Sequence record: OR620964.1 | Strand: one strand, 5' to 3' | Length of the DNA stretch: 64,000 nucleotides | In this document: positions 1-64,000 of the stretch, piece after piece | How positions within the stretch are numbered: the first letter of the stretch is position 1 | Layout of the letters: each line of letters starts with the position of its first letter | Made by a program: the position numbers and the translations under genes | The notes under the pieces: generated by a model | Told to the model about the DNA's origin: nothing | Databases searched by the model: none | The model's input: the letters and a program-made list of their open reading frames with translations, nothing else

Positions 1-615
1 TGCCGTCCTGCCATATGGCCTTTCTTCCAACTACACACTCATTACAAATGTGTAGTAAGCAGTCTTTCCAAGCTGTCTGGCGTCGATTACAGAATCCCCG
101 TTCCCGAACTAGAACAGGTCTAACTCTATATTCGCTCTTTATCGCCTACTCGCTAGAAGTTAGATAACACTCCGGTATAACTTTATAAGGTGGTTTTGAC
201 GAGTATCGATACCTGCGGCGGTTTAATATAACACCTTTACTTGCGCTTTGAGATAGATGCGGTAATAGAGAGAAGGCGCAAACCGCTAACATTTCTCTGA
301 ATCCCTTTTTATGCATCGTACCTCTCACATATGACTGAAAGCAAGAATACTTCCCACATACTCACTAAGCAACCAATGAGTATGAGGCAAGGTCTTTCCC
401 TTTGCTTGTCCCTCTATAGTTATGCAGTTAACATTACCTTTACTGGTAGGTACATTCTGCATTACTCGCGCCCTGAGCTAGGAATCGCCTACGGTAGGCA
501 GTACCCATGCGCGGAGTGCCGATGTTGTAACCCCACTAATTACATGACAAACAGAGTTGTACGGGGGATTCACTCCCTGTCAATCAATACGGCTATTCGG
601 GTGAACTAACATTAA
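1..615 (-). ncRNA. Candidate structured non-coding RNA (may continue beyond the left edge)
   Basis: No convincing ORF. Many complementary stems: 31-37/49-55, 187-192/232-237, 218-224/280-286, 339-344/402-407, 357-364/377-384, 449-453/501-505 and 487-492/494-499. It lies just downstream of a CTGTAAATA motif (630-638). Confidence 0.4.
146..328 (-). CDS. Doubtful 60-aa ORF, alternatively part of the structured RNA
   Basis: GTG start at 328, or ATG at 316 with a GAGAGG SD-like sequence. No recognisable motif; overlaps predicted RNA stems. Confidence 0.2.
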   Translation of the reverse strand: MRGTMHKKGFREMLAVCAFSLLPHLSQSASKGVILNRRRYRYSSKPPYKVIPECYLTSSE

Positions 616-629
616 CTCTTCTTAATTAG

Positions 630-638
630 TATTTACAG
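630..638 (-). promoter_or_regulatory. CTGTAAATA promoter-like motif, copy 1
   Basis: The same 9-mer recurs upstream of the ligase, the 209-aa gene, the helicase C-half, the clamp and the polymerase. Confidence 0.6.
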
Positions 639-663
639 TTTTGTCTCTATTCTTTATTTACAG

Positions 664-2433
664 TTATTCAGTGAAATCTTTACGCTGGACATTAGAATAA
701 TATGTCTCATACGGAGAGCCATACAATTCAGGGCCACGCTGCGCACGAACAGTAACCTTACCCGTGTGGATATCAACTGCGATAATCTCAACTGTAGGCT
801 GGATAGGCTTAATAGTCTTATAGATTGGCGTATTGAAGCGTGGGAAGTCAGTACGGAAAAGATCAATACTCTTATGTCCTTCTGAACTTAACGTAGGTAG
901 CTTGAAGCGAATCTCAGCAACCTTCTTACCACGAGCAATCTTAATATTCGCACGGGTCAGTGGCGCGCCAGCCCGTCGCATATATGCAAAGATACGTCGA
1001 GTAGCACCAACAACACGATCGTATGTGGCATCATCCATGTTCTCCGCACGGAATCGGACTGCATCTGTAGGCTGTGTTGTATCCAGCATCAGGCCAGTCA
1101 CAAAATATCCCTCAAGGATAAGACGGCGAATAGCATCTGCCACTGTCTTCTCATTGCCGCCATATGCTGGCACTTGGAAAGGAGGTGCATCAGTAAGAGG
1201 CTCTGGATACTGGGTCTTATCCAAATTTTTCTGTCCCATTTCAACAAGCTGAGAACCTTGCTTATACTTAGAATCCAACAGGCCAGTTGCTCTGATGATA
1301 ACAGCTTTACTCTTGCCTAAGTCTGCCAGCTCGTCGCTACTTAACGTAGTAAACAAACGATAGTCTACTGGATTACGATAGGTAGAGATAATGCTACGAA
1401 CTTCTGTCTGCAACGAGGCAATATCAGAGCCGAATACGATTCGACTTCTATTCGGTGTATTTAGACTGACAGGGAAGTACGCACCATATACTTGCGTCGC
1501 AACCTTCTTGCTTGAGGCAGGAGTTTTGACCTTTGTCGCATTCTCAAGTGCAGGCAGAGATACACCCACCAGCTTACCCTTGGCAATAGCTTTAGGATTA
1601 GATTCGATCTTTGTTGAAGACAGCACTTTATCCAGATCTGAGGTAGACAAGAACTTCTCTAATGGTACTGCTAAGTTCTGTGCCAGATAGTGCTTCTTGC
1701 GATATGAATAAATAACATCGCCTTTCTGCAACTGAATAGGCTGAGCCATACGACGCTGCACAACGCCTACAGGCGCGAAGGTGTTAGTCTTATCTGCCGC
1801 TACAATACCAAAAGGCTTAGGAGGAATAGACTGGCCGATGATATTCATCACACGCAAATGGCCGCGCACAATAAATTTAATACGAGGACTTTCTTTCTCA
1901 ATCAATTCGTAGCGATCACGATTGAGGTACGTAACACTGATAAGATCGCCTTTACTTAGTTCTAGGTCATACTCATCATTAGCATCATCGATAGTGATTT
2001 TCTTACCGTCATACTTGAACCATTGACGGGCAGCCGCAGAGATAGATTCAGTCACATGACTAAATGTTGCAGCAAGGTCTGACATATGCTGGCAGTAGAT
2101 ACGGGCAACACTTGTAAGCTCGGACGTATCAGGCAGCGCAATCTCAGCACGGTGATCTGGAAGTGCCACATGCAGAGTAGAGGAACTAGACATAAACACG
2201 GTAGTGTTTTCTGGCTTACCTGCAAATGTCAGACCGGTAATACGTTCTACGTCATTGGCACTAATACTAGGGAACGTTACGATTGACCCTGCAACAATCT
2301 CATGGATTTCGCCATTCTGCCACGCATATGCAGCACTCTCACTGCGTCCAGTAAATGCAGTTCCGTATTGTTTGACCGTTTTAGGATCAATGCCAAGCTC
2401 AAGAATCAGCTTGCTACTATTCTTAATAATCAT
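664..2433 (-). CDS. Hypothetical virion/internal head protein (589 aa) carrying the shared W-F-x-Y-x-G domain
   Basis: Long ORF. The segment WFKYDGKK...LSKGDLISV...Y aligns by eye with the proteins at 15378, 24039 and 31562. Confidence 0.6.
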   Translation of the reverse strand: MIIKNSSKLILELGIDPKTVKQYGTAFTGRSESAAYAWQNGEIHEIVAGSIVTFPSISANDVERITGLTFAGKPENTTVFMSSSSTLHVALPDHRAEIALPDTSELTSVARIYCQHMSDLAATFSHVTESISAAARQWFKYDGKKITIDDANDEYDLELSKGDLISVTYLNRDRYELIEKESPRIKFIVRGHLRVMNIIGQSIPPKPFGIVAADKTNTFAPVGVVQRRMAQPIQLQKGDVIYSYRKKHYLAQNLAVPLEKFLSTSDLDKVLSSTKIESNPKAIAKGKLVGVSLPALENATKVKTPASSKKVATQVYGAYFPVSLNTPNRSRIVFGSDIASLQTEVRSIISTYRNPVDYRLFTTLSSDELADLGKSKAVIIRATGLLDSKYKQGSQLVEMGQKNLDKTQYPEPLTDAPPFQVPAYGGNEKTVADAIRRLILEGYFVTGLMLDTTQPTDAVRFRAENMDDATYDRVVGATRRIFAYMRRAGAPLTRANIKIARGKKVAEIRFKLPTLSSEGHKSIDLFRTDFPRFNTPIYKTIKPIQPTVEIIAVDIHTGKVTVRAQRGPELYGSPYETYYSNVQRKDFTE

Positions 2434-2443
2434 TGGTTAGTCC

Positions 2444-2878
2444 CTAATAAGAGATTGGGCTATAGGATAGTTTCTGCAACATCCTCAGGTTGCCTAGCAG
2501 AAGACTATATGCTTGACTACCATACTGCGCTATCATAGCCACAGGTACGGTAGTACCGAAGTAGATTGCATTTTGCAGCAGGTCAGTTATCTCTGTTCCA
2601 ACGGATTTAAGATTGTCATTGACTATCCATGCCCAAGGTTCAGCCAAGAAACGACCTCCAACGTACTGTATACGATAGCCTACAGCAATCTGCTGATCTG
2701 CCTTGGGCAAGTAAGAGAAGATATCTGTTTTCAGACCCAGAGCCTTGCGCACAGAAAACAGTGTCATGGTTCTAAAACGTTGCTCGAACTGAGGAATATA
2801 CGCACTATCGTGGCAAATTTGTTTTAGAACCTTTTCCTGCCTGTCTCTAGATAGAGTGGCAAATAGGTTCAGTCGCAT
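2444..2878 (-). CDS. Hypothetical protein (144 aa)
   Basis: ORF tightly packed between neighbours on the coding strand. Confidence 0.6.
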   Translation of the reverse strand: MRLNLFATLSRDRQEKVLKQICHDSAYIPQFEQRFRTMTLFSVRKALGLKTDIFSYLPKADQQIAVGYRIQYVGGRFLAEPWAWIVNDNLKSVGTEITDLLQNAIYFGTTVPVAMIAQYGSQAYSLLLGNLRMLQKLSYSPISY

Positions 2879-3477
2879 ATATGATTTAATATCCCGCGAA
2901 CTACATCAGATACGGTCATGTCGTTTGTGTCTAACACTACGTCATAACCACCAGGTACGCTTTTATATCTGCCCAGCAATTCAGTAAAGGCAGATTCAGT
3001 TAGGCGCTGTTCGATATTATCCGTCTCAAGACTACGACGAGCACGACGAGCACAGGATGTCTCATAGCTACAGGTCAGTAGTGTTGTAAGACGGCGCGCA
3101 GGAGCCAACAACTTCCACGTAGATTCATAGACGCTTGCTGTTTCTTTATCAATAACCTGATACGCATACGTTGATGGGTATCCACGATCAGCAATAACGA
3201 TTGTGTTAGGCACAGTCATTGCTTTGGCAACAAGCTCCATTGTTGAAGCCCGTGCTGCCAGCAACATTAAAAGTTCTGACATACTGCCAATGTGATGGTC
3301 ACTATGCAAAACAATGTTACGTATATCCTCAGCTAGCGGCGTACTGCCAGGCTCTCGAATACGCACAACATTATATCCGCGCTTTTGAAGTATCTCAGTG
3401 AGTGAAGTACAGACAGTTGTTTTACCTGAACCGTCTGGTCCCTCAATGAGTAGATACATGGGAGTTGATTTAATCAT
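2869..3477 (-). CDS. tmk: Thymidylate kinase
   Basis: P-loop IEGPDGSGKTT, REPG motif, DRxxxSxxAYQ motif (ADRGYPSTYAYQ), 202 aa. Confidence 0.93.
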   Translation of the reverse strand: MIKSTPMYLLIEGPDGSGKTTVCTSLTEILQKRGYNVVRIREPGSTPLAEDIRNIVLHSDHHIGSMSELLMLLAARASTMELVAKAMTVPNTIVIADRGYPSTYAYQVIDKETASVYESTWKLLAPARRLTTLLTCSYETSCARRARRSLETDNIEQRLTESAFTELLGRYKSVPGGYDVVLDTNDMTVSDVVRGILNHICD

Positions 3478-3521
3478 GGGTTATCCTCACTGCATCACGA
3501 ATGACGCAGCATCTAATCCTG

Positions 3522-4013
3522 TTAGGCGAAACGGCCACCTCTCCAAGCGGCTTTAATAAGCATCTTAGCGATCGTTTCATTCTTCATTATTTTTCTACTG
3601 GCTCTGCGCATAACACGAGCACTGCCCAACCTATACACGACGATAAGACCACAACCCTGTTCTTCAATTCGGGCAATAATTCTATCTCCGTGCGATGCGT
3701 AGAGCGTTTCGTCAATCGCAAAATAAACACGCATAGCAAACGGCAGATACTTATGCCATTTTTTATCCGTATTGAAATCCTGCCAGCAGCTTTTGACCTC
3801 AGTGATAACTATATCAGACTTGGTATTTAAACACCAGACGTCTGCTCTAAGGTTACCGTGTTTGATTAGACCAAACTCTACGTGGCAGGAGTATCGTTTC
3901 TTGTTCCAGTACCCAACAATGCTTTCAGTAATGAAGTTAGTCTTATCGGGTCTGCTCATTGACACAAAATCTGCGACGGGCTTACACTTTACGCTGCCTC
4001 GTCCTCTAACCAT
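3522..4013 (-). CDS. MmcB-family DNA repair / PD-(D/E)xK endonuclease-like protein
   Basis: LRADVWCL...ITEVKSCWQDFNTDKKWHKYLPFAMRVYFA matches the MmcB pattern RAD...EVKSS..DF..D.KW..Y...C..FYFA. Confidence 0.8.
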   Translation of the reverse strand: MVRGRGSVKCKPVADFVSMSRPDKTNFITESIVGYWNKKRYSCHVEFGLIKHGNLRADVWCLNTKSDIVITEVKSCWQDFNTDKKWHKYLPFAMRVYFAIDETLYASHGDRIIARIEEQGCGLIVVYRLGSARVMRRASRKIMKNETIAKMLIKAAWRGGRFA

Positions 4014-4459
4014 TAACTATGTTTGGCCAGAAGTTTAAGGCCTTTCATCAGAATAGGCAGGAAGCCTTTGTCAATCTTGCTTACCGCTTTATCGACAGAG
4101 AACCATTTGCGGTCGCGCTGGTTAACTTCCATGTAGTCCTGTTTCAGCTTAGTTACATGCATCAAGTACCAAGTAACGTGCTGACGGCGACCTGTAGAAC
4201 CTTTCACGTATTCAGATTGACCAATCACCATACCAGGGCGTCCAATTGCTCCGGCTTCTTCATCTGCTTCTTTCAATGCAGACTCAATAAGAGATAGGTC
4301 AGGCTCAAGCCCACCTTTAGGCAATCCCCAATTGTTCGCATGTTTGGTTTTGATCATTAGTATCTCGATCTCACCTCCCTTAATACGATATGGAACAACG
4401 CCTGATTGAATACGTGCTGCTTTTTCTGCTTTGGCAGATAGTGAGATCATTATCTCCAT
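4013..4459 (-). CDS. NUDIX hydrolase
   Basis: Nudix box LPKGGLEPDLSLIESALKEADEEAG. N-terminus M-I-S-L-S-A. Confidence 0.92.
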   Translation of the reverse strand: MEIMISLSAKAEKAARIQSGVVPYRIKGGEIEILMIKTKHANNWGLPKGGLEPDLSLIESALKEADEEAGAIGRPGMVIGQSEYVKGSTGRRQHVTWYLMHVTKLKQDYMEVNQRDRKWFSVDKAVSKIDKGFLPILMKGLKLLAKHS

Positions 4460-4962
4460 TATAAGTAATCTCCACCACGAGGACGCGATTTATCATATCC
4501 CCATGCATTATCTTTCCAGTAGCCCATATCATTCAGGCAACGAACTGCATCAACAATCGATACCGAGGCTGCTACGTCCATAGACCAAGGAACATCTGAA
4601 TAAGGGATTAGGTAGGTGTATGCGACATTAGGAACATATGACATACGACTGCCTGAATTAGAATCAGCAACAGGACAGCCATCAGCATCGACAACAATGC
4701 AGTGGCCAGACAGACTTGATCCTAAAATAACAACGCGTAAATCTGGATGCTTACGGTAGTTACGCTGAATAAAGGAAGCAGCGTCATTAAAGCAAAGTGC
4801 CTTAGCTGCGGCACGACCACAGTTAGAGATAGAAGAAGCCTCTACTATAGAACGTGCACCAGTAAGGTTCATGGAAGCAGCAACTACCATCACAGCCAAG
4901 TCCTTAGGCGCTAGTTGTGTTGGATAGAATGTCGTGCCCCATGCTTCTTTCAAAGTTAACAT
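4459..4962 (-). CDS. Hypothetical protein (167 aa)
   Basis: ORF with GGAG SD; its stop overlaps the next start. Confidence 0.65.
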   Translation of the reverse strand: MLTLKEAWGTTFYPTQLAPKDLAVMVVAASMNLTGARSIVEASSISNCGRAAAKALCFNDAASFIQRNYRKHPDLRVVILGSSLSGHCIVVDADGCPVADSNSGSRMSYVPNVAYTYLIPYSDVPWSMDVAASVSIVDAVRCLNDMGYWKDNAWGYDKSRPRGGDYL

Positions 4963-4993
4963 GGTGTGTTCTCCGTTTGAATGTTACGCTGAT

Positions 4994-5004
4994 AAATTAG
5001 CGTC
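4994..5004 (-). promoter_or_regulatory. GACGCTAATTT late-promoter-like motif
   Basis: ACGCTAATTT also occurs at 18344-18353 and 48251-48260, upstream of both sheath genes. Confidence 0.45.
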
Positions 5005-5314
5005 ATTTGTTTGGACAGTCAAGCACTTGCTTCCGTTTGGCGTAGAATGATGGAGGTGCTGATCCAATGACAATACCAAGATTACACAGCTTGGCTTTGA
5101 CCCTGCTAACATTTAAGGACACACCACTGACATTAGTTAAAAAGCTAGATGCGAAATCACCACACAGGTGCAGCGTATGACCGTAATAAGGTTGATTCAG
5201 CTTTTTCTGTGTACGAGCAATAAGTGCCTGTATTGTTTTCGTATCTTCCTTAGTAACAGCTCTACCGCAGTACACATCAACATTCAACATTGTCATTAAT
5301 AAAGGCTTGCCCAT
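5003..5314 (-). CDS. Hypothetical protein (~100 aa)
   Basis: ORF in operon; exact start uncertain. Confidence 0.5.
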   Translation of the reverse strand: MGKPLLMTMLNVDVYCGRAVTKEDTKTIQALIARTQKKLNQPYYGHTLHLCGDFASSFLTNVSGVSLNVSRVKAKLCNLGIVIGSAPPSFYAKRKQVLDCPNK

Positions 5315-5930
5315 CTATTGCTCCAGCGTGGTTAACTACGTACTCGATATAGTACGGTGTCATGCCTAAGGCACGAGTATGATCGGAAATGCTGACACAT
5401 AGAGCATCAGCATTGAATACGAATTTACGCTCTAGATATAAGATATCAGGAACGTCTTGTCTATCCGTCACAACTTCATGGCCGTTAAGAATCCCGTTCT
5501 GGAAATCAAACAGTGCGATTCTACGCATATTGCCAACAGGCACCTGCATCGAGCGAAGTATATTCATGCCCTCGCATTCTTCGACAGTATACACCGATAC
5601 TCTTGTACTGAAATAAGAGGATAGGTGATTGCTAAGAGCATCACTAACCAATCCAATACGAGAAAGATCTTGGCTTACAATCTCAAGCCCAAAGCCATAG
5701 TATGGCATACTGAAATGCTCAAAATTGGCTATGGAACTATCGGCATCTAAGTGCATAGGCTGGTCGAAGAATACAAAAGCATTCTGTGCAACGAACTGCT
5801 GTATCTTTACAGCTCGCGATCCAGATTCTATCAAGTTGTCGAACTGGACAACAAACTCCATGTTACGTACCGCAGGCATACCTTCCTTTATATACGTAAC
5901 ACGTTGGGTAAATTGGTGTACAGTGCGCAT
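5277..5930 (-). CDS. Hypothetical protein (217 aa)
   Basis: ORF in operon. Confidence 0.65.
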   Translation of the reverse strand: MRTVHQFTQRVTYIKEGMPAVRNMEFVVQFDNLIESGSRAVKIQQFVAQNAFVFFDQPMHLDADSSIANFEHFSMPYYGFGLEIVSQDLSRIGLVSDALSNHLSSYFSTRVSVYTVEECEGMNILRSMQVPVGNMRRIALFDFQNGILNGHEVVTDRQDVPDILYLERKFVFNADALCVSISDHTRALGMTPYYIEYVVNHAGAIDGQAFINDNVEC

Positions 5931-5939
5931 ATCATGCCC

Positions 5940-6650
5940 TTACTTTCCAATATACTGGTTGGCGAAGAACGCCTCATTGTTAAAGAACTCTTCGAGCACT
6001 GTGTAGTCCAATGTGCCTACACCTACATGGCGCACAATACCTTGCTCAGGCGATAGACCTATATCCAGTATAGGATCGCAGCCAGGCACGATATCTTGGA
6101 TAATGAATATTGTCTGCCCTTTATACTCTTCCTTATCCGTAGATAACCAATGAGAGTGCATAGAACTATCAAGCTCAATGATATACACAAGAGCAAGGTG
6201 CTTGGCAGGTGTCTGCACTGTACTATGACCGAAGATATTCTCCAGTACATCTGCATGTGGGTTATCTAGAATAGTGATCTCAAGATCAGCAAAAGCCATA
6301 GGAAGAATATCAGTTAGCCAGGATTCAACGCTACAGCAAATGCAACTATATTTATCTTCCGCACTGGCTTTAATGAATGGAATCTTTCTGGCAAGAGGCT
6401 TTGAGAAAGTTAGTGTGAAGTGTTGGCTAGAAATAGTATACTTGCCCTCTTCTTCATGTTCTTCAACTTCATCATCATTGTCAAAATAGAAGATACTATT
6501 TGTGAGACACATCAGCGCCATGTTCATCCTCTCCAGGTTAGAAGCGTGATGCTCCTTAGTGCCGGATGAGGTGACACGCACATATGCATCTGTTAACTTA
6601 CCATTTACTATGTGCGTAATATTTACGTTCTGCGAAACAATGATATTCAT
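5940..6650 (-). CDS. Hypothetical protein (236 aa)
   Basis: ORF in operon downstream of the spike gene. Confidence 0.65.
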   Translation of the reverse strand: MNIIVSQNVNITHIVNGKLTDAYVRVTSSGTKEHHASNLERMNMALMCLTNSIFYFDNDDEVEEHEEEGKYTISSQHFTLTFSKPLARKIPFIKASAEDKYSCICCSVESWLTDILPMAFADLEITILDNPHADVLENIFGHSTVQTPAKHLALVYIIELDSSMHSHWLSTDKEEYKGQTIFIIQDIVPGCDPILDIGLSPEQGIVRHVGVGTLDYTVLEEFFNNEAFFANQYIGK

Positions 6651-6658
6651 GCCGTTTC

Positions 6659-7447
6659 CTAGTTAAGATTGATAGTCTGACCATTGACTGTGTACTCACC
6701 ACCAGCAGTGGTATCGATAGACCCTTTAACATCTAGTATATCTTTTCCATGTACAACAACTTTTCTATCGCCGTATACCTCAGTAGTCTGATTACCTCGG
6801 ACAGACGTATGCTGCGATCCTGCTTTAGCTCCTAAGAGACCAGGAAACTTAGCTCTGTTCTTTGGATCAGGCTTCAATGACTTGACCATATAGTTAGGGT
6901 CATTACGTATATAGTCAGGCACATCATTTTTAGTATCAGTCACAGCAATGGTCTGATTGCCTAGGATTGTCTGAAAGGCATCACCCATTATCACTACATG
7001 CCTATCACCAGGGTATATCACAATCGTCTCATTCGTTGAGCGGTCGTGAATATCCTGCTTACCGCTAGATAGATGATAGCCTATGCGATGAGGATAGTTG
7101 GTTTGGAATTCTGGTAGTTGGTCGGCCTGAGTCATTCGCACATTTGTGCTATACTCACCGGAATAAATGTCACCTGAGGGGAATTTAACACTGATTTTAG
7201 CATTTCGTTGAGGAATGTACTGAGTGCCAAATCGGGTCACCTCATTACCACCTTTATACCCCTCTAGGTGCTCTATAGTAGGCCGTAACCACGGTAGTTG
7301 CTCGTCCGGTATGTCATCCATGATTCCTGCGATACGTGCCCGAACCTGCATAATACGCTGTGGATCATTATTATCTGTTACTATGGCATCATATGACATC
7401 TGGGCATCGATGCCTTTCTTAGAGACATGCCCATTAAGTGGCATCAT
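6659..7447 (-). CDS. Baseplate central spike (T4 gp5 / P2 gpV / VgrG-like OB fold plus beta-helix)
   Basis: AIVTDNNDPQRIMQVRARI...LPWLRP is the typical gp5/gpV OB-fold start. The C-terminus has short V.G/T beta-repeats (VRGNQTTEVYGDRKVVVHG) and ends in INLN. Confidence 0.85.
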   Translation of the reverse strand: MMPLNGHVSKKGIDAQMSYDAIVTDNNDPQRIMQVRARIAGIMDDIPDEQLPWLRPTIEHLEGYKGGNEVTRFGTQYIPQRNAKISVKFPSGDIYSGEYSTNVRMTQADQLPEFQTNYPHRIGYHLSSGKQDIHDRSTNETIVIYPGDRHVVIMGDAFQTILGNQTIAVTDTKNDVPDYIRNDPNYMVKSLKPDPKNRAKFPGLLGAKAGSQHTSVRGNQTTEVYGDRKVVVHGKDILDVKGSIDTTAGGEYTVNGQTINLN

Positions 7448-9330
7448 GCGTTAGCCCTCGGTAGGTACATTTCCAATTTCTGCCCGTCTTTAGTTCCTGT
7501 CAGATTACTACCATCTACAGTACCATCGCCTAACGAACATAATAAGTTTCGAAGGTTCTCTTCTGCCTGACGGAGAAGCTGACTCAAGTTTGTACTTGGT
7601 CCCATGAGACTTCCGATAGAGAAGGCATCCATACATTTATCAGGCAGTGCATCATTAACGGACTTCTGTAGGTCATCAAGTTTATTACTGACACAGCGTT
7701 GATTAAGCTGAGGCCCATCTAAATAGGATGATGGTATATCACCACTAGAAATCAATCCATTTATATCACCAGTGAACGAACCTAACAGACCTTCCATGCT
7801 ATCAACACGAGAAGCCAATGCAGATAAAATAGTTGGACTCATATCAATAACAAGGTTAACACTAAGTTTCTCAAGCTGATTAAGTGCTTGGCACATTCCA
7901 CTTAGGAATCGGGCCATAGAGAACTCTTGCATCAGGCTGTTCAAATAGTCCACGCCTTCGCCGTACTTAGCCATTAGCTCAGGAAACTTGAACACATCAC
8001 TATCGAGTTGGAACTGGTCAAGCATTACGTTAAGTCTAAGGTCATGATTCTGTGATATAAAATCAATAACACTCGAACCATCAAGAGCTTGCTTGATATT
8101 TTCATTCAACTGGAATGGGCGCAGGATATTTGCAACGGAAGGTACAGGAACGTTGATTATGTTCTTACCACCACCAACGTTTGTTGTTCCAGCAACAGAT
8201 GTAAAGTTACGAGTAAGCAGAAATGCTTCGGCATAGATGTTGCCTATATAGCTTCTCGTCTTTCCAATAACTACCCAATTACCACTTGTCTTCTCGTCTG
8301 TATGAGAGGCGTTAACAGCAGTAGTGATTGTTGATTTAACTTCTACGCACTGGAATATTTCAATATTTGTTTCACCCATGATAAGCGCACGGGCTGTCTC
8401 AGTATACGCAAGAGACTGTCTCTTCCAGTTGTAGTAAGCAGGCAGATAGTTTTTATGCAGGTTAATATCAGTAGTATGCCGAGCATACGCCTGTCTCGTA
8501 CCGACAATACCATCACGCGTATCGGAGTTAACGTTGAGTGGATCTTTAGACATCACGCCTATGGATTTAAGCTCATTCGTTTTACCATCAGATGATGCCC
8601 ACAATAACTTCTCACCGTAGTTGGACACGCCGTTGAATACGCCACTAACAGACTTGGGTCTGAATTCATGCAGTTCGTACTCACCTGCACGTCTCTCCGT
8701 ATTAAAACAAAGTACGTGGTCGGGCTTACCCGTAAGCACTTTATTAATATCACGCACAAGCATACGCTTATCAGCAGTTAGTGCTATCTTGGGCAGTGCC
8801 TCATCTGATACCCACATATGCTGCTCTATTTCAGAACAGAATCGTTTTGGGCTTTGAGCCATACTAACCCACGTCATGTTATCTGTGGTCTTTACGTTGT
8901 TATCGAGCGTCAGGCCACATAGATTACATATCTTGGCAAGTGCATCAACCGATGTTCCTTGGATATGCAGACCCTTAGAGTCGTATACATAACGAGTTGC
9001 ATCAAAGATGGATAAGATACGCAGTAGCTTAGAGCCATCACCAGAATCCATTTCACGCACGGCACACACTTGGAAGTTTAGAGTTGTGATACTATCCTCA
9101 CTACTACCAAATGAGACTGTTACAATCGTACCATCTACTACTGCATGTGAGTCACGCAGCGCATTGTTCCTGTCCACTAACTCCATAACCAGTGCTGGAA
9201 TAGAGAACGTATTTTCAATCACATCCATTCTACGGATAAGATTAGGCGTAGGAGGAAGAGGCTTGCCATCAAGCTCAATGGCAAGAAATCCCTGTCCATG
9301 AACACCACCGCCAGTTTGTTCTTCGGCCAT
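7444..9330 (-). CDS. Baseplate hub protein (gp27/gpD-like) with C-terminal extension
   Basis: Immediately upstream of the spike; beta-rich N-terminal ~390 aa. The call rests mainly on synteny. Confidence 0.6.
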   Translation of the reverse strand: MAEEQTGGGVHGQGFLAIELDGKPLPPTPNLIRRMDVIENTFSIPALVMELVDRNNALRDSHAVVDGTIVTVSFGSSEDSITTLNFQVCAVREMDSGDGSKLLRILSIFDATRYVYDSKGLHIQGTSVDALAKICNLCGLTLDNNVKTTDNMTWVSMAQSPKRFCSEIEQHMWVSDEALPKIALTADKRMLVRDINKVLTGKPDHVLCFNTERRAGEYELHEFRPKSVSGVFNGVSNYGEKLLWASSDGKTNELKSIGVMSKDPLNVNSDTRDGIVGTRQAYARHTTDINLHKNYLPAYYNWKRQSLAYTETARALIMGETNIEIFQCVEVKSTITTAVNASHTDEKTSGNWVVIGKTRSYIGNIYAEAFLLTRNFTSVAGTTNVGGGKNIINVPVPSVANILRPFQLNENIKQALDGSSVIDFISQNHDLRLNVMLDQFQLDSDVFKFPELMAKYGEGVDYLNSLMQEFSMARFLSGMCQALNQLEKLSVNLVIDMSPTILSALASRVDSMEGLLGSFTGDINGLISSGDIPSSYLDGPQLNQRCVSNKLDDLQKSVNDALPDKCMDAFSIGSLMGPSTNLSQLLRQAEENLRNLLCSLGDGTVDGSNLTGTKDGQKLEMYLPRANA

Positions 9331-9332
9331 GA

Positions 9333-9698
9333 TTACTCCTCAGCATCAAGTTCCTGTGCGAGATCACGTAAACGCTTAGCCAGTATCTTAAGTTCAGATG
9401 CTTTAGGCTGCATGTTAAATCCACCACGAGCTGGCTTAATCTCAGCATCTTTCTTTGTATTGAACCACTTACGGAATGCAATAACTTTTTGCCCAGCCTC
9501 ATCTTCAACTAAGTCAACGGACAAGAAACCATGCTCACCTGTAGCAATACGGAAAACATCAGCGGCAGGGGCTGGTCGCTGTTTCTTCTCTGCTTTAGGC
9601 TCACGTACATCAGCTTTAGACTTCTTCTTTTTAACCACTTCTTTCTTATCGGACTTAGCTACCTTCTTGATCTTAATCCTGCCGTTGACTACTGCCAT
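9333..9698 (-). CDS. PC4/YdbC-like ssDNA-binding protein with Lys-rich N-terminal tail
   Basis: LSVDLVEDEAGQKVIAFRKWF...KPARGGFNM resembles the PC4 core (V....k..IdiRey......kPg.kGisL). Confidence 0.7.
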   Translation of the reverse strand: MAVVNGRIKIKKVAKSDKKEVVKKKKSKADVREPKAEKKQRPAPAADVFRIATGEHGFLSVDLVEDEAGQKVIAFRKWFNTKKDAEIKPARGGFNMQPKASELKILAKRLRDLAQELDAEE

Positions 9699-9988
9699 TA
9701 TATTGTCGTCCTTACCAGTTTCTTGTTTTTAGGCTGAGGTCGCTTGATAGGAATTCGAATTTTCATACCAGCGACTAATTCAGAAGAATGGGCGAGACTA
9801 TTGGCGATAAGAATATGTCGCCAATATGCGTTCGTCCCATAGGCATCAAAAGAAATGCGCTGTGGGTTTCCCTCAAGCGCAACACTTATTGTTCTCTCTT
9901 GGTAAGTAGATGAATCCACATCTTGATACACACTTTCAGTAAGAGGATCTATGCCCCATTGATCGACGTCTGCGATAGCTTGAACCAT
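9698..9988 (-). CDS. LysM-like baseplate wedge protein (T4 gp53 / P2 gpX-like)
   Basis: PQRISFDAYGTNAYWRHILIANSL....ELVAGMKIRIP. Start reassigned to the ATG at 9988. Confidence 0.75.
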   Translation of the reverse strand: MVQAIADVDQWGIDPLTESVYQDVDSSTYQERTISVALEGNPQRISFDAYGTNAYWRHILIANSLAHSSELVAGMKIRIPIKRPQPKNKKLVRTTI

Positions 9989-10692
9989 TTTTTCAAGTCC
10001 TGTCGTGTCACAGCAAAGTATGAAGATATACTGAGAATGAAATCCACACTGATTGGGTTTCCTGTACCATCTTCCCACACGTTATCAAAGTTAGATGTAA
10101 CCGACTCGACGACGCAAGGACTCATAGACATGAAATTACCGATATCAATTGTGAATGACTCACTATCATCAATATTCGTACCTACTGTCTCGTTAGCAAT
10201 AGCTGCGGCTGGTATGGGACCAGGTGCAACAAGAACGCCACTAAGCGCCATAGTTGGTGCGCACAACGATAGAAGATGCACAAGGTTCTGTACAACCTCT
10301 GTCTTTGTATCAGAGTAAGCATCAACAAGCACAGGCAGAGAAAGTGATAGATACCCAGGGCCCTGCCAGAACTTGGCTGAACCCTGTTTGGTAAGCGTAC
10401 TAACTCCGCCCCATGCAGCAGCGTTTGATAGCCTTCCTGCCGTTTGCTCACTGATTATACCTGCACTTGCAGCCATACCACCAACAGTAGTATCACCATA
10501 CGGTGCTGCCCAGCTAGACTGGATATCTATAGCGAAGTCAGGCGGTATAAATCCAGTAAACTCTATTGTACGCGCCTTGTTGTATATTCTAAACTTATAC
10601 ATAGCGTCCACGGATATAATATCAGACCTAGAACGCTGTGTACCAACAGGCACAGCCACCTGTCCATCAGAAGGCATCAGATAGTTAGCCAT
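9949..10692 (-). CDS. Baseplate/tail-tube initiator-like protein (247 aa)
   Basis: Lies between tape measure and LysM genes. The tube-like C-terminus (CVVESVTSNFD...PISVDFILSI) is typical of tube initiators. Confidence 0.6.
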   Translation of the reverse strand: MANYLMPSDGQVAVPVGTQRSRSDIISVDAMYKFRIYNKARTIEFTGFIPPDFAIDIQSSWAAPYGDTTVGGMAASAGIISEQTAGRLSNAAAWGGVSTLTKQGSAKFWQGPGYLSLSLPVLVDAYSDTKTEVVQNLVHLLSLCAPTMALSGVLVAPGPIPAAAIANETVGTNIDDSESFTIDIGNFMSMSPCVVESVTSNFDNVWEDGTGNPISVDFILSISSYFAVTRQDLKKWFKLSQTSINGA

Positions 10693-10703
10693 TCAATGTT
10701 TCC

Positions 10704-13313
10704 TTATACATAGCCTAAGTTAAGCATATTCATCAACGGGTCATCCAAGAACATAGGCATTGTATCAAGAGAAGGCATCGATGGTGCGCGACCTTGACTC
10801 GATTGAGAGGGACTAGAACTCTGCATAGAGCCTTTAGCCTTCTTGCTGTTACTTGCTGTCTTACCGGATGATGCCTCAGCAGGTGCTGGAGCCTGTATTA
10901 CCTCAGGCGCTTGATACTCTTGTCGTGGAACTTCCGCAGTAGGCTTAGGAACAGGTGCAATCTCATTCAGCTTGGCGTCGTATTCCTCTTTTGTTCCTTT
11001 CTGCACTACTGCACCCTTAGCAGTGAAGTCAGGCACATCTGTATTGGATTTAACTTTAGAGTAGTCAATAGTCCCACCTTTTGGTAGGTCAGGGAACTTC
11101 TCTGCTATGCGTTTATCCTGTGCGGTCATCTGCGTTGGCGCTACAGATTCTTTCTCAGTATTTACAGCCTTGGCCTGTTGTTTCTTGGCTTCTTCTGCCG
11201 CATGTACTTTCATCAATACATCTTTCTCATTCTTTGTTCTGGCTAGAACAGAGGCACGAGTATTGGCATCAGATGACTTAAAATCTTTATCCACATTAGC
11301 CGCTTTGGAATCTTGAACAGCCTGTACAATCTCAGGGTCAGTCATGCTATCAATATCTTTACCTGCAAGCGCACGACTGATAGCACCAGTGCCACCACCA
11401 TATTGCACGGAAGTGGAATACAGCATTTCCTGAACAGCCTTTCCTCGCTTGGTCAGGTCTGTGCCCAAGTCTTGTTGTGTCTTAGCAGCAAGAGGTGCGT
11501 AGTGTGTGCGTGTGATATAGTCTTGCTGTGCCTTATCTAAATCTTCACCTTTACGAGAAGCTACATCACGGTACTTAGCACTAAACTCAGCACTACCTGG
11601 AGTTAATCCCTTAAACTCGTCTGCGAATTTCTGACCTTCTTTAGACTGCATGAAATTCATCATGCTGCCATTATTTGTAGCAAGTTGGTGCTTACCGTAG
11701 GATACACCGCCGTAGTCACCTTGGCCAGAACTTACAGTAGATACACCACGTCCACCTGATTCGAATTGAGAACTAACAGCACCTAATCCACCCTGAGCAA
11801 TAGCCTTAGCAGCAATAGCATCAGACTGGGCAGATGTCATATTAGGAACAGCTTTAGGTAACTGATATGGCTGGCCGTAGTTTCCGTATCCACCGCCACC
11901 CTGATTCATTACAGGACCAGCACCAAACATCTTGAATGGATTGATACTTGGCATCCCTTGATTCTCTTTGAGAGAGTCTTGGGTCTGCTTATCGTACTCA
12001 TCCATCAACTTCTGTCTACGTACTTCTGATTCCTCAAGCGTTGCATCAGTCTCGTCTGTTATCTTAGACGCTACGTACTCACCTACAGAGTTACCGAAGT
12101 AGTCACCGAGCAATCCACCTAAAACTGAACCTAAGGCAGCACCAGCAGCAGTACCAAGGACAGGAACTACAGAACCAAGTGTGCCTCCTATGATACCACC
12201 AGCAGTTGCTCCGGTAGCAGCAGTCCCAGCAGAGCTAGCAGTCTTGATATACTCTTTCTTTTTCTCTTGATCAGTCAGAGTCGTATCATTGGCTATCTCA
12301 TTTGCATCATACCCAGCAGCGCCTACTTGAACAGCAGTACCAAGTAAGGGTAGTCTCTTAGCACCAGCGAGTAACATGCCTCCAGCTACAGCAAGACCGA
12401 CAGATGCATCTTTAGCATCTTTGCTTATCAAAGGTTGTTCTGTCTTGGCCTCTGGCTTGGCTTCTGTTTCAGGTTTTGCTCTGGCTACAGGCTGTTCAAC
12501 AGCAGAAGGAGTTTCAGGAACTGCACCATCTTCTGGCGCCAAATCCATCGATTCTTTCTTTGTATCATTGGCCAGCCACATTGCTCCGCCGAACGTAGCA
12601 AGAGCAGCAGCACCGCCTAATATAGCACCTAGCTTACCGCGTAACTTAGTACGTGTCTTAGCCTTAGACTTAGGACGAGCACGGTCCCGACGACGTTTAC
12701 CATTCCTATCCCTTCCATATCTATTGCGTTCCCTGTCTGGTAATCCGTCACCACCATCGTCGCCATCGCTTCCGTTACTCTTTGGTTCATTAATAGATGG
12801 TACTGGTGCAGAGTCATCACGCTTAATTTTATTATCTTCGTGGAATGCTCGGCGTTTCTCCCAATCCATCCACTCCTGCAATACCTTAGTTGTCTCACTG
12901 CTTACTTTATTGTTCGTGTGTAGCGCATCAACGATCTTATCACCTGACTCTTCATTTGAGGCAAATACGTTCTCTAACGCATTCTCAATGGCTTTTGAAT
13001 CGGGCTTAGCACTAACAGTATCTTGTTGTACGGCACGTACCTGTTCCTTAGCTTGGTTACGTGCTTCTCTTAACTCCCTGTTCTTCTTGCGAGAGCCTGG
13101 GCCTACATATTCTTCGTATTCCTCAAACTCATCAGGGCTATAACCAAAGTCTTGCACAAGAACATCCTTGATGCTTCGGTTATCTACTTTCTGCCTACGC
13201 TTCTTAGGCTTGGGAGCACCAACTGTATGCGTCTGTTGCTGATCAGCATGTTCCATCATCAGCTCAAGGGCAGACAGTTTCGTATCCTCAATGCCTTTTG
13301 GTGGAAAGGCCAT
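10704..13313 (-). CDS. Tape-measure-like tail protein with lysozyme-like (VgrG3-type muramidase) domain
   Basis: Gly/Ala-rich hydrophobic repeats (GAAAGAALGSVLGGLLG), the segment LGAVSSQFESGGRGVSTVSSGQGDYGGVSYGKHQL, and its position in the tail module. Confidence 0.75.
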   Translation of the reverse strand: MAFPPKGIEDTKLSALELMMEHADQQQTHTVGAPKPKKRRQKVDNRSIKDVLVQDFGYSPDEFEEYEEYVGPGSRKKNRELREARNQAKEQVRAVQQDTVSAKPDSKAIENALENVFASNEESGDKIVDALHTNNKVSSETTKVLQEWMDWEKRRAFHEDNKIKRDDSAPVPSINEPKSNGSDGDDGGDGLPDRERNRYGRDRNGKRRRDRARPKSKAKTRTKLRGKLGAILGGAAALATFGGAMWLANDTKKESMDLAPEDGAVPETPSAVEQPVARAKPETEAKPEAKTEQPLISKDAKDASVGLAVAGGMLLAGAKRLPLLGTAVQVGAAGYDANEIANDTTLTDQEKKKEYIKTASSAGTAATGATAGGIIGGTLGSVVPVLGTAAGAALGSVLGGLLGDYFGNSVGEYVASKITDETDATLEESEVRRQKLMDEYDKQTQDSLKENQGMPSINPFKMFGAGPVMNQGGGGYGNYGQPYQLPKAVPNMTSAQSDAIAAKAIAQGGLGAVSSQFESGGRGVSTVSSGQGDYGGVSYGKHQLATNNGSMMNFMQSKEGQKFADEFKGLTPGSAEFSAKYRDVASRKGEDLDKAQQDYITRTHYAPLAAKTQQDLGTDLTKRGKAVQEMLYSTSVQYGGGTGAISRALAGKDIDSMTDPEIVQAVQDSKAANVDKDFKSSDANTRASVLARTKNEKDVLMKVHAAEEAKKQQAKAVNTEKESVAPTQMTAQDKRIAEKFPDLPKGGTIDYSKVKSNTDVPDFTAKGAVVQKGTKEEYDAKLNEIAPVPKPTAEVPRQEYQAPEVIQAPAPAEASSGKTASNSKKAKGSMQSSSPSQSSQGRAPSMPSLDTMPMFLDDPLMNMLNLGYV

Positions 13314-14158
13314 TATCTTCTTCTCCCTCTAGGCGTCTTGATTGCATCACGTTTAGCTTTCGCTTCTGCCTCAGCCTGCTTGTCTTTTAGGAAGCAACTG
13401 TGCCAGTAAAGTAGCTTACGTAGTGGAACATCCTCAGGTATATAAATCTTATCTGCCTTAGTGATATCCAGAGTCATATTCATCATAGACTCCGCGCTGT
13501 ATACACGCAAGAAATTTAGAATCTCAATTGGTGCTTCGTGCGTATACTCCCTAAAACAGCGGTTGCATTTAAATACGGTAACAACACTACATACGGAATA
13601 GATAAAGTTAGAGGCATACATCAGGTCAGCGATAGACGTTCGTGCAAGTGTTTGAACAACAGGTAGATCACTATCAACCCACATAGCATGATAAGCCAGT
13701 TCGCCATATTCTTCTGCTAGTTCTTCTGCTTCAATCCAATGCTGGACAGTAGGGTGACGCACACCTTCAGGTAAGGTACGCCACTTCTCTGTCTTTATTC
13801 TCTGTCTTGCTGCTTCTGTACTGTTTAGCATATCGCAGTCAATACTTCTAAACTTCCTGCCTGAAGGTCGTTCCAGACTACGAGTACCTGAACAATCAAC
13901 ATAGAATGGCTTTGTGCATCGCCACTCATACAATCGAAAGCCCTCCAGCCAACTATCCTTATCCATCAATGCAATGAGATATCGAAAGTCTTCTAGGTAC
14001 ATTGAGAACAGGTCTACCGTAACGAATCTCTGTATCGTATTGACGAATAACTGCGGCTGTTTGTAGTGAGACGCATTATAGAGAGAAGCCATTGCATCAG
14101 CGGTGAATGGCTTTATTGAGGCATCTACTCTGCCAGATGGTAGTTGTATCTCAAGCAT
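13313..14158 (-). CDS. Baseplate hub assembly chaperone (T4 gp26/gp51-like), paralog 1
   Basis: N-terminal LPSGR...IKPF, internal WRCTKP and C-terminal CNRC. Confidence 0.6.
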   Translation of the reverse strand: MLEIQLPSGRVDASIKPFTADAMASLYNASHYKQPQLFVNTIQRFVTVDLFSMYLEDFRYLIALMDKDSWLEGFRLYEWRCTKPFYVDCSGTRSLERPSGRKFRSIDCDMLNSTEAARQRIKTEKWRTLPEGVRHPTVQHWIEAEELAEEYGELAYHAMWVDSDLPVVQTLARTSIADLMYASNFIYSVCSVVTVFKCNRCFREYTHEAPIEILNFLRVYSAESMMNMTLDITKADKIYIPEDVPLRKLLYWHSCFLKDKQAEAEAKAKRDAIKTPRGRRR

Positions 14159-14162
14159 TGGA

Positions 14163-14846
14163 TTATCCTACAAAGATACTAGGAGTCATCTGCCAATCAC
14201 GAATACTATGACGGCCACAGGAATGACAAGGTAGGGATATTTCTGTACTGATACCATGACGAGAGTCTGTTACCCAATCAGAAAGCCTCAGCCATAAACT
14301 CAGGTCACGCTCTTGCTCAAGTCGCGCCATATTCTGATTGAAGTTTGGCCCTAGGTGCGCAACGTTCCAGTTAAACATGCTCTCTGACGCTTGCTCATAA
14401 TCGCGCATACGGGCAAGGTCAAACTCTTCTGACTCCGCACTCAAGCTATAGATAAGTAATGAACTCTCATCCAATTCTGATATGTTACGTGCATCACAGG
14501 GGAATGCATTTATTGCAGGCCTGTCTTCCTGTAGATCCTGCTTAACGCCGTCTGAATATTCAAACATCGGCTTCTTACAATTCCAACGAACAAGTAAAGG
14601 ACTCACTGCTTTCATGGCGAGTCGTTGTTGTAGAATAAGTGCGTGTGCATCTTGAATAGTTAGTGCATCAATGGGCACTGATAGACATTCAGGCAATGCT
14701 TCCAGCAGAATAGGGCGCATATCTTTTGTTTCAATTGCTTTTGCTATCTGTCTAATCTGACGGCCCTCAAACAATCGCATTTCAAACTGTTCAGGTAATT
14801 CAGATTTCCAGCCCTTAGACGGCAGAGACAATACATTAATATCCAT
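14163..14846 (-). CDS. Baseplate hub assembly chaperone-like, paralog 2
   Basis: N-terminal LPSKG, internal WNCKKP and C-terminal CHSC; similar layout to the neighbouring gene. Confidence 0.55.
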   Translation of the reverse strand: MDINVLSLPSKGWKSELPEQFEMRLFEGRQIRQIAKAIETKDMRPILLEALPECLSVPIDALTIQDAHALILQQRLAMKAVSPLLVRWNCKKPMFEYSDGVKQDLQEDRPAINAFPCDARNISELDESSLLIYSLSAESEEFDLARMRDYEQASESMFNWNVAHLGPNFNQNMARLEQERDLSLWLRLSDWVTDSRHGISTEISLPCHSCGRHSIRDWQMTPSIFVG

Positions 14847-14858
14847 CAGTTAACCCCT

Positions 14859-15374
14859 TTATTGAAAAATAAGACGCTGTGCATCACATTGGAATTGTAC
14901 ACTTATCATCCCACGCCCACCTTGACCATTAAGAGACAAAGATTGTAAACCTAATGGCCAGCAGTTGCGTACTTCGGATGTTACTATCACATTTCCTTTT
15001 ACATCATACAAGGCTATTTGTAGGTTCTTCTTGTAGACAGATGGTAATCTGAATCCGCCAGTATATGGATTCTGAATAAGACCTGACCACGCTTGAAAAT
15101 ACCTTAATACAGCAGCCTTTTGGTCGATGCCAAACATCGCAGGAAACCCTTCCACAGAAGATCCTTGTGGAAAGTGGATACTGGTGGAGGCTATCTCTTT
15201 TGATTTCACTTGGAACACAGGGAACGGTATTTCTATTTCCTCACAGGCAGCAGAACTTAGGGATACACCGCCTATAGTGGGAAAGGATAGTATACGCCAT
15301 TTCTCTGTAGTGTAAGGATCTGCAAGGCCAGGCTGTGAGGTATCTTGCAGTTCACGTAATGTCACAGCAGCCAT
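14859..15374 (-). CDS. Tail tube-like protein (T4 gp19-like), copy 2
   Basis: 171 aa. The C-terminal pattern IALYDVKGNVI....VRNCWPLGL..LSL matches the gp19 family. Confidence 0.75.
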   Translation of the reverse strand: MAAVTLRELQDTSQPGLADPYTTEKWRILSFPTIGGVSLSSAACEEIEIPFPVFQVKSKEIASTSIHFPQGSSVEGFPAMFGIDQKAAVLRYFQAWSGLIQNPYTGGFRLPSVYKKNLQIALYDVKGNVIVTSEVRNCWPLGLQSLSLNGQGGRGMISVQFQCDAQRLIFQ

Positions 15375-15377
15375 AGA

Positions 15378-16046
15378 TTAATCCTCAACAATGATCAAGC
15401 ATGGTCGTACAACACCGTCCACTTTCATAAGAGCAGCACCTATCAGATAGCCAGCAGTCTTGACTGTATTAACTACGGCTTCTTCTAGATCTTTCTCCCA
15501 CTTCTCAGTCTTCTTCGGCCCGTACGGACTAAATGAATCTGTGGCATCATAGTAGTTATACGTATCTCCTGTAGGCATTGGAATGCGCCCGAGGAACATA
15601 AGCCTGTCAGCACCTTTAATCTTGGCCTTACGAATTGCTTGTGATAACGCAGTATTCTCTGACTTAGATCCGGGCACAGCAGTATAGGTGACAACCGTAG
15701 GTGACTTAGCATTGGATGAAGGTAGCTTCTCACGCGCAGGAGTAACAGATGACTTACCCTTTACCTTGATACCACTAACACTACCATTAAATGGTCTACT
15801 TCGACCAAGCAGAGAACGGGCAGTCGCTGCATCGATTTGAAATACAACTGACGGGTCATCACGATGAAGAACATAAAACATATTCTTCTTTACCGCTTTG
15901 ATTCCATACACATCTTTCGGGTCGATGTCGGCTTCGTGCGTCTTATTCTCTATAGCAACCTTACGCTTTCCTTCGAATCTATACCAATCACATTCGGCAA
16001 TCGAAACAACAGGTTTCTTCGCGCTAGTGCTAAGTAAAAGAAGCAT
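15378..16046 (-). CDS. Hypothetical virion protein with shared W-Y-x-F-x-G domain (222 aa)
   Basis: Start reassigned to ATG 16046 (GGGAGG SD). MLLLLSTSA N-terminus; WYRFEGKR...DPKDVYGI motif. Confidence 0.65.
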   Translation of the reverse strand: MLLLLSTSAKKPVVSIAECDWYRFEGKRKVAIENKTHEADIDPKDVYGIKAVKKNMFYVLHRDDPSVVFQIDAATARSLLGRSRPFNGSVSGIKVKGKSSVTPAREKLPSSNAKSPTVVTYTAVPGSKSENTALSQAIRKAKIKGADRLMFLGRIPMPTGDTYNYYDATDSFSPYGPKKTEKWEKDLEEAVVNTVKTAGYLIGAALMKVDGVVRPCLIIVED

Positions 16047-16090
16047 AAATTCCTCCCAGAAACGAGAAATGGGGCACAAGGCCCCATCCG

Positions 16091-16603
16091 TTACGATACT
16101 TTCAGCGCGTAGTCGAAGGACCATTCAATTGTAACTGGTACTGCTTGTGCTGCACCACTGAACGTCAGGTCAGGAACCTGCTTAGGCCATACGCCATAGA
16201 TGTCATACTCTGCGGCAATGCTACCATCCTGCTTAAAGATACGGAAGATTGCTTTAACAGCGTAATCAGCTTTAACAGCACCCAATTGAGTTTCAGTTGC
16301 ACGAATCAAATCATGCCACTCTTCAATTGGTTTGTAGATTGCCATTTCAGCATTCTCATTGTACTCAGTAGAGAGTGAGTGAGTGAAGATCTTTCGGCCG
16401 GCATAGTTAAGCTGGTGGCCAAACGCTTCTTTCAACACTTCTTCTACAGTGGAGCCGGGCTTAACACCTGTCTTACACATGATACGCAATGACCGTGCGT
16501 AATCACTACCACCAATCGGTGGATTTGGAATTAAGAATTCGAAGTTATCATCCAACAGCGGGTCTGCGGTGGATGCGAATTCATCCAGAGTTACCTTTGA
16601 CAT
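16091..16603 (-). CDS. Tail tube protein (T4 gp19-like), copy 1
   Basis: Directly after the sheath; IFKQDGSIAAEYDIYGVWPKQV...FSG...TIEWSFD. Confidence 0.85.
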   Translation of the reverse strand: MSKVTLDEFASTADPLLDDNFEFLIPNPPIGGSDYARSLRIMCKTGVKPGSTVEEVLKEAFGHQLNYAGRKIFTHSLSTEYNENAEMAIYKPIEEWHDLIRATETQLGAVKADYAVKAIFRIFKQDGSIAAEYDIYGVWPKQVPDLTFSGAAQAVPVTIEWSFDYALKVS

Positions 16604-16615
16604 TATTGTGTCTCC

Positions 16616-18301
16616 TTAGACAGCGCCTTTGTTAACCAAATCCAGTGCGTATTGAATATCACCGACAGGTGGTACGATAGCGTTGATGTGAATACGCTTG
16701 GTATAACGGGTAGGGTCAAGGTAGACGTCAATGATGAGGTCACCACGAGCTTCATCCATTGCAGTGTTGTTTGTGTAGTTACAGACAACATCATACCAAT
16801 CCAGACCACGACCTAACTTAATAGGCTGTAGGATACTAACCATACCTGTCTTCTGACGCTCTTTCAGGATATCGTCATTTGGTTCGAATACAGAAACCAA
16901 ACTATTCGCACGAACAGATGCATGAAGCATAGCAAGCATACGACGAATACCGATATCATTAAGAGGACTCTTGGTAGTCATTGTGGTATCAGCACCCCAC
17001 ACATAAATACCTTCACCGTTGAATACAGCAATCGGGTTAATCTGATTCTCTACAAGCATATCACGGTCATTCTGTTTGAACCGATGACGGACGTTGGTTG
17101 CGAAGTCAAGATTACCACGATTCAGACCACCTGGTGCAAGCCATGATGCTACTTGGTCAGCAGTCAGCATACAGTATGCCATACAGACAGACGCAGGCAC
17201 ATAGAAATCACGGGCATTATCACTATCACGCGCAAGCACATCACTATTAGTCAGTGCTGTCCAAGAACTAATGACAGAGAACTCAGCGCCTTTAAACTCT
17301 TTGTTGCCACGACGGTACTGAATAGCATTATCACGACTCTGGTACTGAACAGGAATACCTGATGTAGCGATACAGTCCATACGTGATGCTGCTAACTGAT
17401 CAATAGTGTTTGCAATCACAGGATGCTCTAATCCACCAGAGCACAGAATGCCTGCTTGAACATCTTCCCAATCGCGATAGTTATTCCAGCCTTCAAGAAC
17501 AGCAGACAGGGAACTATTAGCAATCAGTGCATCACTATGGTTGATATCAATAACTTGACCATCAGATCCGCCAGTGAACTGACCGTTAATAGCAGTCGGG
17601 TCAGACAAATCAGCAGGGCCACCGCCAATAGCGTTGATAACAACAAAGTTAGGATCTTCCAGCAGCTTATAGTTATCTTCATTGAGCTTGAATCGAACCA
17701 AGTTAGACTGATTGTTAATCACGTCTTCAATGAAGAACTGGTTACCTGCTTCATCAACATAATACTTGGTTGTTACAGGCCAAGTCTCAGCAGGAGTTAA
17801 GTTTCCTGAATGGTATATTTTGATGATTGCTTTAATACCTAACGGGTCTTTCGTGTCAGGTTCAAACGTTGCGTACAGGTCATTAGCACCTGCATAAGGC
17901 GAAGCAGAATAGAGCAGTCCAATATCACGGTCATTAAACGCAATGATTTCTGGATCAGTCAGTCCGCCATCACCAAGTGGGCGACATGTAGCAAAGTTTT
18001 CGTACATGGTGAGGAACACACCAGCGTACTTAACTGATAAGGCAACGCGTGTGATGTTAAGACGAATAGCCTTACGCATCAACAGTTTGGCAATCTGTAC
18101 ACTATTAGAATAGCGACCAGTAGCAGGCCCAAACTTAGCATCAATCTCATCAGTGGAAGTTACTGTAGTGTCTACACCTACGGGGCCTCGCGGGAAAGGA
18201 AGAACAAGTGTACAAACTCCGTTAGTTGCCAACGTAGTCTGATTCGACCTGTCATTCTCCTGAGAGTATACACCCGGTGATGGGTGATTAGGTTGTAGCA
18301 T
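16616..18301 (-). CDS. Tail sheath protein 1
   Basis: SPGVYSQE start, PRGPV, GGSDG, WLAPGGLNRG, QINPI, VWG..T, IRRM, PTRYTKRI: T4 gp18-family motifs. Confidence 0.93.
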   Translation of the reverse strand: MLQPNHPSPGVYSQENDRSNQTTLATNGVCTLVLPFPRGPVGVDTTVTSTDEIDAKFGPATGRYSNSVQIAKLLMRKAIRLNITRVALSVKYAGVFLTMYENFATCRPLGDGGLTDPEIIAFNDRDIGLLYSASPYAGANDLYATFEPDTKDPLGIKAIIKIYHSGNLTPAETWPVTTKYYVDEAGNQFFIEDVINNQSNLVRFKLNEDNYKLLEDPNFVVINAIGGGPADLSDPTAINGQFTGGSDGQVIDINHSDALIANSSLSAVLEGWNNYRDWEDVQAGILCSGGLEHPVIANTIDQLAASRMDCIATSGIPVQYQSRDNAIQYRRGNKEFKGAEFSVISSWTALTNSDVLARDSDNARDFYVPASVCMAYCMLTADQVASWLAPGGLNRGNLDFATNVRHRFKQNDRDMLVENQINPIAVFNGEGIYVWGADTTMTTKSPLNDIGIRRMLAMLHASVRANSLVSVFEPNDDILKERQKTGMVSILQPIKLGRGLDWYDVVCNYTNNTAMDEARGDLIIDVYLDPTRYTKRIHINAIVPPVGDIQYALDLVNKGAV

Positions 18302-18343
18302 TTGATTTCTCCAATATGGATAACTGCTTCTTGTGACTGTTTG

Positions 18344-18353
18344 AAATTAGCGT
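18344..18353 (-). promoter_or_regulatory. ACGCTAATTT late-promoter-like motif upstream of sheath 1
   Basis: Intergenic, 43 nt upstream of the start; recurs elsewhere. Confidence 0.45.
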
Positions 18354-18362
18354 GTTGTGCCC

Positions 18363-18707
18363 TTAATATTGAAAGACATTCACTCTTTGTTCAACATCTG
18401 ACACAAGAACAACAGGATCTAGCTTGCCGGTTAAGACAAACTGGCCTTCGATTATCATCTGCGCTCCACCAATCTGCATTATAATTGGCTCCGCTGTATC
18501 CACGTATAACAAGCCAAGTGTAGCAGGAAGAGATACACCTTTTGGCCCAACTACAACAGTTGTTGATTGTGTGATAGCCTGCTCTGAAATACCGACAGAT
18601 TGAGACTGTCTACGTATCACATTATTCTGCATTGCTGTAACTTCACGAACGCGTGTATCTACTACCATTGTTCGAGATAACGTACGGTACTTTTCGCGAG
18701 TATACAT
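18363..18707 (-). CDS. Hypothetical structural protein (114 aa)
   Basis: ORF between the neck/terminator-like gene and the sheath. Confidence 0.6.
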   Translation of the reverse strand: MYTREKYRTLSRTMVVDTRVREVTAMQNNVIRRQSQSVGISEQAITQSTTVVVGPKGVSLPATLGLLYVDTAEPIIMQIGGAQMIIEGQFVLTGKLDPVVLVSDVEQRVNVFQY

Positions 18708-19369
18708 TAATCCTCCTCAGGCGTATAATCATCCTTTCCTATATCAATTTCAACGTCAGCCGTTATCTCACCATAGTTGTTTATCTTGGCTTGTTCTGCA
18801 TTAAAACCAATCTTAGTCTGGATAGTAAAGTTAAAGGTCATTTCCATACTGCCCGGAGTTGAACCATCATCTAAATCTTCGATGTAAGGCAGAGGAACAC
18901 TCTCACCGTCTAACAGCACACGGACAGTCCACTTACTTGTGGGCATTTGTATCTCAAAGCCAAGTAGCTCTGTGACACCGCTGATAACCAATTGTTGCGC
19001 AAACAATAATGACTGGTCGAAGTGCATAAACTTAACTACGCACTCACACTGTAACGTAACAGGGAAGTAATAGTTAGTTGTTACAATAGCATTGGTAGGG
19101 TCACGTCCTATTGCCCAGCCACTGCCGAATCGCGCAACGTTCTTTGGATTCTGTAGAAGCTCTCTATTGAACGCAAGTGTTGTTATCTTAAACCAACCAT
19201 ACGGGTAGTTAGTATTCTGGTTGAAGTTAGCCCTAATACCTTGCTTAGGGTTATTGTGGATTGATAGTATGAATCTATTCAGGCCAAAGCCACGTCGAAA
19301 CTGGCGTTGTATACCAAGTATCGTAGCTTTAAGACTGGTACTGTTCTTCATAACGCCAGCAATAGACAT
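18707..19369 (-). CDS. Putative neck / tail-terminator protein (220 aa)
   Basis: Position between head and sheath genes; beta-rich. Function inferred from synteny. Confidence 0.5.
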   Translation of the reverse strand: MSIAGVMKNSTSLKATILGIQRQFRRGFGLNRFILSIHNNPKQGIRANFNQNTNYPYGWFKITTLAFNRELLQNPKNVARFGSGWAIGRDPTNAIVTTNYYFPVTLQCECVVKFMHFDQSLLFAQQLVISGVTELLGFEIQMPTSKWTVRVLLDGESVPLPYIEDLDDGSTPGSMEMTFNFTIQTKIGFNAEQAKINNYGEITADVEIDIGKDDYTPEED

Positions 19370-19388
19370 GAAATTTTCCTATAGAATC

Positions 19389-19416
19389 AAAAAAGGGCAG
19401 CCCGGAGGCCACCCTT
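19389..19416 (-). terminator. Rho-independent terminator
   Basis: AAGGGTGGCC-TCCG-GGCTGCCCTT followed by a U-tract; 27 nt identical to 62009-62035. Confidence 0.85.
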
Positions 19417-19444
19417 AGGTAGTTCACCCGAAACCGGGTCATCT

Positions 19445-19897
19445 TTACTTGCGGCGTAACTTAAGACAGGAAGAATTTGATGGGATGTATTCCTCATCTT
19501 CCTCTTCGTTTGTCTCGTCTTCATCTTCATCTTCATCATCGATTGATGGATCAAGGTCGAAGACGATATCTGAATCATCTTCCATATTATCATCCATGTT
19601 ATTGGACAGGCTATGGAATTCATCATCACCGTATAAGTCAGATTGTTTATTTTCTTCGTCCACTGTTACCAAGGAGGCGGACAGTGCGGCTATTGATTCA
19701 GATAGAGAGTCTTGGCTGGAGCTAACAGAGTTAACCATGCATTCGGCGACAAAGTTATTCGCCAGAGTCTCTTCGAGAAAGGCTTCACTGTCTGGTGCAA
19801 CGGCTGCCTGAGCAAGAAGACGAGCAGCATCTACATACTGCCCTTCTCGCATAGCAATCATAGCTAGCGCCGCCAAGGAACTACAAACTTTACTCAT
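19445..19897 (-). CDS. Small acidic head-associated/scaffold-like protein (150 aa)
   Basis: Follows the capsid gene; D/E-rich C-half with several S-x-S motifs. Confidence 0.65.
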   Translation of the reverse strand: MSKVCSSLAALAMIAMREGQYVDAARLLAQAAVAPDSEAFLEETLANNFVAECMVNSVSSSQDSLSESIAALSASLVTVDEENKQSDLYGDDEFHSLSNNMDDNMEDDSDIVFDLDPSIDDEDEDEDETNEEEDEEYIPSNSSCLKLRRK

Positions 19898-19957
19898 AGT
19901 AGATTCCTCTGGCGATTAAGAGGACTACGTTATGCAGCCCTCAACGTTATGCTTAGA

Positions 19958-21061
19958 TTACCCGCGCTGCGCTTTGGCAACTGAACGAACGTTAGCCAGG
20001 GTGAAGCTGAAGGTGCTAGACAGCAACCAACCGCGGTCAGTGTTACCAGCGTTTGCGCCAGAAGTTGGAGTAGACTGGGTGCCGCCACGAGTAGTATACA
20101 TTGCGTGGTAGTCCTGATCTGCAACAACGTACAGTTCGCCATTTTGCAACACACGATGCTCTGGTGCGCGGAAGCCATCAGTAATCAGCTCCATGCCCAA
20201 CAGCGTACCCAACTTACCAGTGATCAGCAAGTCATACTTAGACACAGGGTCTAATGCAGAAGTGAACTGGTCATTACCAACGATGTCGTTCCAGTAGTCA
20301 GCAGCCAGAACAGCAGTTGTTACTGGCAGTGGCCATGCTGATACGTGAGTTTTCAGAGAAGACAACAGGCGTGGAGTCAAGTCACCGTAGATATAGGTAA
20401 CAGGGTTAGCCAAGCCAGCAGTCGCATCACACGCTTTCTTCCACAGACGGTCTTCTGCAACCATGATAGAAGTCAGGCCATCTTGTTGCGCACGGTCAAG
20501 CAGGTCGCCGTTGATTTGATCCAGATCCATTTTGCTTACGCGGATATTGGATTTCAATTCAAACTCATCTGGAGTAAACACACGGCCGCGCAGCAAGCGA
20601 TAACCCAAATCAGTTGGGCCAGTCGCAATCATTGCTTCTGCTTGGTGGGTTTTCAATTCGATACGAGCGATTTCGCCTGAACGAATGGTTGAGCCTTTAC
20701 AAACACGACGCAGCAAGCCTTGACGCTCTGCACGGTCTTCGATAGAACCAACAATTGAAGCACCCAGAGAAGCCCACTTAGCGTTAGTGGAATCTGCCAG
20801 AGCTTCTTGAATCAGTTGCTCGTTAGCAGCACGGCGTTGTTCTGGAGTCAGGCCAACTTGTGATTCAGACACTTGAACCAGATTACCTTGAGAAGCTTGG
20901 CCCATCAATTTACTGATTTGTTGCAGCAGGTCTTTGCTATCATAGGCGTTGATCTCGCCGGTAGACTTAGACAACATGGTCTGGCCATTAAGACGCAGAT
21001 CTTCAATCGGTGCGCCGTCACGCAGAACAACTTTAGCGCCACGCATAGTAGTATTTTGCAT
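19958..21061 (-). CDS. Major capsid protein (HK97 fold)
   Basis: 367 aa in the head module. Features include LLRRVCKG, EFELKSNIRV, EDRLW, KLGTLLGMELITD and the terminal FSFTLANVRSVAK. Confidence 0.82.
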   Translation of the reverse strand: MQNTTMRGAKVVLRDGAPIEDLRLNGQTMLSKSTGEINAYDSKDLLQQISKLMGQASQGNLVQVSESQVGLTPEQRRAANEQLIQEALADSTNAKWASLGASIVGSIEDRAERQGLLRRVCKGSTIRSGEIARIELKTHQAEAMIATGPTDLGYRLLRGRVFTPDEFELKSNIRVSKMDLDQINGDLLDRAQQDGLTSIMVAEDRLWKKACDATAGLANPVTYIYGDLTPRLLSSLKTHVSAWPLPVTTAVLAADYWNDIVGNDQFTSALDPVSKYDLLITGKLGTLLGMELITDGFRAPEHRVLQNGELYVVADQDYHAMYTTRGGTQSTPTSGANAGNTDRGWLLSSTFSFTLANVRSVAKAQRG

Positions 21062-21120
21062 TTGAAACTCCTGATATTCTTTAATTGGTTGTCGTATCGT
21101 TTTTAACTACAATGCGTAGC

Positions 21121-21831
21121 TTAGTTACCGTTAGTAGAAGCCATTTCCACAGTCAGGTAACCGCGTTCGGACGAAGGTGCATGTTTGATGATAAGGCCAG
21201 TCAGCTTAGTACCGCTACCGCCGATAGTCAGTTTACCACCAGCAGCCAGACTTGGGTTCAGTACAGTATCGTCTGACCAGTCAGCAGCAGCATCAATCAG
21301 GTTAGTAGAGATAGTACCCAGTTTGATGTAACCAACAGAACCTTGGATGTTAGCAGCCAAGCCGCCAATCGGTGCATCGCCAGTGATAGAACGGCTTTCA
21401 GTCAGAGTAAGCTCGTAAGCATACTGAATGAATACTTTCTTACCCAGGTCGTCTGCATGGAGACGCAATTCAGCACCCTGAACAGCAACTTTACCAGCAG
21501 CAGTAGGAGCAGTACCAGACGCTTCTTGTGCAGCTTTAACGCCAGCAACTTTAACCAGCAGTTGACCAGGAGTTGGAACGCGGTTCAGAACATACAGGCC
21601 AGTAGAATCAACGATAGTCTCTTCAACAGCAGTCTGGAACGCAGGTGGCATAGAACGCATCAGCGCGAAGCCAGCAAAGTTTTCGTTAGCAGCGCCAGTA
21701 GAGATACGCAGGTAAGTACGGCCATTCTCACGATGCCATACAAGAGCAGTACCTTCTTCATGAACAACTTCACCCGGCAGCAGGTCAGCGTACTGGGTCA
21801 TTACGATATCGGTCGCATTAGTAAACAACAT
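21121..21831 (-). CDS. Putative head decoration / capsid-stabilising protein (236 aa)
   Basis: Between scaffold and capsid genes, with strong SD and small-residue-rich composition. Confidence 0.55.
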   Translation of the reverse strand: MLFTNATDIVMTQYADLLPGEVVHEEGTALVWHRENGRTYLRISTGAANENFAGFALMRSMPPAFQTAVEETIVDSTGLYVLNRVPTPGQLLVKVAGVKAAQEASGTAPTAAGKVAVQGAELRLHADDLGKKVFIQYAYELTLTESRSITGDAPIGGLAANIQGSVGYIKLGTISTNLIDAAADWSDDTVLNPSLAAGGKLTIGGSGTKLTGLIIKHAPSSERGYLTVEMASTNGN

Positions 21832-21871
21832 GGTGTCTTCTCCAAATATTTTGTGGTTTCACAGATGTAAA

Positions 21872-23953
21872 TTAGTAACCGCGAAGCAATGCATTGGCAC
21901 GAGCTTCGAAATCGCTATTCTGTGATGAGCTTTGTGATGTTACAGAGACAGGAGCCTGTTGGACATTCAAGTGCTGCAATGCAGGATTGATAGTCGTAGA
22001 TTGTTCCTGTTCCATGTTGGTTTCAGCAACTTCTTCTGCTTTGACCAAGCCGGCGGCATTCGAGATTGATTCTGCAATTTCATTCTGCGCTACTTCTGAC
22101 ATATTCATCAGAACAGCAGCCTGAGATACAGACGCTTTCAGGAATTCTGGGCTATTAGTAATGAACGCACGTTCAACCAGAGCACGAGGTTCTTTAATAC
22201 CAGCACTGCGCAATTGAGAGCACAGGCTTTCAACTACAGGGTTAGTCTTACCAGTCCAGAAGTTCTTGGTAAGGCCGAGCATTGCAGAGCTTAACGCTGC
22301 AACAAAACGCTCTTTATACTGTTCGTTAGACTGGGTGATAGTCTGGTTAACAGTAGCAGTGGCTGCTTCGACGCGAGTATCGGCTTCAACTTGCATCAAT
22401 TTTTCAACTGGCATTTCAATCTTATGCGCATCGAAACCAAAGTTAGAGCAGGTTTCAATCACACCGCTGGTACGCAGGCTTGCGCTTACAGCACGAACGA
22501 AATGTTCAGTTTCAAAGTTCTGACGAGCGTTAGCTTCGCCGATAGCATTGGACACAGAGTGGAATGTCGCAACAGCCAGCGGAGCACCGTCATAGAACAT
22601 GTGAACAGAATTTACCAGACCGTGAGAGGTACGAGACAGAGAAACGAGTGACGGATCAAGCGCTTCATGCTGTACTTTGGCAGAAGAGATAGAGTCAAAG
22701 ATGCGGCTAACAACCTTGTTGTTTGACATAGCTTCCAGTGTATCGGCATCAATGTCTTCGTCGTTAGCTTCGTCTTCTAATTCATCTTCTTCAATGAACA
22801 GGTCGTCTTCATCATCTTCGTCTTCATCGGAGCTTGATTCAGAATCGATGTCTTCATCTTCTTCTTCATCATCGTAGTCGAAGTCATCTTCTTCCAGATC
22901 TTCGTCATCTTCCATGTCTTCGTCTTCTTCATCATCGCCGGACAATGAGAGCAAACGTTTTACAGGAGTGCTGCCTGATTCAGAATCGAAGTCTTCTTCG
23001 TCTTCTTCGTCTTCGTCAAAGTCGTCCTCTTCTTCATCAAGGTCTTCTTCGTCGGAGTCATCGAAGTCGTCTTCTTCTAATTCTTCTTCATCGTCTTCGT
23101 CTGAGCTTGATTCAGAATCGAAATCTTCTTCGTCTTCGTCTTCTGCATCTTCGTCGATGTCAAGGTCAGTGCCTTCTTCATCGTCTTCATCGGAGCTTGA
23201 TTCAGAATCGATCAGTGGCGCCGAGCAATGAGCGCAGAATACAGGCTCTTCATCGGAACTCACAGTGACTGGGTGCGAACAGCCAGCAGAGCAACTATAC
23301 ATATGTGCTTCTACTTGCTCGTCTGCAACAACGGCAGATACAGAAGAAATATCTGTTACAGCAGAGGCGCTAACAACAGCAGCACCAGTGTATGGGTCAA
23401 ACTTAACTTCATCACCAAAGCTATTGAAAGAACCAGTAGCAGAGGAAACAGAGTTAATGCCTTCGCCAGACATTGCAGCTACAAACGATGCTTGTGCTTC
23501 TTCGGCAGTAGCGCCTACAACAACCAGACCGGTACGAGATACTGAATGTTGCTCAGACAGCTCGGTGCTCAGGTAATCGCGAACGCGTTCGTCAGTGATT
23601 TCTTCCAGATTACTTGAGCATGACGGGCAGTGGCTCAGGCTTTCTGTAGAATCGCTAACGATGTGTTTGCCACAGCCATCCAAACAAATGGTATACTGTG
23701 CGCGAACATCTTCACTGGATGATTCAGATGCGAATTCGATTTGTTGAACCAGCTCAGGGTTTTCAGACAGCAGCTCACCGCTACCATCAGGGTTGTACAG
23801 GTCAGTGCCTGACGTAGAAGCAAAGGCAACACCGCTTTTAGACATATAGAACATTACGTTCTCGCCTGTAGCCGCATTACGAAAGTTCTCAACCGCTTGA
23901 GCATGATTGTCACCGACGCAAAAAATCCCAGCAAGACTGGAAACTTTCTTCAT
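21872..23953 (-). CDS. Prohead core/scaffolding protein with two Cys-cluster repeats and a very acidic linker
   Basis: Duplicated N-terminal unit with CxxxC...CxxC, a ~155-aa D/E tract punctuated by DSES(S/G)S, and its position between protease and capsid genes. Confidence 0.7.
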   Translation of the reverse strand: MKKVSSLAGIFCVGDNHAQAVENFRNAATGENVMFYMSKSGVAFASTSGTDLYNPDGSGELLSENPELVQQIEFASESSSEDVRAQYTICLDGCGKHIVSDSTESLSHCPSCSSNLEEITDERVRDYLSTELSEQHSVSRTGLVVVGATAEEAQASFVAAMSGEGINSVSSATGSFNSFGDEVKFDPYTGAAVVSASAVTDISSVSAVVADEQVEAHMYSCSAGCSHPVTVSSDEEPVFCAHCSAPLIDSESSSDEDDEEGTDLDIDEDAEDEDEEDFDSESSSDEDDEEELEEDDFDDSDEEDLDEEEDDFDEDEEDEEDFDSESGSTPVKRLLSLSGDDEEDEDMEDDEDLEEDDFDYDDEEEDEDIDSESSSDEDEDDEDDLFIEEDELEDEANDEDIDADTLEAMSNNKVVSRIFDSISSAKVQHEALDPSLVSLSRTSHGLVNSVHMFYDGAPLAVATFHSVSNAIGEANARQNFETEHFVRAVSASLRTSGVIETCSNFGFDAHKIEMPVEKLMQVEADTRVEAATATVNQTITQSNEQYKERFVAALSSAMLGLTKNFWTGKTNPVVESLCSQLRSAGIKEPRALVERAFITNSPEFLKASVSQAAVLMNMSEVAQNEIAESISNAAGLVKAEEVAETNMEQEQSTTINPALQHLNVQQAPVSVTSQSSSQNSDFEARANALLRGY
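22741..23210 (-). repeat. Acidic low-complexity tract with four [IF]DSES[SG]S units
   Basis: The DNA unit tgattcagaatcga recurs near 22835, 22977, 23108 and 23198 among gaa/gac/gat codon runs. Confidence 0.85.
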
Positions 23954-24038
23954 GGTAAAACCCTCATGGATTAAGTCGTTGTTTTCGACTCTGAAAAATT
24001 AATAAATTCAGAAATTTTAAGATAAAATCCAATAAATA

Positions 24039-25124
24039 TTAAATCTTTCTCTTTTCAATATCCGACTGTGTTACATACTTGTTTTCGAAGTATTTAGCTA
24101 CTATTTCTATCCCATTTAACGTATATACCTTACGCAAGGAATTACCCCATACCATAAGCTCTGCAAGCGTTGCAAAGTGCTCAGATGGTACGGTTGATAT
24201 CCGCCCAGGAATCTTAGAATCAGGGTGAAGTGCCCGTCCTCTAATGTCTTGATTAAAGCGTAATCTATCAAGATTTCTCAGCATCGTATGGTCTACGAAA
24301 TGAGCCACTTCATGGGTTATTGCTTGTCCTACGGCTCTTGAGTTATATCCACCAAACTCCTGAATCATCTGTTCTGGTGAGATAGAAATAGCACCATATC
24401 TAATGCCGTTAATGGTGTACGTAGCTAGATGTGTTCCCTCAGATGGATCTTTAGTAAGTCCAAAGAAGAGACGTTTAAATGGAAGCTGTACATTTAGGCC
24501 AATGGCAGGCATTATGTTTTCCATCACATCAGTAAGCATATAATCAGGAGCGTCGTACCCGCGTAGGTTCTTAAACTTAGGTACGCTTAATAGCTCAGAG
24601 ATTGGCTTTATCTCAAGGCGAACTGTACCACACGTAGGCAGAGGTTGTGGCTCATAGTTATTTGCAGAGCCACCAGCATATAACGGACGTGTATACTCTA
24701 TCGAAGCTAGAGAACCAAATATATTATTCTCTCGCATCTGGTATTCTGCCGCGTCCTCCATCTGACGTCGTTCTTTCTTTGCCTTGACTGACTCTACTGG
24801 TGTAGGTTCAGGCGCATGAGGATTGGCAGGGTTAGGATTCTCTGGTGCCGGAGTACCTTGAGCGCTATCTCCGACAGGACTCATTGAGATATTACGGAAT
24901 AGCGCACTAGGATCAGCAGTAAAACTACGACTTGATTCTCTGATTGCATCGTACATGCCGATATCAATTGTACCGGCAGCAGGATAATCAGGTGATACAA
25001 TATAGGCCATGCCTTCATTCGCTTTGTATAGACCTACTACATCACGAGGCTTGACTGTAAAACCGTTAGATGAGAGTTGTGTTGCTCCCAAATAACGGTA
25101 AAATCTATAGTCAGTTAATTCCAC
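24039..25124 (-). CDS. Zincin-like metallopeptidase-motif protein with shared N-terminal domain
   Basis: ITHEVAHFVDH (HExxH) plus downstream SEHFATLAE. N-terminal FYRYLG...VKPRDVVGL domain. Confidence 0.6.
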   Translation of the reverse strand: MELTDYRFYRYLGATQLSSNGFTVKPRDVVGLYKANEGMAYIVSPDYPAAGTIDIGMYDAIRESSRSFTADPSALFRNISMSPVGDSAQGTPAPENPNPANPHAPEPTPVESVKAKKERRQMEDAAEYQMRENNIFGSLASIEYTRPLYAGGSANNYEPQPLPTCGTVRLEIKPISELLSVPKFKNLRGYDAPDYMLTDVMENIMPAIGLNVQLPFKRLFFGLTKDPSEGTHLATYTINGIRYGAISISPEQMIQEFGGYNSRAVGQAITHEVAHFVDHTMLRNLDRLRFNQDIRGRALHPDSKIPGRISTVPSEHFATLAELMVWGNSLRKVYTLNGIEIVAKYFENKYVTQSDIEKRKI

Positions 25125-25898
25125 TTAGCGAACCTGCATCAAGTGCTCTGCGTAAGATGCAGCACATGCAAAAGCTGGGTCATCTACAGAACTACATTCG
25201 AAGCCAGTAAGCCCGATACAGTCACGGTATACAAGACGCCCAGAACGAGCATCCATATACGTAGGCTTATTGAATACCGTATGCTCACAGAAGTTACGAG
25301 CGCGTGGTGTCACAAGACGCTTACAGATAGAGCAGTAGTATGCCTTGTACGTTGTGCCCTTACTGTATGTATTCAACTCACCATTAAGAATCCGGGCGCA
25401 TCGCTCTGGGTTCCGTGTACGGTCAAAGCCAAGTAATAAAAATAACTTAACATGGTCGCCGTGGAATCCAGTAAGAGGACTCAGATGGTTATCAAAGATA
25501 ATACCAGCAGCCTTGGTGATATCCTTATTGGCATGCTCGATATGAGTTGGTTTTCCCTTGTACGTCTGGAAAGCTAACTTGCCCTGATCTGGATTGAACG
25601 TAAGCCACTCTTGCTTAGAGAAAGCATCACCATTAGTATTAGGCAGTTCACTGATATTGACAGGTACGGGCACTACAACATAGTCACGGATATCTTTAGA
25701 CGTACCATATATCTCAGCAGCCTTAGGAAGCCAGACGTTGATATCAAGGTCAAACGAATTGGCAGCACCTACTCGATCTCCCGATACACGAATAGTCTTA
25801 GCTGTTTTCGATACGTTCTCGGCATGCATATCAATAGGGCACATACCAACTAAACTTCTGTCCGATACATCAAACGATTCGGATAGTTGAGGTTTCAT
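25125..25898 (-). CDS. Prohead maturation protease (257 aa)
   Basis: Start reassigned to ATG 25898 (AGGAGG SD). NTNGDAF, GKPTHIEH, YSKG, CSIC and FECSSVDDPAF fit a caudoviral prohead protease with a Zn-ribbon insert. Confidence 0.72.
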   Translation of the reverse strand: MKPQLSESFDVSDRSLVGMCPIDMHAENVSKTAKTIRVSGDRVGAANSFDLDINVWLPKAAEIYGTSKDIRDYVVVPVPVNISELPNTNGDAFSKQEWLTFNPDQGKLAFQTYKGKPTHIEHANKDITKAAGIIFDNHLSPLTGFHGDHVKLFLLLGFDRTRNPERCARILNGELNTYSKGTTYKAYYCSICKRLVTPRARNFCEHTVFNKPTYMDARSGRLVYRDCIGLTGFECSSVDDPAFACAASYAEHLMQVR

Positions 25899-26122
25899 GA
25901 TCCCTCCTGTGGGAACACTAAGCAAGCAGGGACTCGATATAGCCAAGGGAATCGTGGCGTATCCAAGCGATAGTATTCACGGCCAGATTCGTGAACAAAG
26001 AACTCTGCAATAATCCCCTGCGTATCAATCACACCGTCAATTATCACATTGACGTATGTACCAACTGCAAGAAACCTTGGCTGACCATCAGTAGTCGCAA
26101 GGTTGATCTTATCTTCTGTCAT
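25895..26122 (-). CDS. Hypothetical protein (75 aa)
   Basis: TAATG coupling at 26122 and ATGA coupling at 25895-25898. Confidence 0.55.
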   Translation of the reverse strand: MTEDKINLATTDGQPRFLAVGTYVNVIIDGVIDTQGIIAEFFVHESGREYYRLDTPRFPWLYRVPACLVFPQEGS

Positions 26123-26550
26123 TAGCAACCTCCTCCTTGATCGGTCTCTCGCCAATCCAGTAGTTGAATATTCTTTTCAGTCAATAGGAATACACAGCAT
26201 TCATCATACTGTCCCATTGTATCCTCAGACGTCCGTATCCAATAACACAGATGACCATCACGAATAACAGCGCTATCAACAGTACCAGCGAAGTGCTTAC
26301 CTCTGACATTAACGATAACATTAACTCCAGGGTAGAACACATCAAAACTTTTGGTGCTATAGATAGGCTCTACTACATCTTCCGGTGATACAATCAGTTG
26401 GCCGTTTATTGTGCTAATCGCATATAGGAATTTATCTTCCATGATGAGGATACTTGCTACAGTGCCACGTAGCACACAGGTGCTTTCCCCTGATACATAC
26501 TTGAACCGAAGAATATCACCGATATTATAATCAAAACTAAATTGTGCCAT
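26122..26550 (-). CDS. Hypothetical protein (142 aa), two SH3-like beta repeats
   Basis: Internal repeat FDYNIGD..F...G.V.S vs FYPGVNV.V...F.GTVDS. Confidence 0.6.
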   Translation of the reverse strand: MAQFSFDYNIGDILRFKYVSGESTCVLRGTVASILIMEDKFLYAISTINGQLIVSPEDVVEPIYSTKSFDVFYPGVNVIVNVRGKHFAGTVDSAVIRDGHLCYWIRTSEDTMGQYDECCVFLLTEKNIQLLDWRETDQGGGC

Positions 26551-26552
26551 AG

Positions 26553-27590
26553 TTAACCTCTAAGCGCGGAACGGGCCCATGACTTAGCTAGGTCTAAGGA
26601 CAGTCGGGTAGGATTCTGTAGCTTGATCTCACCTTTATGTACAGCGGTAAAGGGTTCATTCTTGTTATCACCGCGACCTGAGCGGAAGGCAGCTTCGTTG
26701 AATCCATCAAACAACGTTGTTACCCATCCACATGCTTTGTCTCCATGCGCACCACATGACTTATCCCAATAGATAACACCACATGGCTTGCCTGACTTGC
26801 ATACGATATGTTTAACTGACTCCGATTCATCTACCACATTCTTTCTTTTATCAACACGGAATGTAATACGATCAGCAGACTCAGATTTAGGTTTAACCAT
26901 CCGTTTAATCGAATCGACATCTATCGTAGACCAGAAAGAGCCAAACAGCTTAGCCATCTTTCTAGGGGTATCAATATCAATAGCATTGATTTTCGCTATT
27001 GTCGATGATGGGTCATCCATAATACGATTGACAAAGTAAGCACCTAATACTATGGGCAGGACGGAGCTTGTCATAGCCGCAGCACTTACTAACCCAACGC
27101 CAGCAAGTGCCATTGCTGACATACCAATAGCAACATGCATGAGTGTCTTGTACGTCTCTTTCTCGGAGCTACCAGATACCTCACTGAAAATACGTGATGC
27201 TATGGTAGGGTTTACTGTACGTTTAGCCACACTCTCAATATCAGCAGCAGTTAAAGGCTTGCCGAGCTTCTTCTTGGCAGCCAGTTCCAGTGCATTATCG
27301 AGCTTTATTTTATCCGCCTTGGATAGACTACGCTCTAATCTATCACGAATGGCTTCTTCTGAGGAATCCATGCTAGGCTTGCGAGGAGTCTTGAGTCTCC
27401 GCTGGACTTTGTTGCTCATTTGAATCCCCTTGGTGCTGTTCTTGTTTGGAGTCTGAGGCTTGCGGTCGGGACGCTTCGCTTTCGCTGTCACCTTCAACTT
27501 CGACCTCGGATGTTTCTGTAGGTATTGCTCCTGATCTGCTTTGGTTAATTCGTTCCACCAGACCGGAGTTTGCGATAGACTGATTAACAT
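26553..27590 (-). CDS. Hypothetical protein with MLISLSQ N-terminus and central hydrophobic segment
   Basis: AAGGGG SD 5 nt upstream of ATG 27590; the GTG at 27596 is an alternative start. The 5' end overlaps the GT2 gene. Confidence 0.65.
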   Translation of the reverse strand: MLISLSQTPVWWNELTKADQEQYLQKHPRSKLKVTAKAKRPDRKPQTPNKNSTKGIQMSNKVQRRLKTPRKPSMDSSEEAIRDRLERSLSKADKIKLDNALELAAKKKLGKPLTAADIESVAKRTVNPTIASRIFSEVSGSSEKETYKTLMHVAIGMSAMALAGVGLVSAAAMTSSVLPIVLGAYFVNRIMDDPSSTIAKINAIDIDTPRKMAKLFGSFWSTIDVDSIKRMVKPKSESADRITFRVDKRKNVVDESESVKHIVCKSGKPCGVIYWDKSCGAHGDKACGWVTTLFDGFNEAAFRSGRGDNKNEPFTAVHKGEIKLQNPTRLSLDLAKSWARSALRG

Positions 27591-28623
27591 CTTCACCCCT
27601 TAAGGTGCTGCGGTTGGCGAGATAGTGTAGCGCCTCTGTTAAGAGATTCAGCTCTATACAGGCCAGATACGCTACGTCATAGCACAGGTCTAAATTAGAT
27701 TGGGCTGTGTCGAATAGTAGGCTTTCTGCGTTAGGAGCAGCGATACCTTGAATGGCCATTGAGAGTGCGCTTACGTTATCACCTAGGCGATAGAAAGCAT
27801 CACTGAATGTGCCGTATGATTCGATTCTATCTGGGCGTTGTGCAATACTCATATAACCAGAGGCTATTACCTGTGGCATATCTTGTACTACGTAGGCAGC
27901 ACGTAATAGTTCTGTATGAGCAAGAGAGATATAATCTTTCCACTCAGCAAAACCGGTAAGCCTGTTTACCTCTCGCACAGCATCATCATACAGGTCAGAT
28001 GTTCCGCCGTGTATGACTCGATAGCAGAGTTCACGCGCATAGTAAAAAGATGATCGTGAATCCCGTGGATCGTCTCGCACATCTAGTGCCAGCTCATACA
28101 AATAGTTACGCTCTTTATCTAAGTCTGGATAATGATTAGTAGCAAAAGGTGCTGTCAGTGTGACGCGATTATGGGAATCTGGATTGCGGGACATTAATAC
28201 TTCATGCGCACGATACTTCCAATCATATAGCTTCTTACGATAGGCTTTCTTTTGATAGTACGTTGAATTACCATTATGCATCGTAATAGATACAGAATCA
28301 GCCTGAGCGATATTAGGCATTGCCCGTAAGGCATCTACCCAATTGTCATCATCAAAGCGTTCATCGATATCCAACCATACTATTAAGGCATTGTCAGGAA
28401 AAGGCGTAGCGGCAAGATTTCTGGATGCGCCCAGATTTCTCTCATCTGCATAATCAAACATTAGATGAAAGTTAGGATGGTCAAACTTCCCTAGTATTTG
28501 GACAGTACCATCTTGACTCCCTGTATCAACAACACAGATTCCATCTGCCTTAGATACGTGATTTAACCATGCTTCCATGTTCTTTTCTTCATTGCGACAA
28601 ATAGCCGCTACGCAAATTTTCAT
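27373..28623 (-). CDS. Family 2 glycosyltransferase with TPR-like C-terminal helices
   Basis: ICRNEEKN, VVDTGSQDGT, GASRNLA, WLDIDE (DxD), AHE and TPR-like FYYARE/RPDRIESY. Confidence 0.88.
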   Translation of the reverse strand: MKICVAAICRNEEKNMEAWLNHVSKADGICVVDTGSQDGTVQILGKFDHPNFHLMFDYADERNLGASRNLAATPFPDNALIVWLDIDERFDDDNWVDALRAMPNIAQADSVSITMHNGNSTYYQKKAYRKKLYDWKYRAHEVLMSRNPDSHNRVTLTAPFATNHYPDLDKERNYLYELALDVRDDPRDSRSSFYYARELCYRVIHGGTSDLYDDAVREVNRLTGFAEWKDYISLAHTELLRAAYVVQDMPQVIASGYMSIAQRPDRIESYGTFSDAFYRLGDNVSALSMAIQGIAAPNAESLLFDTAQSNLDLCYDVAYLACIELNLLTEALHYLANRSTLRGEDVNQSIANSGLVERINQSRSGAIPTETSEVEVEGDSESEASRPQASDSKQEQHQGDSNEQQSPAETQDSSQA

Positions 28624-28635
28624 TATCCAATCCTA

Positions 28636-29541
28636 TTATGAAAGTAAAATATTACCGCTATCCCACCAGCGAGACCCGAATACATCAGACACACGCAGAT
28701 TGACAGTATAGTAGGTACTTAAATCGACTTGATATGATACGTGGTAACCGTATTGGAAACCTACGTATTTTGTTTTTGTATACAGACGTACTTCCAATTC
28801 GATTTCACCCTGCGTTCCTTTAGGTGAGTATGGAATATTTGAATCGCCTGCAAATCCATCACCTAACGCCGTATCGAAATACGTATCGATGTTTGCCTTA
28901 TCCATAAGATTGGCAACAGTAGGCGTTACAGATTGGAAATTGTTATAGGAATTATAACTAGCTTGTGTTTGTGCAACTAGCTGTCTTACCTTACGAATAC
29001 GGGTAACACCTTTATCGTCAACGATTGCTCGATATTGGTTATAGTACCAACGGTATTCAGTATATACAGGAGCCACAAGAGAAGCAGCAAACATCTTGTT
29101 GGCAGTAAATCTATGTAACGTTCTATCGCTACGCATTCGATAGATTTTGAACAAGAATGTATACCAAGGAATAACGTTAACGTACACAGTGCTTTGGTAT
29201 GATTGTTGTGTTCCGTTCGTCAGTACATAGTTAAAACAATCAGGTCCAATGTATCCAGAACGAGGTTCATATATAAACTCATCGCCAGTTCTGGACAGTG
29301 ATATGGTTCCTCGTGACGCATCCGACGTAATAATCGGAAGGCATCGCCACCCACGCTGAGAAGGTACTTTATCCAGCACTCCATCAGTCGGGCTAATGCC
29401 TTCCTCGTCTCGGGCACCTTGAAGTAAGATTGATCTAAGTGAGTATCGCGTTGTCTCACTATTACGTGCATCAAAAGTTATTTCAGGTGCCACAGGAACG
29501 AAGTTACGCCAATAGTCAAATAGACATGGCTTAGCTTGCAT
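28636..29541 (-). CDS. Virion protein with Ig-like (Big_9/cadherin-like) repeat
   Basis: GDEFIYEPRSGYIGPDCFNYVLTNG matches the YxP..G[FY].G.D.F.Y signature. Confidence 0.65.
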   Translation of the reverse strand: MQAKPCLFDYWRNFVPVAPEITFDARNSETTRYSLRSILLQGARDEEGISPTDGVLDKVPSQRGWRCLPIITSDASRGTISLSRTGDEFIYEPRSGYIGPDCFNYVLTNGTQQSYQSTVYVNVIPWYTFLFKIYRMRSDRTLHRFTANKMFAASLVAPVYTEYRWYYNQYRAIVDDKGVTRIRKVRQLVAQTQASYNSYNNFQSVTPTVANLMDKANIDTYFDTALGDGFAGDSNIPYSPKGTQGEIELEVRLYTKTKYVGFQYGYHVSYQVDLSTYYTVNLRVSDVFGSRWWDSGNILLS

Positions 29542-29543
29542 AG

Positions 29544-31490
29544 TTACTCCAGCTTGTATTTGCGACGGAACTCATCTGGCGTATAGATAGGGATACCCTT
29601 ATCCATAGCTTTCTGCATCTTAGCACTGCCTGACCCAGGGTCTTTAGCAATCAAGATAGTTGTATCAGATTTCATACTATCGGAGCTGGTACCTCCCAAA
29701 CGGACAATAGTCTGTGCAAGCTCTTTATCACGGATGCCAGTAAATGCGACATTGAACCCACGCATACGCGCTGAGGTAACAACAACTTTCTCAGGAGCAC
29801 GTAGCTTAATTCCAATTGTCTGTGCTAGACGATAGCCATTGATACAGGCAGAAGCCAGATCAGGTGCTTTTGTTTTAACACCTTCTATGCTAGCGATCAA
29901 CATAGTCAGGTCAGCAGTAGCATCACGTTTAACCACTTGCATAAGGTTAGGTATCTGGTCAACAATCTTATCGAAAGTTGTATCAGCACCACGCATAAAG
30001 TAAGGCGAAACAGCTTTAAGCCATTTGTTTAAGTCAGTGCCCTTCTTATACGTTTGAATATCTTTAGCCAGCTTACGTCCACGGCTATCACCAAGAACAT
30101 CACGCAGGATAGTAGCAGAAGTAGCGAACACGGCCTCTGGTGTTTTGATTCCACTAGCAATCAACAGATTACAGGAAGAGGAACCCATGTTATCTATCTC
30201 TAACTTAGAGAAGAAACTAGCTAACATCCGAGAGTCAGATACCGAGGTCTTATTCTTGGCAACAAACTCAACACCTTTGAGTGTGTATGGAACGTCAGGC
30301 AACTTAGGCTTCTTAGCAGGTTTCAGTATCTCCATGATATATGGAATCACTTTACCGCTTCGAATAAGTTTAACAACTGCTCCGGGACCTAGGGGTCGTA
30401 ATCCATGTGGCGGCTCTTTATTCTTCTTAGGCTTAAGGTATCCATGCTGTACGTAATACCCATTATGCCCATTGGCTCTCTGCACTGTCACACCACCAGC
30501 CATCTGAGTAGGCTCAAAGATAGCAACTGGCTGCAATAGACCGTACTTTGTTTCTTGGTAGATGATGTCCTTTACTTTGACAACAACAGCATCAGCATCA
30601 GAATTCATTTTAAATTTGAATGCATGTTTTGGGTTAGATGCAGTTGCCTTAGGCGTAGGCACATCATTCGTTACAACGATTCCATCGAGTTCGTATACAG
30701 ACTTACCTATACGCTTTTCCAGCAAAGCAACTAACTGATCTTGGTCTAAATCAGAGAATGGGCCGAAGTGGCGCACAACATCAAAGCCATACTTTGTAAG
30801 TAACTTTAGCTGTAGGCTCTGTTTCTTATCAGCGTAGTATCCACCAATAATACCAAAGCAAACAAAGCGAACATGTTTAAACTCACTCTTTGTCTCAAAG
30901 TTACGCACAAGTCCAGAGGCTGCGTTACGTGCTGCCTTAAATCTACCGCCAGCAGTCGTATGCATCTTAGCCATAAACGTCTTTTCGTTTATTAAGGCTT
31001 CGGATCGAATAACCATCTGACCTTTTTGTGGAATCTTCTGTGGTATACGCATAGCAGGGATATGATGGGATACATCCTTTCCCTTAGTAGCATCACCGCG
31101 AGTATACGCAGCAACAGGTACGCCGCCCTCATACACAATCTCGATACTTAGGCCATCTAACTTATCACTGATAATCTTATCTTCACCATCAGCCAGTGCC
31201 TTATCAATCTGCGTAGAACCTAATTGATATTGATTAAGACTTGCCATAGGCACAGGTAGCTTCACATCATCGTCTGTCTTGGCTCCAATCTTCTTGGCCA
31301 ACTTAGATTTTGGCCACTTCTCATTTATGTATGAGCGAATGGCATCATATACAGAATCTGAAACAAGGTCATCCTCATCAGAAAAGAAAGCGTTATCTAA
31401 CGCAGCAACCAGCTTTACGGCCTGGCCCAACGTCAGCGTATCCATTACCTTACGTGGGTTCTTGTTTAACCGAGCTAACGATATATTCAT
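29544..31490 (-). CDS. ligA: NAD-dependent DNA ligase
   Basis: Domain Ia SDSVYD, motif I KLDG, YTRGD, ARNAASG, ELDGIV, AFKF, OB fold (RSGKVIP), HhH and C-terminal BRCT (FTG...GG...AKMQKA...GIPI). Confidence 0.95.
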   Translation of the reverse strand: MNISLARLNKNPRKVMDTLTLGQAVKLVAALDNAFFSDEDDLVSDSVYDAIRSYINEKWPKSKLAKKIGAKTDDDVKLPVPMASLNQYQLGSTQIDKALADGEDKIISDKLDGLSIEIVYEGGVPVAAYTRGDATKGKDVSHHIPAMRIPQKIPQKGQMVIRSEALINEKTFMAKMHTTAGGRFKAARNAASGLVRNFETKSEFKHVRFVCFGIIGGYYADKKQSLQLKLLTKYGFDVVRHFGPFSDLDQDQLVALLEKRIGKSVYELDGIVVTNDVPTPKATASNPKHAFKFKMNSDADAVVVKVKDIIYQETKYGLLQPVAIFEPTQMAGGVTVQRANGHNGYYVQHGYLKPKKNKEPPHGLRPLGPGAVVKLIRSGKVIPYIMEILKPAKKPKLPDVPYTLKGVEFVAKNKTSVSDSRMLASFFSKLEIDNMGSSSCNLLIASGIKTPEAVFATSATILRDVLGDSRGRKLAKDIQTYKKGTDLNKWLKAVSPYFMRGADTTFDKIVDQIPNLMQVVKRDATADLTMLIASIEGVKTKAPDLASACINGYRLAQTIGIKLRAPEKVVVTSARMRGFNVAFTGIRDKELAQTIVRLGGTSSDSMKSDTTILIAKDPGSGSAKMQKAMDKGIPIYTPDEFRRKYKLE

Positions 31491-31550
31491 CGCAGAATCC
31501 TAATCAAAGTAAAAGAGCTGGCTGCAATTAACAACCAGCTCTAACTATCT

Positions 31551-31559
31551 TATTTACAG
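31551..31559 (-). promoter_or_regulatory. CTGTAAATA motif, copy 2 (upstream of ligase)
   Basis: Intergenic exact match. Confidence 0.6.
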
Positions 31560-31561
31560 TC

Positions 31562-33460
31562 TTAGCTTGAGATAGGGTCTTTATTTACCTCATACTCTTC
31601 TGCCATATCGTATACCTGATTGAACATAGCAGGCTTCATATCTTTAATATGCTCCGCAATGTCGAACAGGCTCTGCTTACGCGCCCTATTGATGCGAATC
31701 TGCCGTACTTCATCTGGACTATTGGTAATGTCATATACAGTATATACAACAATATTATCACTAGCCTTATGGGAAGAAGCACGAAGAATAACCCAATCAC
31801 GTTTAAGTTTAGCATCTGCCTTGAATCGAATAACATCACCCTCTTCTGGCTCAGCGGCTTTAGAGCTTGGTGTATTCTTATTCTGCTCTGCATAGGCTTT
31901 GGCTGCTTTCATAGCCTCATCTTCTGCGGCAGCTACATCTGGGTCTTCTGCTATGACAGGATCAGTTTCATCCACTACTTCTGAGGTATCATCTTCTTCG
32001 TCCGTAGTGTCTTCATCATCGGCTGTGTCATCCTCCGAATCAACCTCTTCATCCTCCGAATCAACCTCTTCATCCTCAGCGTCTACTTCTTCATCCTCCG
32101 AATCAACCTCTTCATCCTCAGCGTCTACTTCTTCTTCATCGGCATCAACCTCTTCGGCATCAACCTCTTCGGCATCAACCTCTTCGGCATCAGCAGTATC
32201 GTCTGCCTCTTCATCAGGTGCAGCCTCAACGGATGGTAATGCTTTAGCAGCTTTCTTGCCTTTAGCTTTGGCACGAACATTCTTCTTGGCTGCAACAGCT
32301 TCATCATCTTCTGGTTCTTCTACATCATCCAGATTGAATAATGGATCTGTCTCTTCCTCAGCATCATCAGACAAACCGAATAAGGAACCAATAGTACCTT
32401 CAATATTAAGAGTATCCGCAGCGAATGCGCTATTCTCAAACAGGTCACCCAGCTCAATTTCTTCTGGTGTTTCTACATGCTCATTATCCAACTCGATTTC
32501 TTCTTCGTCCAAGTCTTCTGATAACTCTTCTTCGGCGAAAGCATCTTCTATAATCTTGCGTCGCTTAACTGTGAGTGTAGGTTCTTCTTCTACTTTATAC
32601 ACAGTTGGTGTGCGCTCACCTCTTTCTATCTGACCTGCAATATCATCTAGCTCTGCCTGACGTGCTGCGATACGCTCACGGTCTGCCCTACGTAGATCCT
32701 TAGCCTGTTGTTTCTTTTCAAGCTGTTTGGCACGTTCAGCCAGTCGCAATGCTTCACGTTCTTCTGCGGCAGACCGCTTAACCGCACGACGAATACCTTT
32801 CTTATAGTCAAGTATCTGCTCTACAGAAATATTACCGTTCGGCCAATCCTGAATTGGAAGTAATCGTGTCTCAGAAACAACACGGTCATAATCCTCTACA
32901 GGTAGCTTTAAATACAAGCCATCTTGATTTATGAGAACGCCGCCTTTAGACTCACGCAGAAAACGCATACCAACAAGTTCATTCTTAGGCAATGTGATCT
33001 GCCCTTTAGAATGACGAATCTTGTAGTTTGGCACTTCTGTCATTCGCCACTGGTAGTTTGAGAAGTCAGCGCCGTTAACAGACTCTCGTGGTATCTTGGT
33101 TGGAGCAAAACGAGCCGCATCAAACGTCTTACGTGCTAATTGTCGTTCAATAGAACGAATGCCACTTGCCTTGGCTCTACCTGTACGCGCATTCAAATCA
33201 GGTGTCTTACGGAGTTTTTTACTGCGCTCTATAAGAAACTGACCGGTCTTCATATCAATAGGAAAATCAACATGAAGCATATCAGGGAAAATTAAAGTGT
33301 AGCGAGTACCATTCTTTAGGGGTTTGAGTCCATAGGTATCACCTTGTTTAATCATTCGCTTGTGTGAACGCTGTGCAACTTCCTTTCCGCGCGGGCCATC
33401 GTAGGTGAACCACGCAAAGAGAGAACTCGCATCTTCAAATGAAGCTGATAGTGAGTGCAT
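31562..33460 (-). CDS. Large acidic virion/internal protein (632 aa) with two copies of the shared domain
   Basis: MHSLSA start, WFTYDG...IKQGDTYGL domain, coiled coil, long D/E repeat tract and compact C-terminal domain. Confidence 0.7.
   Translation of the reverse strand: MHSLSASFEDASSLFAWFTYDGPRGKEVAQRSHKRMIKQGDTYGLKPLKNGTRYTLIFPDMLHVDFPIDMKTGQFLIERSKKLRKTPDLNARTGRAKASGIRSIERQLARKTFDAARFAPTKIPRESVNGADFSNYQWRMTEVPNYKIRHSKGQITLPKNELVGMRFLRESKGGVLINQDGLYLKLPVEDYDRVVSETRLLPIQDWPNGNISVEQILDYKKGIRRAVKRSAAEEREALRLAERAKQLEKKQQAKDLRRADRERIAARQAELDDIAGQIERGERTPTVYKVEEEPTLTVKRRKIIEDAFAEEELSEDLDEEEIELDNEHVETPEEIELGDLFENSAFAADTLNIEGTIGSLFGLSDDAEEETDPLFNLDDVEEPEDDEAVAAKKNVRAKAKGKKAAKALPSVEAAPDEEADDTADAEEVDAEEVDAEEVDADEEEVDAEDEEVDSEDEEVDAEDEEVDSEDEEVDSEDDTADDEDTTDEEDDTSEVVDETDPVIAEDPDVAAAEDEAMKAAKAYAEQNKNTPSSKAAEPEEGDVIRFKADAKLKRDWVILRASSHKASDNIVVYTVYDITNSPDEVRQIRINRARKQSLFDIAEHIKDMKPAMFNQVYDMAEEYEVNKDPISS
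32029..32190 (-). repeat. Intragenic tandem repeats (21-nt EDEEVD[SA] and 15-nt EEVDA units)
   Basis: tcatcctccgaatcaacctct-type units repeated about 5 times and ggcatcaacctcttc about 3 times. Confidence 0.85.
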
Positions 33461-33522
33461 ATGATTGTTACTCTGCTGGTTACGGATAGTGAAAATTATG
33501 ATCGGATGAAGAAAGCGGGGAA

Positions 33523-36500
33523 TTAACCCCCGCTGATATATCCTCTTACATCACAGCCTGCGTCACCACATGAGGATTCACATGGAACAACAAGCGCCCA
33601 AGTCCAGTAACCATCAGGTTGCTGAATACCATACACTCGTTCAGGAGCATGTCCCCAAACCTCTACAGCATTGGTCAGTGCATCAAGTTCGGTCTCGAAG
33701 TATCCGTTCTTAAGCTGGTCAGGCTGCCCCTCATCTACTGGTATAGTCTCAAAACTGAACACAGTAGATGCAGGGAACACAGCTTTCTTAGGCTCTGTGA
33801 TTTCCTCATATTCTATGCTGTCGAATACTGCCCTATCTCGCCCATTAATTCCATCATACAACAAATTAATAGGAGACATAAACACCGTAGTACCAGATCG
33901 CTTAGGCATAGAGGCAACTTGTATCACATTGCGTTGAACATCTGTAGCCTCACTGGATTCCATTTGCCTTTTATTCTGGATTCCCCATACTGGCACAAGA
34001 GATTCATGCAGTATCGGTTCCAGCGCCTGTGTATTATTAGGTATCATACTGTGCTGATACGTTACAGTTCTTCCAGCATCACGTTGTCCCATCGCTATAT
34101 GATAGTATTGGTACTCATAATACTCGCGGGCAACAGGAGGTTTTATGTTTGTCTGGGGTAGAACCCTTCGAACAACACGAACGCCCATACCTAGACTATA
34201 CGGATACACAGAAGGAACTGCATGTGCTTCTGTATTTACTTTTGCAGCGTACGGCAATACCATTGTGCGCGGGTCAGACGCTCCCACTAGGTAGGACGGA
34301 CTGCTCTCAGACCAACTAGAACCGAACACGTCATGTTTATTTGTAGAACCATCCTCAATCCAAGAAAATGCTGCTGGTATGATACTATGTGGCGTAAGCG
34401 TTACTCTATGCGCCAGTCGTATATCATTCCTTACCTGTATAACGTTAGACGCCGCTCTGTTTTCAGCGCGAATATCATTCGGGATATGTGATAAAGTTCC
34501 CTGCAAAGAAAGCTGAACCTCATTTAACACTCCTGATACCGCAGTAGATGATATGGAATTAGGTATAAGTTCACCCTGGGCCATTGAGTCTACAGACGTT
34601 ACTCTGTGTGCAGGTGCTGCATTAATCTCACTTGAAGGTTTTATCCAATGAACAACATTAATACCGGGTGCGGTTAAAAATTCATGACATATATCAGTTT
34701 TGATCTCAAATTCAGTCCGTGTAGTATCATGCGTATGATTATCTAATACATGGAAGAACTCTGTATCCGTTTCACCATACTTGTGTGTATCTAAGATATG
34801 CACGAATGGTGTATCGAAGACACGAGGTATTTCAGACGTAACACCCTTGTATGACATATCAATATCCGCATGCCTATCAAGTACAACATCTTGGAATATA
34901 GTACCAAACGTTGTCTCTTTTAGCTCCTGCGTAATATACGATGCATTTATTTCTTGAATTGATACACGAGGTTTTGTTACAGCATCTATCGCAGTCTTGA
35001 ACACAGAAGTTATTCGCTGTACGGTATTCAACAAGATTTGAGTAACGCCTACCACAGGTCGATAACTATACGTCGGATCGACTGTCATGTTATATAGCCA
35101 TTCAATCTTCGCATCTCCGAGATACAAAGTATGAGGCTGATCCTGCGATGGATATCCTCCCATAACAAGAATAAGAGAAGCACACTCCACCACATTAAGT
35201 TCTGTGGTAGTGTTGTACACACCCCGTGAATCTAACTCAACGTTTAGTGGTATTCCATTTTTCTCAAGGATGATACCAGCAGGCACGTGAATATTAGTCC
35301 AGAAATTCTCAGGGACAGAGTCAAACGTAATATCGGCTGTCTCCGTATAAACGTAGCGCTCGCCTCTGACCGACATAGGCTGATCATCAAGCCAATGGTC
35401 ATGTGACCATACCTGCCATTCGTAGTCGAATAGTACAGAGTTAAATCTAACAACGTTCTTTTTACTCTCACTCGGGGTATATCGCAAACGGGTGCTAGCG
35501 CCTATAGCAAGAGAAAGTGTTTGTCCTCCCTGTATCCACTCAGCCTCGCCCTCGGTTATAACCAGATCTAGAGTGACTTGTCCTGTGTTCACAAACACAT
35601 CAGACATTACTTCCGATCCAACAGGCATGTATGCCCAGTTTCTGGATTGTTTCAGTTTAGCTTCTGTTATGGTATAGAGGCCAAATCTATCCGTGTAGTC
35701 CCCAACAGTCACAGTAATAGGTGTTGATATAGTATCATGATGTAGAGAGAAAGCAAGTGTATCATTGTTCCGTATATACACAGGCATTTCTGTTTCAGTG
35801 CCATTTACGAGTATCTTAACTCTCTCGTAATCCACTCCACCATCAAGAGTGACTGATACAGGTACTAAGACATTTATACCCGTAATAGTCAGTGTTTCTG
35901 TATCATACCAGTAGTCTTCAGGTAAGTTAAATGCGTTACGGAAATGGAATGCATCAGGCAGAGAATCAGGTTGAACTTCTACTAATCCAGAGCTTCTACC
36001 CAGGGACACAGGGAATGGTGTTTGAGTCATGTACTCATGTGTAGCTGTTACGGTAACTTCATCACCATTTCGTGCGTATCGACCAGGCGTACCATTAACC
36101 TTAGCTGACCACTCAATACCCTCGGGCAGTGTGATTGGAAGTGATAGTTCAGTATCTTCCAACACAGCGGTAAAAGTAAATGTAACGCTTGTTCCTAATT
36201 CGTGGTCGAACGTAGGGAGTACAGCGTCATAATTACGGGTACTTATATGCTTTACTTTCAACGCAGGTCGAGCAATAAAAAAGAACTTACGCTGGGCAGG
36301 ATCATTTCCATAAGGCTGTGTTGTTAGTCCTAGGAATGATTTAAATGCACCAGTAGTTGCCGGAGTAGAGGGTGAAGTAAAATCGAATACTGTGTTGCGC
36401 CCATTAGATTCATACCCAGATGATACCAATCCACCTAAGTTAGACCAAGATGCAGTTGTGTTATATACCAAAAGGTCATCAGCAACTAAAGGTCTTGCAG

Positions 36501-37551
36501 GCGCGTGTTGTATGTTATCTCTGATATTGAACTGATATATCTTATCACCGTTATTGGCTGATTTATCGACACCAGTTACAACAACAGAGGCTGGGGTAAA
36601 TTGGTACCAAAATACGTCAGGTGCGTTTGATACAGAACTACCTATCAGCTTGCCTTCCAGGGTCAGCATCACATCAAATGAATCTGAGGCTGATACATAG
36701 AAATGATCTTGACGTATTTCAGTAAGATCAAAGCGTCCAGAATAGAATCTAGCTTTACCGTAGGTATCAAACAGAATAAAGGAATCTTCTTGATTTATAC
36801 CTACTCCTTTTTTCCTGTAAACTACGTGATTCAGCTTATCTGTATAGCTTAGGGTCTGCACTAGCACCATCTTACTATTGTATTGCTCAATCTTACCACT
36901 TCTATGAAACAGGATGACTTCGCGCCTATGACTATAGGGACTATATCGTACCACAGCAGAAGCTAGGTCAACACTATTTATCTGGCCGTATTTTTTAACA
37001 TCGGCCAAATTGTTTGAGACAGATAACCAATACAGAATCTTCTTATCGCGATCATATGTCACCATAATAGGCAAGTCAGACTCAAAGGGAACTGACTCAA
37101 GTGTTTCCAGTTTCACAGTAGAGGCATTTGCTAATGCATTTGATGTAGGGATAGACACACCTCCACCTAACACAAGGCCGCCGTAAGCGGGATCAACAGT
37201 GGCGCCTAGAGGCAACGCATCAAAGCCCTGTGTCAACAGTCTGTAGTCAATTTCTCTGCTTTGACTGCATATCAAGTTTCTAGAAGCAGTCTGAGATAAT
37301 GCCCAGTCTCCGTGGAAATCATAATACACGAGAACTGATTTTGCTATCTTTTGATCAGTAGGGCCATTAGCGTTAATGCCAACAACATACATGCCGAACT
37401 CATCAGGGGCTACGGTCTTCTCTAGGTCACCTGTGTCAAACTCACCTCCGACTATACGAAACAGCACAGCGCCCGTAACATCAGAAATAGTAAGACTCTG
37501 AGACCAGGAAATAGGACCATCAGCAACTATAGTTTGAATTAAATTTGCCAT
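33523..37551 (-). CDS. Large tail/fibre-associated structural protein (1342 aa)
   Basis: Beta-rich with internal repeats (PDAFHF/TETLTITGINV); lies in the fibre cluster; Cys-rich C-terminus. Confidence 0.6.
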   Translation of the reverse strand: MANLIQTIVADGPISWSQSLTISDVTGAVLFRIVGGEFDTGDLEKTVAPDEFGMYVVGINANGPTDQKIAKSVLVYYDFHGDWALSQTASRNLICSQSREIDYRLLTQGFDALPLGATVDPAYGGLVLGGGVSIPTSNALANASTVKLETLESVPFESDLPIMVTYDRDKKILYWLSVSNNLADVKKYGQINSVDLASAVVRYSPYSHRREVILFHRSGKIEQYNSKMVLVQTLSYTDKLNHVVYRKKGVGINQEDSFILFDTYGKARFYSGRFDLTEIRQDHFYVSASDSFDVMLTLEGKLIGSSVSNAPDVFWYQFTPASVVVTGVDKSANNGDKIYQFNIRDNIQHAPARPLVADDLLVYNTTASWSNLGGLVSSGYESNGRNTVFDFTSPSTPATTGAFKSFLGLTTQPYGNDPAQRKFFFIARPALKVKHISTRNYDAVLPTFDHELGTSVTFTFTAVLEDTELSLPITLPEGIEWSAKVNGTPGRYARNGDEVTVTATHEYMTQTPFPVSLGRSSGLVEVQPDSLPDAFHFRNAFNLPEDYWYDTETLTITGINVLVPVSVTLDGGVDYERVKILVNGTETEMPVYIRNNDTLAFSLHHDTISTPITVTVGDYTDRFGLYTITEAKLKQSRNWAYMPVGSEVMSDVFVNTGQVTLDLVITEGEAEWIQGGQTLSLAIGASTRLRYTPSESKKNVVRFNSVLFDYEWQVWSHDHWLDDQPMSVRGERYVYTETADITFDSVPENFWTNIHVPAGIILEKNGIPLNVELDSRGVYNTTTELNVVECASLILVMGGYPSQDQPHTLYLGDAKIEWLYNMTVDPTYSYRPVVGVTQILLNTVQRITSVFKTAIDAVTKPRVSIQEINASYITQELKETTFGTIFQDVVLDRHADIDMSYKGVTSEIPRVFDTPFVHILDTHKYGETDTEFFHVLDNHTHDTTRTEFEIKTDICHEFLTAPGINVVHWIKPSSEINAAPAHRVTSVDSMAQGELIPNSISSTAVSGVLNEVQLSLQGTLSHIPNDIRAENRAASNVIQVRNDIRLAHRVTLTPHSIIPAAFSWIEDGSTNKHDVFGSSWSESSPSYLVGASDPRTMVLPYAAKVNTEAHAVPSVYPYSLGMGVRVVRRVLPQTNIKPPVAREYYEYQYYHIAMGQRDAGRTVTYQHSMIPNNTQALEPILHESLVPVWGIQNKRQMESSEATDVQRNVIQVASMPKRSGTTVFMSPINLLYDGINGRDRAVFDSIEYEEITEPKKAVFPASTVFSFETIPVDEGQPDQLKNGYFETELDALTNAVEVWGHAPERVYGIQQPDGYWTWALVVPCESSCGDAGCDVRGYISGG

Positions 37552-37569
37552 TTGGTCACCTCACGAGAC

Positions 37570-37603
37570 AAAAACGAAAATGGGGAACCCGAAGGCCCCC
37601 CAG
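37570..37603 (-). terminator. Rho-independent terminator
   Basis: TGGGGGGCC-TTCG-GGGTTCCCCA followed by TTTTCGTTTTT, after the stop at 37611. Confidence 0.8.
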
Positions 37604-37610
37604 TGAGTGA

Positions 37611-38741
37611 TCAAACGCCGCCACCAGCAGCCAACAGGAATAAACGCATACCAGTGTTGTTAGGACTGTTTGCAGACAGAGCCATATACTTACGTTTCTT
37701 AGGCTGAGGTGGAACTTGATCGTCCACTTCGTCATATACCTGAACGTCGATTTCAACACCATTTGATACAACGTCAGCCGATGCATAACCGATCATATCG
37801 ATTTCATACGGATAGCTGTAGCGATGTGTATTGAAGCCCTGAGGCAGACGGAAGTCAAACTTATTGTCTTCTGAGAATGCAACCTGCTGTACTGGATTCA
37901 TAACAGCAAAGGCATCTGCCGAGTGCTGTACGGCAGATAGTGGTGGAGTTGGTGTATTAACATCAGCCTCACGTACAGTAAAGCGCATGATGCCAGTTGG
38001 AACCAACGTAGAGTTATCCGCTGAACCGCCACCATTAACTGAGTATACACAGAACAGAGGTGCTTTGCCCTCGAGCACGACAGAGCCATCACGGTTGATA
38101 GCACGTTGCACACAAACCCACGCAGAGCGACAGCCCAAGTTATCCTGACCTTCCACAGAGATATGCAGAGCAAACCCATGATTAGAGATAGCCAGACGAT
38201 ATGTGAATGGTGTCGCTTTATTATCCGCACGAATAAGAGCATCAGCCTGAGTAGCTGTGTACGACATTGTACCAGCATAGTTTGGAGTTACTGCACCTGA
38301 GATATCAATACCGCGATGATAGAAGTAGTTTTCATTAGCTGGATTATTATCTTTGTCTTGAGATACAGAAGTACCTGTATATCGTGCTCCAACAGAACCA
38401 GCAGTAGTAGGTACTTGTACACTACCAGCTGTGGTAGAGCCTGTCTTAGCTACTTCACCAAGATCGCTAATCTGGTCTGGGGTAGCAATGTTAAGACGGG
38501 TAGACAACGGTGCAAGGACACCTGCGATGCGCCAGCGCTGCGATCCGGCAATACCTGCGGCAGCATCTACAGTATTAGTCGCCTCAATAACAAAGCTAGC
38601 AAGCGCCGTAGTAGGCATGGAGGAAGTCGCAGTGCCGTTAGCACCAATCAATGTAAAGCCGTTAGCAACCATTGTGGTGACAATATCTTTCCACATTGCT
38701 TGGTTATCAACGAAACCAGTTTTTTCAACAAAAATGCCCAT
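37611..38741 (-). CDS. Virion structural protein, paralog A (376 aa)
   Basis: Shares HG.AL.I..EG.D, PLFC.YS, INP.QQV, DM.GY.SADV and N.GMR motifs with the next gene. Confidence 0.7.
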   Translation of the reverse strand: MGIFVEKTGFVDNQAMWKDIVTTMVANGFTLIGANGTATSSMPTTALASFVIEATNTVDAAAGIAGSQRWRIAGVLAPLSTRLNIATPDQISDLGEVAKTGSTTAGSVQVPTTAGSVGARYTGTSVSQDKDNNPANENYFYHRGIDISGAVTPNYAGTMSYTATQADALIRADNKATPFTYRLAISNHGFALHISVEGQDNLGCRSAWVCVQRAINRDGSVVLEGKAPLFCVYSVNGGGSADNSTLVPTGIMRFTVREADVNTPTPPLSAVQHSADAFAVMNPVQQVAFSEDNKFDFRLPQGFNTHRYSYPYEIDMIGYASADVVSNGVEIDVQVYDEVDDQVPPQPKKRKYMALSANSPNNTGMRLFLLAAGGGV

Positions 38742-38755
38742 GAAGATAATCCTTA

Positions 38756-39727
38756 TTACGCTGGAAGGCCAATTGGGAACAGAACGCGCATACCGCGGTT
38801 GTCTTTACCGTTTGCATTCATACCACGATACATATATGCAGTGCCAGTTGGGGATAATTCTATCTCAGAAGCGGCAGATAGAACATCCGCGGAGGTGTAC
38901 CCAAGCATATCTAGCATGGTGAAGTATACATAGCGATGCGAGTTGATCATTTGAGGGAACAGAACGCAAGCCTTATTCCCAACAGCAATCATTACTTGCT
39001 GCAAGGGGTTTATGATAGGCATTCCATCCGGTGTTCCCTGTGATGCCGAGATTGGAAGGGACGCACTATTGATACCTTCTTCGATAACTGTATACCGCAG
39101 CACAGAAGAAGCAATAGAAACATCTGGATCTCCGTTCTGGCCACCAGCACAAGAATATATACAGAACAGTGGACTTTTCTCACCAGCGGTAGTTTCACCA
39201 ATGGTGATTCCGCGCTGTGCAACAAACCAACTGAATGCAGTGCCAGTATTATCATAACCCTCAGCGTGAATCTGCAATGCTATACCATGGTCAGTAGTCA
39301 CCAAGTCGTATCCTAGTGGATACGCGGCCAAGGCAGCAGTTGGATTGATTTTCCAATCTTTAACAATATCAATAAAGTTATTGGCTAGCAATCCTCCTAC
39401 AGACAGACGACCTACCTGCTCTGTAGCAGAGCGGGAAGCTGCCTCAAACTGAGAAGTTACTTGCAGCTTTGGAAGAATACCTATACTAATCGTCTTCAAC
39501 ACGTTGTCTGCTCGAATAATAACAGTCCAAGGTTGTGTTGTTACTTGGCTATCAACACTTGCACCTGCATCCAGTGCCCAATGCTTGGAGCCAGGTGTAA
39601 CAGTTTGGCCGGAGGCAGCTTCTCCATCCTGACCAGTAAGTGTAAAGCCTGCTGTAATCATTTTTTCTACAAGATCACGAGACAATGCTTCTGGCCCGAT
39701 AAAATTGCGCCCTTTAATATATTGCAT
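38756..39727 (-). CDS. Virion structural protein, paralog B (323 aa)
   Basis: Same motifs as paralog A. Confidence 0.7.
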   Translation of the reverse strand: MQYIKGRNFIGPEALSRDLVEKMITAGFTLTGQDGEAASGQTVTPGSKHWALDAGASVDSQVTTQPWTVIIRADNVLKTISIGILPKLQVTSQFEAASRSATEQVGRLSVGGLLANNFIDIVKDWKINPTAALAAYPLGYDLVTTDHGIALQIHAEGYDNTGTAFSWFVAQRGITIGETTAGEKSPLFCIYSCAGGQNGDPDVSIASSVLRYTVIEEGINSASLPISASQGTPDGMPIINPLQQVMIAVGNKACVLFPQMINSHRYVYFTMLDMLGYTSADVLSAASEIELSPTGTAYMYRGMNANGKDNRGMRVLFPIGLPA

Positions 39728-39730
39728 GTA

Positions 39731-40504
39731 TCACTCCATTACCAAATAGGTTACTGTGAGTTTAGGCTTGGCCGCCGTTACGCCGATGTTACGTATGACC
39801 CAATACTGATATCTCGTACCATCAGTATTAGAAACAAAGGCGTACCGACGATGTTTGACGAATTTATCATCCTCTTCCGTAACTCCCTCGTCTGACATGA
39901 AATTAGTAGAAGATCGGAATCTGTATGGATTTTTGTCGTTCCTTTCCGCAGATGTGTGACATTCTATTTGAATATCATATGCGTTCAAGGTAACTTCAAG
40001 CAGCATACTGGTTCGCGCCATCTCAAGGTCAAACTGCAAATCCATACCAGGATTGAGGTAGGAAAGAGCTTCGTATTCTTTTGTAATGCGGGTACCTTTA
40101 TCCGCACTACCACTCAAGTCTACCCAAATAAGAGTATTATTAGGACCTGAGATTAAACTATAACCGGCACCAGGACTTTCAGGAATACGATTACTAGCGC
40201 CTAGTGTCACGACAGTAATCCCTTCCGCGTTTGTTGCAGAGACAAGAGGATTCTCGAAAGTGTAACGGCCTCCCCCACCGAGGGAAGCCTCCTTCCATGT
40301 GGTCAAGTCCGCGGCAACTTGATATAGCTTACCGGGACTTGTACACCATACGAGCATACCCTCAAGCCGTGCACCTCTTGGTATTGCATCCCGCGCTACA
40401 TCATCTGCGACACAACGCATACCACCACGAATATACTTATCTTCGAGTAGGAATGGAAGTGAGGTAGTTGCGGGCTGCAAGAAAGAGTTCATAATCACAG
40501 CCAT
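39731..40504 (-). CDS. Tail-fibre-associated protein (257 aa)
   Basis: Start reassigned to ATG 40504 (AAGGAG SD). IRGGMRCV....RDAI....R.EGMLVW....KLYQ pattern seen in phage fibre proteins. Confidence 0.55.
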   Translation of the reverse strand: MAVIMNSFLQPATTSLPFLLEDKYIRGGMRCVADDVARDAIPRGARLEGMLVWCTSPGKLYQVAADLTTWKEASLGGGGRYTFENPLVSATNAEGITVVTLGASNRIPESPGAGYSLISGPNNTLIWVDLSGSADKGTRITKEYEALSYLNPGMDLQFDLEMARTSMLLEVTLNAYDIQIECHTSAERNDKNPYRFRSSTNFMSDEGVTEEDDKFVKHRRYAFVSNTDGTRYQYWVIRNIGVTAAKPKLTVTYLVME

Positions 40505-40517
40505 CAGATACTCCTTA

Positions 40518-43500
40518 TTACGGGCGACCAGACGTTGGGTCAGAAGAACCGTATATGATACTATATACGTATCGGTTAACACCGAACGGGAAGTCATTAC
40601 GCCAAATGACATAATCAATTCCGTTTATGGTAACCTCAGCGCATCCTACAAAGTTAAAGTCGTCAAACTCCTGAGCACCATCCCATGAGCCTGCAAATCC
40701 ATAACTACCAGTTGTATAGTCACGGAAGTAACCATATCCCAACCGCTTAGGCCAAGCAACATAGAAGAACTTGCCGTTAGCATCAGTTGAAGCATTAGCA
40801 GGACAGGTAACGAATTGCTCACCTGTAGTAGTCAGAATAGTAGTCATTGACTCCATGAAGGCTGCGTTATATCCAGACAGACCCATTACTTTAGTCAGTG
40901 TACCAAAGCGTGGAGTGTATTCACCAGCACTATCTTCTTTCTTCACGGTTACATCTTTTGTTGCAGTTACCTGAACACCATTAAGAGTATACGTAGCTGT
41001 TATTGTAACGACAGCATCAGCAGTAACACTATTGGTAGTCAGTAATCCGCCAGGTATAGTTGCGGTAACAGTACCAGACTTAACAGCAACAGTCCACACA
41101 GCAGACGTTGTAACATCAGGAGTTGTGGCATCGCTCAGGCTAGCAGTAGCACGATAGCTTGTATTAACACCACCGATAACAGATGCAGGGCCTACGATAG
41201 TCAGAGACTCTGGCAGGATCTGATTTGCCAGAACTTTAACACTCAACTCAGGCGTATACTGAACACCACCAACAGTACATGTACCAACCATAATAAACGT
41301 CTGGTCAGATGATACAGAACCAGCAGTAGCAACATCACCAGAGAAGGTCACATAGTTGATTGCTGTCTTAGCACTGAGCACAGGCGTTGCTGTCATATCT
41401 GCCTGGTCAGAGAACTTAAATAGCACGGTGTACGTGCCAGACTGACCGGAGGATAGCTCAGTTGGACCAACAAGCGTAATAGATGTTGGGTGCAGACCTG
41501 TATCTGCAATTACAATTGATTTGGTTGTAGAGTAAGGCTGACCTAAGTACATAACGTTAGCAACAGACAATGTGATAGTCTGATTACCTGTGACATTCTT
41601 GGCAGTCAGTTTCGTGTTGTACGTCTCGGTAGCTTCCAGTGTTGCATAAGCTCCACCGACAGGCAATGACCAAGTTCCCACGTTTGCTGTAGGATTAACA
41701 AGTAGGCCAGACATCATTTCGATGCGAACACGATAAGTATTAACAGTAAGCTCATCAACAGTCGCAGGGCCTTCGATGATAGCACGGACAGCTTCATCTA
41801 CCAGTCCATTGACAACGAATGTTGTAGAAGAGGTCTTAACAACAGAATCAACAGTCGCAACAGTACCAAACGTGATATTCAGATTGCCGTAGTAGTTAGA
41901 CAGCGCTTTCACAGTACGCAGTCTCCAGCCAAGAGAACCGGATGGAGGAACTAAGGTAAACCATTCTGCATACAGCACACCAAGAGTTATCGTGATCTCA
42001 CTCGCAGTAGCAAGACGTGTACTACCGTCAGTGAACGTCAAGGTTGATACGATAGGCAGTTCTTTGTTCGCAGGATCACCGTACACAAAGCCAGGTGCGG
42101 CAGATGATACAGAATCCAGAACTATGGTAATAACATTCTTGATGGTAACAGACTTATCAGCAGTCAGGCCCTGAGAAACAGCACGAATCAAAGTAATCTG
42201 ATCTTGTGTTACTGTACCGGCTGTCAAACGACCTGTAGTAGCTATCGTCGCGAATGCTTGGCCTTGAATAACAGACCACACTACTCCAGTAGCAGCAACT
42301 CGACTACCATCAGACATAACGTACTGAGCGGCATAGAGTGAACTGGCTTCTTCATTTACGAAATCAGCACCGATAATCTCAAGAGACAGCGGAACTATAG
42401 CAGAACCAACCAGAGTAACAACCAAGTTAGCTGTTTTGGTGATACTGTTTTCCGTATACGAAGCAACAAGCGTTACGTTTGCTGACGGGATATTTACTTC
42501 ACCAACAGTCAGACGGCCATCTGCAAATGTAGCATACTGACTGGCTGCCATTAGCTTGAATTCATCAGGAGTAATAACACGCGTTGATGTATCGCTGTAG
42601 GTAGCGAGAACTGTGTAATCACTATGCGTATTCTGTTCAACAGAGTTAGCACCGATGATTTGAATCCGGGTCAGGTTAACAACAGGAATCACATTCAGAA
42701 TCATGATATCCAGTGTTGCTAACTTGGTGATGCCATCGAGTGTATAACTGGCGCTCAACGTAACAGCAGTATCTACCTCAATAGAACCTGCGTTAACGGT
42801 CTTGTTCACGATGCTAACAACTTGCGGCTTGTCGGCAGTGAACGTCAGAGGGTTAACATTACGGGTTGTGCCGTCGCTCATGGTAGCAATAAATACATAG
42901 TTTGCACTGGTATTCTCTTGCAACGCCGTAGAGCCTTGAATAGCCAAACTGGTTAAGACAGGAGCTTGGACTGCATGAACAATTGTGATTGCCTTACGGC
43001 CACTGATTGTCTGCCCGTTCTGCGTATAGTTGGCTTGCAGTTCAACGGCACGGTCAGCAACTTCTTCTTTCTTGGCAGTTACTCGATTACCTGAGATAAC
43101 TGTATACTGCGTTGGAGCTGCAAGGAAAGAATCAGGAGTAATCATTTCTGTATTACCGTTCGACCAAGTAATACGGAACGTATACGACTCAGACAATTCA
43201 CTTGCAATTGAAGAAGCACCAATGATCTCAAGCAACGTCATGACCTGTGCTTTAACTGTCACGTCTTTCGTTGCAGTATACGTCTGGCCATTAGTTATAT
43301 ACGTGGCTGTCAGGCGAACAACAGTATCCACGCCGGACGTACCAGCAGTTGCCTGTAGACCATTGAGAGACAACAGTTGGTCATTGGCAGAAGTGAAGTT
43401 ATTTGGTGTTACAGCTTGACTTGCGCCAGACTGATAACGAGCAACAATGCTGTAGGTTGTACGCTGTGTTGCATACAGTACAGCATCACCAACGATAGAC

Positions 43501-44510
43501 AAGGATACCATTGGGTCATCAGGAATAAATCTATTACGAATATGTAGATCGTAAGATGCGTATACCCAATTCCCATAAACAGGATCTTTCAGCTTCGCAT
43601 ACACCTTAACTACTAAATCCGTTGCTAAGTCAGGCGCATGTAATAGACCGGTCTCGCTGATAGTTACACCTACAGCGTTCTCTTCAATAGACCATATTGC
43701 ACCAACAGGATTCTGCACTACACGATCTTCAAACTCAGCAGTGCTGACCATCTGAATTTCAGTATTATCACTAATGAATGATGCATCACCAGGCAGACTA
43801 ATACGCAGATTAAGAAGATGAGGTGAGTTCCAATCAACGTTATTAGCAGAAGGTTTTACCCAACGGCCTATGTACTTGTTAACATCGGCAGGATCACGAT
43901 CAACAATGGCCAGCACCATTCCATCAGCAGGAGCAGTAGACGTACCGACTTCAACAAACGCTTTATCGTTCAGGCGAATGATGGTACGTGGGTAGTCATC
44001 ATGGTCATGCGCAGTAGGGTACCGAGCATTTGACATACGTGGGTCGGAGCTGGAGACAACAACTACGTTCGCTGGATCAGTAGGATCATCTTTCAGTATA
44101 ACAGAACCTAAGCGAGACGTATTGGCAGTAGGAATAACTACATCGCCAGTTTCAATCCCAAGGTCAGAAGCATTCTCAACGACAAAGCGATAAATCTGCT
44201 TTGACTTAAACAGATTATCGTAGTCTGTTATGGTAGCCCAAGAGCTTCGGTGATTACCGTCAGTGATATGGCTAGTACGCAAGAGCACGAACTGGTACTG
44301 CGGGCTACCTGAGTTGGCATCAATCCAGATAACGTTGTAAGGCGTATCGGAGAAAGAAGGCTCAGTCAGACTAACGATAACACGATATACTTCCGTTTGG
44401 TCATTTGCATTAGGACGAAACAGAAACGTGATTGGATTACGTGGAGTCAATCCTCGTGTACGTGCTAGGCCAATGTATTGCTTGGCAAAGCTATCAATGG
44501 TTATTGCCAT
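40518..44510 (-). CDS. Ig-like repeat fibre protein (1330 aa)
   Basis: About nine ~95-aa repeats (L.I.G...V....T..Y.......DG........W/F..........G.L......D..V.L.A.Y). The N-terminal domain is shared with two downstream-coordinate genes and the C-terminal domain with 45799-46503. Confidence 0.8.
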   Translation of the reverse strand: MAITIDSFAKQYIGLARTRGLTPRNPITFLFRPNANDQTEVYRVIVSLTEPSFSDTPYNVIWIDANSGSPQYQFVLLRTSHITDGNHRSSWATITDYDNLFKSKQIYRFVVENASDLGIETGDVVIPTANTSRLGSVILKDDPTDPANVVVVSSSDPRMSNARYPTAHDHDDYPRTIIRLNDKAFVEVGTSTAPADGMVLAIVDRDPADVNKYIGRWVKPSANNVDWNSPHLLNLRISLPGDASFISDNTEIQMVSTAEFEDRVVQNPVGAIWSIEENAVGVTISETGLLHAPDLATDLVVKVYAKLKDPVYGNWVYASYDLHIRNRFIPDDPMVSLSIVGDAVLYATQRTTYSIVARYQSGASQAVTPNNFTSANDQLLSLNGLQATAGTSGVDTVVRLTATYITNGQTYTATKDVTVKAQVMTLLEIIGASSIASELSESYTFRITWSNGNTEMITPDSFLAAPTQYTVISGNRVTAKKEEVADRAVELQANYTQNGQTISGRKAITIVHAVQAPVLTSLAIQGSTALQENTSANYVFIATMSDGTTRNVNPLTFTADKPQVVSIVNKTVNAGSIEVDTAVTLSASYTLDGITKLATLDIMILNVIPVVNLTRIQIIGANSVEQNTHSDYTVLATYSDTSTRVITPDEFKLMAASQYATFADGRLTVGEVNIPSANVTLVASYTENSITKTANLVVTLVGSAIVPLSLEIIGADFVNEEASSLYAAQYVMSDGSRVAATGVVWSVIQGQAFATIATTGRLTAGTVTQDQITLIRAVSQGLTADKSVTIKNVITIVLDSVSSAAPGFVYGDPANKELPIVSTLTFTDGSTRLATASEITITLGVLYAEWFTLVPPSGSLGWRLRTVKALSNYYGNLNITFGTVATVDSVVKTSSTTFVVNGLVDEAVRAIIEGPATVDELTVNTYRVRIEMMSGLLVNPTANVGTWSLPVGGAYATLEATETYNTKLTAKNVTGNQTITLSVANVMYLGQPYSTTKSIVIADTGLHPTSITLVGPTELSSGQSGTYTVLFKFSDQADMTATPVLSAKTAINYVTFSGDVATAGSVSSDQTFIMVGTCTVGGVQYTPELSVKVLANQILPESLTIVGPASVIGGVNTSYRATASLSDATTPDVTTSAVWTVAVKSGTVTATIPGGLLTTNSVTADAVVTITATYTLNGVQVTATKDVTVKKEDSAGEYTPRFGTLTKVMGLSGYNAAFMESMTTILTTTGEQFVTCPANASTDANGKFFYVAWPKRLGYGYFRDYTTGSYGFAGSWDGAQEFDDFNFVGCAEVTINGIDYVIWRNDFPFGVNRYVYSIIYGSSDPTSGRP

Positions 44511-45145
44511 TATTGATCCTCCAGCAGATCAGAAGCTGCGATTTTCCCGTAAGAAGCATTGATATCGCTATCCGCCACAAACGTTGTACCATTGGCACCA
44601 ACAGGAGCATCCATCAATACACTACCACTTGCCGTACGAACACGAACAAGAGGTTTCTCTGGATGCATTTCTGCATGAGGTGTAGGGATACGAGCATCTG
44701 TGTTACGTGGGTCTGTAGTAGACACAAATGTAGGTCTACCAACAGATGCAGGCTCTGTTGTGAGTTTAGCAATACCATGGGAGTCAGTAGTTGCCTTATC
44801 CAGACCGCTACCTGCTTCCGTATCAGATGGATCGTAATACTGTGGTGCCCAGACAGCGTTGATATTTGTTACCTGCTGCCACGTATGATGGAATTTTGTT
44901 GAAGGTGCTTTGGATACACGCTGCATCAACTTAAGGTAGAAGTCACTGCGCTTATCCATACACAGCCAGATGACATTCATTGGCAGCACATAATCAAAAG
45001 GCTCAGTAGCACAAATGATTTGCGTACAACTAATGTTTAGCACTGGATTGATCTGGCGAACAGTCTGCGCTGTATCTACATTGGACATAAATCCAGTCAC
45101 GTCTAACAGCGCCTGACTGAATGCATTGAGCGTTACTGGTGTCAT
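44510..45145 (-). CDS. Fibre-attachment-like protein, paralog of the N-terminal domain of the 1330-aa protein
   Basis: EPFDYVLPMNVIW, DPRNTDARIPTPH. Confidence 0.6.
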   Translation of the reverse strand: MTPVTLNAFSQALLDVTGFMSNVDTAQTVRQINPVLNISCTQIICATEPFDYVLPMNVIWLCMDKRSDFYLKLMQRVSKAPSTKFHHTWQQVTNINAVWAPQYYDPSDTEAGSGLDKATTDSHGIAKLTTEPASVGRPTFVSTTDPRNTDARIPTPHAEMHPEKPLVRVRTASGSVLMDAPVGANGTTFVADSDINASYGKIAASDLLEDQ

Positions 45146-45768
45146 GACAATTCATCCTCTTTCAGTTTACGCCATTGGACAGTGTTATCTTTTAACACCA
45201 GTATCTGATTCAGCAAAGGCTTAGACTGGTCTTGAATAGGAACGAACTCAGCACCTGTTGTACCATTAATGCTTATCATCGATGCAGGCTTCTCTGGATG
45301 CGTATGATCCAGTGGCGGTCTATTATCGGTAAGTGATGCGTCACCTTCAATAATAACACGCGCAGTTGCTTCTGGATAAGATAGATATCCAATACCATGC
45401 GTCAGGCTTGTTGCTAATGGCGGCAGTTCTGTATTAATAACTACCAGATCAGCTGGGTCATATTGTTGATCAGCCGTAGCATCAGCATAGAAATAAAGCT
45501 CAGTCCAAACATCTTGATAAGGGTCAGATGAATGCTTAACTGTACGCTTAAACGCACGTTTGAATGTCATGCTCTCTGGATCATAATCAATCCATATTGC
45601 ATTGATAGGTAGAACAACATAACGAGGACGCGTATATGCACAGTAAAACAAAAGCCCCAATGAAGAAGTAGCGCTAGGCATACGGAACATTATGGGGTTC
45701 TTGTTCTGACTATGAATATTCGTTATCACCTCTACGTTATTAACGAACTGTTCAAGTTTCAGTTCCAT
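45142..45768 (-). CDS. Fibre-attachment-like protein, second paralog
   Basis: VLPINAIWID, DASLTDNRPPLDHTHPEKP. Confidence 0.6.
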   Translation of the reverse strand: MELKLEQFVNNVEVITNIHSQNKNPIMFRMPSATSSLGLLFYCAYTRPRYVVLPINAIWIDYDPESMTFKRAFKRTVKHSSDPYQDVWTELYFYADATADQQYDPADLVVINTELPPLATSLTHGIGYLSYPEATARVIIEGDASLTDNRPPLDHTHPEKPASMISINGTTGAEFVPIQDQSKPLLNQILVLKDNTVQWRKLKEDELS

Positions 45769-45798
45769 TGTACTCTCCGTCTACGGAATGTATTGAAG

Positions 45799-46503
45799 TT
45801 ACACTTCACCAGATTTAGGCGTAGTAGATCCATAAAGAATACTGAACACGTAATTATTCACACCGAAAGGAAAATCATTTCGATAGATAACGTGTGGTAC
45901 TCCTGCAATATCTATTTCACAAGGCCCGCTGTACGTGAAGTCATCGAAGTCCTCTGCACCATCCCACGAACCAGCAAACCCATAACTACCACTTGTATAA
46001 TCTCGGAAGTATCCGTAACCTAATCTCTTAGGCCACATAACGTAAAAGTACATGCGATTTTGGTCAGTCGAGGTATTGGCTGGACATGTAACGAACTGCT
46101 CACCTGTATCAGTAAGCGAAGTAGTCAGGGAGGAAAAGAATGCTGCATCATATCCAGCAGCGGACAGGACTTTTTCATGTATGCCAAATCTTGGGCTTAT
46201 CTCATTTAGAGAAAGTCTAGACACACGCATCAAGGCAGAAGAGAATATACGAGTAACACCATCACCATTAAACAGCGTGGCTCTGATATCGCTCTCACCT
46301 GAGGGCAGCGAAACATCAAGTTGATTGTATTGCTCAATAGTACCAGAGAACTGAGCTACTACCGTGTTGTCTGCCTTCTCTATCTTTAAGATAGCATTAG
46401 CTGGTATGGTTTCGGTTATCTGCACTACACAGCGTATAACTTCTGAGGGCTGTATCAATCTATACTTGACATCACCATTAACGCTTAATCCTATCACTAG
46501 CAA
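45799..46503 (-). CDS. Fibre-tip-like protein sharing the C-terminal domain of the 1330-aa protein
   Basis: The last 131 aa align without gaps; 89/131 identical by hand count. Confidence 0.7.
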   Translation of the reverse strand: MLVIGLSVNGDVKYRLIQPSEVIRCVVQITETIPANAILKIEKADNTVVAQFSGTIEQYNQLDVSLPSGESDIRATLFNGDGVTRIFSSALMRVSRLSLNEISPRFGIHEKVLSAAGYDAAFFSSLTTSLTDTGEQFVTCPANTSTDQNRMYFYVMWPKRLGYGYFRDYTSGSYGFAGSWDGAEDFDDFTYSGPCEIDIAGVPHVIYRNDFPFGVNNYVFSILYGSTTPKSGEV

Positions 46504-46551
46504 CCTCCAAAGCGATAGGCAGGGACACCAAATAGATGCCCCTTACCAGTA

Positions 46552-48225
46552 TTAGGCCAACGTTGTTGAAGTCGAGCCTTTCGGATTGATATTAAAGCGA
46601 TAGATAATGCGCTTGGTCGTTCTGGTAGGATCAAGAATAATATCCATGACCAAATCACCGTTTGCGATTGTCTGAGGCGTGTTGTTAACGTCATTACACA
46701 CAACAACATAACCTTGTGAACCAGAATTACCACCACGCAAACCACGAGCCAGCTTAATCTCTTCGAGGAATTTCTCTACCATAGCTTTAAGCTGTTGGCG
46801 TAGGATATCATCGTTTGGATCAAACAAGCCAATCTTAGCAGAGCGATGGCAGACTTCCAGCACATAGCTTACCATACGCTGAATAGGAACCATCTGGAAT
46901 GCGCTATCTGTATTCAGTAACGTACTAGCTTCCCAAATAGCATAACCACCGCCAAGAACAGCAGGAAGTTTCCTGATATAGTTAATCTGCTCACGGGTGA
47001 ATGCGTCACGATCTTCTTGGTCATACTTAAATCGTAGGCCAAGAATATTCAACTTAGCACTCGCTGTAATACCAGCAGGAGCAAACCACTGACCGCGATT
47101 ATTATCTGTCAGGCAGTATGCAGCAGCAACTTGACCAACGCATGGAACCCACAAGTAACGCCCTGTATCTTTGTCAAAGATTTTAATGTCTGACGTATAT
47201 AGAGAAACGTTTCGGGTATTCAAGTTCAGGATTTGGCGACGGTACTGAATAGCTTTCGTCACAGACTGATATGCAGTAGGAAAAGATCCAATTACATGAC
47301 AGTTGATATGCTTATCCGCAGTAGCTTTCATGGAGCGGTGCAGGATATGATCATCAAGCCCACTAGACACAAGAAGCGTTACACGCACTTCTTCTGGATC
47401 ACCGAAGTAATCCTCAAAGCCTTTGGCAATATCATCAGATGTGAGTTTATCACCATCATCGCCGCCTTTCATGAATACAAAGTCTGTAGTCAGGAATTCA
47501 ATATCATGAACAAAGTATTCGTTCTGGATAAAGCGGAAGTTAGAATCATCTTCCTCAAGGCACGTAGTAATTCGATACTGCTTATCAAAATCATCCTTGT
47601 AATCAAAGAGAGTACATGTATGAGTTTGTGCAGGTGAGCTACCATTCTCAAAGTTCTGGAACTCGTCTACGTAGAACTGTTTAGGGTTATACGAACGACG
47701 GTCATCAAATGCATTAAGCCCAAGTGGAACTGACGGTCTTACTTGCAGACTCATCTGGTCGTTCCATTTACCTGGGTTCTCAAGAATGAAATAACCAATA
47801 ATGTTATCATTCAGAGGATCAGTAGGTAGGAACCCTAATTGATCTGGACTATTAACACCTACTACATCGCCATTATCATCCACATAGTTGCTCAAGCGGA
47901 TAACTGGCTGTACAGCAGCAGGGTCATCAACAGTCAATACAGCTACAGCGTACTTGGCATTCTTAGCCAAGCGCACATACATCATGCTATTAGTTTGTTC
48001 AGAGATTGGTTCTGCAATGTACAAGCCCAACCCATATCGCGGATCGCGTTTGCCGAAGATATTGGTCAAATCATCAGGGCTTCGTACAGGCACACGTTTG
48101 TTGATTGAACCCTTGGCCGCCATACCAACCATTCCCACAACGGATGCTGCCAGCGAAGCAGCTCCCGGTGAAAGATCAGTTACAGAGGTATAGACACCCG
48201 CAGACTTGTGCGTGGTATTAATCAT
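46552..48225 (-). CDS. Tail sheath protein 2 (557 aa)
   Basis: Start reassigned to ATG 48225 (AAGGAG SD). SAGVYTS, KGSIN, GGDDG, WFAPAG, QINYI, IQRM, PTRTTKRI. Confidence 0.9.
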   Translation of the reverse strand: MINTTHKSAGVYTSVTDLSPGAASLAASVVGMVGMAAKGSINKRVPVRSPDDLTNIFGKRDPRYGLGLYIAEPISEQTNSMMYVRLAKNAKYAVAVLTVDDPAAVQPVIRLSNYVDDNGDVVGVNSPDQLGFLPTDPLNDNIIGYFILENPGKWNDQMSLQVRPSVPLGLNAFDDRRSYNPKQFYVDEFQNFENGSSPAQTHTCTLFDYKDDFDKQYRITTCLEEDDSNFRFIQNEYFVHDIEFLTTDFVFMKGGDDGDKLTSDDIAKGFEDYFGDPEEVRVTLLVSSGLDDHILHRSMKATADKHINCHVIGSFPTAYQSVTKAIQYRRQILNLNTRNVSLYTSDIKIFDKDTGRYLWVPCVGQVAAAYCLTDNNRGQWFAPAGITASAKLNILGLRFKYDQEDRDAFTREQINYIRKLPAVLGGGYAIWEASTLLNTDSAFQMVPIQRMVSYVLEVCHRSAKIGLFDPNDDILRQQLKAMVEKFLEEIKLARGLRGGNSGSQGYVVVCNDVNNTPQTIANGDLVMDIILDPTRTTKRIIYRFNINPKGSTSTTLA

Positions 48226-48250
48226 GTGAGTCTCCTTGGTTAGACAGTTA

Positions 48251-48261
48251 AAATTAGCGTC
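48251..48261 (-). promoter_or_regulatory. GACGCTAATTT late-promoter-like motif upstream of sheath 2
   Basis: Lies between a terminator and the start codon; recurs elsewhere. Confidence 0.45.
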
Positions 48262-48278
48262 GTTCGAGCCTAAGACGC

Positions 48279-48305
48279 AAAATGGGCAGCCGAAGCCACC
48301 CATTT
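48279..48305 (-). terminator. Rho-independent terminator with C(UUCG)G loop
   Basis: AAATGGGTGGC-TTCG-GCTGCCCATTT followed by T. Confidence 0.85.
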
Positions 48306-48307
48306 AA

Positions 48308-48781
48308 TTACACCCTTCTATATGTATCCAAGAATGCTTGTTTCTCAATCCTATAAATATCGCCATTTGGTTCAAATGTAATTGAGCACAAATAGTCTCC
48401 AGAGTTTAGGATCATGGGTTCTCCCCAAGAAGCAATAAACTGTAGAGAAGGTCCTTTATACCCAAAGGCATAGCAGGTACCAGTGGCAGAATACTTCTGG
48501 TCATGCGCGTCGGGCGAAGGTCCAGAGTATCGTTTTTTAAATTTGTCGATATCTATGACGTACTTCTCTCCACCAGGATTAGTGACAATCATGTCCGTAG
48601 ATTTTGTCACATTTTGTGTCTCTACTTTGCCTCCAATTTCTGTGACAACAGTTTCTCCACCAGAAGACTGACGAGCAAGTACATGGCCATACTTTTTGTA
48701 TTTATGAGCAATGTCCTTCTTCCAGTACTTGGCGATATCAGACTGCGTTAGAGCTTTACTCATAGACAGTTTTATTTTCAT
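48308..48781 (-). CDS. PGDYG-like protein (157 aa)
   Basis: DMIVTNPGGEKYVI...FKKRY and ASWGEPMILNSGDYL resemble the PGDYG family. Confidence 0.6.
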   Translation of the reverse strand: MKIKLSMSKALTQSDIAKYWKKDIAHKYKKYGHVLARQSSGGETVVTEIGGKVETQNVTKSTDMIVTNPGGEKYVIDIDKFKKRYSGPSPDAHDQKYSATGTCYAFGYKGPSLQFIASWGEPMILNSGDYLCSITFEPNGDIYRIEKQAFLDTYRRV

Positions 48782-49833
48782 GCAGGTACATCTTCCTCTT
48801 GTTTTAGTGGAAGCAGGATTGTGGGATAGTGCGCATCAAACTCACTCTTTGGAATCTGGAACCCGGCTGCATTTTCATGACCGTTGCCGCCTTTATCCAT
48901 ACTCAATTTCTTAGCACTGTAGGAGTAATTAGGTCTTGATCGGGCAGACACAAAAACAGTATCAGCACGATCATCATGACCACAACTAACCATAAGAGCT
49001 AATGAATACTCTGGGTAGTGATCAAATACATACTGGCCAACTTCTGATCGTATAGCACGTTCGGCAGATACAACAACGTGTGGAACTTGAATAAAGTCAT
49101 TACCTTTAGAGAATATAGCACTCGTCTCAAGCAATTCTTTTATTGTAGCATCACGCTTAACGATTCGTGCACGGCCTTCTTGCACCAATTGCTCTACATT
49201 ACCTTTACGTATAATGTTTCTGCATTTTGATACAGTGCTAGGCAATTCGGTATACAGTACACCAGTCTTCTCAACATCAGAGAAAACTTCAGGTGCATAT
49301 CCCTCATAGAACTCGAAAGCACGAACGTTACTCCGCACCCAGATATCACGATCGGATACTAACTGGCTAATCTCAATAAGATGACCGAGGAACATAGCTA
49401 CACGTTCACCACCAGATGAGAACTTGGTCAACTGCTTCATGTAGGCAAGCAACGTACCACTGCCCGCGGCATTGAAGTGCATGTTAGAGCTGGGTTGGAC
49501 ACCAACAGCAGTACACGCTTCATCATAGATAGAATGCTGGCGAACGTTATGGTGGTCTAGCACAACCAGATTAGACTTATACTTCTTCGTGAACAATGCA
49601 AGTTGCTGCTCCGTAAGAGAGAAGTCTACAATGATCATCGAATCGTATTGCCACATATCCGGACGTAGCTCCAAAGAAAGACCAGCAGCATCTACGATAG
49701 GACCATCATTAGGTACATAGTTTAATGCCATGAAATGCACTTCATCCATCGGATGTGCAAGGGCTGTAACGGCTGCGGCCATTGACCCATCTGCACAGCT
49801 ACCGTGGTATAGGACAATTATTTTCACGACCAT
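48778..49833 (-). CDS. DHH/DHHA1-family phosphoesterase
   Basis: YHGSCADG, IVDFS, LDHH, DRDIW, SARS and GGNGHENAAGF. Confidence 0.88.
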   Translation of the reverse strand: MVVKIIVLYHGSCADGSMAAAVTALAHPMDEVHFMALNYVPNDGPIVDAAGLSLELRPDMWQYDSMIIVDFSLTEQQLALFTKKYKSNLVVLDHHNVRQHSIYDEACTAVGVQPSSNMHFNAAGSGTLLAYMKQLTKFSSGGERVAMFLGHLIEISQLVSDRDIWVRSNVRAFEFYEGYAPEVFSDVEKTGVLYTELPSTVSKCRNIIRKGNVEQLVQEGRARIVKRDATIKELLETSAIFSKGNDFIQVPHVVVSAERAIRSEVGQYVFDHYPEYSLALMVSCGHDDRADTVFVSARSRPNYSYSAKKLSMDKGGNGHENAAGFQIPKSEFDAHYPTILLPLKQEEDVPA

Positions 49834-50663
49834 TCCTTAGTTTGCTGTTCAATTAATTCTAAGAGACTAGCGACATGTTTCTCCAAAGTTGCTCGATATG
49901 ACTTTAAGGCAACTTCGTATGAATACAAGTCAGCTACCTCGATTAGTCCCCAGACAGGAAGGCTTTGGTAATTCTCAATCTGGTTACGCAAGATATCACG
50001 ACGCATACGTGCTGCATTGAGTCGCTCAATCAAATTAACTTCTCCATACGGTTTATGGAAAACTTTCTGATAAATTCTTTCCAATAGTCGTAGGTTCAAG
50101 GAATCATATGCAGCCTTAGCTTCGATGAATAGATTAGCGCGTGATGTATTGCCACACTTGTCTGGATGAGTAGCTCTGGCAATTACTAGGTATACCTTCT
50201 TACACTTAGCGGCTATCGTCTTGTGTAGAAGTTCTTCCTGTAACTCTTCTGGTGTTAGTTCTTCCTGATCATACGCCAGTTCTGAAACATCATCATCCTC
50301 ATCTTCACTAGCAACATCTTTGCGTTCCATTGCTTTCTTAAGCTCTTTAGCCTCTTCCTGTTCTTCAAAGTCATCGGAAGCGGCCAAGGCTGCTTGGTGT
50401 TCAATTAGTTTTCGTTTTAACTCACTCAGTTGTGTAGTCAAGTCCATGGTATCACGGGATAAATCCGCTACCATTTCAGTTACGCGTATCTCAGTGAAGT
50501 GAAGTTCTGCCTCAAGACGCTCTACATCCTGTACGATATCAATATAAACATCTGCATCAAATTCATCGGCAGTATGTTCACCGTCAGCGTCAAACAAATC
50601 ATCAGACTCATCCAATACGCTAACATTACTGCCTGTTGGTATAATGGCGAGTTCTGTTTTCAT
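49824..50663 (-). CDS. J-domain (DnaJ-like) co-chaperone with acidic coiled-coil N-terminus
   Basis: KKVYLVIARATHPDK...FIEAKAAYD contains the HPD motif. Confidence 0.85.
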   Translation of the reverse strand: MKTELAIIPTGSNVSVLDESDDLFDADGEHTADEFDADVYIDIVQDVERLEAELHFTEIRVTEMVADLSRDTMDLTTQLSELKRKLIEHQAALAASDDFEEQEEAKELKKAMERKDVASEDEDDDVSELAYDQEELTPEELQEELLHKTIAAKCKKVYLVIARATHPDKCGNTSRANLFIEAKAAYDSLNLRLLERIYQKVFHKPYGEVNLIERLNAARMRRDILRNQIENYQSLPVWGLIEVADLYSYEVALKSYRATLEKHVASLLELIEQQTKEWS

Positions 50664-50857
50664 GAAGGCTTAGTTAACTCCGAGATAGGTTTGGAAAGCA
50701 GCTCACGAATGCGGGCCGGAACATTTGGGTTCTTCTTAAGATTCTTATTAAGCCACTGCAAGTTAGAACCAGATGCACCAACTTCGCTTCGGAATTCGGG
50801 CAAGTCCAATTTGTTTTTATGCGAGTTAAGAAGGGCATTCAATTCGATCAGCATCAT
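50660..50857 (-). CDS. Hypothetical protein (65 aa)
   Basis: Translationally coupled to its neighbours. Confidence 0.55.
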   Translation of the reverse strand: MMLIELNALLNSHKNKLDLPEFRSEVGASGSNLQWLNKNLKKNPNVPARIRELLSKPISELTKPS

Positions 50858-50858
50858 G

Positions 50859-51488
50859 TTAGTTTATTTCCATTAGGTCAAGAATATTCTTAACAACTGT
50901 CTCAGGCCCGATAGACACTGCAATGTTAAGAGGTAAGTGAAGACGTTTAATAAACAACTCAGTTGGGTCTACAGATCCACCTGTGACAACAACACGAGGT
51001 ATATCTCGGAACATTTCCAGTAAGTCACGCAGGCGCTCCATCTTATACTGGGTGCTATCCATAATCACGTTAGTGATAACCAGCATTGAAGGTCGCTGTT
51101 GCTTCAACTTCTCATAGTCGAATCGATCGCCATACAGCGTTACCCATCGTGGCTTGCGTACCTTAGTACCTGCGGCCAATACTGCATTTCTAAATACGTG
51201 GAGCGCTGCGGCTTTGGCCCGCGCATCAGAAGGGAAACTACTTAGAACAGCTATCGGACATCCGTGAAGTGGGTCTTCAAGCAATTCTATAAAATTCTCA
51301 AGTTGAGGAACAACGGCAGTAGTCTTTGTTTTGAAGAATTTATTATTCGTTTTATAAGGCTGCACTGCGTGTTCTAGTTCAAACTCATTCATACCATGAT
51401 ATATTGTATGAGGGTCAGCACCAAGTGCGCGGAGTCTTGCACATACTTCTGGTGGAAAATCAAAGTCAAGCATTGCGCTCTCCTGCAA
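50859..51488 (-). CDS. Hypothetical protein, possibly a degenerate DnaC/IstB-like P-loop fold
   Basis: The alpha/beta order resembles an AAA loader, but no Walker A motif is visible. Confidence 0.4.
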   Translation of the reverse strand: MQESAMLDFDFPPEVCARLRALGADPHTIYHGMNEFELEHAVQPYKTNNKFFKTKTTAVVPQLENFIELLEDPLHGCPIAVLSSFPSDARAKAAALHVFRNAVLAAGTKVRKPRWVTLYGDRFDYEKLKQQRPSMLVITNVIMDSTQYKMERLRDLLEMFRDIPRVVVTGGSVDPTELFIKRLHLPLNIAVSIGPETVVKNILDLMEIN

Positions 51489-51525
51489 GAGAAACGAGGG
51501 TAAGTGACTACCCTCTGATATCTAC

Positions 51526-51534
51526 TATTTACAG
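51526..51534 (-). promoter_or_regulatory. CTGTAAATA motif, copy 3
   Basis: Intergenic, 38 nt upstream of the start. Confidence 0.6.
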
Positions 51535-51536
51535 TT

Positions 51537-51962
51537 TTACATCAGTGGTTGTCGTGGATCTACGAACGAGATCCCATAACGTAGTGCCCATCCACTCGGT
51601 GCTGTGTCTGATTCCAGAATACGGAAGTCACGCATAATAAAGATACCTTGATATGCATTACCTTCTGCGTCCACACCAAGGCTTTCATTGTACGTGATGT
51701 ATGAGGGCATTAACTTGATAGCATCAGCAATACTATCTACCCACACAGGGAATACATTTACGTTGTCTGGTACGTCCCACAATAGACCGTATTTAGGGAA
51801 GTGCGCAACCATACTATCTGTATCTTTCATGATCCATGCCAAGTGGCGATAGCCTAAGGCTAGTCCAACCTGCGATGCAATAGCCCTATTATTCAACAGG
51901 GTCTGTAATTGGTCTATACGCATTTCAATTCCTCTTGCTTCACAGTGCCTATATTTAGGCAA
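51537..51962 (-). CDS. Hypothetical protein (~130-141 aa)
   Basis: ORF in operon; start uncertain. Confidence 0.6.
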   Translation of the reverse strand: MPKYRHCEARGIEMRIDQLQTLLNNRAIASQVGLALGYRHLAWIMKDTDSMVAHFPKYGLLWDVPDNVNVFPVWVDSIADAIKLMPSYITYNESLGVDAEGNAYQGIFIMRDFRILESDTAPSGWALRYGISFVDPRQPLM

Positions 51963-52219
51963 ATGCGTGTTTCGTTAAGTGATTGCGGTTCGTATGCAAT
52001 ATCCCGAACAAGCAGTGTATCTGCTATTCCGTGTTCTTCAACCAAGTGCTCAACCAGACGAACAGTTCCGGTAAGTGGGTGAAGATAGTTAGATAGCGTG
52101 ATATCCATTTTATGCCATGATACAGGAACGGAAGTCTCTCCGTTAACAACCTGTAGTTTTAAATTAGCGCGTGACGCTTCATTCATAAGCATAGTCGGGT
52201 CGATTGTAATCATTTGCAT
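51914..52219 (-). CDS. Hypothetical protein (101 aa)
   Basis: GGAGAG SD upstream. Confidence 0.6.
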   Translation of the reverse strand: MQMITIDPTMLMNEASRANLKLQVVNGETSVPVSWHKMDITLSNYLHPLTGTVRLVEHLVEEHGIADTLLVRDIAYEPQSLNETRICLNIGTVKQEELKCV

Positions 52220-52236
52220 TTATACTCTCCAAAGGC

Positions 52237-52270
52237 AAAAGGGCCGAGACCTTTTAGGTTCAGCCCATTT
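52237..52270 (-). terminator. Rho-independent terminator
   Basis: GGGCTGAACCT-AAA-AGGTCTCGGCCC followed by TTTT. Confidence 0.7.
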
Positions 52271-52273
52271 CGA

Positions 52274-52744
52274 TTATTGTTTTGCCAGTACCACAAGGGA
52301 TTTAATATGAGAGATAACCATAGTACGGGTATCCTCATTCATATCGGATAAATCAGGTACATCTTTAGTGCTTGATTGCAGTGCTGCGAATACAAGTCGA
52401 ACAAGGCGCGACTCCTCAGCTACAGGCAGTGTTTCTTCTACCTTAGTCTCAGTAGAAGCAAAACACAGAAGATGAACGAAACCTTTGTTAGGCGTTATCC
52501 ATACAGGTGTTTTCATTTGACCTACAGCTACTCCGTGCGGAAACTCATGCTTGAGATCAGAAAGGTCAAGAGACATTTGGTAGCTACCCATACTGCGGTC
52601 AAAGTGGAACACAACAGCAAGTTCAATACCACCATTTTCATAATGTGTATCCGATAGCGTAACACTATATTTAGGATCTTCGCAGAGCTTTAGCGCAAAC
52701 ATCTGTAGGAACTGTGTATCAGGTGTAGGGGAATGACTTTTCAT
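52274..52744 (-). CDS. Hypothetical protein (156 aa)
   Basis: GAGGA SD upstream. Confidence 0.65.
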   Translation of the reverse strand: MKSHSPTPDTQFLQMFALKLCEDPKYSVTLSDTHYENGGIELAVVFHFDRSMGSYQMSLDLSDLKHEFPHGVAVGQMKTPVWITPNKGFVHLLCFASTETKVEETLPVAEESRLVRLVFAALQSSTKDVPDLSDMNEDTRTMVISHIKSLVVLAKQ

Positions 52745-52854
52745 TAAAATTTCCTCAGGTAATTAACCAGCATATCAATATGCTTGCTAGTCATATGTCG
52801 CTGGCCTACGGTGAGTTGACTTATAGGAATCAAGCCTGGATAGATACCCTGCAT
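52744..52854 (-). CDS. Small 36-aa ORF missing from the ORF track (MQGIYPGLIPISQLTVGQRHMTSKHIDMLVNYLRKF)
   Basis: Fills the intergenic gap and ends in a TAATG overlap with the next gene; weak SD. Confidence 0.4.
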   Translation of the reverse strand: MQGIYPGLIPISQLTVGQRHMTSKHIDMLVNYLRKF

Positions 52855-52860
52855 TACCAA

Positions 52861-53229
52861 TTACGTTGTCTGTGTGTTGCGCTTAGATGCCTCACTTGAT
52901 TCAAGAACAACGCCCAGGAACTTCCAGCGCATTGGAGCAGCAGGGTGCACAAGATCAACAGGTTCGATGCGGTCCCACGTCACTAAACGTATCGTATTAC
53001 CCAGTGTCTCCATTAAGTCCCTAGGAACATCAGCCTCATATTCCGTATAGGTTGCACTGACAGTGCTCGTGGCAGCACCTTTTACGAACGCCGTCACTAC
53101 TATATCAAGACGAGCCGCACTCGGACCAACAATAGCACGAGGAACAATAGTGAATCCTGCGTGTCTTAAAGCAGAGCACATGATATGTTCAAAGTCATTA
53201 TGACCTACGGCACTATTAATCACGTCCAT
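52861..53229 (-). CDS. Hypothetical protein (122 aa)
   Basis: TAATG coupling to the helicase C-half. Confidence 0.6.
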   Translation of the reverse strand: MDVINSAVGHNDFEHIMCSALRHAGFTIVPRAIVGPSAARLDIVVTAFVKGAATSTVSATYTEYEADVPRDLMETLGNTIRLVTWDRIEPVDLVHPAAPMRWKFLGVVLESSEASKRNTQTT

Positions 53230-54239
53230 TAAAATTTCCTCAGACCAAGAGCGCGTGGTTGGCCTTTCTTAACTGTTGATGGTTCGAAGTAGTCTGGCAT
53301 TTCATTACCATACAACTCTTCCTTATCTACTATGCCCATCCAATTACGTAGCTTCTTAGGTGTACGTTTCGCTTTGGCATATCCCAGCTTCCAGCACATC
53401 TTAAGCACAGACCGAGCAAAGCCCATTGATTTTTCCATGTTAGGATCAATGAACATACGAATAACAGGAGTTCTCTTATTCTCCATAGGAGTTAAGATAC
53501 GGCAGGACTCTTGCTTCCAGTTAGGCTCGTTATTCATAGGCATGATGTAGTATAACGTATCCCACTTAGGTACGTTAAGTCCACGTTGCATCAGTCTGCG
53601 CATACCGATGACACAACGAATATCACCAGCACGGGCAGCATCCACAATAGGCTTACGTCGCTTGGCTTCTTTCGCACCACCAAGGAATACAGCAGCAATC
53701 TCTTCTGTATAGTGCTCATTAATTCTACTGCATAGATCACGCGCCTGCTCGGTAAACATAATAGGTATTGCAATGCTACGTCCAGCATCAAGATCTTTTA
53801 TAATCCACTCGAAGATCTTGTCATTACGTTGTTTATGGTTGGCAAGAAACTTACAGAATCGCATCCAACCAGCTTTACCAGTATACTGATTGCGCGAGTG
53901 TACTTTAGTGCTGGTCTTATGGATAGTTATCTTGGGCACAAGTTCTTTCACAAAGGCTTTTGCGACAACTGGACCCATAATACTCTCCACAATCCATTGG
54001 CGTCCATCTTTCCTGACTGGAGTCGCTGTCAGACCGTAACGAAACTTCATTCTCATGTTAGCAAGCGTTCTACTGAAACAGGCAGCATTTGCGCTGTGGC
54101 AATTGTGAACTAGAACGCCTTCATCAGAATCTTTTGGATACACATAGAAGTTATGATTATGCTCAATTCCTATGTCAAATACTTCTGTATCCTCACATTC
54201 AAAAACATCTACTTTTGAGACTTTCATTATAATTTCCAT
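53229..54239 (-). CDS. Split-intein C-fragment fused to SF2 (UvsW-like) helicase C-extein
   Basis: N-terminal 46 aa ending VFDIGIEHNHNF...VLVHN, then C-H completing DE-CH. Helicase motifs III (TATP), V (MQRGLNVP) and a VI-like QESCRI follow. Confidence 0.92.
   Translation of the reverse strand: MEIIMKVSKVDVFECEDTEVFDIGIEHNHNFYVYPKDSDEGVLVHNCHSANAACFSRTLANMRMKFRYGLTATPVRKDGRQWIVESIMGPVVAKAFVKELVPKITIHKTSTKVHSRNQYTGKAGWMRFCKFLANHKQRNDKIFEWIIKDLDAGRSIAIPIMFTEQARDLCSRINEHYTEEIAAVFLGGAKEAKRRKPIVDAARAGDIRCVIGMRRLMQRGLNVPKWDTLYYIMPMNNEPNWKQESCRILTPMENKRTPVIRMFIDPNMEKSMGFARSVLKMCWKLGYAKAKRTPKKLRNWMGIVDKEELYGNEMPDYFEPSTVKKGQPRALGLRKF
54102..54239 (-). mobile_element. Split intein, IntC (46 aa)
   Basis: Block F (VFDIGIEHNHNFY) and block G (LVHN|C), with +1 Cys at 54099-54101. 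Confidence 0.92.
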
Positions 54240-54271
54240 TAGCCGAATGAGACTGTATCAAAACTGATAGG

Positions 54272-54280
54272 TATTTACAG
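54272..54280 (-). promoter_or_regulatory. CTGTAAATA motif, copy 4 (upstream of IntC-helicase)
   Basis: Exact match 33 nt upstream of the start, in the 42-nt divergent gap. Confidence 0.65.
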
Positions 54281-54281
54281 A

Positions 54282-55340
54282 ATGGATAACAGAACAAAAC
54301 CGTTTAAAGATGACTTAAAATCGCATGGTAGAACTTACGGATTCAAAGTGATTGAATATGGACGCACTAAAGTATCTAAAGATACATCAATCAAGTGCAA
54401 GTGCGGAGCTATTGAGGTGAGGGCAGCGCAAGCCATTCTCAAATCATTTGCCGGATGTACTACATGCCGTAAAGAAAGAATGCATCAAGCTCAATCTGAT
54501 ATTAAGAAAGGCAAGCAGCCACACAATACAAAAACAGAGGCAGAATACAAAGCGCAACTAGCAGAGCGCAATCCTACGATGAAATTAGTAGGTGCGTATG
54601 TGAACACTCACACAAAGACTCGGCATATGTGTACTATATGCAAACATGAACAGGAGTACAGGCCACTAAACATATTGAGGCTAGGATGCAGAAATTGCGC
54701 AGGGTTAGTTCCAAAATCAGCAGACTCGTATAACCAAGAGCTACTGAAAAAGAATATACCTTTCGTAATAACAAAATATTTAGGGTCGAGAACGATAACG
54801 GAACATACTTGCACTCGCTGCCTTGAGTTTAAAACAATGTGCTCTCCTACGAATGCCCTAAAAGAAGGTAAACTACGCTGCATTTCTTGCGATGAAAGTA
54901 TGATGTACTCCATTGAGATAGCAGGGAGGGAGTTCAAAGTTAGAGGATACGAGCGCTATGCACTTCCACATATCGTAAATAGATTTGGAATTAAGAATGT
55001 TATCTGCGATTCAGATAGACGAGTCCCAGTAATAGATCTAGGTAAGGGTAAGAAACATCGTCCAGACTTCTACATTCCTAATGCCAATCTTTTGATTGAA
55101 GTTAAATCCTTAACTACAGCAGGTTTAGGGGGTATTTATTTCAATCACACTCCAGATGCGCTATTTAGAAATATCAAGCGCAAGAAAAAGAAAGCAGTAG
55201 CACAAGGATATACCTACATGCTACTGCTTATATCCAATACTGGACTACAGATAAAACTACCTAAAGATTGGGAGTCTTACAGCAGATCAGAATTGAAGTC
55301 TTTAGTTAAATCTAAATCGTCATCCTCCGTTAGCAACTGA
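54282..55340 (+). mobile_element. Free-standing putative homing endonuclease (zinc-ribbon repeats plus PD-(D/E)xK nuclease), inverted within the fractured helicase gene
   Basis: Three Cys-cluster repeats (CKC..CTTC, CTIC..CRNC, CTRC..CISC) and a C-terminal HRPDFYIPNANLLIEVKS. It is the only credible plus-strand gene. Confidence 0.82.
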
Positions 55341-55594
55341 GCTTCAACATAGTCTCCACGAGTATTTGACCAGAACAAGTGAGTAGGTGTGCAAACAATT
55401 TCTTTGTCACCTACTGTAACACGACACATCTTCCTTACAGTCTTTTTCGTTCGAGATTCAATAGGTCTGAATTCCTGCTCACCTGTATCCAGATTTTTAG
55501 ACAAAACAGAGAATGGCATAGCATTACCTTCAACAATATCTGCGATATCAATCAAACCCTGTTCCGTCATAACCCGATGTCCGCGAGTGAAACA
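55277..55594 (-). mobile_element. Split intein, IntN (105 aa)
   Basis: Cys1 at codon 245 (55592-55594), block A (CFTRGHRVMTEQG), block B (IVCTPTHLFW, TxxH) and an acidic tail. Confidence 0.92.
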
Positions 55595-56326
55595 TTCATC
55601 GACAAATATAGTACCAAAGTTTTCATTCAACATCTGCATACGCTTACGCGCAACTTTTGTATCTTGAATCAAAGACTGGTACGTAACAAGAATGATTTGA
55701 AAGTCTTTATAGTCCTGGTCTTTCTTTGGAAAACCAAATAGCTTCTTACCATGCTCTTCCTCAAGGTCAGGGAGATTGGTCATCTGCTCTATTGTCTCAT
55801 AGAAGCCATCAAGAAAGTCTTTCTGGTCAGCCATGATAATTGTTTTATAGCCAGTAGATATACCACCAGCTATACCCATCACGGTTTTTCCACTACGTGG
55901 AGGAGCTTGTAGCAATCCACACAACTCATCCAGCAATTCTTTTGATGGAGCTACTTGGTAATCACGTAAGGACGCAGTAAACTCAACGTCATAATCAAAT
56001 GGTGTTCTATTCGTTAAATTCTTAAACTTAACTTTCTTTGGATTCAATCCTGTTGTGGATTGGAAGCGATGCATTTCACCATAAGGTATAGTCACATGCT
56101 TCTTATCATTAATAGTTGTGTATGAGGCTAGGGCTGTTACGCCAATCAAGCCTCCTTTATCGCAAGAACGACATTCTCCGCTTGGACGCTCTGGCCTGAA
56201 CTCGCAATTACGACACACGGCATCATCAAACTCATGCCGAGTCAGGCGCTTAATTATTTTTCCAGCATCTACAATTTTAATTGGAATATGCAGACGACTA
56301 TCGACAATTACCGTAGGTTTGGCCAC
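55277..56326 (-). CDS. SF2 (UvsW-like) helicase N-extein fused to split-intein N-fragment
   Basis: Q motif LRDYQ, Walker A APPRSGKT, TYQSL and IFVDE, followed by intein block A CFTRGHRVMT; ends at a stop after 105 intein residues. Confidence 0.93.
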   Translation of the reverse strand: MAKPTVIVDSRLHIPIKIVDAGKIIKRLTRHEFDDAVCRNCEFRPERPSGECRSCDKGGLIGVTALASYTTINDKKHVTIPYGEMHRFQSTTGLNPKKVKFKNLTNRTPFDYDVEFTASLRDYQVAPSKELLDELCGLLQAPPRSGKTVMGIAGGISTGYKTIIMADQKDFLDGFYETIEQMTNLPDLEEEHGKKLFGFPKKDQDYKDFQIILVTYQSLIQDTKVARKRMQMLNENFGTIFVDECFTRGHRVMTEQGLIDIADIVEGNAMPFSVLSKNLDTGEQEFRPIESRTKKTVRKMCRVTVGDKEIVCTPTHLFWSNTRGDYVEAQLLTEDDDLDLTKDFNSDLL

Positions 56327-56328
56327 TT

Positions 56329-56883
56329 TTACTTCCTTTGATTCGGCAACCCATATTCGCGTCGTTCGATAAGGGCCAAGATTTCTGTAAGTGATTTGAA
56401 TGCGAAGCCTGCTTTATCGATATCTTTTAAGTAAAAATCAATCTCTTCTTTTAAGAGAGTTAGATTATCACTGTATCGATAATACTCGGCCATTATATTG
56501 CGTACCATACGCTCACGCTCTTTCGCAGCACCAAGGGCTTTGAGATCTCGCGAATACGTAACCGTTGCATAGTCTTGAAAACGCTCTAACATATCAGCCA
56601 ATGCTTTAATTGCTGAGTTTGTTTGCACGTATATCTCGGTCATGCGGCTACGATAGGCTTGGTCTTCTATCACTGAATTAGCGAGTTTGTTCAATGCGTT
56701 GGGATGGTCTATGTTAAGTGTACGAATTTTACGCATACGAAACATCTGCTGGCATTCCGTTCTATACTCATCAACCGTTAGCTGAAACAATGGATTGGTT
56801 TTATACAGTTTACGGATGCGCTTATACCGTTCATCTGACTTAACTTTCTTCGTTAAGCGAGAAATATCATCGAGCGCCATCAA
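56329..56883 (-). CDS. Helical protein, possibly UvsY-like recombination mediator
   Basis: Coiled-coil protein next to a UvsW-like helicase. The C-terminal IDFYLKDIDKAGFAFKSL loosely recalls UvsY. Confidence 0.4.
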   Translation of the reverse strand: MMALDDISRLTKKVKSDERYKRIRKLYKTNPLFQLTVDEYRTECQQMFRMRKIRTLNIDHPNALNKLANSVIEDQAYRSRMTEIYVQTNSAIKALADMLERFQDYATVTYSRDLKALGAAKERERMVRNIMAEYYRYSDNLTLLKEEIDFYLKDIDKAGFAFKSLTEILALIERREYGLPNQRK

Positions 56884-57317
56884 TCACCTCTATCTGTTAC
56901 TAACAATGCGCTCTGTGCATGTTTGGCAGGCTTGGCAAAGAACGCACCGTGATTATCTTGATACACAAGTAGGCCGCCGGAAGGTTGCTCTGTTGGGCAA
57001 GTAAACTCGTGAAGCATATCCTGCGGTGGCATATAAGCAACACATAGTCCATTGTATTTACACCATCTACTCGATACATCTAGCATAGAGCCAACAACTG
57101 TTTCAGCCAGTCTTAGATATGATTGGCGGAAGTTATGGCTGTGCTCAATTGGGGAAACACTATCAACAATAACCTCTGCGGAGTAGACAGACTTACTGAG
57201 AATAATGAATCTTCGGCGACCTTTAGGTGCCTCTATCTCATACAGAATATCAAGCATGAGAGAAGTGAGGGAGCCTTGCAGCATCCCCCGTTTAACTTCT
57301 AGCGCGAGCATTGCCAT
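56880..57317 (-). CDS. Hypothetical protein (145 aa)
   Basis: Translationally coupled ORF. Confidence 0.6.
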   Translation of the reverse strand: MAMLALEVKRGMLQGSLTSLMLDILYEIEAPKGRRRFIILSKSVYSAEVIVDSVSPIEHSHNFRQSYLRLAETVVGSMLDVSSRWCKYNGLCVAYMPPQDMLHEFTCPTEQPSGGLLVYQDNHGAFFAKPAKHAQSALLVTDRGD

Positions 57318-58495
57318 TATGCAGGAATATACCCAAAGTATAACAGGCTGTGTGTATCCTGTTTGTAGTTAAGCGTGAATGCTTTCAGCTCTTTGATGTT
57401 AGGCCCGTGGAATCCCATGGCATGTCGTTCCTCTTTACCTATATTACGCAGGATGTCTCGCATCACACGCATATCTAGAGAAGTTTCAAATTCTTTCTCT
57501 ACAGGCTTGGCTAGTGTTAGACTATCCTGAGCGCTACCGGAGTCAGAAGAGAACTTGATACGCATTTCTTTCTTACGTAACTTAACCGTGGCCTTGGTGT
57601 TGCCTTTCTTCTCAACGAGCGTTGCAATGTTTGCAAACGGAGCACCGATATCACCTTTGACAACAACGCCAATCAGAGGTTTACCTAACTGGCTGAGTAA
57701 CGTATCAATATAGCGATAGTCCTCATCATTCGACTGAATAGGAGGCAAGGTAACAACAAACGAATCTGCTTCTGCCGCGAATGATACTGCGTCTGCATGG
57801 AAGGATACTTGTTCTTCACCACAGAACTTGGTTATCAAGTCAAACATTTCACCAGTAAGAGAGAATCTAAACTTATTGGTCTTGTTTGTCAGTGGCGCAA
57901 CATATTGTGCAGACGTCCAGTTACCTGGGCTTGAGATACGCAACTCATCACCGCGACAATCAACACGGCACATTACAGGAGCATTGGTCAGTGGATCTTT
58001 TAAGCGAGTCAGGCGAATACCTTGAATCAACTTATCAATCACTTCACGCGTCATTGCATGACCACCTTCTGTGTGATGGCGCAGCCCTTCACTAACCATA
58101 GGAATCTGTTCTGAGGACAATGCACGTACTTTAAAATCAGACTTGTACTTACCCTGACGCGCAACAATCTGACCTTCTTTCCCTGTGAACAGCAGGTCAA
58201 CATCACCTCGCTTGTTCAATAGACCAATAAGTTGCGTAGGGTCAATATTGAACACGGTATCTTTATCGCACTTGCCAGCAGGTACATGGTGCGCTACAAA
58301 AGTATCTGGTGTACGGCCAATAATAAATACATCACCTTGATATCCAACAAGCAGATGAATATGAGTCAGCTTATCATCGGAATCACTGAACCGAGTAACG
58401 CTATCCACACGCTTGAGGATATTGATTACCTCAACACTGTTTAATTCAAAATTCACATCAACATTAACTGTCTTTGGTAGGCGACATTTCTTCAT
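57317..58495 (-). CDS. DNA sliding clamp (DnaN/beta-like)
   Basis: 392 aa with threefold beta-alpha repeat periodicity and C-terminal SLDMRVMRDILRNI; lies next to the polymerase. Confidence 0.7.
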   Translation of the reverse strand: MKKCRLPKTVNVDVNFELNSVEVINILKRVDSVTRFSDSDDKLTHIHLLVGYQGDVFIIGRTPDTFVAHHVPAGKCDKDTVFNIDPTQLIGLLNKRGDVDLLFTGKEGQIVARQGKYKSDFKVRALSSEQIPMVSEGLRHHTEGGHAMTREVIDKLIQGIRLTRLKDPLTNAPVMCRVDCRGDELRISSPGNWTSAQYVAPLTNKTNKFRFSLTGEMFDLITKFCGEEQVSFHADAVSFAAEADSFVVTLPPIQSNDEDYRYIDTLLSQLGKPLIGVVVKGDIGAPFANIATLVEKKGNTKATVKLRKKEMRIKFSSDSGSAQDSLTLAKPVEKEFETSLDMRVMRDILRNIGKEERHAMGFHGPNIKELKAFTLNYKQDTHSLLYFGYIPA

Positions 58496-58754
58496 TTTTA
58501 TTCTCTACTATGAATTGTACTGTGTCTTTTATATTTACAGCTATAATACGTTGCTTTGATTCATGCAACATACCGTTTAGCAGTCCAAGAATATCTGCAA
58601 CAGGGCAGCCAGCCGAAGTCTGGAATACATCGATATCATCAGGTATATCACCGAAGTCGAGTAACCAGAATGTCCGTAGCACAGACGTTAAAAACGCAGG
58701 ACGTTCAACTGACTGACGATTCAGAAACTCACATATCTGTTCGGCAGTAATCAT
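58464..58754 (-). CDS. Hypothetical protein (96 aa)
   Basis: TAATG coupling to the polymerase stop. Confidence 0.5.
   Translation of the reverse strand: MITAEQICEFLNRQSVERPAFLTSVLRTFWLLDFGDIPDDIDVFQTSAGCPVADILGLLNGMLHESKQRIIAVNIKDTVQFIVENKNEEMSPTKDS
58532..58540 (-). promoter_or_regulatory. CTGTAAATA motif, copy 5 (upstream of clamp)
   Basis: 37 nt upstream of the clamp start, inside the 96-aa ORF. Confidence 0.55.
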
Positions 58755-61700
58755 TAGTTAAGGAACCTCGTCATTGCTTTCTTCAACAACTTATTGCTAA
58801 TCTTAATTGTCTTCTTAGCTTTAGCATCAGGCCCTGACACTTTAGCTTTCTCGGCTTCTTTAAGAGCTTCGGCAGCAACATAGGCTTCAAACGTTTTAGT
58901 ATTGGCAGGTAACTCTTTCAGCCACTGTTTAACGTCTTTGTTATCCTTATTCGTCAGAGGATTTACCTTACCCATCTTAGGAATCTTGATATCATTAGCC
59001 CACAGTTGTTTCTTCATCCAATCACCCATCAGGTGATATTGATTTTCCATGATGTCTTTCGTTACGGCATCAACATCAAGGTCTTTTTCGTTTAGATCAT
59101 CACGCTTAATTTCCAGACCTTTACGTATAAGTTTCTCAAGTCCCTTATACGAGAAGTCCCATCCCTTAACGTCTCGCTCAGTCGCACCAATCTCAAAGTC
59201 AATCTCAGGTACTGAGGTAAACTCATAGTTATGGCGCTCTTTCATTACCTGTGTAACGGCAGAAGTCATGGAGCGCTCTATCATATCGAGTGCCAGGAAT
59301 ATCCACTTATAATCACAGTCAACGGTTAAGGAGTCATGTACCGATACGTTAAGTTCGAAGTCTGGGTACTGACCATTTGCTTCCCAGTATTCAAACTTCA
59401 TTCGGTCAAGAATACGTATAGCACTCATCATCAAGTCAGAACCAAAGCCCTGTACTGGACTGTTTACCGCACGGCGGTCACAGGCAGCATGAACCATATT
59501 CGATTCTCTGTGTGATTTCGGAATCATGAATCCCCACAGATGACGACGACGACCTAGAGGCGATTCAACAAAGAAGTTCTCATGTGCAAACTTCTTAATC
59601 TTATCAAACCATTTGTACCCGATTGGGAATCTATCAAGGAACTGTCCCTTAATCTTACCAATCTCTTTTACATCACGTCCAGTTGATTTAGCGAGACCGT
59701 TATCACCCTGCTGATAGATCAAGCCGAAGATAACTGTCTTAACTGCGTTACGAATGGGCTTGGTTACTTCTGTGATTGGAATGCCAAAGAAGTATGCTGC
59801 GTTTATTTTATGTACGTCACCTTCAACGTCAATAAGATGATGAATCCAAGGGTCAGGTACTGTGCGGAAACGTCTACGCAGTCTAGCGCCCTGTTCAAAT
59901 ACATCGGCAACGCCTTGGTCACCTGATATAATAGACCAGCCCCTAACTTCATGTGCTGAGTAGTCGACCTTTATGAGCAAGCGATTCTTACGCGATATCA
60001 AAATACGCTTAATCAACTTACCCATTTCAGAACGGCTGGGAATTTGCTGTAAGTTTGGATCAGATGCGGAAGTACGTCCTGTCACGATCCTCAAATAGTT
60101 ATACTGAGGTCTTAGACAACGGTCGTGTTTAAAGTCTTCCGACTCTCCCCATAGCTTAAGCAAGGACTTCACGTAGGCGTTACGTAACTTGTATGCTTTA
60201 CCTAACTTAGTATACAGGTTAACAAGAGGGTTATCCTTATATGCCTCTTGGAAGTCTTTATCCAGTTTACCATTCTTCTTACCATTGGATCGGGCTGCTG
60301 CATCACTCTCTTTCAGAGGTTTGAGCTTCATGATATCAAAGAATAGTATCTGCTTGTGTTCTGACTTAGACATATCAAACTTATTAGCATCGACTCGTCC
60401 CATAAGACCGAATGCTGGTATTTGATCATCCTTACATATCTTGGCGTTGGCTTCACGTACCTCAGGACTAGATAGAAATTTCTTCTCTACCTGCTGTATC
60501 TCTTGGTTAATTGGACTGTTCGGCAAGTTGAGTTTAAACAGATAATCGATATCTGCCATCGCACCAGACACTTCCATGATACTAAATGCATGTATCTGGT
60601 CACTTACCTGCTGGCTTACCATAGACTCATACTTCTCGTACTTGATATCTTTTGCACGGCGACGCTGTGCCATGCAGATATGATATGGTACGATTACGTC
60701 AACCGCAGCATATTCCTGTACGTTCTCATCAAGGTCTACCTCAGAAATGGTCTTACGCATTTCTTTACCGAACGCAAGGTCGAGATACACCGTACAGCCG
60801 TACTGCATCGTCAAGTTGGCTAAGTTATAGTAACCACTACCAGTAACAAGTTGCAACGACTTAGCATTCTCATCATTGATAAACTCGCCAGCTTGAATAT
60901 CCCATATATCAGCACGGAAGGAACGAACACCGCAGTTAGACTTGATGACGTTTAAGTCAAACTTACCGTTTGTGAATATCTGGTACTTGTTTGAATTGTA
61001 TTCGAAGAAGTCACGAAAAAGCTCAGTTACCTTTCTTACTTCCTTTGGACTGAAAGGGCTATCTCTGTGATAGATAGGAACAACATATGCAATCTCGCCA
61101 TCCATTGAAACTTGAATCGTCTGCAACTTGTTCTTAATGCGATTCAAGTTCTCTGTTTCGGTATCGATACAGGGATGCTTGGCTTTCTTCATCTTCTTTA
61201 TTAACTTTTCTACATCACTTACTTTTGTCAGGTACTTTAATGTCCAGTTACGTTTCTTACCGCACGTTATCTTAGGAATCTTATAAGGCATCCCTTTCTG
61301 GAACCAAGGTAACATCCAACGGCTCATGTAACCTAACGTATAGCTAGTGCCGCTGATATTACGTGGGTTAAGCACCTGATTGAAACTAATATTAGGTACG
61401 TGGATGAATTCGTGTGTCTTCTTCTTGTGCTTCACCTTAGTAGGTATCGTTACACCATACCAAGAACTTATCACACCAGATGCTTGCTCAACACGCTCCA
61501 CTTGTGCTTGGTTGATTGCACGTAATGGTTGATTACCGAACGTGATAACATAGTCCGGCTTGAAATCACAAATAACTTCACGCATACGATCGGCGAATGC
61601 GTTGTTCGCGTCCTCCTTGTACTGATCAGACTTCTCATACGTCTTGAACATATTGTAGGATATGACCAAGAAGTGCCAATCATCCAGAGTAGTCTTTAAT

Positions 61701-61933
61701 GGGAATACATCTTCCAAATACTGGACTTGGTTTAAAAACACTTCGCCCGTAGTTCCACTGAATATCTTACCTGCCTCTAAATCCTCTGTAGGCATGTGGT
61801 CAATGACTAACAGAGCTTTGCCTGCTTTCGGGTTCTTGCTATTATGCTTTAGAACGCGAACAAAGTCATAGCACTGGACATCTTCGAAATTAGCTGGTGG
61901 ATCATACGGAAGTGTTAGGTGAGATAGCTTCAC
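58754..61933 (-). CDS. polA: Family A DNA polymerase with N-terminal UDG-like domain and 3'-5' exonuclease
   Basis: ExoI CIDTETE, ExoII NGKFD, ExoIII YAAVD, TGRTSASDPNLQQIP, motif A DYSAHEVR, motif B RNAVKTVIFGLIY and motif C VHDS. Confidence 0.95.
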   Translation of the reverse strand: MKLSHLTLPYDPPANFEDVQCYDFVRVLKHNSKNPKAGKALLVIDHMPTEDLEAGKIFSGTTGEVFLNQVQYLEDVFPLKTTLDDWHFLVISYNMFKTYEKSDQYKEDANNAFADRMREVICDFKPDYVITFGNQPLRAINQAQVERVEQASGVISSWYGVTIPTKVKHKKKTHEFIHVPNISFNQVLNPRNISGTSYTLGYMSRWMLPWFQKGMPYKIPKITCGKKRNWTLKYLTKVSDVEKLIKKMKKAKHPCIDTETENLNRIKNKLQTIQVSMDGEIAYVVPIYHRDSPFSPKEVRKVTELFRDFFEYNSNKYQIFTNGKFDLNVIKSNCGVRSFRADIWDIQAGEFINDENAKSLQLVTGSGYYNLANLTMQYGCTVYLDLAFGKEMRKTISEVDLDENVQEYAAVDVIVPYHICMAQRRRAKDIKYEKYESMVSQQVSDQIHAFSIMEVSGAMADIDYLFKLNLPNSPINQEIQQVEKKFLSSPEVREANAKICKDDQIPAFGLMGRVDANKFDMSKSEHKQILFFDIMKLKPLKESDAAARSNGKKNGKLDKDFQEAYKDNPLVNLYTKLGKAYKLRNAYVKSLLKLWGESEDFKHDRCLRPQYNYLRIVTGRTSASDPNLQQIPSRSEMGKLIKRILISRKNRLLIKVDYSAHEVRGWSIISGDQGVADVFEQGARLRRRFRTVPDPWIHHLIDVEGDVHKINAAYFFGIPITEVTKPIRNAVKTVIFGLIYQQGDNGLAKSTGRDVKEIGKIKGQFLDRFPIGYKWFDKIKKFAHENFFVESPLGRRRHLWGFMIPKSHRESNMVHAACDRRAVNSPVQGFGSDLMMSAIRILDRMKFEYWEANGQYPDFELNVSVHDSLTVDCDYKWIFLALDMIERSMTSAVTQVMKERHNYEFTSVPEIDFEIGATERDVKGWDFSYKGLEKLIRKGLEIKRDDLNEKDLDVDAVTKDIMENQYHLMGDWMKKQLWANDIKIPKMGKVNPLTNKDNKDVKQWLKELPANTKTFEAYVAAEALKEAEKAKVSGPDAKAKKTIKISNKLLKKAMTRFLN

Positions 61934-61967
61934 TTACTCGCCCCTAGGCTATGTTATAATCTATTTG

Positions 61968-61976
61968 TATTTACAG
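61968..61976 (-). promoter_or_regulatory. CTGTAAATA motif, copy 6 (upstream of polymerase)
   Basis: 35 nt upstream of the GTG start and just downstream of a terminator. Confidence 0.65.
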
Positions 61977-62008
61977 TTTCTGGTGCAGTAATGTGGCTAG
62001 CAGAAATG

Positions 62009-62035
62009 AAAAAGGGCAGCCCGGAGGCCACCCTT
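62009..62035 (-). terminator. Rho-independent terminator identical to 19390-19416
   Basis: AAGGGTGGCC-TCCG-GGCTGCCCTT followed by a U-tract. Confidence 0.85.
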
Positions 62036-62043
62036 TGTTTTCG

Positions 62044-63186
62044 TTACTTGCGACCTTTCGGTTTGATGCCATGGATATGTGCGCGCATCCCGCCGAAGTC
62101 ATTAACAGAGAAATCTTTGTCCTCTTCTTCCCCAGCAGAGACTGCCCACTTACCAGTGTCACCTGTGTAGTATGGGCCATCAAAGGTAATGAACACATGC
62201 GTGGATCCGACATGGCCGTCCATTTCCCACGGCTCACCTGGCTCTGACGTAAACGGTATTCCGTTATTGGAAATACCATACGTCAGAGCGTCTAAGCCAA
62301 GCACTTGCATCAGTCTCTTGGTGAAAGTAACGCGCTGGGAATTGTTCATGCGACGTAGTTCAGTAATTTTATAGGTCTTAGGCATGTCAACAGCTTTGAC
62401 TGCATTGAGGACTTTAGCCTTACCGATAACTGCTTTAACTTCTTTTGCTAGAGCTACCGCAGTTGGTTTACGCATGGGGCTACCAAACGCAAACTTGCCT
62501 GCTTTCGTTCTGGCGCTGACTACCCAGTCCGAAGAAGATGAATACTCATTGAAGTAGAATGGGGGATCGATATAGACAGCCGTGTACTTGCTGTTTGGAT
62601 TCGCAGATTCGAAATTCCAAACAGCAGACTGGCCATTGGCGTTTTCCACAGGCGTGCCAACAAACGTCATGCCAGTTGCGTCGGAGAGCTGTGCAGCAAT
62701 GCTGTCGATCTGAGCTTTGCTTGCGAGGCCAATAAACTTAGGCGTGATGCTGGTAATCGTAACCTTTGGCAGAGGCGTCTGTTCATCTGTACGAGTGACG
62801 GGCGCGGCTTTGACAGGAGCTTTGGTCTTAGCAGTAGGTGCAGATGCAATGCTTTGCGACATAGCTTTAGGTACTTTAATTCGACGTAGAGAATTAATCA
62901 CCTGTACGATAGTTTTAGATGCAGCTAGATCGGCATATGCACTAACAATAGACGTGCCTGTCTTACTCTTAGCAAAAGTCATCACGACATCTTCTTTATT
63001 GCTACTCAAGAAATCAAACAGTGGATTAATCTTGGCTTCTGTGTTCAGCTCTTTTGCTTTGTGGAGAACTTCCAGCGTTGCAAGAATCTTAGCACCCTTT
63101 GTACCGAAGAATGCTTTTGCATTTGCCGTCTGTAACTTAGTTGCAGATTCGGAGGAAATTGTTTCTTTGAATTTTAAAATAGACAT
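62044..63186 (-). CDS. Hypothetical probable virion/internal protein (380 aa)
   Basis: High-expression-like codon usage, ISSESA near the N-terminus and two similar C-terminal modules (PFYFNEYSSSSDWVVSA / GPYYTGDTGKWAVSA). Confidence 0.65.
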   Translation of the reverse strand: MSILKFKETISSESATKLQTANAKAFFGTKGAKILATLEVLHKAKELNTEAKINPLFDFLSSNKEDVVMTFAKSKTGTSIVSAYADLAASKTIVQVINSLRRIKVPKAMSQSIASAPTAKTKAPVKAAPVTRTDEQTPLPKVTITSITPKFIGLASKAQIDSIAAQLSDATGMTFVGTPVENANGQSAVWNFESANPNSKYTAVYIDPPFYFNEYSSSSDWVVSARTKAGKFAFGSPMRKPTAVALAKEVKAVIGKAKVLNAVKAVDMPKTYKITELRRMNNSQRVTFTKRLMQVLGLDALTYGISNNGIPFTSEPGEPWEMDGHVGSTHVFITFDGPYYTGDTGKWAVSAGEEEDKDFSVNDFGGMRAHIHGIKPKGRK

Positions 63187-63201
63187 TTATTGTACTCCAC
63201 C

Positions 63202-63807
63202 TTAGCGGTTCTGTTTCTTCACTTGGTTCCAGTCACGCTGCTTGCGACTGACATTTGTTGTATTTTGTTCTTGGCTTGACTGTAATACTACTTCATCTTC
63301 GTCTACATCCAAGGCAGAACCAGGTTCTCCCATAGCGCCAAGATCAGTACCGATATCACTATCGTTAGGGCCTAGCTCTACAGTTGAGGAGAATGGTTTC
63401 AGAGTAGACACTTGTTGCTGTGCATATACAGGCTCCGGTGCAATATTTAACTCAGGCTCGGGCTCTACTGCATGGATCGCCGCACACTCCTGAAAGACGT
63501 GAGCACGAACTAAACTACATGTTAAAAGTTCGCCCTTATCTTTAAGAATCTCAGCAGCTTTTTCTTCATCCCATCCAGACCAGACAATGCTAAGTCCTTT
63601 ATGTCCCCAGCTCATGCCTTTAGGCAGTTTACCGCGACCAGAGAATGGAAGACCATTAGTGGGAACCGCAGGCTCATAGGCATCAGTAGTTTCCCACAGA
63701 CGCTTTGCTTCAAAGCACTTCGGTCCCCACACACCGTCACACTTACCGTCATAGTAGCCCAATAGGGTCATTATGACTTGTTGCTGCTGGTAGAATTTGT
63801 TCAGCAT
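63202..63807 (-). CDS. Protein with N-terminal peptidoglycan-binding-like domain
   Basis: QVIMTLLGYYDGKCDGVWGPKCFEA matches the PG_binding_1 pattern Q..L..LGY..G..DG..G..T..A. Confidence 0.65.
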   Translation of the reverse strand: MLNKFYQQQQVIMTLLGYYDGKCDGVWGPKCFEAKRLWETTDAYEPAVPTNGLPFSGRGKLPKGMSWGHKGLSIVWSGWDEEKAAEILKDKGELLTCSLVRAHVFQECAAIHAVEPEPELNIAPEPVYAQQQVSTLKPFSSTVELGPNDSDIGTDLGAMGEPGSALDVDEDEVVLQSSQEQNTTNVSRKQRDWNQVKKQNR

Positions 63808-63820
63808 ATAGGTTTTCCTC

Positions 63821-63846
63821 AGATAAGGGACCGAAGTCCCTTATCT
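63821..63846 (-). terminator. Hairpin/terminator with C(UUCG)G loop
   Basis: AGATAAGGGAC-TTCG-GTCCCTTATCT is a perfect 11-bp stem directly after the upstream gene's stop; no clear U-tract. Confidence 0.7.
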
Positions 63847-63857
63847 TGTTTACACTA

Positions 63858-63998
63858 TTATACGTCTTTCGACTTGGATTGAGAAACTTTGATCTTCTCT
63901 AAGCCTTTAACTACAGACTTCAGGTTGGTAACAGCATAACCTGCTTTGATGATCTTGTTGATAAGTGTCTTAGCCTTAGGCACAGATGACGTAAAGGT
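63858..63998 (-). CDS. 3' end of a gene truncated by the window edge (Lys-rich C-terminus)
   Basis: Open frame TFTSSVPKAKTLINKIIKAGYAVTNLKSVVKGLEKIKVSQSKSKDV ending in TAA TAG. Confidence 0.6.
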   Translation of the reverse strand, partial: TFTSSVPKAKTLINKIIKAGYAVTNLKSVVKGLEKIKVSQSKSKDV

Positions 63999-64000
63999 AA

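Follow-up and report, generated by a model that had tools for sequence, protein, structure and literature searches.

Yersinia phage fHe-Yen9-02 carries a helicase gene broken by a split intein, and the gene that lies in inverted orientation between the two intein halves (fHeYen902_060) on balance probably encodes a modular free-standing homing endonuclease that would cut the empty helicase allele and spread the whole cassette. Purifying selection on this gene, junction-localised anomalies and a recent recombination tract, all read from comparison of related loci, point to an active, mobile element.

An inverted gene between the halves of a split intein

The window analysed here, a stretch of 64,000 nucleotides, is 100% identical to sequence record OR620964.1, in which fHeYen902_060 is labelled 'hypothetical protein'. 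The plus-strand reading frame singled out by a first-pass annotation made from the sequence alone matches this annotated gene and lies, as had been claimed, between the IntN and IntC coding regions and antisense to both (Table 1). It had also been called the only credible plus-strand gene, and it is indeed the longest plus-strand ORF of the window; the other plus-strand ORFs of at least 90 aa are covered to at least 90% by longer minus-strand ORFs, save for two (331-609, where the record instead annotates small minus-strand genes, and 50499-50876, about half of which is covered by longer minus-strand ORFs). Within genes 001-006 and 051-066, no other locus tag is devoid of the complement suffix 'c'. 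The endonuclease has a single match in OR620964.1, with no paralogues in fHe-Yen9-02.

The interrupted host gene encodes an SF2 XPB/ResIII-like helicase. Helicase residues 1-244 are followed by the 105-aa IntN, starting with CFT, in one minus-strand gene (55277-56326), and a 46-aa IntC ending in HN precedes the Cys+1 C-extein in the other (53229-54239); IntC would be 42 aa long if the second ATG (54227) is the start codon. Alignment with the uninterrupted helicases of the Erwinia phages Yoloswag and pEa_SNUABM_22 places the insertion in helicase motif II, exactly at DE|CH, in agreement with the joined junction GTC GAT GAA | TGC CAC AGC previously proposed. Both intein halves are recognised by NCBIfam models (intein_Nterm at 24.6, cut-off 24.5; intein_Cterm at 24.8, cut-off 15.6), and the signs of a class 1 intein (CFT..., CTPTH, and VLVHN|C) occur both in fHe-Yen9-02 and at every related locus. 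Since Cys1, the block B TxxH motif, the terminal His-Asn, and Cys+1 are all present, the residues needed for trans-splicing are in place. Given that the cultured phage is viable and that the helicase is conserved in 84 phage records, we infer that the two helicase halves are rejoined by protein trans-splicing.

The organisation of the cassette is also shared. In the eight loci compared, a conserved AGG/GGAG motif is found ~10-13 nt upstream of the endonuclease ATG, within the spacer that separates it from the divergent start codon of IntC. At its other end, the endonuclease gene overlaps that of IntN by 32-69 nt in eight loci and by ~18 nt in two others (L098 and L099), so that a Ser-rich endonuclease tail is encoded antisense to an acidic IntN tail. 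A scan of positions 52800-56800 detected no plus-strand promoter-like (sigma-70-like) site or terminator, and the phage may use other promoter types.

Table 1. Features of the interrupted helicase locus of fHe-Yen9-02 (positions in the 64,000-nucleotide window)
Feature	Position	Strand	Description	Basis
Helicase C-extein	53229..54101	-	starts with Cys+1-His; 290 aa + stop	Helicase_C, phrog_16
IntC	54102..54239	-	46 aa as annotated; ends VLVHN	alignment, NCBIfam
Spacer	54240..54281		42 nt, between divergent start codons of IntC and endonuclease	comparison of eight loci
Endonuclease gene fHeYen902_060	54282..55340	+	352 aa; antisense to all neighbouring genes	ORF and annotation
Zinc-ribbon repeat 1	54294..54473	+	aa 5-64; Cys39, 41, 59, 62	repeat alignment; AF2 model
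Zinc-ribbon repeat 2	54537..54707	+	aa 86-142; Cys117, 120, 136, 139	repeat alignment; BLASTP
Zinc-ribbon repeat 3	54717..54899	+	aa 146-206; Cys177, 180, 200, 203	repeat alignment; conservation
DUF7487-type PD-(D/E)xK nuclease domain	54894..55319	+	aa 205-346	invariant residues, domain model, BFVD
E224	54951-54953	+	invariant residue of nuclease domain	
P261-D262	55062-55067	+	invariant residues of nuclease domain	
E273-V-K275	55098-55106	+	E273-x-K275 invariant	
Convergent overlap	55277..55340		64 nt, 3' end of endonuclease with 3' end of IntN	kept in related loci
IntN	55280..55594	-	105 aa; Cys1, block B TPTH	alignment, NCBIfam
Helicase N-extein	55595..56326	-	aa 1-244; ends FVDE (motif II)	uninterrupted orthologues; ResIII 1.3e-8

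A zinc-ribbon array followed by a predicted PD-(D/E)xK nuclease domain

Searches against PHROG and Pfam matched the fHeYen902_060 protein to phrog_559 (1e-15) and to DUF7487 (PF24308), the latter at 26.5 bits for a gathering threshold of 27; NCBIfam yielded no match. The protein finds matches in about 2,000 clusters defined at 50% identity; for many of these, only the zinc-ribbon repeats are matched.

The three Cys4 zinc-ribbon-like repeats described by the first-pass annotation are recovered by alignment as mutually alignable modules of ~57-61 aa, the first with a CxC...CxxC spacing and the other two with CxxC...CxxC. In the AF2 model, repeat 1 forms a helix and beta-hairpins with a pLDDT of ~90. 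Across 12 sequences, C177, C200, and C203 of repeat 3 are invariant and C180 is retained in at least 90%. BLASTP connects repeat 2 (2e-11) with the zinc-ribbon modules of an intron-encoded 'VSR homing endonuclease' of Staphylococcus Kayvirus, which themselves match DUF4379 and CapR. A Pfam search of the fHeYen902_060 protein gave no direct match to CapR or DUF4379; the JA33 homologue matches DUF4379 at 1.5e-14, and close homologues have precomputed DUF723 matches. The zinc ribbons thus appear related to the CapR/DUF4379/DUF723 DNA-binding modules of phage homing endonucleases, which use such modules repeatedly (PMC10448857), and Cys-dependent sequence-specific DNA binding has been demonstrated for CapR (PMC8096241). 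The three repeats are predicted to bind zinc and DNA as well.

The C-terminal PD...EVK signature noticed at first pass also holds. E224, P261-D262, and E273-x-K275 do not vary among 12 homologues with identities down to 26%, nor in a second set of 12 sequences. Several relatives that align with the protein exceed the DUF7487 threshold (JA33 66.1, GR7B 64, PaBG 50.5, P0009 52.8, and L058 134.7 bits). Structure prediction, which the first-pass annotation had suggested, gave a nuclease domain (pLDDT 93) in which a helix beginning around E224 is followed by four strands, a second helix, and a further strand; E224, D262, E273, and K275 map to the first helix and the following sheet strands, in keeping with the alpha-beta-beta-beta-alpha-beta core of PD-(D/E)xK nucleases. 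In BFVD, this domain matches a 'putative homing endonuclease' of PaBG (1e-12, TM 0.83) as well as DUF7487 proteins, and further matches bear names such as Vsr/MutH/HJR-family nuclease and restriction endonuclease. Foldseek searches of the PDB with the full model and with the isolated nuclease domain returned nothing significant (best E 7e-3, TM at most 0.41), so that the fold assignment is based on the motif, the topology, and predicted structures of viral proteins. Most of the weak matches were to PD-(D/E)xK enzymes (such as Vsr, PvuRts1I, cap-snatching endonucleases, and RecE). PDB sequence searches with the protein and with a profile remained at chance level (RPB9 zinc ribbons at 0.029, T7 endonuclease I at 1.3). 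Taken together, these comparisons support the affiliation of the C-terminal domain to a PD-(D/E)xK-type nuclease family. The protein is accordingly predicted to cleave DNA, although a literature search retrieved no biochemical evidence on any DUF7487 enzyme. With one active site per monomer, it may nick DNA instead of cutting both strands unless it dimerises.

Distribution of the cassette among related phages

Nine metagenomic phage contigs contain the same inverted IntN-endonuclease-IntC cassette at DE|CH, in helicases that are just 35-75% identical, and the antisense orientation and IntN 3' overlap of the endonuclease gene recur in ten related loci. A deeply diverged cassette occurs in the Dickeya phages JA11 and JA33, inserted 39 codons downstream of DE|CH (site B). 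Among the 84 phage records that possess this helicase, only fHe-Yen9-02 and JA11/JA33 have the cassette; the helicase gene is uninterrupted in ~50 related Erwinia and Dickeya phages. Between empty and occupied alleles, identity amounts to 90-93%, as exemplified by the empty helicase of pEa_SNUABM_22, which is 93% identical to the occupied one of locus L008. Such sporadic occurrence among close relatives is what is expected of a mobile element.

The endonuclease relatives with at least 35% whole-protein identity and a readable genomic context are all found in the helicase intein, and so are two further members of the same clade that we looked up (L098 and L099). Location at unrelated loci independently of the intein, which the first-pass annotation had considered as potential evidence against its proposal, concerns only distant relatives with at most 32% identity. 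DUF7487 nucleases also occur inside an unrelated fractured UvsX/RecA-like gene. We considered whether a single composite element had jumped from DE|CH (site A) to site B and found this scenario unsupported, since JA33 has an endonuclease that groups, on a long branch, apart from the site-A clade, for which support is good, and an IntN of just 37% identity.

Proposed homing and its alternatives

We propose that the three CapR/DUF4379-like Cys4 modules would bind a long DNA site and that the tethered DUF7487 domain would cut the bound DNA by means of E224, D262, E273, and K275. During a mixed infection, the cut would fall in or near the DE|CH codons of motif II in a related phage whose helicase allele lacks the insertion, and recombinational repair from the occupied allele would copy the 1,493-bp IntN-endonuclease-IntC cassette (54102-55594) into the broken gene. 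The carrier allele would be immune because the cassette splits the target, and its phage would survive thanks to the post-translational joining of the helicase halves. Modular homing endonucleases often cut some distance away from the insertion site, so that DE|CH, given as the cleavage site by the first-pass annotation, can be taken as a proposed position only. The broader homing-endonuclease reading of that annotation is well supported, on comparative grounds, by the nuclease family, the zinc ribbons, the purifying selection, and the sporadic cassette, but an endonuclease-free mini-intein in a related locus leaves the intein itself as a possible target.

This mini-intein (locus L097) is contiguous, 141 aa long, and located exactly at DE|CH, and its B/F loop corresponds to the place where the fractured versions are split. 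It speaks for an alternative that we regard as unlikely though deserving attention, namely that the endonuclease targets not the helicase but the intein, with a site in the B/F-block loop of an endonuclease-free mini-intein, contiguous or split, and that it spreads among intein-bearing alleles and fractures them; empty helicase alleles would then have acquired the intein through a different process, older or indirect. The gene-breaking model put forward in PMC2677866 is of this kind. Related split inteins in IMG/VR, with GIY-YIG, HNH, Vsr-like, or no endonuclease genes at the same intein position, speak in its favour as they imply repeated invasion of this intein family, and the JA33 cassette at site B, with the same internal architecture and a deeply diverged intein and endonuclease, is compatible with it too. 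Recombination traces provide evidence in both directions. Loci L008 and L015 share a ~245-nt block of 97-100% identity, over a background of 70-80%, that covers IntC and the endonuclease 5' end and has one of its edges at the intein/extein junction, as the targeting of the intein would allow; regulatory constraint as the cause of this block was rejected, since other pairs have no such block over the endonuclease 5' end. By contrast, comparison of the occupied JA33 allele with the empty JA29 allele revealed 42% nucleotide divergence within 8 codons on either side of the junction versus 7.3% elsewhere (p = 1.5e-10), mostly through synonymous changes, a patch centred on the extein junction and therefore on the helicase side of the argument. 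No junction or co-conversion signal was found for fHe-Yen9-02, whose nearest empty alleles are ~31% diverged in DNA. Moreover, we found one endonuclease-free intein allele against at least ten fractured ones, and none in cultured relatives, and the closest relatives of occupied alleles (pEa_SNUABM_22 for L008, JA29 for JA33) are intein-less rather than endonuclease-less. We therefore favour the empty helicase allele as the probable target.

The endonuclease gene is under purifying selection, as supported by dN/dS values of 0.11 (L008 vs L015) and 0.19 (L007 vs L016), and comparison of distant lineages shows higher conservation in the intein halves (58-60%) than in the exteins (35-42%). Strong purifying selection fits any useful function, and the nuclease might be kept mainly for another role, such as the exclusion of co-infecting relatives or regulation through DNA binding, while the cassette would hardly be copied, if at all. 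Domestication of CapR-type modules has given rise to a repressor (PMC8096241), and transcription antisense to the helicase operon, across the overlap with IntN, could affect helicase expression. We consider this improbable: the invariant catalytic residues argue against a pure binding role, the exclusion of rivals by cutting their DNA would in practice bring homing too, and the tight and exclusive linkage to the intein, the sporadic presence of whole cassettes, and the traces of recombination are predictions of homing. Finally, homing endonuclease genes commonly decay once fixed, and no close relative of fHe-Yen9-02 that lacks the cassette is known from the same host, but it seems very improbable that the gene is merely a dead remnant of an earlier invasion, kept only because its precise deletion is difficult, in view of the intact ORFs (289-375 aa) in 11 out of 11 loci, the low dN/dS values, and the invariant catalytic and zinc-binding residues.

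Comparison with known homing systems

Fractured genes, described in 2009 from ocean metagenome fragments, were proposed as a missing link that connects naturally split inteins with contiguous inteins and with invasion by endonuclease genes (PMC2677866). As in those loci, a split intein here breaks an essential phage DNA-metabolism gene at a conserved motif, the coding regions of IntN and IntC flank a distinct endonuclease ORF, and the split point corresponds to the canonical endonuclease insertion loop of inteins; the L097 mini-intein fits the model, advanced in the same work, of an endonuclease gene invading a mini-intein. The match in layout claimed at first pass thus holds for the position of the endonuclease ORF but not for its orientation, since the three ORFs of the 2009 loci are all on one strand with 27-51-nt spacers, whereas in fHe-Yen9-02 the endonuclease gene is antisense and has a 64-nt convergent overlap. 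Similarly, the contrast drawn with Vsr-like nucleases is valid at the family level, where only the zinc ribbons align, but Vsr is a diverged branch of the same fold as PD-(D/E)xK enzymes and the 2009 loci carried GIY-YIG enzymes too (PMC2677866). Instead of GIY-YIG or Vsr-like (EDxHD) enzymes, fHe-Yen9-02 has a DUF7487 enzyme with a canonical E...PD...ExK motif and three zinc ribbons, in an SF2 helicase instead of gp41, IMPDH, DnaE, NrdA/NrdJ, ligase, or terminase, and in cultured Yersinia and Dickeya jumbo phages instead of ocean metagenomes. The differences from those fractured genes thus concern the class of nuclease, its antisense placement with a 3' overlap that is conserved, and the gene that is interrupted.

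I-Bth0305I and other EDxHD homing endonucleases (PMC3239194) have a two-part architecture comparable to the one predicted here, in which DNA binding is assigned to the N-terminal part and the C-terminal part is a nuclease of restriction-endonuclease fold, and family members in Staphylococcus Kayvirus possess zinc-ribbon modules homologous to those of the fHeYen902_060 protein. Their motif is E/D/xHD rather than E...PD...ExK, and BLASTP aligned the Kayvirus Vsr-type enzyme with our protein in the zinc-ribbon region only and not in the catalytic domain. T5orf172/GIY-YIG enzymes with CapR/DUF723/DUF4379 arrays (PMC8096241, PMC10448857) likewise combine repeated Cys4 modules with a nuclease and are mostly encoded by free-standing genes adjoining essential phage genes, but they belong to another nuclease superfamily and no intein association is described in these two papers. 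I-Ssp6803I, a characterised PD-(D/E)xK homing endonuclease (PMC2677866, PMC6083498), uses canonical PD-(D/E)xK chemistry for homing, as proposed here for the fHeYen902_060 protein; it is small, intron-encoded, and without separate DNA-binding modules, unlike the long modular fHeYen902_060 protein, and PDB searches detected no sequence match between them. In the collaborative homing of T4-like phages and cyanophages (PMC2988022; PMC2790892), a free-standing endonuclease also travels with a self-splicing element that interrupts its target and shields the carrier genome from the endonuclease, but the elements are endonuclease-less introns, whereas here the partner is an intein that already contains the endonuclease gene. 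Our literature search, which covered mainly papers outside subscription journals, retrieved none that deals with this locus, with DUF7487, or with an endonuclease gene encoded antisense within a split intein.

These findings overturn no current understanding. DUF7487 fused to CapR-like zinc ribbons suggests a modular type of PD-(D/E)xK enzyme with no characterised member. It is conceivable, though we lean against so wide a reading, that this combination defines a large modular PD-(D/E)xK homing lineage whose helicase-intein branch keeps the antisense overlap as a working feature and now occupies two sites 39 codons apart in one gene. If so, transcription converging with that of the helicase operon across the antisense 3' overlap could set the timing of nuclease expression or restrict it, and the two sites, possibly reached via a changed zinc-ribbon array, would represent a case of natural endonuclease retargeting that can be studied in cultured phages. 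The split intein, with an IntN of ~100 aa, an IntC of ~42-46 aa, and Cys+1, may serve for protein ligation; it joins the family behind the fast gp41-1 and NrdJ-1 tools. The presence of the cassette in cultured enterobacterial phages with cassette-free relatives makes homing, trans-splicing, and antisense expression directly measurable; for Dickeya, a single host strain is given in the records of both JA33 (occupied) and JA29 (empty).

A helicase gene fractured by a split intein and an antisense gene

At 100% identity, the window corresponds to the opening 64 kb of the 248.7-kb genome of fHe-Yen9-02 (OR620964.1), a Yersinia phage with Y. enterocolitica O:9 as host. The gene under study, fHeYen902_060, is the longest plus-strand ORF within it, practically all other plus-strand ORFs are covered by longer minus-strand ORFs, and all its annotated neighbours lie on the complement strand, in agreement with its description in the first-pass annotation as the only credible plus-strand gene of this stretch. 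Alignment with the uninterrupted 534-aa helicases of the Erwinia phages Yoloswag and pEa_SNUABM_22 identifies the two flanking genes as halves of one helicase broken at DE|CH in motif II, and both NCBIfam intein models (N-terminal and C-terminal) score above their cut-offs at this locus, which bears out the placement of the ORF between the intein halves IntN and IntC. In the IntC-bearing gene, a second ATG (54227; region 54225-54239, minus strand) follows four codons after the annotated one (54239) and aligns with the start codons of three related loci (L007, L015, and L016); the true IntC may start there and have 42 aa.

Features of the interrupted helicase locus in fHe-Yen9-02
Feature	Coordinates	Strand	Description
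Helicase N-half with IntN	55277-56326	-	Upstream gene on the minus strand; helicase residues 1-244 (ending FVDE), then 105 residues starting CFT (IntN)
fHeYen902_060, 'hypothetical protein'	54282-55340	+	352-aa ORF
IntC with helicase C-half	53229-54239	-	Downstream gene; 46 residues ending VLVHN (IntC), then CHSANA

Zinc-ribbon-like repeats and a predicted nuclease domain

In its N-terminal part, the protein contains three mutually alignable segments (aa 5-64, 86-142, and 146-206), each with two Cys pairs, the first repeat having CxC in place of CxxC; these are the three Cys4 zinc-ribbon-like repeats proposed at first reading. Pfam gave no direct zinc-finger family match on this protein, but the repeats align (E = 2e-11) with repeated modules of the 'VSR homing endonuclease' of Staphylococcus phage phiIPLA-RODI, which is encoded by a group I intron inside the terminase gene. 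Matches to the CapR homology domain and to DUF4379 ('treble clef zinc finger') are found both in that enzyme and in the homologue from Dickeya phage JA33, and close homologues of the fHe-Yen9-02 protein have precomputed DUF723 matches. Experiments on CapR showed DNA binding that requires its four cysteines (PMC8096241), and many phage homing endonucleases have been described as using arrays of CapR/DUF723/DUF4379 modules for modular DNA binding (PMC10448857). At E 0.001 or better, the protein matches about 2,055 clusters (50% identity level), many of them via the zinc-ribbon repeats alone.

The C-terminal 140 residues score 26.5 bits on DUF7487, just below the threshold of 27, and relatives of the protein are clear matches (50-135 bits). 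All 12 compared sequences, with identities as low as 26%, retain E224, P261-D262, and E273-x-K275, which include the PD...EVK motif already noticed in the first-pass annotation. The structure prediction suggested there (AlphaFold; confident, with a mean pLDDT of 84 over the full protein and 93 over the nuclease domain) has E224 where a helix starts, and PD and ExK on strands of the sheet that follows, in the model the canonical PD-(D/E)xK arrangement. Foldseek found no significant PDB match for the model or the domain, the weak ones being mostly PD-(D/E)xK-fold enzymes (Vsr, PvuRts1I, cap-snatching endonucleases, and RecE). Among predicted viral structures, the domain matches a 'putative homing endonuclease' of phage PaBG (1e-12, TM 0.83), other DUF7487 proteins, and giant-virus 'Vsr/MutH/HJR-family' nucleases. 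The Vsr-type (EDxHD) enzyme of phiIPLA-RODI gave no alignment over the catalytic domain, so the contrast with Vsr-like nucleases drawn at first reading holds at the family level.

Distribution of the cassette

The same place and orientation are found in all relatives with at least 35% whole-protein identity and readable context, to which we added two extra members of the same tree clade (L098 and L099). The resulting nine loci, all interrupted at DE|C (L007, L008, L009, L011, L015, L016, L098, L099, and the window), have the endonuclease gene antisense between the N-half (helicase and IntN) and the C-half (IntC and helicase). The 3' end of the endonuclease gene overlaps that of IntN by 32-69 nt in a comparison of eight loci and, from gene coordinates, by ~18 nt in L098 and L099, and the helicases share only 35-75% identity. 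In Dickeya phages JA11 and JA33 the architecture is the same and the intein lies 39 codons downstream of the DE|CH site, at RKD|C. This second-site cassette may or may not descend from the same composite element; the JA33 endonuclease falls outside the well-supported DE|CH clade, and the JA33 IntN is 37% identical. The JA33 endonuclease ORF (L004:3300-4427, 375 aa), between two 'putative DNA repair helicase' CDSs, is unannotated in GenBank, as in JA11. Of the 84 phage records that have this helicase, those of fHe-Yen9-02 and JA11/JA33 alone show it interrupted; in ~50 relatives among the Erwinia and Dickeya phages, JA29 and JA13 included, it is uninterrupted.

Occurrence at unrelated loci independently of the intein, named in the first-pass annotation as evidence against homing, was found only for relatives with at most 32% identity (PaBG_00189, GR7B_00096, and P0009), the closer ones with readable context residing in the helicase intein. 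PaBG_00189 (L006:3486-4310) is antisense to both flanking genes, SbcD and DHH phosphoesterase, in a genome with two matches; GR7B_00096 (L005:3471-4316) lies at a divergent junction, antisense to the upstream genes and sharing its strand with the three genes that follow; the P0009 relative is co-oriented with its neighbours. The 784-aa helicase N-half of L009 (L009:5028-7382, minus strand) contains a second, contiguous intein upstream of the fractured one (Intein_splicing 76.7 bits, ~aa 248-590), making two inteins in one helicase.

Selection, signs of mobility, and the possible target of the enzyme

The endonuclease is under purifying selection (dN/dS of 0.11 for L008 versus L015 and 0.19 for L007 versus L016). 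Between distant lineages, the intein halves are 58-60% conserved versus 35-42% for the interrupted helicase, and the endonuclease is conserved about as much as the helicase. The empty allele of pEa_SNUABM_22 and the occupied L008 share 93% protein identity and an identical stretch of 60 nt across the junction, with 0/48 differences within 8 codons on either side versus 16.4% elsewhere (p = 4e-4). JA33 (occupied) and JA29 (empty) are ~91% identical in DNA overall, but 42% of positions, mostly synonymous, differ within 8 codons on either side of the second-site junction (p = 1.5e-10), a pattern expected if the target site has diverged or if a diverged donor has left a short co-conversion tract. 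L008 (3832-4075) and L015 share a ~245-nt block, 97-100% identical against a 70-80% background, that runs from IntC, with one edge at the IntC/C-extein border, through the spacer and 70 nt into the endonuclease gene. As other pairs lack this block, we reject constraint as its cause and regard it as a probable recent recombination tract formed between two phage lineages. In uninterrupted helicases, the motif II +1 residue (window-equivalent 55595|54101) is Cys in pEa_SNUABM_22 (DECH), Val in Yoloswag (DEVH), and Ile in JA29, as also at this position in JA33 (DEIH); entry of the cassette into Val or Ile alleles would require co-conversion of the +1 codon to Cys.

A search with the intein region retrieved an orthologous helicase (L097:882-2903; ENA ERZ27280223, k141_2021669) that has, at exactly DE|CH, a contiguous 141-aa mini-intein devoid of endonuclease. 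The mini-intein's N-terminal part shares 61% identity with the IntN of L009, versus only 32-36% for the helicases, and the fractured inteins are split at the position of its block B/F loop. In IMG/VR, related inteins are contiguous, split without an endonuclease gene (L067 and L073, with halves only ~100 nt apart, resembling the endonuclease-free gp41-7 case of PMC2677866), or split around a gap that holds a co-oriented endonuclease gene (L066, L069, L074, L075, L079, L083, L091, L092, and L093), GIY-YIG-, HNH-, or Vsr-like by motif, a few being unclassified. In L035:1841-4515 and L058:1835-4512 (IMG/VR), a split intein and a co-oriented DUF7487 endonuclease gene interrupt a UvsX/RecA-like gene, a second, independent fractured-gene type with this nuclease domain; that endonuclease (350 aa, 134.7 bits on DUF7487) has an N-terminal region unlike that of the fHe-Yen9-02 protein. 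Only the zinc-ribbon/DUF7487 helicase lineage has the antisense layout. Given these contiguous, endonuclease-free, and variously occupied inteins and the UvsX/RecA-like loci, endonuclease genes have entered this intein family repeatedly, in agreement with the gene-breaking model, which proposes endonuclease-gene invasion of an intein (PMC2677866). Such repeated invasion, together with the L097 mini-intein and its loop at the split point, would fit an enzyme that targets an endonuclease-free intein and not the intein-less helicase. We consider this less likely, since occupied alleles have intein-less nearest relatives and the JA33/JA29 anomaly has its centre at the extein junction. Comparative evidence gives good support to the reading of fHeYen902_060 as a homing endonuclease, a predicted enzyme whose exact target may lie in the intein-less helicase or in the intein.

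Comparison with known fractured genes and expression

The closest description is that of the fractured genes of Dassa et al. (PMC2677866), in which, likewise, a gene of DNA metabolism is broken by a split intein whose halves flank a free-standing endonuclease gene. The three ORFs of those loci share one strand, with 27-51-nt spacers, whereas the endonuclease gene here is antisense. Those loci came from ocean metagenomes, whereas fHe-Yen9-02 is a cultured phage; their host genes differ from its helicase, and their endonucleases are GIY-YIG or Vsr-like. The fHe-Yen9-02 enzyme would belong to the PD-(D/E)xK class, but with a long modular build unlike that of I-Ssp6803I. In the incomplete library that could be searched, we found no paper on this locus, DUF7487, or antisense endonuclease genes within split inteins. 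Its presence in cultured phages with cassette-free relatives makes the cassette a more useful element.

Neither a sigma-70-like promoter nor a terminator was found in a scan around the cassette. Across eight loci, the divergent start codons are separated by a spacer of 17-63 nt that contains a conserved AGG/GGAG ~10-13 nt 5' of the endonuclease ATG. The endonuclease promoter is probably located within the IntC-coding DNA, and expression of the C-half presumably relies on transcription that reads through the antisense gene or starts at a promoter within it. Read in antisense, the acidic IntN tail simply gives the Ser-rich tail of the endonuclease.
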